Shown here piece by piece: positions 1 to 64,000 of a DNA stretch of 64,000 nt. Under the pieces are notes generated by a model. That model did no database searches and was not told the origin of the DNA. It saw only the letters and a program-made list of their open reading frames with translations. The translations under genes were made by a program, and so were the position numbers. How positions within the stretch are numbered: position 1 is the stretch's first letter; each line of letters starts with the position of its first letter. Origin of the DNA: Macrostomum lignano (Eukaryota); NCBI GenBank assembly GCA_002269645.1, contig NIVC01000528.1, forward strand, positions 252,087 through 316,086, in the 5' to 3' direction.

Positions 1-251
1 CAATCGCCCAGGCCGCCCTGCGAGATGTCGCTCCTTGAGAAGCCGTCCTTAATGAAAGTTGCATTGGGATTGATCTGCTTCGGTCGGAGCCACTTTATTC
101 CGTACCTGCCAGTCGATCCGGTGTGCTTGATGGCTCGATCGTTGGCTGGAAACTCCGGGTCCTCGTACATGGACTGTCTGCTGCAGCACATGGTTAAAAT
201 GTTCTCGTGCTTCTGCAACAGCTCTTCGAGCTCATCCTCCATGTCGGTCAT
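1..251 (-). CDS. Calpain, N-terminal part of catalytic (CysPc) domain; runs off window start
   Basis: Manual translation from ATG at 251: MTDMEDELEELLQKH...MYEDPEFPAND...IKWLRPKQI...FIKDGFSRSDISQGGLGD(C). EDPEFP, WLRP and QGxLGDC are calpain signatures; the catalytic Cys codon is cut by the window edge. Not in the ORF track. Confidence 0.9.
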   Translation of the reverse strand, partial: MTDMEDELEELLQKHENILTMCCSRQSMYEDPEFPANDRAIKHTGSTGRYGIKWLRPKQINPNATFIKDGFSRSDISQGGLGD

Positions 252-941
252 TTTTCTTTGTTAAGTTTAACAATTAATTTTTTTCCTATCGAAGCGTTCT
301 AAAGGCTTTTGTTGCGGCCCTGGCCCGGTGTATATGAAAGCTTGCTTTTGGTACTGAGGGTGGCGTGAAAAAAGCTGCTTGTACGCTTGGAAGCATTTGG
401 ACGGCGCAGAGAAAATGAGAAGCGGTGTTTATGAAAACTTTGAGCATGAAAAAAATTGAGGTGCAGCTTGTTGCCAAGCGCGCTTCTGCACTCAAGGGTT
501 TGGCATTGTACAGCTGCTAACGTTGAGCGCTAATCTCTTTCGGTGTGTTCTACTCTTGCGTTACGTTAATTTTTCTGCCCCTCTCTCTTCTATCTCTCTC
601 AGTCGCCAAGCCTCCTTTTCTGAGCTTCATCTACGCGACAAAGTGTATGCTCATAAATAATCCACTTTCGTATTAGTCGGCATTCTTGATCATTTTAGTT
701 CTCGTAATCGAAGTGGACCAAGACTACCTGCATTTATGATGTAATTTGCTGCACGCATTCAGTACAGATTACATGAGACATGCCTAATTTGTCTATTAAA
801 ATCTCGGGTGCTATTTTAAGAGTTTTTCAAACTTTCAACACATTTTCCCCAGAACCGTTCGAGACTGCGGGGGTTTATAAGTGCATTGTAAAAATTAATC
901 ACTTTTTTATTAAAATTGAGTTTTTGCAGCTCCCAAAACTA

Positions 942-1075
942 GGGGTGTTCGGGGTTCGGGGTTCGGTCGGGGTTCGGGGTCGGGGTTCGGGGTCCCGATA
1001 AATGTTCGGGATCGGGGTTCGGGACGGGATTTTGGACCAGGATTTCGGGGTTTTCGGGGTTTCGCAAATTTTCTG
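942..1075. repeat. GGGGTTC/CGGGGT short-repeat cluster, probable DNA-transposon subterminal repeats
   Basis: Clustered ggggttc variants starting at taggggtg, directly upstream of the hAT transposase relic; no partner TIR found. Confidence 0.45.
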
Positions 1076-1112
1076 AATTCCCATAGAACTACGAAAAAAT
1101 CCATATGAATTA

Positions 1113-1840
1113 GAATGTCGTCCTCTATGGTCTGCGGCAATTTCTTTCTGCTGATGTTGACGGCGTCGATCGATCCATTCGGAGGCGTCTTATGGAGCAG
1201 CTGAACAAGTGCACGCTTGAGTGCAAAGACTTCAACATCTTGTTCTACAAGACCGCTGCTTTTCTAGACAATACCATCGCCTCATCTAAACCTGGGTGAC
1301 ATGGTGGACATCCAAAACCGTCTCAAGAGTGAGGTCATCTGGAGCCTTGAGCAGGAGCTTTCTGGGCAAGATGCCGCTGCTGCTGCCAGCAGCGCAAATA
1401 CAATGGCCGCTACCGAGGAGATGCACGATAATGTCATTTCGGGTACTGAAGAGAGCTCTGGATGCAAGTTTTTGCAGTTCTGCAGATTATCTGGAATTAC
1501 CACTCAGGAGTGCAATGCGACTGCGAGTGCATCGAACTCCGGCGCCAGAGGAGACGCGAGGAAGAAGGAAGCGAGGCGCAGAGCAGCTGATCAGCTTTCT
1601 CTGTACAGGAGTCTGGCGCAGCAGAATTTTCAGGTAGCAGTCAGCGAATTCTGGAAGCAGAACTCCGCTAATCTTCCAGAGCTGGCAGAGCTCGCTAAGC
1701 TTCACCTCACTGCCCCAGCATCATCTGTCCCATCAGAGTGCGCCTTCAGTGCTGCCGGTTTTCTAAAGCGCAAGGAACGCTGCATCCTTTCCAGCTCATC
1801 GCTCGGCAAGTTAATGTTCTTGCGAGACAAATTCGATTAG
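1113..1840 (+). mobile_element. hAT transposase C-terminal relic with dimerisation domain (frameshifted)
   Basis: ORF 1301-1840 ends FWKQN..LPELAELAKLHLTAPASSVPSECAFSAAG..RCILSSSSLGKLMFL (hAT dimerisation motif). Another frame upstream gives YKTAAFLD (AxxLDP-like motif). The catalytic N-terminal part is missing. Confidence 0.85.
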
Positions 1841-3143
1841 CTGTATGCCATATTCGTTGAGCCAGAGACTGTAAAGTGACTCGCGTTCTATTCTATTATC
1901 ACTTGGTAGTCTGATCATTTAGATTAGATGACATGAGAATTCAGATGATTTTAGTGTTTACTAGCGTCAACGTGCATCAATGGCAATGCCACCAAAGACT
2001 AAGTAAACGAGATTAAGAAAAAGAGAGATTGATTCTTCATTGATAAGATAGCTTCCATCTCTGCAGAGAAAGAGACACATGATGTTTCACACATCAAACA
2101 CATCAAAATTGCTGCACAATGAACACAACCGAGTTCGTAAGTTCGTTAGTTCGTATTTCGTATTCGTAATCGATGGAATTGAATAATATACTGAATAAAT
2201 AGTGGTTTTCGAACCTTGAGTTCACTATTTGATTCACTATTGGAAAAAGAAAACAAAAGAAATGCAACCTGCCTTAAATTTATTTCACATTAATTTTAAG
2301 TTGAACTGAAAGTCTGAACAGGCTAATAGTCGTAAGTAGCCGTCAGTAACCGTAACTAAACAGTAACCGTAGAAACTGCAAGACTCCAAAAATCATGCAA
2401 TTATTGCTTGCAATGATCCACTTCCTGTGCTAGTATGTGCTCTAAATTCCAACCAGGGAGCTATGTGAGTCATACGGGGAAAGACTTGGATTCCTCCAGT
2501 TTCGGGACTAAGTTTACTAGCCCTTACCCTGTAAAGTATAACATTTTAGCACCGAGGAAAACAGCATTAAATTTTTGCGGACCAGACCAAAGGCGTAGTC
2601 ATATCACTTTTTGCAACCCAAACAAAGGTTTCTTTGTCGGAAATCGAGTACCAGCTGGTAAAACTTGGCACAAGATGCCACTACACTACATGAATATTGT
2701 GTTAGACATAGGCTGAGTTTTGTTACATTTAAAAAACGAAGCTTTAGTTCGCATATCTCTTTTAATTTTTTACCTTATTCATTCATACACTAAAATTCGA
2801 TGTATTTCTAAAATCATTAAAGTTACAAAAGTATCCGTAATCCAAAACTTTTAGCGACGATTTGTTATATTTTAGTAAGAGAGTCCTTATTTGATTTAAA
2901 ATGGGTAAAGTACTGTTGTTTTTCCAAGCTAGACCTGCTGCTTTTTTAAGTTCCTTCAAAATCAAAACCAAGTTATGTTTCAGAATACCAAAATATCAGT
3001 GTTATCAAATAAAAAATTTAAGAATTAAACGTGGTAATCGATACCAAAATGTGTTTGGCGTTTGGACTTACCTGGGTTCCGTTTTTTGTAGGCAACAATA
3101 CAAAATTCAGGTAAAGTTGCTCGCTTGGCAAGTAAGATAAATG

Positions 3144-3264
3144 GGAAGGCGAAAATCAACATTAAATTTATAGCGACGCTCAAAAATAAACCTAGCCTGG
3201 GCTGAAGATGCACAGTTTCGTGCGAAACGCGTCGCTATAAATTTAATGTTGATTTTCGCCTTCC
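3144..3264 (+). ncRNA. Minimal hammerhead ribozyme motif of Penelope-like element type within a perfect 36-bp inverted repeat
   Basis: CTGAAGA (3202-3208), stem II GCAC/GTGC, GAAAC and palindromic ACGCGT leading to GTC. Arms 3144-3179 and 3229-3264 are exact reverse complements; AATAAA lies just upstream of the core. Confidence 0.6.
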
Positions 3265-4736
3265 TAACAATACAAAAAATCAAGAATTTTGGACAACGCA
3301 CACACCTATTGCAACACCTATATTTAAATTGTTTTAATGTTTTACACCTACATACCATTGTTATCAGATTGAATAATAAATATAAGCCCCTATGCCATAA
3401 TAGATGCTATGCATAAAAATATATAAAATTAAAAAAAACATTTAATCTAGACTTATAGAGTATAGGCTCTAACACATTGTATTAAATCTGTTATATTTCT
3501 AGCAAGGACCTAACTATTATTTTGACACTAACTAAGTATTTTATTACTTTGATTACAAAAAGAAATAAATAGTATAAAGTCAAAATTAGTTTGTTAGAAT
3601 TTCAAAAATCAAGTGCAAATAATGCATTGCTATGGCTTTATTGATATAAATGTCTAATAATGTTTTTTTCTCATTTTTCTCTTTAAATTATCCTATTATG
3701 ATAAATCCATTGGTAAAATTTTGCTAGATAGTTTTTAGTGCATCCAGTGCATATATATATTATTTGAATAGAATAGACTATTTCTAAATCTAGATTACTA
3801 TAAAAAGTACTTATTCTTTATTGTTTGCAATAGGGCCAGTTTTTAGTTAGCTCAAAATAAATGATTTGTAATAAAAAAACTATAAGTTAAAGTAGTTGAA
3901 GAGTAGTTGAAATTAGAGTCTAACCAAGTTGAAAGTAACAAAATAATATGTACAAATTGTGACTATTTAATCTAAATATCATAATCCTCATGTCAATATT
4001 CTTATAGATAGATCTAGATTTTGGGTAAATTTGAAAACATTCAAGATCTTGCCAAAATATGACAAAAAGTAAATTGTATTAATATCTATAAGGTATTCTT
4101 TATAATAAAATAAATCTCTCAATAAATTATTTTTTTAAACTGTACAAGCGTATAAATTGAAAAAAAATTGTGTAAAAAAAAGTTAAAAACTAACTCTTGC
4201 TTAGAAATTTTGGAATTATAAATAAAAAATTTGAATTTTTATTATCAATTGATGATGAACTATTAAGAATCAACTATTTTGTTATTTTCATGCTATCTGT
4301 GGCAGCTAGCAATGACCATCAAATCCATGAGCTGAGTGGTGTGGTCTCAAATGCAATTTGCATGCCAAGATAGTCAGGCATCCAGCAGTATCTGCATGTG
4401 TACCAAAGTTGGTATCCTGTCAGCTTATTGCTATGTTAATGACACCTGCATGAGCTGGATCGAACCATACCAACAGCTGCAGCCACATCAGAAGTGTGCC
4501 TCCCTGTCCACCATTGCCCTGAACATGGTAGGCAGCTTTTAGTGTCAATCTGGGATTCTGGGTTATTTTAAACTGAGAATTTCATACTTTTGTCTTCATC
4601 TTGTAGAAATAAACTACTGGTCCTTGCTCACGTCCGCCTCTTGATGAATTTATTGAATACCTCGACAATCTTGAAAATTGGAATGATCAGTTTTCTCTAT
4701 TTTCTTTGAAAAGAAGAGCACAATGTACTCATTCAG

Positions 4737-7700
4737 CTGTGCACCGCCTGCAGGACTCCACTGACCACGCAGACGGTCTGGCGCACTTTGCCGGATGCTT
4801 TGGCGCGGGCGGCAGCGAAAGCGGTGGTTTGTCTGTCGGCTGCGTGTCGGGGCCGAAGCGCAGCGACTCCCTTCCGGGCCCGGCCGATCCCATCGGCTCT
4901 GCGGGATTCTTCCCTGATCTGCAGGCTGCCGCGGACGAGCCGCAGTCCGACCACGAGACCGTGCTGTTCGAGCTGACCAGGGTGCCTGCCGAGGATCTGG
5001 CGCGCGAACTGACGCTCATATTTCTGCGGGAATTCCAGGTGAAATCTGCTGGCAGATTTGGGGATTGGTGTCTCAGGGTGAGATTTTAGAGCGGAAATAT
5101 CAAGGTGAGATTCTAGATCGGAGATCTCAGGGTGAGATTCTAGAGCGGAGATCTCAGGGTGAGATTCTAAATCTAGCATCTTCAGGGGAGATTCTAGAGC
5201 TGAAATATCAGGGTGAAATTCTAGATCGGAGATCTCAGGGTGAGATTCTAGAGCGGAAATATCAAGGTGAGATTCTAGATCGGAGATCTCAGGGTGAGAT
5301 TCTAGATCGGAGATCTCAGGGTGAGATTCTAAATCTAAATCTAGCATCTTCAGGGGAGATTCTAAATCTGAAGTATCAGGGTGAAATTCTAAATCGGAGA
5401 TCTCAGGGTGAAATTCTAGATCGAAAATCTCAGGGTGAGATTCTAGATCGGAGATCTCAGGGTGAGATTCTAGATCGGAAATCTCAGGGTGAGATTCTAA
5501 ATCTAGCATCTTCAGGGGAGATTCTAGAGCGGAAATATCAGGGTGAAATTCTAGATCGGAAATCTCAGGGTGAGATTCTAAATCTAGCATCTTCAGGGTG
5601 GGATTCTAGATCGGAGATCTCAGGGTGGGATTCTAGATCGGAGATCTCAGGGTGACATTCTAGATCGGAAATCTCAGGGTGAGATTCTAGATCGTAAGTC
5701 TCAGTTTGAGATCCCAGCTCCCAAACCCCGCACCCCCAGGCCATCACTCCTGACGAGCTGACAAGCCTGGGCTGGTCCAAGCGGGACAAGCTGGTCCGAG
5801 CGCCGAACGTGGTCAGGTTCACCCTGCTCTTCAACCGGGTGAACTTCTGGGCCCAGCGCTGCATCCTGGAGGCCAAGCAGCTGCCGCACCGGGCCGCGGT
5901 GATGGCGCACTTCATCCGGCTGGGCAAGAAGCTGCTGCGCCACCAGAACTTGCACGCCGCCTTCGCCCTGCTGGCCGCGCTGCAGTCGCAGCCGGTCTAT
6001 CGGTTGAAGCGAACCTGGGACCTCCTGCCCAGGAAGTGCTGCGACGCCTACCAGCGACTGGTGGACCTGTTCTCTGCGGACAACAACCACGACAGACTGC
6101 GCCGCTTCCTGCAGGAGGCCCGGCTGCCCATCATTCCTTATCTTGGTGAGGCTGGGGTTGCTGCTGGCAAGACTTCTTTAACATTTCTTGAGGTGTTTGT
6201 ATTTTTGATTGTGATTTTTTTACTGATTTTTTCTGCCAACGTTCCTGGTTTTTAATTTGGCATTCAAATAATTAGAAATCGAGGTTCGATCATTTGAAAT
6301 TGAATTTTTAGATAGATTAATATAACATTGTTAGATAGCTTGCTATAAAATTGTTACATAGCTTAAAACAGAAGTGTTAGATAGTTTGAAATACGAGCTA
6401 GAAGTGTCAGATAGCTTGAACCAGAAGTGTTAGATAGCTTGAACCAGAAGTGTTAGATAGCTTGAACCAGAAGTGTTAGATAGCTTGAACCAGAAGTGTT
6501 AGATAGCTTGAACCAGAAGTGTTAGATAGCTTGAACCAGAAGTGTTAGATAGCTTGAACCAGAAGTGTTAGATAGCTTGAACCAGAAGTGTTAGATAGCT
6601 TGAACCAGAAGTGTTAGATAGCTTGAACCAGAAGTGTTAGATAGCTTGAACCAGAAGTGTTAGATAGCTTAAACCAGAACCCGATGCTACTGCACCATCC
6701 CGCAGGCCTGTACATGAACGATCTGGTGTACATTGACGCCTGCTACCCCAGCACTGGCGGCCTGCTGGAGGCCCAGTCTCGCACGGACCAGATGAACAAC
6801 ATCTGTCGCATCATATCTGAGAATCAGCAGTCCGCTTACTGTGAGAGCCTGTGATTAACCTGTGATTAACCTGGCGCACATTTAATAGGCAAGAATGCTT
6901 CAGCCAGCTCAGCCGCTCCGATCCCGCAGCTTTCCCCAGCAAGCCGCACATCCGCCGCTACCTGGAGTCGCAGAGCTACATAGAGGAGATGCAGAGCATC
7001 ATCGAGGCGGAGAATTATAACATTTCCCTGGAGCTGGAGCCGAAGCAGGGCTCCGACAGTCAGCTGCTGGTTCGCCGAGGAGGCGGTCAAGACTGCGACG
7101 GCCAGCAGAGGCGGCGGCAGCGGCAGCAGCACCAGCCGGATTCGGTGCGCCTGAAGCCGCCCCAGGGGCTAGACTGTTGCTACGTGTCTGGGGACGGCGC
7201 CGGGGCCGTTACTATGGTGTCTCATCGCAAGTCCAAGAGTCTGGGAGATGCGTGAGTGCTCATGCGTATTAGCTGGCTGAAGGCGCTTAAGATGTCCATA
7301 ACATTTTAAAATTGAAGTTTAAACTTCACAAGCGCTGACAAACACTGCCCCAAAAATGCCTAATTAGTTTTTTTATAGCTTTTATGCCTTTTTTAAATGA
7401 TCGCTTTCATAACAGAACCGCCTTCACGCCTCATCCATCACAGAACCGCCTTCACGCCTCATCCATCACAGAACCGCCTTCACGCCTCATCCATCACAGA
7501 ACCGCCTTCACGCCCCATCCATCACAGAACCGCCTTCACGCCCCATCCATCACAGAACCGCCTTCACGCCCCATCCATCACAGAACCGCCTTCACGCCCC
7601 ATCCATCACAGAACCGCCTTCACGCCCCATCCATCACAGAACCGCCTTCACGCCCCATCCATCACAGAACCGCCTTCACGCCCCATCCATCACAGAACCG

Positions 7701-10700
7701 CCTTCACGCCCCGTCCATCACAGAACCGCCTTCACGCCCCGTCACCCACTGCTAAAAGTGCAGCTAATTCGTACCTGAAAATCCGCATTGAAGGTTCCTC
7801 AGCGACGTCTCCCCAGACGAGGATTCGCCACCGCCCAAGTGAGATCTGCTCACACTGTGGTCACTTCTTATAGAAGTTTTCATTCTCTTTGTAATAAGGT
7901 AGCAACTATTCACCACCTATCTGAGCTGCCTGCTTCGCCTGTGCTGTGCAGCAGCCAGGAAAGATCGCGCTGCATTTTGTGGAATTTGTTTTGAAAGCCA
8001 GTCTTCAAGAAAGTGTTCAATTCTATGAATGACGCAGTTACTCGTAAGGCAGTAAAAAAGTACTCAAATTTGGCTTGCAGCGGGGTAGTGAGCTGTAAAG
8101 CACAGAGATGCACTTTTAGCCATTGCCCAGTGCGCTCGATCTCGGCGCTGGATGTTGGCGCTGCATGGCATGCCCAGCTGTAGAATGCGGCTGTAGAATG
8201 CGCTCTCTGTAGCCAAGCTAAGGCTCTGCGCAATTGTTTTTGGTATCAACTTTATTGTTACTGTGTTGTAGCTTTTTTACTTTTTTCACAGTTTATTAAG
8301 AACGTTCGCTTACCTTTAATTTTGTGGAATCTCTGTCCGATTTTCATAGTCTGTGCGGCAGTTTCACCCGCAGCGCCAATTTTTTACTTGTGCACCAATG
8401 TTAAATTCGCCACATAAAAGGGACCTTTTATGATCAGGTTAAAAGGATTACCAGCCTTGAGAACCCCCTCTGAAACGTCCTTGAGAACCCCCTCTGAAAC
8501 GTCTTTGAGAATCGCCTCTGAAACGACCTTGAGAACCCCCTCTGAAACGTCCTTGAGAATCGCCTCTGAAACGACCTTGAGAACCCCCTCTGAAACGTCC
8601 TTGAGAATCGCCTCTGAAACTACCTTGAGAACCCCCTCTGAAACGTCCTTGAAAACCCTATCTAAAACGAACTTGAAAATCTCCTATGAAACGTTCTTAA
8701 GAATTTTAAAACGACCTTGAGAACCCCCTCTGAAACGTCTTTGAGAATCGCCTCTAAAACGACCTTGAGAACCCCCTCTGAAACGTCCTTGAGAACCCTC
8801 TCTGAAACGTCCTTGAGAATCGCCTCTGAAACGACCTTGAGAACCCCCTCTGAAACGACCTTGAGAACCCCCTCTGAAAAGTCCTTGAGAACCCCCTCTG
8901 AAAAGTCCTTGAAAACCCCCTTTAAAACGTCCTTGAAAACCCTCTCTGAAACGAACTTGAAAATCGCCTCTGAAACGTTCTTAAGAATTTTAAAACGTCC
9001 TTGAGAAGCGCCTCTAAAACGTCCTTGAGAAGCGCCTCTGAAACGTTCTTGAGAACTCCCTCTGAAACGACCTTGAGAAGCGCCTCTGAAAGGACCTCTG
9101 AAAGGAATCCCCCTGAGACGTCCATAGGAATTTTTCCTGAAGCGTACTTTAGAATCGCCCCAGAAATGTACTTCAGAATCGCACTTTGAACTTCCATAAG
9201 AATCCCTACTCACTTGAAGCGTCTCTGAGCAGTCTTAGATCGCCGCGATCATCAATCGGCCTATGCCAACTTCCAACTTCCAAGATTCCAACCAACCCCA
9301 TTCGCAGTTCCGCCCTGCATGACCATCACGCCATCAGCGCCCCAGGTGGCGGCCTGGGCGCAACTCCGAGGCCCGACCGGCAGCGCCCCGGCGTTGGAGA
9401 CGCCGCCTTCCTGCCGATGAGCGCCGGTCACCCAAACGGCATCGAGCATCTGCGCAACCTCATCGATGACTCGCTGCCCGTGTCCAGTGAGTGACAGCTG
9501 TGTTCTTGCTTACTACATGCACATGCTGTGACTTTACTATGCCTCCATCTTCGGCTCTTTCCATTTGACCCAATTATTCCCGCAACTTAGGACCCAGTCA
9601 TTATCATAACCTGACCCACCATCCCCACTTCTGACCCACTCATCCCCAGTCCTGACCCACTCATCCCCACTTCTGACTCATTCACCCCCACTGCTGACCC
9701 ACTCATCCCCACTTCTGACTCATTCACCCCCACTGCTGACCCACTCATCCCCACTTCTGACTCATTCACCCCCACTGCTGACCCACGCATCCTCATCCTG
9801 CCCGCAGCCGCAGACTGCAGCAACGCCAGTCTCTCGTCAAACGCGCCAGTCGCAACTGGCGGCGCCGCCGGCCCGCTGTCTGCTCCGCCCTCCTCGCCTC
9901 CGCCGCTTTCGTCCCCGGCGGCCAGCCCGCAGTTGCAGCGGCAGCAGCAGCCGGCGCCGCCATTGCCGCGGCCGGAAATTCGCCTGCTGCCGTCAACGCC
10001 GTTGGAGCGGCAGGAGGCGGAGCCGCTGTGCCAGGGCCCGCTGGAGCGGAAGTCGATTTTTAAGCTGGGCAAGCGGCAGACCCGCTCCCGCTATCGCCGC
10101 TTCTGGGCCGAGCTGACCCTGGAAGCGTCCGGGCCGCAGCTGCGCCTCTACCCGCCCTGCCAGCGCCTGCTGCTGCCGTCCTCCTTCAGCGGCGGCGACC
10201 GCCGCCGGCACTACAAGGAAGCGTGGAAGCACGCGCAGTCGCTGGAGAACGCATCGCTGGTTGACGATGTCGGCGAGGTGGACAGCCGCGGCAGGCAGCT
10301 GCAGCTGCCGCAGGGGGGCAACCGGCTGGCGTTCCAGATCAACTTTGATGACCAGTGCGGTGAGGCTGCCTGAGGCTGCTGTTGAGATCCTCGAACCCCC
10401 TTGACACCACCTCCAATCTCTAATCTATTCACATCATCTCCTTTCTCTAATCCCATTCACATCATCTCCAATCTCTAATCCCATTCACAACATCTCCTTT
10501 CTCTAATCCCATTCACATCATCTCCAATCTCTAATCCCATTCACATCATCTCCAATCTCTAATCCCATTCACATCATCTCCTTTCTCTAATCCCATTCAC
10601 ATAATCTCCAATCTCTAATCCCATTCACATAATCTCCAATCTCTAATCCCATTCACATCATCTCCAATCTCTAATCTATTCACATCATCTCCTTTCTCTA

Positions 10701-11938
10701 ATCCCATTCACATAATCTCCAATCTCCAATCTCTAATCCCATTCACATCATCTCCAATCTCTAATCTATTCACATCATCTCCTTTCTCTAATCCCATTCA
10801 CATAATCTCCAATGTCTAATCCCATTCACATAATCTCCCATCTCTAATCCTATTCACATAATCTCCAATCTATAATCCCATTCACACCATCTCCTTTCTC
10901 TAATCCCATTCACATAATCTCCCATCTCTAATCCTATTCACATAATCTCCAATCTCTAATCCCATTCACACCATCTCCTTTCTCTAATCCCATTCACATA
11001 ATCTCCAATCTCTAATCCCATTCACAACATCTCCAATCTCTAATCTATTCACATCACCTCCCATCTCTAATCCATTCACATCATCTCCAATCTCTAATCT
11101 ATTCACATCATCTCCTTTCTCTAATCCCATTCACATAATCTCCAATCTCTAATCCCATTCACATCATCTCCAATCTCTAATCCCATTCACATAATCTCCC
11201 ATCTCTAATCCTATTCACATAATCTCCAATCTCTAATCCCATTCACATCATCTCCCATCTCTAATCCTATTCACATAATCTCCAATCTCTAATCCCATTC
11301 ACACCATCTCCTTTCTCTAATCCCATTCACATAATCTCCAATCTCTAATCCCATTCACAACATCTCCAATCTCTAATCTATTCACATCACCTCCCATCTC
11401 TAATCCATTCACATCATCTCCAATCTCTAATCTATTCACATAATCTCCAAACTCTAATCCCATTCACATCATCTCCAATCTCTAATTCAATTCATTAAAA
11501 TCCCAGAATCCCTTTCTCACAAAATCTCACAATCTTTTCCAATCATTTTAAAATGAAAAAATCTCAATTTTCTCAGAATGCTCTCTAATCCCACTCATTA
11601 ATTCTCAAGTAGCACTGGAAATCCCCTAATTTAATTTCCTCTCAGAGTCGGCCGCCGGCAGGCAGCACGCCTCCTTATCGGGCCTGAAGTTCAGCAGCTA
11701 CAAGTACCGCGTCTGCCACGGTGGCTCCGCGGCGGCGGCGGCAGCGGCGGCCGGACAGCCGCTTCCAGGCCGGGACCACTGGGTGGCCGCCATCCGGCAG
11801 GCCATCGACATGTGTCGTCAGGAGAAGGCGCTGATCGACTTCAACGACGCTGCACCGTCGACCCTGACGATGGCGGCGGCGTCGGCCACCACGGCGTCGA
11901 GCAGCCGGAGCGGCAGCGCCGAGTGGACCTGCCTGTGA
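4737..11938 (+). CDS. RALGPS: RalGPS-type Ras-GEF with C-terminal PH domain (7 exons seen; 5' end uncertain)
   Basis: Exons ~4737-5038, 5740-6145, 6706-6840, 6930-7251, 9308-9486, 9808-10359, 11646-11938, all GT-AG and phase-consistent. Motifs [73 protein letters not shown] and PH QGPLERK match RalGPS1/2. Confidence 0.9.
5065..5700. repeat. 27-nt minisatellite (cagggtgagattctagatcggagatct), RalGPS intron 1
   Basis: Direct tandem copies with variants; source of the spurious QGEILDRRS ORFs. Confidence 0.95.
6370..6680. repeat. 23-nt minisatellite (agaagtgttagatagcttgaacc)
   Basis: About 12 near-identical tandem copies in RalGPS intron 2. Confidence 0.95.
7410..7742. repeat. 28-nt minisatellite (cacagaaccgccttcacgccccatccat)
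   Basis: About 12 tandem copies, intronic. Confidence 0.95.
8455..9115. repeat. 24-nt minisatellite (ccttgagaaccccctctgaaacgt)
   Basis: Tandem copies including a duplicated block; intronic. Confidence 0.93.
9610..9790. repeat. 21/42-nt tandem repeat (ccccacttctgactcattcacccccactgctgacccactcat)
   Basis: Ends just before the acceptor at 9807. Confidence 0.85.
10415..11490. repeat. 28-nt minisatellite (tctctaatcccattcacatcatctccaa)
   Basis: About 38 copies in the last RalGPS intron. Confidence 0.95.
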
Positions 11939-12814
11939 CGTTCTGGGTGCACCGGTCTTTTTTGATTGGCGGTTTTTAATAAAAATTGTTGTCACCGATA
12001 TTAGATACTGGCAGTAGACCGTTGAAAACGTTACTGGGACATTGCAAACAACTCTTTAGCGACTCTCGGGCGCTGAAGCTTGTGAATTTTCAACGATTCA
12101 AACGATTGCAATGCGACGGAGAGGCGACTGTTGAGTCACGAGCGCATCACGTGAGTTGCAGAATCGTAAAAGAGTCTCGAAAATGTCGTCCAAGAGCCGT
12201 TGTGTTAGCGCTTGACTTTCTACTCACTTGAGTAGACTTAATAGAGTTCTTGCTTTGAATCAGAAAAAAATATCCTACGTTTTTACTATAGTTTATTTTC
12301 GCTATTCTTTTTCTACAACCAAGTGACAGATTCTGTCCAACTTATTTTATCTCAATACTTTGTGCTGCCCGTCACTAATAAATTTGCAGTTTTATCAGAC
12401 CCAGAGTCTGCGTTGTTTATCAGCCCGTTTTTACAATCCTGTCGTTCATTCTGCTGTCAAAATACGCTGTCTTAAATTCTAGATCTTACATGCTTAAACT
12501 GAAATGTTCCTACCTGGATTATACTACTATTGCTGTGCTATTTGTGAGTAGGCTAGTGCGATTCTTTCACTCCATGTGTTTGCTTAGTTTTTACAATTTA
12601 TTGCTTGCTTCTTTTTCAGCCCGTTCTTATAACAACCTCACACTGCTTTTAACTTTCATTCGTTCAGATCCTTTTTACTTATAAATTTGTTTTCTTCACG
12701 TGTACGCTATTAGCTGCAACGCGCCATTTTGAACCTGTTGCTAGGGCTTAGAATTAGCTCGCTTTGAGTGAGCTCGATGTACAGCTTGCTTGTTGCTGTG
12801 CTTGGCTTGTAGAT

Positions 12815-13200
12815 CCCCATCTAACTGGCCCCCTCTATCTACCTCTCCTATCTAACCCCTCTCCACCTCCCCTATCTAACCCCTCCCTACCTTTTCTATC
12901 TAACCCGTCCCCACCTCCCCTATCTAACCCCTCCCCACCTCCCCTATCTAACCTCTCCCTTCCTTCCCTATCTACCCCCTCCCTACTTCCCTTATCTAAC
13001 CTCTGCCTACCTTCCCTATCTAACCCACCTAACCCTCCCTACCTCTCTACCTCCCTCTCTACTCCCATCTACTTCCCCTCTCTACCTCTCTATTTTCTAC
13101 ATACCATCCCGACCTTTCTCCCTACCCCCTACTATCTCCTCTGTAGCCCACTCTACCTTTCCTATCCCTCACCCATCCAGTCTCCCCCAGTCCCAGCCTG
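12815..13200. repeat. C/T-rich degenerate repeat (cccctatctaacc)
   Basis: Low-complexity tandem units, intergenic. Confidence 0.75.
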
Positions 13201-13794
13201 GCCCATCCCGCCAGTCTGCATATCAGCTTGTACATACTGCCGTACGTACTGTGTACCCTGCGTGATTTCTTATTGTAGTTCTCTGTTTAACTACCCAGCA
13301 GACTGCTGCATGGGCCCGAGAATTCCATCGAAAATCTATGGACCAATTATAATAATTGCCCAGCTAGGGCCAGTTCATTCTCAAATATTTTAATAGTAAT
13401 TTTTTATACGAGAGTTCACACAGCAACTGCTGCAGAGTGTTTGAGCTCGACTCTACAGTGTGTGTTTTTTGGGGACATTGTTTTTTGGAGACTCATTCGC
13501 TAGAGAGGAATGCTGGAATTCAAGCTCAGTTGAGCAGCTTTTTTGTTTACTTCTGCTCTACTAACTGAGCAGGGAAACTTGAGAATTAAAAGAATAAATC
13601 TTCCTTCTGTTGGCTAAGGGATTTGCTAAAGGAAATTGAAATTCGACTGCTTGTACCTGCTAGGGGACGACCGGGCCAATGGCAGAACTCCATTGACAGA
13701 GTTTTTTAGCTTCTGCCGGGGCGCGCTGGTTTAAGGGCAAGGCCTGACTCTACTGTAAAACAAAACTTTAGCTTTCTACTGTGTATTAAAGCTA

Positions 13795-14255
13795 CTTCAC
13801 TGGCAGATTCTGCTCGTGTGTGAAGCTTCACTGGCAGATTCTACTCGTGTGTGAAGCTTCACTGGCAGACTCTACTCGTGTGTGAAGCTTCACTGGCAGA
13901 TTCTACTCGTGTGTGAAGCTTCACTGGCAGATTCTACTCGTGTGTGTGTGAAGCTTCACTGGCAGATTCTACTTGTGTGTGAAGCTTCACTGGCAGATTC
14001 TACTCGTGTGTGTGTGAAGCTTCACTGGCAGATTCTACTCGTGGCTGAAGCTTCACTGGCAGATTCTACTCGTGTGTGAAGCTTCACTGGCAGATTCTAC
14101 TCGTGTGTGAAGCTTCACTGGCAGACTCTACTCGTGTGTGAAGCTTCACTGGCAGACTCTACTCGTGTGTGAAGCTTCACTGGCAGATTCTACTTGTGTG
14201 TGAAGCTTCACTGGCAGATTCTACTCGTGTGTGAAGCTTCACTGGCAGATTCTCA
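13795..14255. repeat. 31-nt minisatellite (tggcagattctactcgtgtgtgaagcttcac)
   Basis: About 15 copies ending about 30 nt before the CNG start codon. Confidence 0.93.
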
Positions 14256-14285
14256 CACTTAATCCTCGGAGATCCAAACGGGAAA

Positions 14286-17200
14286 ATGTCCAACCCGTCG
14301 GCCTCGGGCAACCAGCTGGGGTCCAGCAGCCGTAGACAGCGTAGCAGCTTCGCAGCCGTGGACCCGGACAGTCCGGCCGCATTCTGCTGGTCCGCTGCGG
14401 TGTCTTTCGCCGTCCTTTATAACCTCTGGCTGCCGCTGTTCCGCCTGGCCTTCGCCGAGGTGACCGCCGCCACAGCGCGCGTGTGGCTGCCGCTGGACTA
14501 TGCGGCCGACTGCGTCTACCTGGCGGACATTGCTGTGTCCCTGCGCACCGGCTTCCTGGAGGACGGCGTGCGGCAGCTCGACCCGGCGAAGATGCGGGCT
14601 CGCTACCTGGCTAGCGGCAGATTCTGCGCCGACTGTTTGAGCCTGCTGCCCCTGGACTGCCTCTACCTTGCATTGGGCTTCAGCTCGGCGCTCCGGGCCC
14701 TCCGGCTGTGCAAGGTGGATGGATAAATGCCAATGCAGCGTATATCGATAGGTTGTTGAGGGCTGGACTTCGGGACTTAGGGCGTCTTGGCCGTAGACAT
14801 TCTCAGCGAGCAAACTGCTTCAGCTGGTTTAACTTGTGCGAAGATCTTGCACGAACCTCTAAACTACTGTGAATGGCGTCTACATGCGCAATACCTGGGG
14901 GAGGGATCTCAAGTCACATATAGTCTGTGGGGAAGAGATCTCAAGGCGCATACAGACTCCAAGGGAGAGATCTCAAGGCGCATACAGTCTCCAAGGGAGA
15001 GTTCTCAAGGCACATACAGTCTCCAAGGGAGAGTTCTCAAGGCACATAGTCTCCAAGGAAGAGATCTCAAGGCGCATACAGCTTCCAAGGAAGAGATCTC
15101 AAGGCACATACAGACTCCAAGGGAGAGATCTCAAGGCGCATACAGCTTCCAAGGAAGAGATCTCAAGGCACATACAGACTCCAAGGGAGAGTTCTCAAGG
15201 CGCATACAGCTTCCAAGGAAGAGATCTCAAGGCACATACAGACTCCAAGGAAGAGATCTCAAGGCACATACAGACTCCAAGGGAGAGTTCTCAAGGTGCA
15301 TACAGCCTCCAAGGAAGAGATCTCAAGGCACATACAGACTCCAAGGGAGAGTTCTCAAGGTGCATACAGCCTCCAAGGAAGAGATCTCAAGGCATATACA
15401 GACTCCAAGGGAGAGTTCTCAAGGTGCATACAGCTTCCACACGTCCCCGCAGGTGTACAAGCTGGCGCAGTTCCTGGACAGGCTCGAACGGCACGCCAGC
15501 TACCCGAACTGTGTCCGAGTCGCCAAGCTGCTGCACCACCTGCTGTTTCTGATCCACGCCAACGCCTGCCTGCTGCAGCTGTGGGGTGCCACCGCGCCAG
15601 AGAGCTCGGAGGGTAGCTCAGCCATCGCCGAGCGGTACTTGAGCAGCCTCTACCGCAGCTGCCTGTCAGTGGCTTTGATGTCCGACCTGCCGCTGTCCAG
15701 CAGACGCGCCACCGATTGCGCCTTTGCCGTCTCGCAGATGGTGTTGGGCCTGCTGGTCTTCGCCAGCGTCCTGGGTCACGTGACCGCCATGCTGGCCGAC
15801 TGCGACAGGGGAAGGCAGGATTTCCAGAGTGAGCTGGCGGAGTGACACGTTTTGCAAGTCCCGACATCCAATCTGTTTGTTGATCCTATAGGATAGCTAC
15901 TATCTATAGTCAATAATTGACACTAATTATAGTCAATCCTGACACTAATTATAGTCAATCCTGACACTAATTATAGTCAATCCTGACACTCATTGCGGCG
16001 ATACTGCACCGATTATAGGAAATTTTCTGGTATTCCATACGATTTCATTCTGCAGTACACGCGCATGTAGACACGCCAGTACAGACAGTGTCCTGGCACA
16101 GACACAGCGGATACAGACAGTTCACTTAGTAGGGCCGTAGCAGCTAAAGCGGTCTAGCGCGGCGCGGCGCTCTGATGCGCCAGCGGCCCAGGCTCGATTC
16201 CAAGTGCAGTCACATTAATTTGGGGCTGAATTGGAATCTCGGCTTGGCTCTGCTCGTGCAATTAACGGCCTTGAGGGCCAACCCCCAAGGCACAGTGAAG
16301 TGTACATGCCTAACGATGAATCAAGTTAGGGCCGCTGTACACTCCTGTGTGAGTGTGTGCCTGTGCGTATGACTGCGTACGCATTCGCGCGCTTGTGTGC
16401 CTGCTCAGCGGAGCCGGCTTAAAGTGCGCCAGGGCGCACACAGCCCCTGCCTCTAATAAACTCTTGTGCAGTGCCCCAACCGCCTAGCAATGCCAGGAAA
16501 TGGTTGCATACTTGAAAAACTCGCCTGGCACCCAGCCCTGGGCCCGCCGCCAATACAGCAAGAGTATTGATAAATCGACCAGCTGCCCAGACAAGCCCTG
16601 GGCAAATATTTGATGTCGGGGCAAACAGCTGAGGCGAAATCGGGGAAGACGCGAAGCAGAAAACTCGTATTTTATTTGATTTTGGTATTCACTGAATCTT
16701 TGGGTTTGCTGCGGATGAGTGACAGGTTGGAATTGGGTCAGATGTGGCTGCGGTGCCTGAGGCCTTGGAGACGACATGAGGTCGGAATCGCATCTGCTAT
16801 CTGGACGATTCTGGGGATGCAAGATTAATAGGCTAGTGTGTAGCCCCACTGACATGTAGGTTTCCATTAGTAGTGCATGTAACCCTTCATAAAATTATGA
16901 TCAGTAAGTTGCCTGACCTAAGATTAGGGTCAGTAAGTTGCCTGACCTAAGATTAGGGTCAGTAAGTTGCCTGACCTAAGATTATGATCAGTAAGTTTCC
17001 TGACCTAAGATTAGGGTCAGTAAGTTGCCTGACCTAAGATTAGGATCAGTAAGTTTCCTGACCTAAGATTAGGGTCAGTAAGTTGCCTGACCTAAGATTA
17101 TGATCAGTAAGTTTCCTGACCTAAGATTAGGATCAGTAAGTTGCCTGACCTAAGATTATGATCAGTAAGTTGCCTGACCTAAGATTAGGGTCAGTAAGTT

Positions 17201-20200
17201 GCCTGACCTAAGATTATGATCAGTAAGTTGCCTGACCTAAGATTATGATCAGTAAGTTGCCTGACCTAAGATTAGGATCAGTAAGTTGCCTGACCTAAGA
17301 TTATGATCAGTAAGTTGCCTGACCTAAGATTATGATCAGTAAGTTGTCTGACCTAAGATTAGGATCAGTAAGTTGCCTGACCTAAGATTATGATCAGTAA
17401 GTTGCCTGACCTAAGATTATGATCAGTAAGTTGCCTGACCTAAGATTAGGATCTGTAAGTTTCCTGACCTAAGATTAGGGTCAGTAAGTTGCCTGACCTA
17501 AGATTATGATCAGTAAGTTGCCTGACCTAAGATTAGGATCAGTAAGTTGCCTGACCTAAGATTATGATCAGTAAGTTGCCTGACCTAAGATTATGATCAG
17601 TAAGTTGCCTGACCTAAGATTAGGATCAGTAAGTTGCCTGACCTAAGATTAGGGTCAGTAAGTTGCCTGACCTAAGATTAGGGTCAGTAAGTTGCCTGAC
17701 CTAAGATTATGATCAGTAAGTTTCCTGACCTAAGATTAGGGTCAGTAAGTTGCCTGACCTAAGATTAGGATCAGTAAGTTTCCTGACCTAAGATTAGGGT
17801 CAGTAAGTTGCCTGACCTAAGATTATGATCAGTAAGTTTCCTGACCTAAGATTAGGATCAGTAAGTTGCCTGACCTAAGATTATGATCAGTAAGTTGCCT
17901 GACCTAAGATTAGGGTCAGTAAGTTGCCTGACCTAAGATTATGATCAGTAAGTTGCCTGACCTAAGATTATGATCAGTAAGTTGCCTGACCTAAGATTAG
18001 GATCAGTAAGTTGCCTGACCTAAGATTATGATCAGTAAGTTGCCTGACCTAAGATTATGATCAGTAAGTTGTCTGACCTAAGATTAGGATCAGTAAGTTG
18101 CCTGACCTAAGATTATGATCAGTAAGTTGCCTGACCTAAGATTATGATCAGTAAGTTGCCTGACCTAAGATTAGGATCTGTAAGTTTCCTGACCTAAGAT
18201 TAGGGTCAGTAAGTTGCCTGACCTAAGATTATGATCAGTAAGTTGCCTGACCTAAGATTAGGATCAGTAAGTTGCCTGACCTAAGATTATGATCAGTAAG
18301 TTGCCTGACCTAAGATTATGATCAGTAAGTTGCCTGACCTAAGATTAGGGTCAGTGAGTTGCCTGACCTAAGATTATGATCAGTAAGTTGCCTGACCTAA
18401 GATTATGATCAGTAAGTTGCCTGACCTAAGATTAGGATCTGTAAGTTTCCTGACCTAAGATTAGGGTCAGTAAGTTGCCTGACCTAAGATTATGATCAGT
18501 AAGTTTCCTGACCTAAAATTAGGGTCAGTAAGTTTCCTGACCTAAGATTAGGATCAGTAAGTTGCCTGACCTAAGATTAGGATCAGTAAGTTGCCTAACC
18601 TAAGATTAGGATCCCTAAGTTGCCTGACCTAAGATTAGAATCAGTAAGTTGCCTGACCTAAGATTAGGATCAGTAAGTTGCCTGACCTAAGATTAGGATC
18701 AGTAAGTTGCCTGACCTAAGATTATGATCAGTAAGTTGCCTGACCTAAGATTATGATCAGTAAGTTGCCTGACCTAAGATTAGGATCTGTAAGTTTCCTG
18801 ACCTAAGATTATGATCAGTAAGTTGCCTGACCTAAGATTATGATCAGTAAGTTGCCTGACCTAAGATTATGATCAGTAAGTTGCCTGACCTAAGATTATG
18901 ATCAGTAAGTTGTCTGACCTAAGATTAGGGTCAGTGAGTTGCCTGACCTAAGATTATGATCAGTAAGTTGCCTGACCTAAGATTATGATCAGTAAGTTGC
19001 CTGACCTAAGATTAGGATCTGTAAGTTTCCTGACCTAAGATTAGGGTCAGTAAGTTGCCTGACCTAAGATTATGATCAGTAAGTTTCCTGACCTAAGATT
19101 AGGGTCAGTAAGTTTCCTGACCTAAGATTAGGATCAGTAAGTTGCCTGACCTAAGATTAGGATCAGTAAGTTGCCTAACCTAAGACTAGGATCACTAAGT
19201 TGCCTGACTTAAGATTAGAATCAGTAAGTTGCCTGACCTAAGATTAGGATCAGTAAGTTGCCTGACCTAAGATTAGGATCAGTAAGTTGCCTGACCTAAG
19301 ATTAGGATCTGTAAGTTGCCTGACCTAAGATTAGGATCTGTAAGTTGCCTGACCCAAGATTAGGATCAGTAAGTTGCCTGACCCAAGATTAGGATCAGTA
19401 GTTGCCTGACCTAAAATTAGAATAGGTTTTGCGGCATCCAACCTAAACTTAGGACTCAAAGTCCCCCTGCCAAAGTTCGCCCCCTGCCGCGACCCGCAGG
19501 CCGCCTGGACCAGGTCAAGAGCTACATGGAGAACCGTCGGGTGCCTCATCAGCTGCAGCGGCGCGTAATTCGCTGGTTCGATCATCTCTGGCGCCACTCG
19601 GGCCTTCAGGACTGCAACGAGACGGCGGCGCTGGCCTCGCTGCCGGACAAGCTGCAGGCGGAGCTGGCCATCCATGCGCACCTGGACACGCTGAAGCGGG
19701 TGGACATGTTCCACAACACTGAGGAGGGCTTCCTCACCGACCTGGTGTTGCGCCTGCGGCCGGTGCTCTTCTCGCCTGGGGATTTCGTGTGCAGGAAGGG
19801 TGAGATTTTGAGCAGGGTGGGGTGAGATTTTGGACAGGGCGTATGAGATTTTGGACAGGGTGGGGTGAGATTTTGGACAGGGTGGGTGAGATTTTGGACA
19901 GGATGGGGTGAGATTTGTACAGGATGGGGTGAAATTTGAACAGGATAGGGTAAGGTTTTCGACAGGGTAGGGTGAGATTTTGGACAGGGTTTGGTTAGAC
20001 TTTATACAAGAGAAGTGAGATTTTTGGCACGGTGGGTGAGATTTTGGACAAGGTGGGTGATTTTATACAGGATGGGGCGAGATTTTAGTAAGTAGGGTGA
20101 TTGTCTAGTAGATAAGGCTGAGATTTGAGATTAGATTGAGACTGCCCCATGTAGCCATCAATTCTCGCCTCCCGGCCGCAGGCGAGGTGGGCCGGCAGAT

Positions 20201-20508
20201 GTACATTGTGAGCCAGGGCCGGCTGCAGGTGATGTCAGACGGCTCCGACCGCGCCCTGGCCACGCTGCGGGCCGGCTGCTACTTTGGCGAGATCTCCGTG
20301 CTGAGCCTCGGCCGCATGGGCAGCCGGCGCACGGCCTCAGTGCGCTCTGTGGGCTACTCGCAGCTGCTCTGCCTGGCCCGCGCCGACCTCTGGGCGGTGC
20401 TGGAGGACCACCCGGCGGCCCGTGTGCAGCTGGAAGCCATCGCGACGCGGCGGCTCAGGGCGATCGAGCAAAGGACCACTGGGGAGGGTGAGAGATTGGA
20501 TTGTGGCC

Positions 20509-20563
<55 letters not shown>

Positions 20564-20660
20564 TGGACAGGCAGACAGACAGACAGATAGACAGGCAGAC
20601 AGGCAGACAGACAGACAGACAGACAGACAGACACTCTGACAGACAGACAGACAGACAGGC

Positions 20661-20733
<73 letters not shown>

Positions 20734-20860
20734 CTCTGACAGACAGACAGACAGACAGGCAGACAGACAGACAGACAGACAGATAGACAGGCAGACAGGC
20801 AGACAGACAGACAGACAGACAGACAGACACTCTGACAGACAGACAGACAGACAGGCAGGC

Positions 20861-20951
<91 letters not shown>

Positions 20952-21447
20952 GAGACAGACAGACAGACAGACAGTCACAGACAGAACTGCACAGAAACAG
21001 AACTGCTTTCAAAACCTGCAGAAAACCGTAGCTTCGCAGTTGGCGTGCCAAACAATTCGAGCATGACAGTCGCAAATTATAAATTGGAATTTCGATTCTT
21101 TGCATGCACAGTCTTTACATTGAAATCCAGTTTTGCACTCAGGATTAGCAAGGCTTAGAAGGATTAGCAGAAGGCAGTCAGGTCAAACAGATCGTCAAAT
21201 CACGCTTTAAGCACAAAACAACTCAATATTAAGAACAACTGGTGCGTTAAAGCCTTCATGGGGAAAACGTATTTATTAGGAGAAAATGTTTTTATTTCTA
21301 CTGTACAGTAGTATAGATCGGGCATGAAAATATCAGATTTCACGCATTGCAGTGACGAGGAGCTCGACGGACCGCATTCAGGCGTCGGCGGTGAACGAAC
21401 CCGGGACTGTGGACTGCCTGCGGCAGGTCGCTGCCAAGAAAGACTGA
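14286..21447 (+). CDS. Cyclic-nucleotide-gated channel alpha-like subunit (divergent pore)
   Basis: Exons 14286-14714, 15453-15828, 19500-19799, 20182-20487 and probably 21353-21447 (last exon less certain); phases are consistent. S1-S6 segments, C-linker RLDQVKSYM..RVIRWFDHLW, CNBD FSPGDFVCRKGEVGRQMYIV..FGEISVL..RRTASVRSVGYS. Confidence 0.9.
14900..15440. repeat. ~31-nt minisatellite (ctccaagggagagatctcaaggcacatacag)
   Basis: Tandem copies in CNG intron 1. Confidence 0.93.
16132..16462 (+). mobile_element. tRNA-derived SINE, copy 1
   Basis: tRNA-like head with B-box-like GGCTCGATTCC. The body aligns by eye with 49375-49670; ends cacagcccctgcctctaataaa. Confidence 0.75.
16895..19420. repeat. 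29-nt minisatellite (gatcagtaagttgcctgacctaagattat), ~2.5 kb, with higher-order duplication
   Basis: About 87 copies; variant patterns recur at 725 nt (25 units) and 580 nt (20 units). Confidence 0.97.
19800..20090. repeat. ~22-nt degenerate repeat (gggtgagattttggacagggtg) starting at the splice donor
   Basis: The first unit includes the exon 3 donor GTGAG at 19800. Confidence 0.85.
20508..20985. repeat. (GACA)n microsatellite
   Basis: Direct observation; CNG intron 4. Confidence 0.98.
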
Positions 21448-21861
21448 CACAATTGATCATTGCCTACAAACATGATTCATACAGGATATGCGCGCGACCA
21501 CCTTACTTGTTGAACTACTGAAAGTAGAAATGTTAGAATTTAAATAAATAAAAATAATTGTTCCATTTTATTCCAAGACAAGGAAGTTCTTAGACCAGAA
21601 TCTGAAGGAACAACTATTCAACAATGAAATTAAAAAATGCGTTCTTTCTGATCTATCAGACATTGATCTATCTGATCTCTACAATCAATCCATTGACTGA
21701 ACTACGATCTACATATCTGATCTATTCGATCTATTCATTCAGCTCAGCTGTCCCTCCAGACTTCGGCTCAGTTCTCCTTTGCCTCAACAAGAACGAAAAG
21801 TCGGTCTATCTGATACATGCATGTAAATAACACTGACACTTGTAAAGTATATTTCCAAGCC

Positions 21862-29397
<7,536 letters not shown>

Positions 29398-30289
29398 CTG
29401 GAAAAATTGGTATAAGCAGGACTACAGGACAGATAAAATCATACATGTCAATCATAGAGATTAAGGAGAATGAGAACACGAAATTCGCAACTCGGGAAGT
29501 GTTCAAAACGTGAAGAGAGAATGGCAGGACTGGGCAGTTTGCTTATCTCTAAAGTAAGCCCAGATTAAGCTCGAGAGCTTTCAGCGAACTTGTTTTGAGC
29601 CTCAAGCCGGGATGGAAATCAGCCCGAACAGAAGACATTGAGAGATCATGAGCTGCCTTCAAAGACTTTCTTCTATTCTCCCTCTAGTCTGCATATCTGC
29701 ATTGGTCTAATCCCGTTTCATGTTGCTGCATGGGGACTTTGAGCTCAGCGGGGCGGAACTGATGAAGGAATAGAGCAGCATCCCGAGCAGCGGGAGCTCT
29801 ATACCTAATGAGAAACCCATATTGGAAAGTACATCGAACCATGCAAATTCTTCAATACAGAACAGCAAGGCTCAAAAGCCGATCTTTTGGAATGTTTATT
29901 TCGATTCTGAAATCTTATTAAATCTTATTTCTAATGAAAAGGGAGCAGATGGTTCGGCTTTAGGGAAATTACTCTTAGGCAAGAGCAGGAAAGAATTTAC
30001 TCAAAGTCAACGCAAATAAACGCGGCTTGGCGTTTTATCTTTTGAGAAAACGTCAATGCCTTGACTGGCGAGCTGAGCTCAAAGCTGTCGGGTGATCGCC
30101 CGGAGCTGCGTACAGTGTATATGGATCAAACACCTGAGACTGCAGGAAGACTAAGACTAAAATTAGATTAAGACTAAGATGCAGGCTTGATTAACTTCGA
30201 TCACAAACAAACGCGATTTGGAGATGGAAGCTTGCTGCTGTATGCGGTATCTCCCGAATTCCTCTTAGCGTCTGACTCATATCCCATAT

Positions 30290-31110
30290 CCCTCTTCTCT
30301 CTGCATCTCCCTCCTCTCCCATCTCTTGCCTCTCTACATATCCCTCCTCTCCCATCTCTTTCCTCTCTGCATCTCATACCTCTCCCATCTCCCTCTCCCA
30401 TCTCTTTCCTCTCTGCATCTCCCACCTCTCCCATCTCCCTCTCCCATCTCTTTCCTCTCTGCATCTCCCACCTCTCCCATCTCCCTCTCCCATCTCTTTC
30501 CTCTCTGCATCTCCCTCCTCTCCCATCTCCCTCCTCTCTCTGCATCTCCCTCCTCTCTCATCTCTCCTCTCTCTGCATCTCCCTCCTCTCCCATCTCCCT
30601 CCTCTCTCTGCATCTCCCTCCTCTCTCATCTCTCCTCTCTCTGCATCTCCCTCCTCTCCCATCTCCCTCCTCTCTCTGCATCTCCCTCCTCTCTCTGCAT
30701 CTCCCTCCTCTCTCTGCATCTCCCTCCTCTCCTATCTCCCTCTCTCTGCATCTCCCTCCTCTCCCATCTCCCTCTCTCTGCATCTCCCTCCTCTCCCATC
30801 TCCCTCTCTCTGCATCTCCCTCCTCTCCCATCTCTCTCTCTCTGCATCTCCCTCCTCTCCCATCTCCCTCCTCTTTCTGCATCTCCCTCCTCTCTCTGCA
30901 TCTCCCTCCTCTCCCATCTCCCTCCTCTCTCTGCATCTCCCTCCTCTCTCTGCATCTCCCTCCTCTCCCATCTCCCTCCTCTCTCTGCATCTCCCTCCTC
31001 TCCCATCTCCCTCCTCTCTCTGCATCTCCCTCCTCTCCCATCTCCCTCCTCTCCTATCTCCCTCCTCTCTCTGCACCTCCCTCCTCTCCCATCTCCCTCC
31101 TCTCTCGCCC
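30290..31110. repeat. CT-rich tandem repeat (ctgcatctccctcctctcccatctccctcctctct)
   Basis: Polypyrimidine tandem array. Confidence 0.9.
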
Positions 31111-31255
31111 TCTATTTCGAGAAATAGAATCAAATAAAAGAGCAGGTGTAACTGAGCTCTCTACAAAGGACAAAAAGCTGCTAGTAAGAGCCAACAGACT
31201 CCGCAATTTTATTGGCAAAAACAGCTCAAAGCGACTGCGTTTTACTATTTAATAG

Positions 31256-31292
<37 letters not shown>

Positions 31293-32246
31293 TAATAATG
31301 CTAAAATATCAGACTGAAGGCTAAATATTGAACAATTAAATTAATTAGATTGGAATGGAAATTGCACATATTGATAACAAACAATAAATTTGGATATTAT
31401 AGCATAAAATCGAACTGGGACTGACCAGTCTCGCTAGATTCTATCATTAATAACAACTTTTAAATAAAGTTTTCGATTAACAGATAGGGGAGAGGGTAAA
31501 GCAGGGAAATACTTAGCAATGTGTACAGACTGAGTACAAGTTGGCCGCCTGCCTGCTCACAGCTCTTCTGTGACATGATTAGGTGAGAAAAATTGCATTA
31601 TTAGTGCCATACGGCAGTCGAGTATTTAAAGTCTGTTGGTGCTTGGTTAGAATAAAATAGACAAAAAAAGCATATTTTTATTTTTAACAGCTAAAGCTAA
31701 TCAATAAAATATTGACGATTATTTCATTTCGCAGGGACCAGTACATCAACCAACAAGCATTTTTATTGAAGCCAAAATAATGGACAAGCATGGGCAATTT
31801 AGTGTGAGCACTAGAGCAGCAGCTGCTGTATTGCATTGAAAACTCGGACTTCAAGCAAAAAGTCTACACAAAAAGACAAGAGAAGCTGCTTAGCTGAAAT
31901 TTGCACAACGATAGGCCTGTAGAAATCAATCTATGAATTAGACGCTACTAAATCTACCCGAATAAGCATTAAAATACAATAGTTGGAACTAATTGACTGA
32001 TAACTAAATTAGGTTTTATCATTGCATTAAACTCTCAAAATAAAAAAATGCTTTAAACAATTGTGTGAGACAACACAAATTTTCTTAAACAAAAGATGAT
32101 ATTTAAAAACGATCTGGTGAACGAACTCTAAACGCTAAGCTACTCATACTCAAGTTTTAATTAATAATTCTAACTATTTTTCTGCACACACTGTAGGCGG
32201 TTTGCCATCCCGGCTGCGTTTTAGCATTTTCCAAGAAACTACTCAT

Positions 32247-33749
32247 TCAAGCCTCCTTTTCTTCGGCCGCAACCAATTTCTCAGCTTCCGACTTGGCTTC
32301 TCCATCTTCCTGCAGCTGCACCAGGAACACCTTCTGCACTAAGCGAGTGAGATCGGAGGTCCAGCGCAGCAGAGACTTCGGCTTGTTAGTCCAGGCCACG
32401 CCGATCAGGTACACCGGCACAGCTGTCAGGATGATCACCACGCCCATGGCGCACTCCCAGAAAGCTCCAATGAAGGCGTTGGCGCACAGCAGCACGGTGA
32501 ACATGGTGTACACAATCGGGAATATGATTGGCACGCGAACCGGGCGCGGATCGTTAGGCCGCTTGACGCGCAGGTACAGCACGATGGAGACGGACAGGCC
32601 GATGGCCAGCCAGTTCACGAAGCCCATGTAGTTCACCAGCACGTAGATGTCGTCAATGGTGAGATAGACAAGCGAGATGAGACCCACCAGCAGCACAGCG
32701 GGTAGCGGGGTCAGCAGGCGCTGCTGGATCATGCACAGAAAGCTGGGCATCTGACCTTCCTCGGCGGCCACAAAGAATATCCGCGACGTGGTCAGCAGGA
32801 CGCCGTTCACACCGCCGAATGTAGACAGGGACACGAAGATCGGCATGACGGCGGCCAGGAAGCCGGAGATTTTCTTAGCAAATAGGATGGCAACAGCCGG
32901 TGTGGTCACGAACTCGGCAACTGGAACCGTGGTGAAGTAGGCGGCGTTGGCCAGGACGTACACCACAGTGACGATGGCGCATGAGATGAAGATTGCCAGG
33001 GGCAGGTCGCGCTGCGGGTTCTTCATCTCGCCAGTGACGCAGTTCAGGTAATTCCAACCGTTGTAGGCAAACAGGCCAGAGTAGAAGGCGCGCACGAGGT
33101 TGCCGACGCCCATCACCGAGTCGGCGAACGGCTCCTCAAAGAACTCGACTTTGCCTCGGCCGACCTGGACGCAACCGGCGATGATGATGATAATTAGGGC
33201 GAGCGTTTTGCCCCAGGTGCAGATGTCCTGAATCCAGGTGGAGGCGCGGATGCTCCAGCAGTTAGCGGCCGTCAAGATTGTCAAGCAGAGCGCGGCTAGC
33301 AGCTTCTCGGTGATGATTGGCGGCTGGCAGCCGGTGAAAAATGGCTCCAGGATGTACTTGGCAAAGGTGAGGGCTATGATGGTCTGAGAGCAAGGGCGCA
33401 TGACGAGGATCTCGCACCACATACGCAGGAAGGCCATGAATGGCCCAAAGGCCACCAGGAAGTAGGCGTAGTCAGCGCCAGAGCGCTGGATCATTGTGCC
33501 AAGCTCGGCGTAGCTGTACGCCCCGAAGAAGCTGTAGACGCCGCACAAGACCCAGACTAGCAGCGAGGCCCCGATGCTGTTCACCTCCTTGAAGATGCCG
33601 GTCGGACTAACAAAAATCCCCGAACCGATGATGGAGCCAACGATGATGCTGACGCCGTTCATTAGAGTGATCTTCTTTTGCAGCTGCACTGGGGAGGCCG
33701 CATCGGCCGAGTCGGCCTGCTCACCAGATTTCTTCTTACACAGCGGCAT
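32247..33749 (-). CDS. SLC7 L-type amino-acid transporter light chain (LAT1/LAT2/y+LAT family), 500 aa, intronless CDS
   Basis: Complete ORF with NGVSIIVGSIIGSGIFVSP, YAELGTMIQRSGADYAY, FYSGLFAYNGWNYLN, EMKNPQRDLPLAIFIS and about 12 hydrophobic segments. Confidence 0.96.
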   Translation of the reverse strand: MPLCKKKSGEQADSADAASPVQLQKKITLMNGVSIIVGSIIGSGIFVSPTGIFKEVNSIGASLLVWVLCGVYSFFGAYSYAELGTMIQRSGADYAYFLVAFGPFMAFLRMWCEILVMRPCSQTIIALTFAKYILEPFFTGCQPPIITEKLLAALCLTILTAANCWSIRASTWIQDICTWGKTLALIIIIIAGCVQVGRGKVEFFEEPFADSVMGVGNLVRAFYSGLFAYNGWNYLNCVTGEMKNPQRDLPLAIFISCAIVTVVYVLANAAYFTTVPVAEFVTTPAVAILFAKKISGFLAAVMPIFVSLSTFGGVNGVLLTTSRIFFVAAEEGQMPSFLCMIQQRLLTPLPAVLLVGLISLVYLTIDDIYVLVNYMGFVNWLAIGLSVSIVLYLRVKRPNDPRPVRVPIIFPIVYTMFTVLLCANAFIGAFWECAMGVVIILTAVPVYLIGVAWTNKPKSLLRWTSDLTRLVQKVFLVQLQEDGEAKSEAEKLVAAEEKEA

Positions 33750-36700
33750 TGCTGATGGAGCTAGTTGGCGCGTTTATGTCTTTTTTCGCAATCTAAAATT
33801 GTTATAAATAGCGCTTTTATTATAACAAGTGCTTCAATCTTTGCTGCATTCTGCAACTATTCGATTTTAAACAACTTGAAGGAAAAGGCTTCCGATTCGA
33901 TGATGAACGAGAAATCCGTCGGTGTTGATGCAGACTTAATTGTGCTATGATTGACTTACGAGCAGCTACATAAACTACCCAATACGTCATAGTTGTTCAC
34001 ACTTGACTTTTGGTACTCGTAGATCAGATAGAAATGCTTTTATATCCGTAGATTAATAACTGACGATGGGAAAACCCCAAGAGGCAAACGATAGCGTCTA
34101 GGCACTTGTTAAAAGAAACGACCGACCACTGGTCAAGGTAGCCAACAGAAGTGCAATCCTGAATATTTTCACCTATACTGGCGCACGACACGAAGAGTTC
34201 TCCCAAGGGCTCATTAATCTCTCTGGCTGATTGGTATTTTTTCCAGCAACATTCACTCTCTTTCTCTCTTCCTTACAGCTAGCTATGGATCTATGGAAGC
34301 TGGCTGCTTTTGACTCCCTTTGTATCCAGCTTACGATTCAATAGTCACGGTCGTGTTTCTACCCATCACGCAGTGTAGGGCGCTCCGCTCTCACTTGGGC
34401 CTTGGATTGGCGGATAAAAGAGGCCTTACTAAATATTTTCGTGGACTTTTGATGCTTTGACTTTCGCCGAGAAAGCAGCGCGGGACTGCGGGAGAATACG
34501 AGCCGAGATTTTCTTATAAACTATGATACACTACAAGTATTCTATTCCGTTCAAACTCGCGCCAAAATCTCTTGACAGCTTCCTCTTACAACTAACTGCA
34601 TTCATATCAAAGTTCCTAACCTAGTAGCAGCCTTGGTTTTCATTCACTTTCAAAGGATTATTTTTCGCTTACTAAACTACGCCTGCCTGTCTAAAGATAT
34701 TGGGGGTTGCAGCTTAAAGATAAGGTATAAGCAAGAAAAGCCAAGTACTCAGCTCAAGCAGCCAGGGGCTTCCCTTGAACTTGAATTCAGGACAGAGGGG
34801 GTGAAGAGGGGCTGTCTCTGTCACCTCAGTGAGAACCTATTCGAGGCTAAAGTAAAGTAATCGCGGGAGTTCTCAAAGACTTCGCACGCACGCACTCTGA
34901 GTACAGAAAGCAGCACGCTCTGCCAACGTGCTCCACGACTGACAGACAGACAAATCTAGCTAGATAATGCGAAAAGCACGTGACAGAGCGCTGGGGACTG
35001 TGGCAAATGCTTTTTTAAAATGGACATGAAATCCAACTGGGGGTCTATCAATCTTTCATATCGATTTAAATTCCACAGCTAAAAACTGACTCTCTTCCAC
35101 ATTATACCAAATCTTCTGAGTCTAAAGTTCGGGTCAACAACAACAATATACATATACAATACACACTAAAATTACAGCGCGACTTCCGTTTGGCGTAATA
35201 AAAATCTCAGCCAAACTAACGCACCTCTATTTATAGCATATATATATATACTCAAGCACAAGCATTCCAGCTCACACTCTAGCAAAATACTACAGGTCAG
35301 GTATTATCAGGTGTTATAAAAATTGGAATTTCGAAAAGTTTTTTTTAGTTTGAGCTTGTTGTAGTCTGTACTGTCAACCATTCTGTTATCTCATCTGCAA
35401 GGCATTTGGCTAGCAGACTGCTTGACCGATCCAGGTCAGGAGCCAGACCGAACAACAGAATTTAATGATAGCCGGTAGTTAGTGCAAGCCAGAAACAAGA
35501 TCGAATAATTTATTAATGATATGCAACATGACAGGACCAGAAAGGGAAAGAATTCGGTTCAGTATCATTTCAATTCAAGTAAACACTGCAAATTACGATA
35601 CTAAGTGAGCTCACTTACCAAATAGAATTTGAATTTTCGAACGACGGTCGATCCACGGAAATCTTCCTCAACACCGAGAGAGAAAGAAAACAGGTCAAGG
35701 TCGGTTGCAGAAATTAACTCTTGGAAGTCGGACAGAGAGACGCTTAGGGAGCCGTTAAAACGAGGACACGGCCCTACTTTAGTCTGACTGGCTTTGCAGA
35801 CTTCTTGCTCTGGAGTTTTTTAGGCTAAATAGCGCACACGCACGGCTTGAGGCGCATGCAAGTAAAAAATGAACGCCCCCCCCTCTATTTTCTGTCCTTC
35901 GCATTCTCTTATCTGTGTCTCTCCTGCGCTCTCATTGGTCGCAGAGGCATGCAGTGATGGAAGGGTTGGGCCTTCCTCGCGTGGAGAACCGGTTGAAACC
36001 GGGGGCCAACAAGAGGGTTTTCCACTCTGTCCAACCCCGTCGTGATCCCCTCCTTGTCTGCCCCCAGTCCTAAGCGTACTTCTGTATCAGCGAAGCGTAC
36101 AACTGTGAGGTGAGGAGAACGAAAGTGGAGAAAAGGGAAGGAAAAAAAGCCAGATGAATGTACAGTGCATCGCTAAAAGAAGGACTGGCTGCTCTAGAAA
36201 ATACACCCCGACAGAAACAAACTGCACTGCACAGCCGAGCGTAGATGCAGGGCATCCCCCAATACCAGACAGAGTGCGGCGCGATGAAATAATATGACGA
36301 AACAGCATCCACGCTTTGCGATGCGGCACATGACCTGGCGTAATGATGATATTTCTTTTGCACAACCCCATGTGGCAGTCAGTATCTACAGTCGTTTGAT
36401 TTAAACAAAGCAGAACACGAAATGGACTCGTGATTCAGCAGCTGCAGTTTCACAGCCTTTTAGCCAACCGAGTTTTTTTCAGACAACCTGAATATTTTTC
36501 TTGAAGCAAGCTTGCCTGTGCATTTTGTTTGCTGTGTCAATAAGGATATCCGGATGACAATCTTGCACTGTAATTGCACATTCTGGAAACTGGGAATTGA
36601 CATTCAAGAATTCGACCTTCAACAGTTATTTGTACCCTATGGCTAGTCTCTGTGCCATATGCGATCATAAAATCATAGGGTAAACAGGAATTGACCGTCT

Positions 36701-37689
36701 ACATGTACTATTATATTTTTGGCTGAGACATGAGATGGGCTAGCTAGATACATGTAGGATAAATACAGACAGTGAGTGGAGAAAGAGACGAGAGAAAAAT
36801 GTCAAAATGCTCAAGGTCACATTTTACTGTATAACTTTCGTCACATTTTACTCTGTAATTTCACAGAAGTACATGTGGCAGAGATATGATTGATCTCTCT
36901 CTAAAGTAGACCTCTTGACTTTAAAATTTCGACGAAAAATGGAGGCCAGTTCGAATGAACTATGTTCGTAAGTCATAAAGACAAAAACGGTAGCAAATGT
37001 ACTTTTACGTAACTTAAGAGTAGAAAAGGCTAAGTGTTTCAATCTTCTCTTCTGGCTAAGATTTCTATCTGTTTTCTATTATATATATATTTGCGCATAT
37101 ATATTTAACTGCATTCGCAAGCAGACATCATCAAAAGCCAACTATAAATTATCCCTTTGAAAATCTCTCTTCTCCAAACCCACCACGGAACTGATTTGAT
37201 TGATTGCATGTGATGTGATTGAGCTGCGTGGGCCCGCACACACGAATAGTGCCAAGATAGAGTTCAGAATGAAAACCAATTCAATAAACTTCTGCAACGA
37301 AGTAAATCCTTGAGAAAACCAATTAGCTAACACAATCGAGTTTGGAGATATTTATGTTCCTAAAAATAGTTAATGGATTGCTTTGAGATCGTCAGATCGA
37401 ACGAATGCTCAGTGATACAAAGAAAGACTTATTCGTGTGGGCATTGGGGATAGCTGTAGGTTTGATAAAAAAATAAAGCAAAATATTATTTAGCTACTCG
37501 CAGTAGACAGGGCAGTTACTGAGCAAAAAATTATTATTACCTCCCATTGAAATTATCAAATTTTGTCACAACGATAATTAAACCCGCAATTGCACCATTT
37601 GGCATCAATGTTTCAGGAATAAAAAACACCATTCACGCCTACTATATTCGCGCCATATAGAAAGTCGCACACTCCAGATTCCAGAACAA

Positions 37690-38420
37690 CACTAATAAGT
37701 CCCACACTAAAGAACCACATCAATAAGCCCCACACTAAAGAACCACATCAATAAGTCCCACACTAAAGAACCACACCAATAGTCCAATAACAAAAGAACC
37801 AAACCAATGAGTCCAACACTGATGAGTCCTACACTCCAGAACCACACCAGTAAGTCCCACACTCCAGAACCACACCAGTAAGCCCCACACTCCAGAACCA
37901 CACCAGTAAGTCCCACACTCCAGAACCACACCAGTAAGTCCCACTCCAGAACCACACCAGTAAGTCCCACACTCTAGAACCACACCAGTAAGTCCCACAC
38001 TCCAGAACCACACCAGTAAGTCCCACACTCCAGAACCACACCAGTAAGTCCCACACTCCAGAACCACACCAGTAAGTCCCACACTCTAGAACCACACCAG
38101 TAAGTCCCACTCCAGAACCACACCAGTAAGTCCCACACTCCAGAACCACACCAGTAAGTCCCACATTCTAGAACGACATCAGTAAGTCCCACACTCTAGA
38201 ACGACATCAGTAAGTCCCACACTCTAGAACGACATCAGTAAGTCCCACACTCTAGAATGACATCAGTAATTGTCCCACACTCTAGAACCACACTAATGAT
38301 TGCCATACTTCAGAACCACACCAATTATTTCCATACTTAAGAACCATACCAATGAGGCTAATATTACTGAACCACATCAATGAGTCCCATACTCCAGAAT
38401 CACATCATCAATAAGTCCCA
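37690..38420. repeat. 28-nt minisatellite (ccagaaccacaccagtaagtcccacact)
   Basis: Homogeneous core with degenerate edges. Confidence 0.93.
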
Positions 38421-40408
38421 CATTCTAAAATCACTAGAGAACTAGACATCCAGACCCTAGAAGCACACCAGAGTCAACTAAAATTTATAAAACTTCCTAT
38501 AGAGCCCCAGCCAAGATCCATACCTCTAAAGAGTAGGCCCTACCATGGTTCAAAAATCAGATCAACACTTCCATGGGACTCTTATTGGCAAAAGAATCAG
38601 AATCAGAAATGTATCCTAACAAAAATATTAATCTATAAAATAAAAAATCAAACTTCAATTCAATATAGAACACTCTTAATAATCAAATTATGCTCTAAAA
38701 AAACTAGGCCTAACTTTTAATTAAAATATTTTTCAATTGTAGCAAAGATAACATAATTTTGAAAGAGTTTAAATAAGAAATAAGTAATCTAACAAACCTG
38801 ACATAATATAATAATTAGTCATTAAAGCTTATGCCAATAAATTTCAGGTGTGGATCCATTAAAATATTAACAGGGGTCCAGATTTCTAAGTTACATGTAT
38901 ATGTATTTCATTTACATGTATATGTACACAATAATGTATATCCACAAAAATATAAAAATTCTAAGTGGGGGTGTGTGCACTATGCCCCCCCCCCCTAAAC
39001 CTACCACTGATAAATTTCTAGGCTTTGCAAAAATGAAGCCAAAAATTCCACAATGGTAGTTTTCTTTTTAAACTTTTATAGATCTGCATTTTGTATGACA
39101 AAGTCAAAGACTGCAGATAAAAATAATGAAAAGAAATAAATCGAAGACACAAAAATTACTTTAATAATAATAGCAATAGTCATTTTAAAAATATAAACCA
39201 GACAAAATAATCTAAAACTTATTAAATTAAAACTAAAATTTACCGAAGTCATGACATAAACACAAATTATTGAAAAATAATATAATCATGGCAAAGTACA
39301 ATCGAATGTGAAGTGTATTCATGACAAACATGCTGATCGTGCGCTCGCCTAAAGTGTTAAGACTGCACGCTTTTAGTTGTTTAAATTTTCTTTAAATGTC
39401 ATATAAATACCACGAGTAAAACATTTAAAAAGGTATTTAGCATTCTGCCACAGAGTTTCTTCCATTTTAAACCATTCTGGCTTCATAAATTACCCGAGTT
39501 TTGTTAATATCTGCTTGCGATAATAACTTTAAATAAAGAAACTAAAAGCAGCTAGCGGATTGTTTAGAAAGTTAGAAGATAATTAGATATTGCAGCTGAA
39601 TCGATGGCTGTCTTTATACCAAAAATGCTACCAAACTTCAAGCTCAATCGGTTTTAAAGACATACTAGATTACTAAAATTCTCTTCTGCGCCCTATCCGG
39701 AAGTAGTTCGGCCGAGTAATTATGACAGTCCCATTGAGAAATATAATAAAGATGATCGAAAGAAGATAAGAAGATTCTAAACAGTTTGCTTGATGTTTGC
39801 ATGTATGCACTTTACGTACATGTATAGGTGAGCTGCATTTACAAGTAGCTCGTATGATACATGTATAGTAGTTTACAATTGTTACATATATAAATCATAG
39901 CGTATTTTTGGAAGTACATGTATGTTCCAAGTGTTTGTTATGACTTATGGAGAGTAGCTACATTTGAGAATAACTAAAAAGACTTTCTGAGTTCGTAAAT
40001 TTTAAGTACGCTAGTAGTACACGCATGGTTTAAATTAGGGCTATACACTTCAGGTGATACTTTTAAGACGCCTTTTCATTTATTAAAATATCTCTGTAAT
40101 AACCACATATCCAAAAGAAAGTAATGTGCAATAAAATCTAGAATTCATACACCAGTATGCATACGCAACTTCCTGTTCAGTACAAAAATTTGAGCTAGCA
40201 GCAATAAAAAATACATGTTAGATTACGAGCACTTTACCCAATGTAATTTATTCGAAGCGCATGATTTAATAACTCTTTCAGTACATACTGCCATTTACAA
40301 TTTACAGTTAGTCGCGATGGAGGAAAAACTTGAAATGAATATTAGTTAACTCTGAAAATGAAACACCTGTTACCCTCCTACCCTAGCTGGCCCAACAATC
40401 GTCCTAGC

Positions 40409-43390
40409 CTACCCAGTCCTGGCGCTCAGGTGATCAGTTTGATACTCAAGTCGAACCCGGTCCTCTTCCTCTTTCCATCGCGCCAGATTTGCGCCCCTCC
40501 TATGAAAGTAGAAGGGAGACCGCGGACTGAGGCTGCGACCCAGGACAATGTCGCAGAATTCACGGAAGCTCACGGCGCCGTCCCGATCTGAGTCAGCCTC
40601 CGTCATGATGAAGTCCACCTCCGAATCGGTGGGATTCTCTCCCAACAGCTCCAGCGCTATTTTTACCTCGCCAGCGTCAAGGAAGCCGTTTTTATCTCGA
40701 TCGAACAGGTCGAAGGCGGCCTTCAATTCGAGCAGCTCCTTTGTGTCCCGAGCACCGTCGCTGAGAAAACTCGGCTGCGTAGCTGCCGATTCCGTACCCG
40801 CTTGAAATCTTGAGCTGTTCATCATCAGAGTGAACTCCGTGAGGCTCAGTGCGCCTTTATCATCCTTGTCCCACTCATGAATTAGGTCCTGGGATCAAAG
40901 GTGCGTTGGGAGTACAGAGAGATTCAGTTTAATGAAATCTGACAGTCTAGTGCAGTTTTGACTTCATCAGATCATCAATTACCATATATAGTCATCAGCT
41001 GAATTATTTAGTAGGCTGTCAGAAGTGCACTTTGAAGTTATAGTAGTAGTACTGTTAACTCAGATCTCTCAACAGATGCGCTATTAGGCAATGATGCTAA
41101 TTAGCTAAAAAAATGAAAACACGAAGTTCATGGAAAACACCCACTTCCTACTGCTGTAGTTCATGGGAGCTGTAGCCGGGGCAGTTCATCTACGAGCTAG
41201 TTAGGGATTCGCAGACTATACGAGAGGTGATCAAAAAGTTCTGCAACCTCTTGTTATAGCTTTTAGTCATAAAATCGGCAAAAGCCAAAAACTTACACAT
41301 ATGCGGCTATATCTGTTTGCTATATTTATATGAATTTTTGGCTTCCAAATGTGCTCCAGTCAAATTTCACAGCCATATATTTTCCCTATGTGTTTTCAGA
41401 AGCTGATTGAACCATCAAAAGACAGTGTTCGCTTCTACATATCTTTATGCGCATGCAACTTGGCTGCAGAGCGACTGAGATTCATACCGATCTGGTGAAT
41501 GTTTTAGCTGACTCTACTCCATCATTGGACACAGTTGCCTGCTGGCTGCGACATTTCTCGGAAGACCGGGACAGCTTCAACGATGAACCAAGGTCTGGCC
41601 GACCCTGGACATCCGTGACCGAAGATGTCGTGGCCCATGCCGATGCAGGATTGGAGCATTACGCTAAGATTCCTTGCCTATGAGCTTGTTTTCAGCTATG
41701 GAGGTGCTCATAACATCATGAATGAGCAACTGGGCCGCACAAAGACCTACACTCGGTGGGTAACCCATCTTCTCACTCCGGAGCAGCAAGCAGAGAGGGT
41801 GCGCATCTGTCGCTTGTGGCTTCAAATTTTTTAGCCCCACGGCCCACAACGACTGTCGGATGTCATCACAGGAGACGAATGTTGGATCTCCTTCTTTACC
41901 ATGAAGGATAAGCAGTCCAACATGGTCTGGCTGGCAGAAGATGAGTCTAGGCCCGAGGTGCTGAAGACCGGATTCCGCAGTCAGAAGCGGATGTTCACAA
42001 CTTTTTTAACTCCCAGGGTGTTGTATTTGTAAACATCCTTCCAGCGGGTGCCACAGTGACTGTCAGGTACTACACAGACACCGTTCTGCCAGGCGTTCTG
42101 CAGGAGCGGCAGGAACGTGCGCAAACCAGGCATGGACCTCGACTCCTGCTGCACCATGACAATGCGGCACCGCACAGAGTGGCCTCAACCATGGCGTACC
42201 TGGAGCAGCAGGGGTCCAGCTGCTGCCCCATCAACCCTACTCTCCAGACCTAGCACCGTGCGACTTTCGGCTGTTCCCGTGGATCAAATCCGTCATTTCT
42301 GGGAGGCCATTTTACGTATACAAGACCTTGCCTAAGCGGTACAGGGTATACCAACTTCGGAGTACCATGACCACCAAAATGGGTGTCTGCGGCACCAAAA
42401 TGAGTGCCTGCAGCCCCAAAATGAGTGCCTGCAGCCCCAAACTGCTTTCAGACATGGTGCACACGCATACAACGGTGCATAGACTGTGGTGGAAAGTACT
42501 TTGATAGAATCTGACACTGATCAGCCTCCTCGGCTGCTGGAACACTGAGTTGTGAGGTCACTTGCAGAACTTTTTGATCACCCCTCGTACAAGTTACACG
42601 TTGCCGTTGTCGCTTGTTTCACAGGCTGCAATCTTATTTTAGCACTAGTTTTCAGATCTTTAAGAAACTTTTCTCCTTCAATAATTTCTTTAGAACATAC
42701 GCTCGTACCGTTAGAACCAAAAAGCCTAAAATTCCATTTGAAATTTTCACTTTATTGCAAATTTTTTTTTACTGTTCGTCTCTATACCAAAAACACCAAT
42801 TAGTCCACTGGAAACGTTTGACGTGCACACGTAGACAGCAAACTTTGGAGATAAACCTTTGGAGAAACCTCTGGAGATAAAGATATTTTGGAAGTATATG
42901 AGCTTCCAAATCTGTGTCCAAAAGGTAAATTCAAACTCGCAAAAGGCCAGGACCATTTACTGGCGGGTTTGCTCTTCAGCTGCGGTGTTAAAAACTAAGC
43001 AATGTCCTCACCTGTGACTCAACAACCTGTGACACAGCCAATAACTCAACTAACATAATTAATTACCTCAACCTCGGTCTGCGTCACGTTGTACCCCAGA
43101 TTGCGCATCTTTCCGCCGAGCTCGTCGGCCGATAGCACGCCGTCCAGATTGGAGTCGAACATTCGAAACACTTCGCACCATTGGCTAGTGAAGTCGGCCA
43201 CAGTCAGGCTGGCCGATCTGGACAGCGGCTTGTAGCGACCGCGCAGGGCCGTAGGACTGCTGGGCCGCCGGCTCAAGCGCCGGAGTCGAGTGGAACGGAT
43301 CGGCGGCACCTCCGGTAGGTCGTCGATCTCGCTGTCCTCACTGCCGCTGTTGCTCTGGCCGCCATTTGAACCAGCTGATTTTGAGCTCAT
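40409..43390 (-). CDS. Calmodulin-like 4-EF-hand protein with Ser/Arg-rich N-terminus
   Basis: Exons 43390-43067 and 40888-40409 (phase 0). EF loops DSNLDGVLSADE, DKDDKGALSLTE, DRDKNGFLDAGE, DSDRDGAVSFRE. Confidence 0.88.
41221..42587 (+). mobile_element. Full-length decayed mariner transposon in the EF-hand gene intron
   Basis: 26-nt TIRs cgag(a/g)ggtgatcaaaaagttctgcaa flanked by TA at both ends. Frameshifted transposase with PRSGRP, WVTHLLT, TGDECW, HDNAAPH, YSPDLAPCD and C-terminal RCIDCGGKYF. Confidence 0.95.
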
Positions 43391-45098
43391 TAATTGCTAA
43401 CCGAAGGCGGAGTCGCTATCGTCTAAAGTAGATCATGAGATTCAAATTGACCAGCTGGTATGAGTACGATATCCCTTGGCTTTTATTTACCTCATTTACC
43501 TTAGTTATTTACCTCATATCCTTAAGGTACAACTCACATCAATAGGAAATAAAGAGAAATACGACGTATGCATATGGACATGCCGTTGTTTATTCGTCTA
43601 CTTATATGTATGTCCTACGGTTGCTTAGCGGGGGTGTCTGGATGAAGTTCCTGGGTCTCTTGATAGTGCCAATAAGATTTCCTGGATGAATTAGCGTACG
43701 TAAAGGGTTTTATCCGGCTGTCCTTAGAAATCGAGGGGTTTCAAAACCAAAACATCGGATCCAAACGTGGTGATTTCAGTGAGGCGAAACTCCTATTTAT
43801 AATCCCATGTCCAAGCTTATGTACAATCTAGTCATGCAAGGCTTATGCTTTAATGTTTTAATGGAAGTCTTACGTTAAGGCGTGTGGTTCGTTTCATTGT
43901 TATTTACTTGTACCCTTCATGATCGATCCGGATTCGAATGTAATTTCCATGCTTTTTTAATAGAACCGAATTACTCTAGGCCAACAAGTCACTATACTAT
44001 ACCTCTACCGTGCATAAAAATCTCACCTGTAATTAATAAAGGTCAATCGCCTTCTGAACGAAAAATTTCGTCAACTCCACGACTTATTTGTGCTTTGTGT
44101 CAGTATTCGAGACGCTCTCCTTACTTGATATCGAAAGCGAATCCTGTTTGCTGGAACAGGCAAACTAAAAGTTTTTATTTGAGTCGAACAGTCTTTCTCA
44201 ACCTTTCCTTATCAATTTTGACTGGACATATTTTCTGCTTTTCTCATCTCTATCTGAATGTGCTGCCCAGTGCGTCCTCTGCGCGCGCACAGACCGAGTG
44301 TGCAGTCGACAGTGCGAGGAGCTGGAGAGGTAGCGAGCTGCAAAGAACACAATGGAACGAGTTTGTCTCGGCCAATCTTCACTCTGCTCTGCATGGCCGT
44401 AACCAATTCAAGTGAGTGACAAAAGAAAACTGCCCCCCACCAGCCGAGTCGCTTTACCTTACAGCACGGCTAAGGCTATCCGAAGGAGAAGGCGTAGTGC
44501 CAGCGGGCACAAGACCATTCGAACTTCCAAGCACTCGTAGATGGTTGCAAGAGATTGTCTAAGCACAGGGCTTGAGAAGCGCAAAGTAGATGTACAGGAC
44601 TTCCACTGAATGTGAAATAGCTATGGACGTGATATTCTGAACGACAATGACTGTAATTGTTTTTCTGCTTAGGAACAAAATTTGTTTCTATTCTTAGAAT
44701 ATTTTTCAGTTGCATAAAAAGGCTATACATATCTTAAGACAGTTTTTCCTATTTTTTACTGTTCAAAATGCAAAGGGATGAGGTATTTGTGGCGACTATA
44801 TTTCTGATTTCTGATGCTTATGGATTAGGGTTCAAAGTTCTCAACGATGCCATTTACAAAGTCGAAAACAGAAAAATCAAGAATAATTTTATCAAGGTAA
44901 CGCGGAGGCACATTCTCACTTGGATGACACCAAGATGCTCAAACGTCTGTTTTGCTCATTGTATATTTGTTAGTGGAAAAAAGTTAATTATTTTGTCAAG
45001 TTTAGCATTCACGAATACACACATTTAGTAAGTAACTTAATTTTTTCGCCAGTTTCGAACTTTCGAGGATAGTCTATCGACCTGGATTCCCTACGAGG

Positions 45099-45936
45099 TC
45101 AGAGCGGCTCCTCGATGCTCCTTCTGAGCATGATGACAAAGTCCTCGTAGCTGACCTTGCCAGTACCGCCTCTGTCCAGTTGTCCGATCATCTTGTTCAC
45201 CTTTTCGTCTGTGCCGATCTCTCCCAGCACGTCCATGGTCTCCTTGAGCTCCTGGGCGCCGATGAATCCGTCCTGGTCTTTGTCCAGGAAGCCAAATATT
45301 GAGAACAGCACAGCGTGAGTGCTCCGGCGCTTTTTAGCCTTCTTTGAGCACACCAGGCTGGCGAAGTCGTAGAACTCCATAGACTGCACGTCGCGTTTAA
45401 GGTGGGCGTCGACTATTTCCTGAAATATCAAACAATCGATGTGCATCTGCAATGATGGTATCTATAATCATATTGTAATGAATTTAAGTGTATTTAAAAA
45501 GCTTATAACTATAGTTTTAGATCTCTATAATTCAACAAACAAATATACAACATTTTCTATAACCTCAGCCATATCGTTCTGAATGGTAGCACAAAAAACA
45601 GATTCACTTTTTAACTTTCACTTTTAAAAGATTGACAATGTAGCGTTGCTATACATTGACCGCTTTACTGGTGTTTACTCAACTTTTTTCTACCAAGCAT
45701 GGTAAGAACATATTCAAAAATATTAATTCTACCTCAATATAAACCTCGTTGACGTAGAGTTGCAGAGCATCGAAGGCCTCTTTGAGCTTTGAGACTGGAA
45801 TTCTGTCGTTCGAGGAGAATCGCTTAAACACTCCCATGCACTGCGTCAGGTCGTCTTCAGTCATCTCAACGCTACCGTCGATGCCTAGGAGGCGCTTGAG
45901 CTCTGTGCTGCTGCTGCTGCTGCTGCTGGACGTCAT
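45099..45936 (-). CDS. Calmodulin/centrin-like EF-hand protein (some loops degenerate)
   Basis: Exons 45936-45733 (donor choice slightly uncertain) and 45419-45099. Loops DKDQDGFIGAQE and DRGGTGKVSYED. Confidence 0.8.
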
Positions 45937-47868
45937 TTTTCGCTGAGAGCTGGACTCAGATTGGTTTTCCGAGGAAAAATTTAAAAAATTCTACCAGAAC
46001 AGAAAGCCACTTAAGTAGCCTGTATGACTAGTGACCCCTACAGCACGCGGGAGGCCCGGCTTCAGCCAGTCATCGCGCGGCCCTGAAAATTTCTGGACAC
46101 AAATGCAGAACCCCTTTGGACGCATTGTGACGCATAATTGCTGCTAGCCATCAATCATCACCTGCCACTCAATTTCTGCTACACAAGTCTGCAAGCTTTC
46201 CATTTAGAGTTTGAACCGAAAGGTTATTTAATGTTAAACTAGTCTTGATTGACGTCAATTTATTGTTTTTTTTGGCTAATTGAGTGTGAGAAATGTTTTC
46301 TTCGGGTGCGAAAAAACCATCGCATACAGGTAAAAGAAGATTAAGAATAAAGATGACCTAGCATGCAGGGTTGCCGCATTCCATGGTGCAACTTGCGACA
46401 ACTGACTGAAATTCAGTTCGCATTCAAGCGCTGCAGTTGTGTAGTGTTCTTTCGATTCGGAGCCAATTTTATAAAATTGAACGAAAGTCCTTAATGGATT
46501 TAAGTACGAGAAGCAGAGGTTTCGGAACGATTTTATGTGCACATAGGAGATTTTAGTGCTCCTTCGGTGCCTGTGTATTTTTTAGTACTCGTATTTTACA
46601 GGGGTCTTTGATTACTTCGACCTAACCTAGATGGGGCCCCAGTTGATTTAAGCATTATTCAAAGGTGACACAGGATGCTAAGTAAAATATGCTGGACGCG
46701 AGCTGACAGGTATGAGTAGTTAAAATTGAAATACAGCGGTAACTTAGCGGTACTTAAAATCGATTTTGACTGCTAAAATCGATGCGCAAAAGGCTTTTAC
46801 AACGAAAGGTCTAAATGAAAGAAATCAGCAAGACCTTTGCCCACGCATTTATCAGAAGAAGCATAACAATGTTAGCCTTCCCAACTTGAAAGTTTTGAGG
46901 TATGGCAGCTGACTCAGAGCTATGTGTGGACTCACAACAACGCTGCCTGATTCGATTGTTTAACAAGTCTCAGCGTTTCATACAAAGAAAAAAGCTTTAG
47001 CAGAAACTCAAGCCCAGCCACTGTCTACAGGTACGGAATTTTTTGAGACCTTTCCTGGAATTTCCCACGCTCAGCTCCCGACGCCGGTTGGCACAATAGT
47101 CGTCATGCAGAAGACCCGTGATGAATTCAAAAGTTTAGCTATATTAAAGGAGAGGCTGGAGCAGGAGATGGAGATGATGCGGCAAAGGAAGCTGGTTTTT
47201 AGAGGGGGTAGGGATGCAGCTGACTCGTGAATAGCATACCAGAGTAGGCCAAAGGGAGGGGGCGCGGGTGGTATTTATTGATCTCCCTCTGTATTGAAGT
47301 TTTGCTGGCGCCTTGTGACATCTCACAGTCAGGGCGTTCAGTGGTTGCATTGCATGCGTTTCTGACTCTGAAGACAATAGTCTCCAAGAGCGCTGCTGTG
47401 TCCCGCCCGTCCCCCTGCGACGCTGCGAGTATAAGGGCACGGCAGAGTGAGCCGGCCTAAGCATCCACTTGTGTCTGCACCTCACATGACCTCTATAGGC
47501 AACGCGGTCTAGAAGGTTTCCTCAATTTCTTCATCCCTTCCTTTTCACCTGTTCCTCCTCACCGGTTGAGAGGGGGTTGGGGTTGGTGTTGCTGCAGTTT
47601 GTCTCTCGCGTCCTCGCCTGGCAACGGGTTGGAGTAGAAAGCCGCGGCTTAATCCCTCGCAAATGCTGCTTCCCCTCCCCCTTAATTCCGTGCCTACAGT
47701 TGCCACTCCGGCAATTTGAATTTCTTTTGTTTTCTGCTAAAAAATTTCCTGAGCGCCTCATTTTCGGGTATATCTCCCCCGGCTTGACCAGAGGTTAATA
47801 GAATACTCACGGCCAGGTAAATAGCAAGTTGTAGGACTCGGCAAACTACAAACACTGAGACGCCAAAC

Positions 47869-50800
47869 ATGCCATCAAAGTCGAAGGTCGGTTTCGTCAA
47901 CTCAGATAGCGGCAGTGGCCGCGGCGGCAACAACGGAGGCATCGACAGGAACAACAGCAGGAACAGCGAGGACGACAGCGAGGACGAGCGGCTGCTGGCG
48001 GAGCAGAGAGCCTCGGCCGACAAGCAGCTGCAGGAGATGGACGGGCTGGACGGATACGAGAAGATCGGCGTACCTGGCGGTGAGGGGCGAATGCCCAAGA
48101 AAATTCTTTGTTTTAAAGTGGCTTTCTGCCCAGCCCTTTTGCGAACGACACCTCCCTGTCTTATGTAGTAAAAATTGGTGAATATTCTTTTTATAAATTT
48201 CTCTCAGGACACTTTTAAGAGATACATCAAGTACGTCCACCCATTATCTTTGCCATCTTGATTGCAAAAATACCTGGGCGTTATTTCAAAGTAATATTGA
48301 CAGGATTGTCAGGAAGTTTTATGACACTTCCCTAGGTAAGCTAGATCAGATCCAAACCTACTAGTATTAGTTTCAAGTTCAATTGGCGTCCTCCTTGACC
48401 GCCGCGTTTCAGCCCTCGCTCAGCTGCCTGCCCCGAAGGCTAAAAGGCAAGAATTCGATGCCAAAGCCGGTGCTAAGACTTTTGAAAAGTAAGTCGCACT
48501 TAAAACATGGAAGGAATTGCTTTCAACGAGTCGTAACGCTTTTATAGACATGAAAAATCTCACTCGCAGGCTGCCCAAGGTAACAGAGGAGATCGCTCGG
48601 CAGACTCTCATTGAACATTCGCCGAAGAAGTGCTGCAACGGCCAGGGTCACTTGCGTACCATGCCAATCACAAAGGTCGAGAACACGCTAGCCTGGCATG
48701 TGAGTGCTATAAACCTGACCTGCTTTTAAGCTTTAAGATGTGTAGTTTGTTGTGAAGGCTACGGTATGTCACAGTTATATGTGACTGCCCCACCTATGGA
48801 GACTTTTCACAAATTTACAAGCCACCATTTTGAATATCCAGTACTCCCTGGAGAGTTTCGTTGAGTCCCGCTTCACCTGCTGGTCGTACGAGCCGTACAC
48901 GGGCCAGCAGTTTGATGGCAGGGAGAACGGCCGCGCCCCCGGCCCCTGGGACATCGAGCTGCACCCGAAAGAGATGTTCGCGGACGAGGACAGAGAGATC
49001 ACCGTACCTCACTCGGCATCGGTTAAGGTGATATTAAAAAAAGTTAACGCAAGCTAAAATATAACGGAAGGAGAAAAACTGGAACACTTTTTACCATAGT
49101 ATTTAAGGGTTCCATAGATACCAAAATTGCAGCACGGTGATTGTTTGTGCGTACGATTTAAAAATTTACCTCCCAATCCAAAAACCACATTTCAACTTGC
49201 AGCCGTGCCACCACTGCAGCCAGAGCGGCCGAGTGCCCTGCCGCAAGTGCCGCGGCAAGAAGACGGTCAGCTGCAGCGGCTGCTCCGGTCAGGGCAAAAA
49301 GATGCAGACGCAGGGCGCGGTGCCGCGTAAGGTGGTGTGCGGCGACTGCGACGGACACGGGAAGAAGCAGTAAGAGCGGTGGGGAGCGTAGCGCAGCAGT
49401 GGTCTTATGTACCAGCGGCCCAGGCTCGAATCCAAGCGCAGTCACATTAATTTGAGGCTACATTAGAATCTTGGCTTGGCTCTGCTCGTGCTATTAACAC
49501 CCCTGAGGGCCAACCTCCAAGGCACAGTTAAGTGTACATGCCTAACGATAAATAAATGTAGGGCCACTGTACACTCCTGTGTGTGTATGCGTGTGTGTGT
49601 ACCTGTGTTTACGACTGCGTACGTATCCGCGCGCTTGTGTGCTTGCTCAGGGGAGTCGGTAGAATGGGCAGTAAATAACGAGTAGCCTCTCGCAAGAACT
49701 ACTAGAAGTTACCGTTGTAATAGCGGTTAACTTCTTGTCGGTGATCGGCCTCTCACCGACTGTGTGACAATTTCGCTTAAAAACACAGCCCCCTGTCTCT
49801 AAAGACACAGCCCCCTGTCTCTAAAGACACAGCCCCCTGTCTCTAAAGACACAGCCCCTGCCTCTAAAGACACAGCCCCCTGCCTCTAAAGACACAGCCC
49901 CCTGTCTCTAAAGACACAGCCCCCTGCCTCTAAAGACACAGCCCCCTGCCTCTAAAGACACAGCCCCCTGTCTCTAAAGACACAGCCCCCTGCCTCTAAA
50001 GACACAGCCCCCTGCCTCTAAAGACACAGCCCCCTGTCTCTAAAGACACAGCCCCCTGTCTCTAAAGACACAGCCCCCTGCCTCTAAAGACACAGCCCCC
50101 TGTCTCTAAAGACACAGCCCCCTGCCTCTAAAGACACAGCCCCCTGCCTCTAAAGACACAGCCCCCTGTCTCTAAAGACACAGCCCCCTGTCTCTAAAGA
50201 CACAGCCCCCTGCCTCTAAAGACACAGCCCCCTGCCTCTAAAGACACAGCCCCTGCCTCTAAAGACACAGCCCCCTGCCTCTAAAGACACAGCCCCCTGC
50301 CTCTAAAGACACAGCCCCCTGCCTCTAATAAAAATCGGTAAAAATCAGAATCGCTTAGTTGGTTAGGTTGCAGGGGGTCTTTGGGCCCAACCGCAAAACC
50401 ATGCAATGCAACAGTCGTGGTCACAGCCACCGCAACCAGCGAGGATGCAAACAGTCAAACCCATTGGACTCACATGGAAACTTACGCAAGTACACTCTCG
50501 CATAGGATGTACAGCGGCTCTGAGTTTCTCATCCTCAAGCATGTACACTCTCTTGCCTCTGGAGTTGGCCCTCATGGGTAAGAATATCGCACGAGTCCAG
50601 GAGGTCGAATTTCGAGCACTAGACCTGGTACTTTGGTGTGAGAGTACTTTGGTGCGAGAATCGAACGCTGAGCTACTCTTGCTAACCAGGACTTCTTAGG
50701 GAGAACTTAATGCTGAATAGTGATCACAATGTTCCTTGAGTCCTTAATTCAATGTTAGAGAACTTCTGATTTATGCGTGTCTAGTGTCATTGTACTACCA

Positions 50801-53767
50801 TAGTGAAACAGCTACGAGCTACCTGTACTTCTTTCGAGGTATAATTGCTTCATCTTTATCCTTTAAAGATCTTGATGTAACCGCCCTTGTCGCCTGTCCG
50901 CTCCGTAGAGAGACGAACGCATGGCTAGAGGGGGCAATGACCGTAGGCTGCCTATGACCGGGCAATGACCTGACGGACCTCCAGCACCAGACTGTCCCGC
51001 CCACATGATTAGTAGCTTTGGTAGCGCTTCGTGACCAGAGGGCCAAGGACCCACATGGACCCCACCTGTAGCCAAGGTGCAATAGTTGGTCACTCGGTCA
51101 TGGTATGACCGAGTGGCTGCCACCACTCTATGTGACCTGGCGCACCTGGATCTTTCTACCAGACCTCTCGAGGCTAGAGCCCCGCCTGGATTGGTTACCA
51201 GGGGATTTAGGCTAACAGGGGAGACGCATGCAGCCGAGTACAGGGACTCTGCTTGGGGCATGATCGGGAACTCTGGGCTCAATCCTGGAGGATTTCTCAG
51301 CAGGGGATCCTTTGTGGCTGTGAGCGAGGCTGACTTGCGACTTTGATTACTAAGAGTAGTATGAGGCGAACATGTACTGTCTACAGTTTAGATTGCTCAG
51401 GGCGAAGGGACGCGTTAGCATGGGGTTGCAACCTTCCTACTGCCATTCTGTGCCAAGACTCGCTAATCCCTCTACTGCACGCACACGCGGCCCCGCAGCA
51501 CGCACTCACAGGCGGGCTTTGCACGGGGAGAGGCCATTAGCTTACCCAAACTTCCTTATGCTTTGCCACCCCGGGAGAAAGGCTTAGCAAGCCATGAGTG
51601 AAATGATGGTGAAAGATTGAATAATGATGAAGTTAGTTAATAGCTAATAATTAGGCCCTTAGGCAAATAAGCAGGCAATTAGGCGGCTTCACTATTGAGT
51701 AAAATACAGCAAAAGATACGGTATCACAATTGGCTCAGCTCTCTAATCAGACAATGGAAAATAGGCAAACCCCGGATAAGCAAAGGCAATTAGAGCACAA
51801 ATTAGTAGCAGGAACTTACCGGCAGCTGCACAGAGAGAGAGAGAGGCGGAGTGACCGAGGGCGGCTGTAGGCTGCAGTCAGGCAGACGGTGAAGCGGCGA
51901 TGCGCTGGAGCGACGAGGCGCTGATGTAGATCAGGCGATGCTGATGATGCTGGGCGGTATCAGACCGCTGGCCGATAGGCGAGCTCACTTGGGGAGCTAA
52001 GGATAACTTGGCGGTAACAGACCGCGGGCCGGCAGGGATTCGTCTTATAGACGAATCGGTCAGAACTCAATCTGACAGCAAGTCCAAAGAAGGACGAGGA
52101 GAGGAACAGAGATAAACTCAGTTGAGTATTCTCATGCCGAAATCGCTTCCTTTTATAGACCTCACAGCCGCCTCCTCAAGGTCGTTACCATGGCTCCCTC
52201 TCTCTGATTGGCTGCCGGCAGAATGACGTCAGAATGAGTCATGATGAGAAGCATGAGACCGGCATAGCAACATGAGAAATCGGGAAATTGCGCAATCCGG
52301 AGGTGGGGTGGGGGATAATTGGCGCAGCGGGTGGTCGCGAAAGTGTTGCGCAAGCAAACATTGAGAACAATAGGGCTGGGGTCGAGAACAAAGGAATTGG
52401 AAATCGGGGATAATTGGGGAAAACTGAGAACAATGGAAAAGTAAACATTGGAGAAAAGGTGATAATTAGGTGCGAAAACGAGAACAAAAGAAAGAGAAAA
52501 TCGGAGAAAATGTGATAATTGGTGGGGTCGAGAGAACAAAAGAAGCAAAAACGAGAACAATAGAAGCGGAGGTGGGGTGGGTGTCACATGAGAAATTTGG
52601 GAAGGAGAACAATAGCGTGAGAAAAGGTTGCGCAAGAGAGGGGGATGAGTCATCGATGAGTCACCGAGGGGAGAAGGGGTCACACGACTTGCGTCACCGT
52701 TTGGGAGTTTGAGAGGGGATGGGGAGACGGTGAGCACACAACGTACTGTAAGTAGACACAGGGAAAGAGGGGACAGCGCAGGAAAAGAGTGCAGAGGGAG
52801 ACAAAAAAAAGGAGGAGGTAGAGAAAGTACAGGAAGAATAGGGCGGGAACAGAAGAGATAGGGTAGAGGGGGGGGTACAGAAAGGGGTAGGGGCTCCGGA
52901 AAGGCAGGTGTGGCGGCAGGAGAGACGGGACCAAGGCAGCAGGAGGGGTGCAGCAGAGCGGGAGTCTCCAGGCCCGGTCGGAGACCTGGCCGAGTCTCGA
53001 CAGCTCTGTGCAGAGGGTGCACGGGATAGGAGGCACTTTCGAAAAAGTTCCCATGCCCTATCCCGCGACCAGAGCGTGGTTACATCAATCTTGCTATGTT
53101 ATTTTTAATCATCTTCGTTGAATCCCACTGAAAATTGAATGAGATTTCCGAATTAGAAACTTCCTCTGCATTGTCAGAGCTGTGCCAATCAATTTGGAAC
53201 TTCAACTTGCAACCTTCGTCACGGCACCCCATACAGCTGTCCGGTGTGCCAAGGCAACGGCGACGAGCAGTGCAGCACCTGCAAGGGGCAAAAACGGCTG
53301 GTCATCACCGTGAAAATGAAGTGCGAATGGCGCCGAAAGGACGTTGACTTTATCGAGGAGAAGACTGACATGCCCGACGAACTGGTGCGGAACGTCACGG
53401 GAAAGGATATTTTCGAGGAAGAGGCCGAAAGTGTAAGCCTATTGTTTGCTTCTTGTTGATGTTCGCGCAAAGAATGATGGGCCAAATATGGACTAAAAAG
53501 TGAAACGCAATCCCTGACTTGCAGGTATCGCCGATCACAAACTTTCCCTATCGCGCCGTCAACGAAGCGTCTCGCAAGCTGATCTCGGCGCACGACAAGA
53601 ACTTCTCCGGTCAGCGGGTGATCCGACAGCGGCACCAGCTGCGCGGCGTCCCAGTGACCGAGTGCCATTACGAGCACGACAGCAGGCTCGGCGCCTTCTT
53701 CGTGTACGGCTTCGAGAACATGCTGTACATTGAAAATCCACCCAGCGGCGGGTGCAGCCTGCTCTGA
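47869..53767 (+). CDS. SSUH2: SSUH2 homologue (DnaJ-type CxxCxGxG zinc-finger repeats)
   Basis: Exons 47869-48079, 48413-48488, 48570-48699, 48842-49027, 49203-49369, 53237-53432, 53525-53767, phase-consistent. Motifs VTEEIARQTL..KCC, YSLESFVESR, GPWDI, VPHSASVK, repeated CxxCxGxG, VPVTECHY and FFVYGFEN. Confidence 0.9.
49375..49790 (+). mobile_element. tRNA-derived SINE, copy 2 (longer 3' region with stem-loops)
   Basis: A-box-like TAGCGCAGCAGTGG and B-box GGCTCGAATCC; homologous to 16132-16462. 3' hairpin GTCGGTGA..TCACCGAC. Inserted just after the exon 5 donor. Confidence 0.78.
49783..50328. repeat. 22-nt minisatellite (aaagacacagccccctgcctct) at the SINE 3' end
   Basis: About 25 copies ending ctctaataaa, like the single unit that ends SINE copy 1. 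Confidence 0.95.
50873..53087 (-). mobile_element. Solo LTR (2215 bp), probably Gypsy-type
   Basis: Termini TGATGTAACC...GGTTACATCA with 4-bp target duplication ATCT (50869-50872 and 53088-53091). Minus-strand CCAAT, TGACGTCA and TATAAAAG promoter motifs near 52150-52235; no coding remnants recognised. Confidence 0.82.
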
Positions 53768-54929
53768 ATGGAGACAGCAGCTGAATAATATGAAAAGCGT
53801 GAGTTGACCACAAAAATACAGTTTACTGTTGGCCGGTCTGTTGTTCTTTTAACTGTGCCACGTTTTGATTTTTATTTTTAACTGTTTTTCCTCAATAGAT
53901 TTGGCTAGGCATTCTTTCTGCTAGAAGCCTTCAAAAATGCGAACGTGTCTTAGTTACTTTTTTACAGCTGATAATAACTCTGAATTCTGTGTCAATGTTC
54001 TCCCGTAGTTATCTTATTTTTTGCTTCACCTAAGGCTCGTTCACGCCACTATCAATGGAAACTAGTTTTTCGTGATCGAGAAAACCCTTTGCCCCTCATT
54101 GACTTCGTCACTTTGTAGCATGAGTCGTGTGATGCGACTGCATTGGCAACGAGCCTTGGGCGTTGTAAAAATCAAGTTTTCGGTATAGAATTTGAAGTAT
54201 AACGTGTACTTCCGCTTAGAGTTTTTACTCGTGTGTAGTAGATTGAGTTCTAAAGTGCTTGAATAGAAAATTATATCTAACCAATATCTGGCCAACGTCA
54301 CCTGCCGAATATTAAACACTGATAATGCAAGGACCGTTTTATGACATTGGACTATGCATACTTAACCAACTCAGTTACATGTATGTTGCTGCTAACATTA
54401 AACTGAAGTACAACGTACAAGTTCATTGGTTTCCTAATAAAATTCAGAAAGGCCTGCAAAATATTCTCAACTTTGTATTGACAGTAGAAAGTGACGAATG
54501 CTGATGACTCTAACTGCCCAAGTTTGGCTTTTAGCGACTGAGGAGTTTCAAAATTTTACAAAAATATTTTTATATCTTTTCTCTGCGACACTGCCTTCTC
54601 TTGATCCCACTGTGGAATCCCATGCTTACTGTATTTTTTATTTCAAAAGTAGATACGTAAATAATAAATACGACGTACCTGTCAAAAATGATTTGTTTAA
54701 AATTTTATTGTATTCATTTTCAGACCTGAATTCAACAACAGCAGCAGCTTGAATGCTTTTTTGAAAATTAAATTTAAAATTGTAACCCTTTCGGTAAGAA
54801 AATTTAAAACTTTAAAATAATTTGCAAAGAAAAAAATTAAAACAAATAATATAGCCTTATAATCCGGAGTTCATTCAACAAAGGCAAATATTCGAATGGA
54901 AATGCGACTTTCTTTATTCTTCATCCTAT

Positions 54930-57900
54930 CCGGGGAGAATCAGACAGGATGTGACAGTTACTAATCATCCGGTCCGGGGTGAATCAGACAGGATGTGACA
55001 GTTACTAATCATCCGGTCCGGGGTGAATCAGACAGGATGTGACAGTTACTAATCATCCGGTCCAGGGTGAATCAGACAGGATGTGACAGTTACTAATCAT
55101 CCGCTGCGGGGTGAATCAGACAGGATGTGACAGTTACTAATCATCCGCTCCGGGGAGAATCAGACAGGATGTGACAGTTACTAATCATCCGCTCCGGGGT
55201 GAATCAGACAGAATGTGACAGTTACTAATCATCCGGTCCGGGGTGAATCAGACAGGATGTGACAGTTACTAATCATCCGGTCCGGGGTGAATCAGACAGG
55301 ATGTGACAGTTACTAATCATCCGGTCCGGGGTGAATCAGACAGGATGTGACAGTTACTAATCATCCGCTCCGGGGTGAATCAGACAGGATGTGACAGTTA
55401 CTAATCATCCGCTCCGGGGTGAATCAGACAGGATGTGACAGTTACTAATCATCCGGTCCGGGGTGAATCAGACAGGATGTGACAGTTACTAATCATCCGC
55501 TCCGGGGTGAATCAGACAGGATGTGACAGTTACTAATCATCCGCTCCGGGGAGAATCAGACAGGATGTGACAGTTACTAATCATCCGGTCCGGGGTGAAT
55601 CAGACAGGATGTGACAGTTACTAATCATCCGGTCCGGGGAGAATCAGACAGGATGTGACAGTTACTAATCATCCGCTGCGGGGTGAATCAGACAGGATGT
55701 GACAGTTACTAATCATCCGGTCCGGGGTGAATCAGACAGGATGTGACAGTTACTAATCATCCGCTCCGGGGTGAATCAGACAGGATGTGACAGTTACTAA
55801 TCATCCGGTCCGGGGAGAATCAGACAGGATGTGACAGTTACTAATCATCCGGTCCGGGGTGAATCAGACAGGATGTGACAGTTACTAATCATCCGCTCCG
55901 GGGTGAATCAGACAGGATGTGACAGTTACTAATCATCCGGTCCGGGGTGAATCAGACAGGATGTGACAGTTACTAATCATCCGGTCCGGGGTGAATCAGA
56001 CAGGATGTGACAGTTACTAATCATCCGGTCCAGGGTGAATCAGACAGGATGTGACAGTTACTAATCATCCGCTGCGGGGTGAATCAGACAGGATGTGACA
56101 GTTACTAATCATCCGCTCCGGGGAGAATCAGACAGGATGTGACAGTTACTAATCATCCGCTCCGGGGTGAATCAGACAGAATGTGACAGTTACTAATCAT
56201 CCGGTCCGGGGTGAATCAGACAGGATGTGACAGTTACTAATCATCCGGTCCGGGGTGAATCAGACAGGATGTGACAGTTACTAATCATCCGGTCCGGGGT
56301 GAATCAGACAGGATGTGACAGTTACTAATCATCCGCTCCGGGGTGAATCAGACAGGATGTGACAGTTACTAATCATCCGCTCCGGGGTGAATCAGACAGG
56401 ATGTGACAGTTACTAATCATCCGGTCCGGGGTGAATCAGACAGGATGTGACAGTTACTAATCATCCGCTCCGGGGTGAATCAGACAGGATGTGACAGTTA
56501 CTAATCATCCGCTCCGGGGAGAATCAGACAGGATGTGACAGTTACTAATCATCCGGTCCGGGGTGAATCAGACAGGATGTGACAGTTACTAATCATCCGG
56601 TCCGGGGAGAATCAGACAGGATGTGACAGTTACTAATCATCCGCTGCGGGGTGAATCAGACAGGATGTGACAGTTACTAATCATCCGGTCCGGGGTGAAT
56701 CAGACAGGATGTGACAGTTACTAATCATCCGCTCCGGGGTGAATCAGACAGGATGTGACAGTTACTAATCATCCGGTCCGGGGAGAATCAGACAGGATGT
56801 GACAGTTACTAATCATCCGGTCCGGGGTGAATCAGACAGGATGTGACAGTTACTAATCATCCGCTCCGGGGTGAATCAGACAGGATGTGACAGTTACTAA
56901 TCATCCGGTCCGGGGTGAATCAGACAGGATGTGACAGTTACTAATCATCCGGTCCGGGGTGAATCAGACAGGATGTGACAGTTACTAATCATCCGCTCCG
57001 GGGTGAATCAGACAGGATGTGACAGTTACTAATCATCCGCTCCGGGGTGAATCAGACAGGATGTGACAGTTACTAATCATCCGGTCCGGGGAGAATCAGA
57101 CAGGATGTGACAGTTACTAATCATCCGCTGCGGGGTGAATCAGACAGGATGTGACAGTTACTAATCATCCGCTCCGGGGTGAATCAGACAGGATGTGACA
57201 GTTACTAATCATCCGGTCCGGGGTGAATCAGACAGGATGTGACAGTTACTAATCATCCGGTCCGGGGTGAATCAGACAGGATGTGACAGTTACTAATCAT
57301 CCGCTCCGGGGTGAATCAGACAGGATGTGACAGTTACTAATCATCCGCTCCGGGGTGAATCAGACAGGATGTGACAGTTACTAATCATCCGCTCCGGGGT
57401 GAATCAGACAGAATGTGACAGTTACTAATCATCCGGTCCGGGGTGAATCAGACAGGATGTGACAGTTACTAATCATCCGCTCCGGGGTGAATCAGACAGG
57501 ATGTGACAGTTACTAATCATCCGCTCCGGGGAGAATCAGACAGGATGTGACAGTTACTAATCATCCGCTCCGGGGTGAATCAGACAGGATGTGACAGTTA
57601 CTAATCATCCGGTCCGGGGAGAATCAGACAGGATGTGACAGTTACTAATCATCCGGTCCGGGGTGAATCAGACAGGATGTGACAGTTACTAATCATCCGG
57701 TCCGGGGTGAATCAGACAGGATGTGACAGTTACTAATCATCCGCTCCGGGGTGAATCAGACAGGATGTGACAGTTACTAATCATCCGCTCCGGGGTGAAT
57801 CAGACAGGATGTGACAGTTACTAATCATCCGCTCCGGGGAGAATCAGACAGGATGTGACAGTTACTAATCATCCGCTCCGGGGTGAATCAGACAGAATGT

Positions 57901-57950
57901 GACAGTTACTAATCATCCGGTCCGGGGTGAATCAGACAGGATGTGACAGT
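54930..57950. repeat. 44-nt satellite array (~68 copies; ccggggtgaatcagacaggatgtgacagttactaatcatccggt)
   Basis: Near-identical units with no spacers; variants recur at 968 nt (22 units). Confidence 0.97.
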
Positions 57951-58221
57951 AGTAGTATAGAAAAAGACGCTTCTAGACCCAGAGCACTTTTTTAATGTCC
58001 GTTTTAAGGGTCTAGAGGGGGGACACGGGGGGTAAATAAAAAAACACATCTAAACACCATTAATACATCTAATCACCCATAATCACCCCTAACAATAAAA
58101 ATCACTTCCCAACACTTCCAAACACTCCCCAACACCCCCCTCGCGTCCCCCCTCTTAAGACCATAAAAACGGTCATTAAAATAAGGTCTGATCTAGAAGC
58201 GTCTTTTTCTATACTACTACT
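57948..58221. repeat. 274-nt cassette bounded by inverted AGTAGTAGTATAGAAAAAGACGCTTCTAGA repeats
   Basis: The first 30 nt are perfectly inverted, with imperfect pairing to about 85 nt; no TSD seen. Confidence 0.85.
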
Positions 58222-58275
58222 CTATAACCCCTTGCCCGCGCCGCAGGCGCGAAGGGTCTTTTTCTGTTACTAAAA

Positions 58276-58590
58276 ATGACCCAAGTTTACACCTTTTCTG
58301 TTAGTGATACTTTTGAGACTGTTGCTAAAAATGCAGAGATAATAAAACAACATATTTTGAATGGAATAATTGATGAAGTTTATTTAAAATATGACGACAA
58401 GCACGACCTAAAACTTTATCCATTAGAGCTAGATGAGATGTATGATTTAGAACAAGAGGGTGAGTTAATATTTCAACTTGGAGATTATTTAAATTCGGAT
58501 GATTGGGAGGTTAGATCAACAGATTCCGAATCAACAAATAGTTCATATGAAACCAGTGATTCAGAGAATGAAAGTGAAATTTTTATGTGA
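58276..58590 (+). CDS. Viral ORFan, 104 aa, acidic
   Basis: Open ORF with AAAAATG start context as in the neighbouring viral genes; no family recognised. Confidence 0.55.
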   Translation: MTQVYTFSVSDTFETVAKNAEIIKQHILNGIIDEVYLKYDDKHDLKLYPLELDEMYDLEQEGELIFQLGDYLNSDDWEVRSTDSESTNSSYETSDSENESEIFM

Positions 58591-58662
58591 AAAAAATATT
58601 TAAAAAATGAACTATTATTCTATAACAGAAACGACATTTATTGTGAAAAATATATATAAAAA

Positions 58663-58830
58663 ATGAAGGTAAACCATTCCTACATCGGAAATGTTCCAAT
58701 TAATGAACTTAATGAAAATTTAAGTTTGATAACAGTTGAACAAATGTCAATAATAATATTAGTAACAATTATAGTAATAATATTGTTTTTGTTTGTTATA
58801 AAAAATTTACTACCATGTTGTCTTAAGTAA
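58663..58830 (+). CDS. Small (55 aa) single-pass membrane protein
   Basis: MKVNHSYIGNVPINELNENLSLITVEQMSIIILVTIIVIILFLFVIKNLLPCCLK*; AAAAAATG context; below the ORF-track cutoff. Confidence 0.45.
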   Translation: MKVNHSYIGNVPINELNENLSLITVEQMSIIILVTIIVIILFLFVIKNLLPCCLK

Positions 58831-58840
58831 CTGTTTGAAC

Positions 58841-60447
58841 TTAGTTCGCAGACATTATCTGGTTCTCATAAAAAGAACCCAATATTTCTTCACCATCCTT
58901 ATCAGCAATTATATAGGTTGTAGGGTTTGTATTTAAAACTTTACTGATGGTAAATTTCTCACTTATTTTCCAATATCCTTTTCTTCCCTTTTCAAACTTA
59001 TCTTTCCATTTATAGATATAAACAGAATCACCAACCTTAAAACCTTTAGTTTTCTTTTTTTCAAAATCTCCAAAAGTAACCCTAACGTTTTCAGGATTGT
59101 TATAAGCTTGTTGAGGAGCCATCTTTATCGCCGAATGATATGAATTGTTATAATCTTTCACTACGTCTGGTAATATTTTTACCCATTTTTGGTTACCATT
59201 AAGACTAAACTGAAACCATAATTTCTTACCTAAAGTTCTATTAAATCTTTCTATTAATGCGTTTTACTCTCTCCATAAATAGAATAAATTTTATTAATAT
59301 ACTCCCCATTCGCGTCTTTTTTCCTTTCTTGTCCTTTTTCAAAATGATATAATTTATACATATGAGGATTGTAAAATTCTTTTCCTTCGTCAACACACAA
59401 ACGTTCGCTTTTTTCTCCAAGACTTCTAAAAGCAGCAGCAACATCCTCTCCTTTTTTGGATTTTAAAGGAACAGCCCACGCGTATCGAGTAAAACCATCT
59501 AATATGGTTAAGATATATTTATATCCTCTTTCGTTCGGCATAGACATTAAATCAGCATACTAAATTTCATTCTTTTTGAAGTTCATGATTTTTCTATAAA
59601 ATTTAGGTTTTCGATATTCTTTATGAAGAACCTTAGCCTTATCATAACTTAGCCCACTACCACTTAATAACAAACATTCGACACAATTATTACCATGTTG
59701 GTTGTAATTAATTCCTAAACCAAATTTAACTTTAGATTGTAGAATTTTTTTAACCATCCACCTAGTTAATCTTTGCCCTACCGATAATCCCTGCAAGTTA
59801 TCTAATCCTTGAATCATTTTTTGATCGGCTTCATGTTTTAATCTTAATGCTTCCTCGGGCGGGTTCTTGTCAGCATCTCTATATGCTAAGTCGTGATAGT
59901 ATGCTAACCAATCAATCCCATTTATTGGAATTGAATCAGATTTTGGGGTGTCATCAGGATTTAATCTCAAATCTAAGCGAGTCCCCGGCAGTTTACCCTC
60001 AATCTTTCGAAAGAGGCTGGAGCACACCTTAAGCGGCGATAATTACCGCCCATCTCCGTCTGCTCTCTGAACCTTCTCCTTATATTTAAAATACTTAGGA
60101 GCTTGGCTGCGCATTGCCACCGTGTCTTCAAGCTTTTTACCATCGAACCATAGGTTCGCGGACGAAGTCCGATTGGGAAGAGGAGTTACCTCTGTTCCTT
60201 CAAAAGATTTCTCAATTGAAGTGGTACTTGAAGCTGTATGACGGGTTTCACGCAATTTGGAGATGTCGCCACAAATAGTGACTAGCAAGGACATTGCCTT
60301 CCTCACTCAGGCCACGGGTTAACCTGTGAAGTTCATTGATGGTAGGTGTAGTTCCCCTGTATATTTACCAGTAGTAAAGATTGGTGGTAAGCTTGTTAAT
60401 CCTTTTTGAACATCTAACAATCCTCCTTCAAACACTATTTGGTTCAT
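58841..60447 (-). pseudogene. PLA2 (parvovirus VP1u/PLA2X-like)-retroviral-type integrase fusion gene, interrupted by a group I intron
   Basis: Exon 60447-60322 (..ELHLPSMNFTG) plus 59988 onward (PGTRLDLRL..PINGIDWLAYYHDLAY..RLKHEADQKM) gives PLA2. It continues in frame to LHKEYRKPKFYR..NEI*YADL (TAG at 59560-59562 where W is expected), YILTILDGFTRYAWAVPLKSK, VDEGKEF, a frameshift near 59258, then ALIERFNRTL..YNNSYHSAIKMAP..FKVGDSV. Confidence 0.88.
59989..60321 (-). ncRNA. Group I self-splicing intron, IC1-like, 333 nt, no internal endonuclease
   Basis: 5' exon ends in U and the intron ends in G. P1 CAGGU/GCCUG with U.G wobble; P AAAUUGCGUGAAA; Q AAUGCGCAGC; R GUUCAGAGAGCAGA; S AAGGUGUGCUCC; P7 GAGCA/UGCUC; P3 CAUCUCC/GGAGAUG; P8 GGCGGU/AUCGCC; P9 GAAA-loop hairpin. 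Excision restores ACA GGT CCG GGG ACT (TGPGT). Confidence 0.9.
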
Positions 60448-60997
60448 TTTTAATAGCCATAAAAATACATGATAGCACCAATTGTTTTGCAAACTCTTCA
60501 ATGGTTGGTTGTTGAACTTTTTTATAGCGATTATCTACGCTAGTTAAGTATCTTTTATTTCTCCAATTTTCAGACCTTATCATCTGATCATCATCTTTGT
60601 AACTAAATGAAGAAGCGGGGATGAAATGATCAATATCTAACTTTCCAGTATAATCTTTTGATACATAATAATTTCTTGTGAAATTTAACCAATCAAAAAA
60701 TAATTCTTTTGTGCAACCAAGATATGAGATATAGTCCTTGTCATTAAAATTTTTCAACGCCCAATTTATTCTATTTCTAATTAAAACAATATGTTTGTAA
60801 TTATCATCATTGTGATACTTGTTTTTTCTATATTCATTAAATTTATCTTTATTGTTTTTTATCCAAATAGCAGATGAGGTATTATGACAAGATCGACAAT
60901 CATTTCTAAATTTTTTTGAATCATTTCTCCAAAAATAAAATTCTTTCGTCATCGGTTTTTCTTGTTTACACTTAGTACAAATCTTATTAGTTTCCAT
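60428..60997 (-). CDS. Free-standing HNH/EndoVII-like endonuclease (type common in large DNA viruses), 189 aa
   Basis: N-terminal CxxC..K..F..CxxC zinc finger; YLGC..F; DIDHFIP..N..L..DNRYK HNH-like core. Intact ORF whose 3' end overlaps the PLA2-integrase start. Confidence 0.78.
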   Translation of the reverse strand: METNKICTKCKQEKPMTKEFYFWRNDSKKFRNDCRSCHNTSSAIWIKNNKDKFNEYRKNKYHNDDNYKHIVLIRNRINWALKNFNDKDYISYLGCTKELFFDWLNFTRNYYVSKDYTGKLDIDHFIPASSFSYKDDDQMIRSENWRNKRYLTSVDNRYKKVQQPTIEEFAKQLVLSCIFMAIKNEPNSV

Positions 60998-61049
60998 TTT
61001 ATAAAAAATAAATTTAACAATTAATTAATCGAACCTTTGGTTCGCGACC

Positions 61050-61721
61050 CTACGGGGCGATTCCTGTATGTCCAGCAGCTTTCGCAGCAGCTAAAACAAG
61101 TTTTCGCGGTGTTTTAAATCCTTCTCCAACAGCCGGTTTGTTATTTATAGAATTAACAATCCTTTTATACAAGCTGGTATTTTTAACAGCTCCTCCTAAC
61201 TCATCATAAAAAATTCTAGCACTTATTAATTCATCCCTAGTATATAAATCAGGGTTAAATTTTACCCTAGGGTTCATAACAATATTATATGCTCCACCCA
61301 ATTCTCTATATAGTTCATTTCGATTTTTATCAACTCCACCAATTCGATAATTATTATTACCTAAATCTGTCGCAGCAATACTAGCTGGTACTCTTGGATA
61401 TTGTTCCCGATCGCCCCGCTCTGCACGTCTAATCTCTGCAATTCTCAATTGCGCTTGATCAACATCATAAGCAGGCGGCTCATCCAAAATTTCATCCTCT
61501 TTTGGCTCCGTATTTTTAGCAATTTTTTCCAGAAGATCTTTATCTGTTTTTTCTAGTTCACTAATTTTCCCAGTAATAGGATTAACAAAAGGAGCAGCAA
61601 ATCTTTCGCCAGCTAATTGTATTCCTAACTTTCTTTTTTGTAAATTTCTAACAAAATCAGAATATCTTTGCTTCTCTTTATAAATCGCTAACTCTCCATC
61701 AACGTCCATAAATTGACTCAT
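61050..61721 (-). CDS. Viral hypothetical protein, 223 aa (coiled-coil-like N-terminus)
   Basis: Intact ORF with AAAAAATG context; FVNPITGKISEL resembles motifs recalled from uncharacterised Polinton proteins. Confidence 0.6.
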   Translation of the reverse strand: MSQFMDVDGELAIYKEKQRYSDFVRNLQKRKLGIQLAGERFAAPFVNPITGKISELEKTDKDLLEKIAKNTEPKEDEILDEPPAYDVDQAQLRIAEIRRAERGDREQYPRVPASIAATDLGNNNYRIGGVDKNRNELYRELGGAYNIVMNPRVKFNPDLYTRDELISARIFYDELGGAVKNTSLYKRIVNSINNKPAVGEGFKTPRKLVLAAAKAAGHTGIAP

Positions 61722-61755
61722 TTTTTAACATAAAAAACTTTTTTAACTTAAAAAA

Positions 61756-63225
61756 ATGGCTGAAACAAAAACTATGTGGAGTGATAAATTTCATTTCAAA
61801 AAGCACCGACAGTATATTAATGAGGTCAGAGCAAGAGATTTAAATTATACCCTACCAACAAGTGATAATTCAAATAACTTTACTACTGGAACGGTAACTT
61901 TTGACATCGGCGCAACCAACACTATATTGGATATGAAAAATGCGTTTTTCCGCGTTAGATGGTTGTATACTAGAAATGATGGAACTGCTCTTGCAGCCGG
62001 AGATATCGCAGATCGATCCGGAATAATAATAGAAAATGATTGGTTTTATAAATGTTTTTCCCAAGCTCAACTAACTGTTAATGGTGCTGAGGTTGAGACA
62101 TCATCAAACCCCGCAGAGATTAATGGAGTTTTGAAACATTTAAATTATACTTATTTATCAAAACAAGTTGGTGATAATGTTGGGTGGATGCCGGATAAAG
62201 GTAACGGTCAAGCAGTAGTTTTCCCTAATGTACAAAACGCAGCCGGGCAGATACTGCAGCGCTAATTGTTTACCTTAATACAAACATAGTTCCAGTTGTA
62301 ACCACTATGACTAATACAAAAGATATTAATACTGGTTTTATAGATCGTCAGAATAAATTCCCAGTCGCGGTTTTAACCACAACAACAGCATATGAGCAGG
62401 ACTTTTCAATCTTTCCACTATTTGGGTTTTTCTCACCAAATCGGGTAATGGAAAGGATTAAAATTTGGGATACAGTTGCAAATATCTGGTGGATATCAGC
62501 CTAGGATACTTTATGGAACCTCAATTTCAACGATATAGCAGTTCGTATAGATTCAATTCAATTAGTCGTACCAACTATTGAGGTAACAGCCCCACTTTTA
62601 AAACACATCGATAATCAGTTAACGCATGATCAGGAAATATTTTATTTGAATGCGTAGACACTTTATGCGAACCATTAATAACAATCAGGATTCATTCCAG
62701 TGCAAATACTGACATCAAAAACGTCGGGTGAGATATATTTTGTTTGGTTTAAGATAACAAATAGAAGGAGTAAAAGAGCAAATGGGGATTTATATTGGCT
62801 TCAATCCGGTGCCATAGCAGAACAAGCAGCCACCGCAACAGACAATGCGGCTGCAGCTATTAACGAGTTAATGTTCAGAATATCCGCCTGCAGGTTGATG
62901 ATCAATATTATCCGGTTAAAGACCCCTAAATTTAAATATAGCAAATAATAATGTTAATGATTTTATAAAATATTATCAAGATTATGCTAAAAGATGAAGC
63001 GTATGCCGTCCCTCAGTACACACCCACAGAGTTTCTAAAACATTCATCCAGTGGTTGTTTATGATCTAACGGCACAGAAAGAAAACGTAGCCAATATTGG
63101 ACTTAATTATATGTTAGAGATTAATAAAACCGGTAATCAGGCACTTGACGCCCACGTATTGTTTCTAGAGGAATATATGTCAATTGCTAAAGCTGATGGC
63201 ACGATTGTTCGGGACGCACCTATTT
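61756..63225 (+). pseudogene. Probable major capsid protein (double jelly-roll), frameshifted
   Basis: N-terminal ORF with FSQAQLTVNGAEVETSSNP..LKHLNYT..GWMPD, typical of Polinton/PLV MCPs. Continues through several frames to ..DGTIVRDAPI*; lies directly upstream of the ATPase. Confidence 0.68.
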
Positions 63226-63241
63226 AAATTATTTCATTAAA

Positions 63242-63980
63242 AATGGTAAAAGCAAAACACAATAAAATATTTCCAAATGATCCTTTTCTTTGTTTAGTAA
63301 TCCGAGGATCAGGTAAAGGAAAAACACACTTTGTTTTACGATTTATTAACAACAGATGGAATGTTAGACTATAATAATTTAATAATTTATACTAATAAAC
63401 CTAGAATAAAATATTATGAATTTCTTAAACATGGATTAAAAAACAAATTAAAAAAAGATCTTGTTTAGAATGTTAAGAGCATATGAGCAATATGAGGATG
63501 ATGACGAACCGCGATTTAATCTAGCAGACATTGAGGATTTATGTAAAACAATGGCACAACAGCCAGAAAAATCACCGATCGTACCGAAGCGCGGACTTCG
63601 TCCGATCGAGCCCCAACAATTACAATATCAAACCGATTAACTTATGACAAAATTCCAAAAAATGATAAAACACTAATTATTTTTGATGATTGTATTAATG
63701 ACGGTGATCAAGAATTACAAAAGGAAATTTTTGTTAGTGGTAGAGGAGATGGAATCGGAGCTTTTTATCTAACACAGTCCTTTAGAGAATTAGAATCGAT
63801 TATAAAAAAGAATGCAAGTTGTTGTGTAATGTTTGATTTAGATAATTATGATTTACAAAATATACACGCTAGATTTAATCCCGGTTGGATGCAAAACCAT
63901 TTAAAAGTATGTGTAAAAAATTTGGATGATAGCCAATACAAACATATTTTATATCAATCCGAGGTTAGAAAGGAAACATA
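63242..63980 (+). pseudogene. A32/FtsK-like packaging ATPase, frameshifted
   Basis: MVKAKHNKIFPNDPFLCLVIRGSGKGKTH (Walker A), TLIIFDDC (Walker B, ~63665-63695) and GRGDGIGAFYLTQS (motif C); multiple stops. Confidence 0.82.
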
Positions 63981-64000
63981 GAATTTTAACAAATTTGATA

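What the first reader, a model, noticed from the sequence alone, without database searches (positions are those of the whole stretch)
60321..60997. Free-standing HNH endonuclease next to the ORF-less intron: candidate collaborative-homing pair
Seen: an intact 189-aa zinc-finger/HNH ORF ends at 60428, overlaps the PLA2-integrase start and lies about 107 nt from the intron insertion site; the intron encodes no nuclease. Knowledge: in phages, free-standing homing endonucleases (e.g. the EndoVII-related F-CphI next to the cyanophage psbA intron) mobilise adjacent ORF-less group I introns, and the intron protects its allele by splitting the target. Inference: this HNH may cut intron-less PLA2 alleles near the GGT|CCG site, which would be a eukaryotic-virus version of collaborative homing.
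Basis: inference. Interest (0 to 1): 0.82.

Follow-up and report, generated by a model that had tools for sequence, protein, structure and literature searches.

The report
Homing nuclease beside a Polinton intron
A virus-like element in a flatworm genome carries an intact DNA-cutting gene 107 bases from a self-splicing intron, and relatives of both occur fused as one unit elsewhere, so the two may spread together, though the cut site is not yet known.

Summary
The anatomy is confirmed. In a Polinton inserted in a Macrostomum-like flatworm genome, an intact 189-aa ORF (60997-60428, minus) overlaps the PLA2-integrase start by 20 nt. It ends 107 nt before a 333-nt ORF-less group I intron (60321-59989; Rfam 61 bits) that splits the near-invariant G|PGT motif. 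The protein is an N-terminal C4 zinc finger plus an HNH-type (HNN) domain with all four family-invariant residues kept. Its closest folds are giant-virus proteins, including a Bodo saltans virus intron-encoded endonuclease. It fails the F-CphI/EndoVII (DHHRN) motif test. New evidence: a same-clade nuclease (P0008) reads straight into a ribozyme core closely related to this intron, so this nuclease lineage and this intron lineage also occur as one composite element. A close intron-less PLA2-integrase relative exists (P0213). This makes a homing endonuclease likely (about 0.85) and collaborative homing the best single model (about 0.45). No cut site, and no co-occurrence across copies, could be tested: both genome-collection scans were empty and relatives' contigs were unreachable. 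Group I introns in Polinton-like viruses and trans-homing in giant viruses are already reported. Verdict: a new variant of a known kind.

The parts
60428..60997 (-). Free-standing 189-aa nuclease ORF: C4 zinc finger (C7, C10, C34, C37), helical linker, HNH/HNN-type catalytic domain (D123, H124, N147, N156); 26.5% GC
60322..60447 (-). Exon 1 of the PLA2-integrase gene (42 codons); its first 20 nt overlap the end of the nuclease ORF
59989..60321 (-). ORF-less group I intron, 333 nt, 47% GC, with P1-P10 and a full P5abc (subgroup IC1-like; subgroup assignment rests on recalled structure rules)
58841..59988 (-). Exon 2 of the PLA2-integrase gene: PLA2-like domain then rve integrase; broken by a stop at 59562 and a frame change near 59263
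61050..61721 (-). 223-aa ORF of unknown function directly upstream of the nuclease gene; the other candidate target gene
   Evidence: no family found
60142..60173 (.). AT-flanked double-hairpin insertion (30 nt net) inside the intron's P5abc; absent from the related P0008-cluster intron
61028..61061 (.). Related AT-flanked double-hairpin element between the 223-aa ORF end and the nuclease gene
57948..58221 (.). Left end of the Polinton: starts with AGT repeats right after a 44-nt satellite; 57948-58032 and 58137-58221 form an 85% inverted repeat
63243..63981 (+). Broken A32-like packaging ATPase gene (Pox_A32 E 0.003, below the curated cutoff), supporting Polinton identity

Best explanation
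The ORF is a free-standing homing endonuclease gene that inserted between the 223-aa gene and the PLA2-integrase gene of a Polinton. Most likely it nicks or cuts intron-less PLA2-integrase alleles at or near the conserved G|PGT codons. Repair from a copy like this one would then co-convert the nuclease gene, the 126-nt exon 1 and the intron. The intron splits the site and protects the donor, and it splices out so that the integrase can still be made: collaborative homing. The P0008-type elements, where a same-clade nuclease lies 5' of a closely related ribozyme core, would be the fused, composite state of the same partnership. Shown: anatomy, nuclease family, optional intron, composite relatives. 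Inferred: nuclease activity, target site, protection, direction of evolution.
For: Four invariant residues (H124, N147, N156, K159) and near-invariant D123 across 35 aligned relatives are all kept. The model (pLDDT 92.8) has strand 120-124, strand 148-152 and helix 153-159, the beta-beta-alpha order. Fold search of viral models: 43 matches at E<=0.001, among them Bodo saltans virus 'Intron encoded endonuclease' (E 2.4e-8) and many named HNH endonucleases. Of 94 relatives with a C-terminal tail of 20 aa or more (of 182 examined), 3 have tails that match this intron's sense strand above all 200 shuffles: P0008 47 bits (70% over 37 aa), P0149 33 bits, P0090 22 bits (marginal), against shuffle maxima of 18-20. 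P0008 is 34% identical to the window protein over 185 aa, is among its five nearest rows, and shares a 21-row clade with it (SH-aLRT 94). Four further P0008-cluster members show the same junction. Intron-less close relative P0213. G-P-G-T is invariant in 14 of 14 aligned PLA2 relatives, and 15 of 17 hits have G before PGT. P0164, the closest PLA2 hit (65%), begins with M exactly at the exon-2 boundary, as expected if a gene caller used an intron's terminal xTG, which suggests a second allele with an intron at this site. Free-standing phage homing genes overlap neighbouring ORFs by 11-24 nt, though in those cases the upstream ORF (PMC2988022, passages).
Against: No cleavage data. No locus with flanks was obtained for any relative (empty), so it is unknown whether intron-less copies such as P0213 lack the nuclease, whether P0164 has it, or which gene the P0008 intron interrupts. 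P0008 is not the nearest relative: P0001 (46%) and P0004 (53%) are closer and end without intron read-through. Only 1 of the 21 clade rows clearly reads into a core. The tree is the quick fallback, with 121 columns, 13 of 151 rows dropped and support below the 95 mark. Proximity in a compact genome is weak evidence, and nucleases are a common accessory class in these viruses (10.64898/2026.10.13.758929, passages). Matches to solved HNH structures are weak: 0 of 207 Foldseek matches at E<=0.001, best Z 5.7 for the zinc finger and 5.0 for the catalytic part. Pfam gives no HNH call for the protein itself and HNH_4 for only 2 of 35 members.
Confidence: 0.45

Rival explanations
1. Ordinary intronless homing. 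The nuclease is a free-standing homing gene that targets some other nearby site (in the 223-aa gene, or elsewhere in PLA2-integrase) and protects itself by sequence divergence or by its own insertion. The intron arrived separately and at most hitchhikes by co-conversion.
For: Free-standing homing genes sit between conserved genes and cut one of them without any intron (PMC6083498 background). The closest relatives show no intron read-through. The upstream gene is only about 50 nt away.
Against: It does not explain why a same-clade nuclease is fused to a close relative of this very intron. The intron site is the most conserved motif in PLA2.
Confidence: 0.3
2. The intron is an ORF-less descendant of a composite intron (P0008-like) that lost its nuclease or was seeded in trans by a composite intron elsewhere in the element, as proposed for Bodo saltans virus. 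The adjacent nuclease gene is an unrelated or escaped insertion with another target.
For: Composite relatives exist. ORF-less offspring introns that rely on a parent's nuclease were proposed in BsV (PMC5871332, passages). The window shows only about 6 kb of the element.
Against: No nuclease remnant 5' of P3: P1, P2 and P2.1 are compact. The window nuclease is only 34% identical to P0008, so it is no recent escapee from that intron.
Confidence: 0.12
3. The nuclease is a domesticated viral gene (packaging helper, host-DNA degradation, or a weapon against co-infecting viruses) with no role in homing.
For: Such roles were suggested for HNH genes of Polinton-like viruses (PMC12220804, passages). 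PHROG matches include endonuclease VII families, mainly over the N-terminal part.
Against: The family has members inside introns and a modular DNA-binding plus catalytic layout. The gene's GC (26.5%) is the lowest of the nine element segments measured (30-47% for the rest).
Confidence: 0.13

Closest known systems
Collaborative homing: F-CphI and the psbA intron of cyanophage S-PM2 (described in PMC6083498, parts 1-2 of 5 read; original 2009 papers not read)
   Same: [quoted passage not shown]
   Different: Different nuclease family (no DHxH, no CX2C pair around the catalytic site). Eukaryotic integrating virus rather than phage. Cleavage was shown for F-CphI, not here.
HNH-encoding and ORF-less group I introns of Bodo saltans virus (PMC5871332, passages)
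   Same: Same fold family as a BsV intron-encoded endonuclease. Trans-homing of ORF-less introns and an HNH gene near an intein were proposed there.
   Different: BsV nucleases are inside introns of RNA polymerase genes of a giant virus. Here the nuclease gene is outside the intron, next to a Polinton PLA2-integrase gene.
Group I introns of Polinton-like viruses of protists (PMC12220804, passages)
   Same: RF00028 introns of about 309-376 nt in Polinton-like viruses; HNH genes also noted in these viruses.
   Different: Those lie in a short gene upstream of the major capsid gene, in cryptophyte, rhizarian and green-algal hosts, with no link drawn to an adjacent HNH. This one is in PLA2-integrase of an animal Polinton.
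Adintovirus PLA2X gene (PMC8502044, passages)
   Same: Parvovirus-like PLA2 domain in an animal Polinton with an integrase.
   Different: Here fused in frame to the integrase (also in P0213) and split by a group I intron. The passages read mention neither HNH nor homing (0 occurrences).
T4 mobE trans-homing (PMC2790892, search listing and abstract start only; PMC2988022, passages)
   Same: Free-standing HNH gene overlapping a neighbour and mobilising an adjacent intron.
   Different: mobE mobilises an intron that carries a defunct nuclease; this intron has no nuclease remnant.

Membership tests
His-Me finger (HNH) nucleases | Beta-beta-alpha core with catalytic His, structural Asn and metal-binding Asn/His | tested here: met
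   D123-H124, N147, N156 conserved in 35 aligned relatives; strand-strand-helix order in the model; HNH-named fold matches. Residue roles are inferred from family knowledge.
His-Me finger (HNH) nucleases | Significant structural match to a solved HNH domain | tested here: inconclusive
   Top Foldseek rows are Cas9 HNH domains but at E 0.05-0.1; Z 3.8-5.0 to Cap5, BrxU, Cas9 HNH and GVE2 HNH.
His-Me finger (HNH) nucleases | Metal-dependent DNA cleavage | not testable with these tools
   Needs an assay.
DHHRN / EndoVII-motif homing endonucleases (F-CphI) | Central DHDH flanked by an N-terminal CX2-4C and a C-terminal CX2C, with conserved Arg and Asn | tested here: not met
   Definition from PMC6083498. 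The only CX2-4C pairs are at residues 7 and 34, far from D123-H124; residue 126 is Ile, not His. The PHROG EndoVII hit (E 1.3e-7) covers residues 5-130.
Free-standing homing endonuclease genes | Lies outside introns and inteins, between two genes | tested here: met
   Between the 223-aa ORF and PLA2 exon 1; the only Rfam group I match in 57900-64000 is downstream.
Free-standing homing endonuclease genes | Optional among close relatives | tested here: inconclusive
   No flanked loci of relatives were found.
Free-standing homing endonuclease genes | Family members occur in mobile introns | tested here: met
   P0008 and P0149 tails run into group I cores; BsV intron-encoded endonuclease fold match.
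Group I introns | P1 with U.G at the 5' splice site, P3-P9 core, G-binding site in P7, terminal G | tested here: met
   Rfam 61.1 bits; helices paired.
Group I introns | Self-splicing restores the host reading frame | not testable with these tools
   Exon ends align to adjacent residues 35 and 36 of P0213; splicing itself not shown.
Collaborative homing pair | ORF-less intron in a conserved gene adjacent to the nuclease gene; intron-less alleles exist | tested here: met
Collaborative homing pair | Nuclease cuts the intron-less allele at the insertion site and the intron blocks cleavage | not testable with these tools
   Needs cleavage mapping.
Collaborative homing pair | Nuclease and intron are co-inherited across copies | tested here: inconclusive
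   No second copy in the window; genome scans empty; only indirect lineage-level association through P0008.
Polinton/Maverick (adintovirus) | Terminal inverted repeats, rve integrase, packaging ATPase, capsid genes, protein-primed polymerase | tested here: inconclusive
   rve E 3.5e-6, PLA2 E 0.005, A32 E 0.003, all below curated cutoffs; AGT-repeat end. Polymerase and the other end lie outside the window.

The most novel reading that the evidence does not exclude
[quoted passage not shown] It would be seen here in a single lineage of eukaryotic integrating viruses, with a ribozyme intron homing among Polinton copies inside the nucleus of a bilaterian animal.
Probability: 0.3. Interest if true: 0.85.

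Novelty: new variant of a known kind. Interest (0 to 1): 0.6.

Why it matters
Collaborative homing has been demonstrated in phages and only suggested for eukaryotic viruses in the papers I read. A pair in an animal Polinton would extend it to nuclear, multi-copy elements, where donor and recipient can share a nucleus without co-infection (inference). Free-standing and intron-borne forms of related parts would make the origin of composite mobile introns testable by comparison in one lineage. [quoted passage not shown] The review passages read list group I introns in animals only as scarce in early-branching mitochondrial genomes (PMC3984707). Searches returned no paper on such an intron in an animal Polinton; the library lacks most subscription papers, and supplements were not read.

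Tried and rejected
Word-seeded homolog search with the nuclease alone: 0 of 23 candidates scored. The full HMMER scan then gave 1939 hits at E<=0.001, so the blank was a sensitivity artefact. Pfam gave nothing useful for the nuclease. A sequence search of solved structures with the alignment gave 3 weak hits, one to the Hpy99I zinc-finger region. Bacterial and archaeal genome scans: PLA2 alignment, 31 pattern matches, 0 confirmed; intron-core pattern, 0 matches. Three nuclease or PLA2 alignments were too diverse to scan with. Phage collection: 6 weak HNH/EndoVII-annotated records for the window protein, 26 for P0008, and only a 48-nt core match for the intron. Plasmids: no match. No second copy of the element in the window. 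Rejected: (1) that the nuclease lies inside a larger intron, because a genuine PLA2 exon 1 separates it from P1; (2) F-CphI family membership; (3) intactness as evidence of selection; (4) the 83-aa frame in the intron as a gene. The mimivirus L246 fold match could not be tied to an intron in print: 0 papers. The 223-aa ORF found no family. Tails of P0027, P0048, P0057 and P0067 resemble recalled group I core translations; P0048, P0057 and P0067 did not beat shuffles and P0027 was not among the 14 rows printed, so none is counted.

Full report
Observation. The last 6 kb of the window is the left arm of a Polinton-type element. It begins at 57948 with AGT repeats directly after a 44-nt satellite and carries rve integrase, PLA2-like and A32 ATPase-like frames, each with a weak Pfam match below cutoff. 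A host gene in the window falls in a 90%-identity cluster with Macrostomum lignano proteins, so the host is M. lignano or a close flatworm relative. On the minus strand the order is: 223-aa ORF (61721-61050), 189-aa ORF (60997-60428), PLA2 exon 1 (60447-60322), intron (60321-59989), PLA2 exon 2 running into integrase (59988-58841).

The intron. Rfam RF00028 scores 61.1 bits against a gathering score of 50, over the whole model, and the region folds better than 99 of 100 shuffles (z -2.96). P1 with its U.G pair, P2, P2.1, P3, P4, P5abc, P6b, P7, P8, P9, P9.0 and P10 all pair (the P5 5' strand was mis-located by my script). The full P5abc suggests subgroup IC1 (recalled rule). It has no nuclease frame. 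It splits G|PGT, which is invariant in 14 of 14 aligned PLA2 relatives; 15 of 17 PLA2 hits have G before PGT. P0213 is an intron-less 397-aa PLA2-integrase fusion, 56-63% identical, whose residues 35 and 36 align to the two exon ends. So the intron is optional and sits in the gene that makes the integrase. P0164, the closest PLA2 hit (65%), starts with M exactly at the exon-2 boundary; I read this as a probable second intron-bearing allele, but a damaged copy would look the same.

The nuclease. A full HMMER scan found 1939 relatives at E<=0.001 and 67 at E<=1e-10. In 35 aligned sequences H124, N147, N156 and K159 are invariant, and D123 and three zinc-finger cysteines nearly so. The model (pLDDT 92.8) places these on a strand-strand-helix core. 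Predicted viral structures match strongly: mimivirus L246 (E 1.6e-10), a Bodo saltans virus intron-encoded endonuclease (E 2.4e-8) and many HNH endonucleases. Solved structures match only weakly, though the top rows are HNH domains. The protein lacks the DHDH and flanking CX2C that define F-CphI and EndoVII (PMC6083498). It works like a homing HNH but is not a DHHRN member.

The new link. Tails of some relatives are conceptual translations of a group I ribozyme. Of 94 relatives with a tail of 20 aa or more, out of 182 examined, P0008 (47 bits, 70% over 37 aa), P0149 (33 bits) and marginally P0090 (22 bits) match this intron's sense strand from P2.1 to P5, above the best of 200 shuffles (18-20 bits). 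Four more members of the P0008 cluster repeat the junction. The match spans the peripheral P5abc region, which argues for close kinship of the two introns (inference; no panel of other IC1 introns was available as a control). P0008 shares a 21-row clade with the window protein (SH-aLRT 94; quick tree, 138 of 151 rows kept) and is among its five nearest rows, but P0001 and P0004 are nearer and show no read-through. The simplest reading is that in P0008-type elements the nuclease is intron-encoded, 5' of P3. The gene that intron interrupts is unknown.

Mechanism. I put the chance that this is a homing endonuclease gene at about 0.85. Within that, collaborative homing is the best single model (0.45). 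The nuclease would cut intron-less PLA2-integrase alleles near G|PGT; repair from a copy like this would carry over nuclease gene, exon 1 and intron; the intron would protect the donor and splice out. Reviews describe this route and its end point, a composite intron (PMC3984707 and PMC2988022, passages). Rivals are intronless homing at another nearby site (0.3), an ORF-less offspring of a composite intron beside an unrelated nuclease (0.12), and a domesticated viral nuclease (0.13). Nothing I could run separates the first two.

What failed. The direct test, co-occurrence across copies, could not be done. This copy is decayed (stop at 59562, frame change near 59263), so an unbroken 189-codon ORF is not evidence of selection.

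Prior art. Group I introns of 309-376 nt are reported in Polinton-like viruses of protists, and HNH genes in the same viruses, without a link between them (PMC12220804, passages). Trans-homing of ORF-less introns and an HNH gene near an intein were proposed for Bodo saltans virus (PMC5871332, passages). Collaborative homing was invoked hypothetically for helicase or replicase genes in these viruses (PMC11296320 and 10.64898/2026.10.13.758929, passages). HNH domains inside nematode Polinton polymerases were suggested to come from a group I intron (10.1101/2023.08.22.554363, passages). Mirusviruses have nuclease-bearing spliceosomal introns (PMC12768974, passages). Searches showed no report of an HNH-intron pair, or of a group I intron, in an animal Polinton; subscription papers are mostly missing and no supplements were read, including the PLV intron tables of PMC12220804.

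Verdict. New variant of a known kind; interest 0.6, rising to about 0.85 if cleavage maps to the intron site.

Noticed in passing
window 60142-60173, 61028-61061, 63578-63606: Three related 29-34 nt GC-rich double-hairpin elements, each bounded by AT, lie in the intron, at the end of the 223-aa ORF and in the ATPase gene. The intron copy is a clean 30-nt insertion relative to the P0008-cluster intron, consistent with a 2-nt target duplication. They resemble mitochondrial double-hairpin elements (search listing only) and may be a tiny mobile family within the Polinton. One chance pattern match lies in the host part (32550).
   Followed up: partly
window 58841-60447 (minus): PLA2 and integrase are one reading frame, also in the intron-less relative P0213, so integrase expression depends on intron splicing.
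   Followed up: partly
window 57948-58221: The element's end holds an internal 85-nt inverted repeat (85% identity, about 105 nt apart), which could fold the terminus into a hairpin.
   Followed up: no
window 54929-57950: The Polinton end abuts a 44-nt satellite of about 69 copies, 97% alike; the satellite's last unit runs into the AGT repeats.
   Followed up: no
window 60318-60301 versus the exon edges: The extended P1/P10 guide is complementary to both exon edges, so as DNA it resembles the intron-less junction in reverse. A nuclease aimed at the junction might also cut there, which could explain insertion 5' of P3 in P0008-type introns. Speculation.
   Followed up: no
window 61756-63228 (plus): A long gene broken into several frames lies between the 223-aa ORF and the ATPase; probably a capsid gene by position (recalled gene order), with no informative Pfam match for its first piece.
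   Followed up: no
window 1-57000: Host region is dense in tandem repeats inside introns of ordinary genes, among them an intact single-exon amino acid permease at 32247-33749.
   Followed up: no
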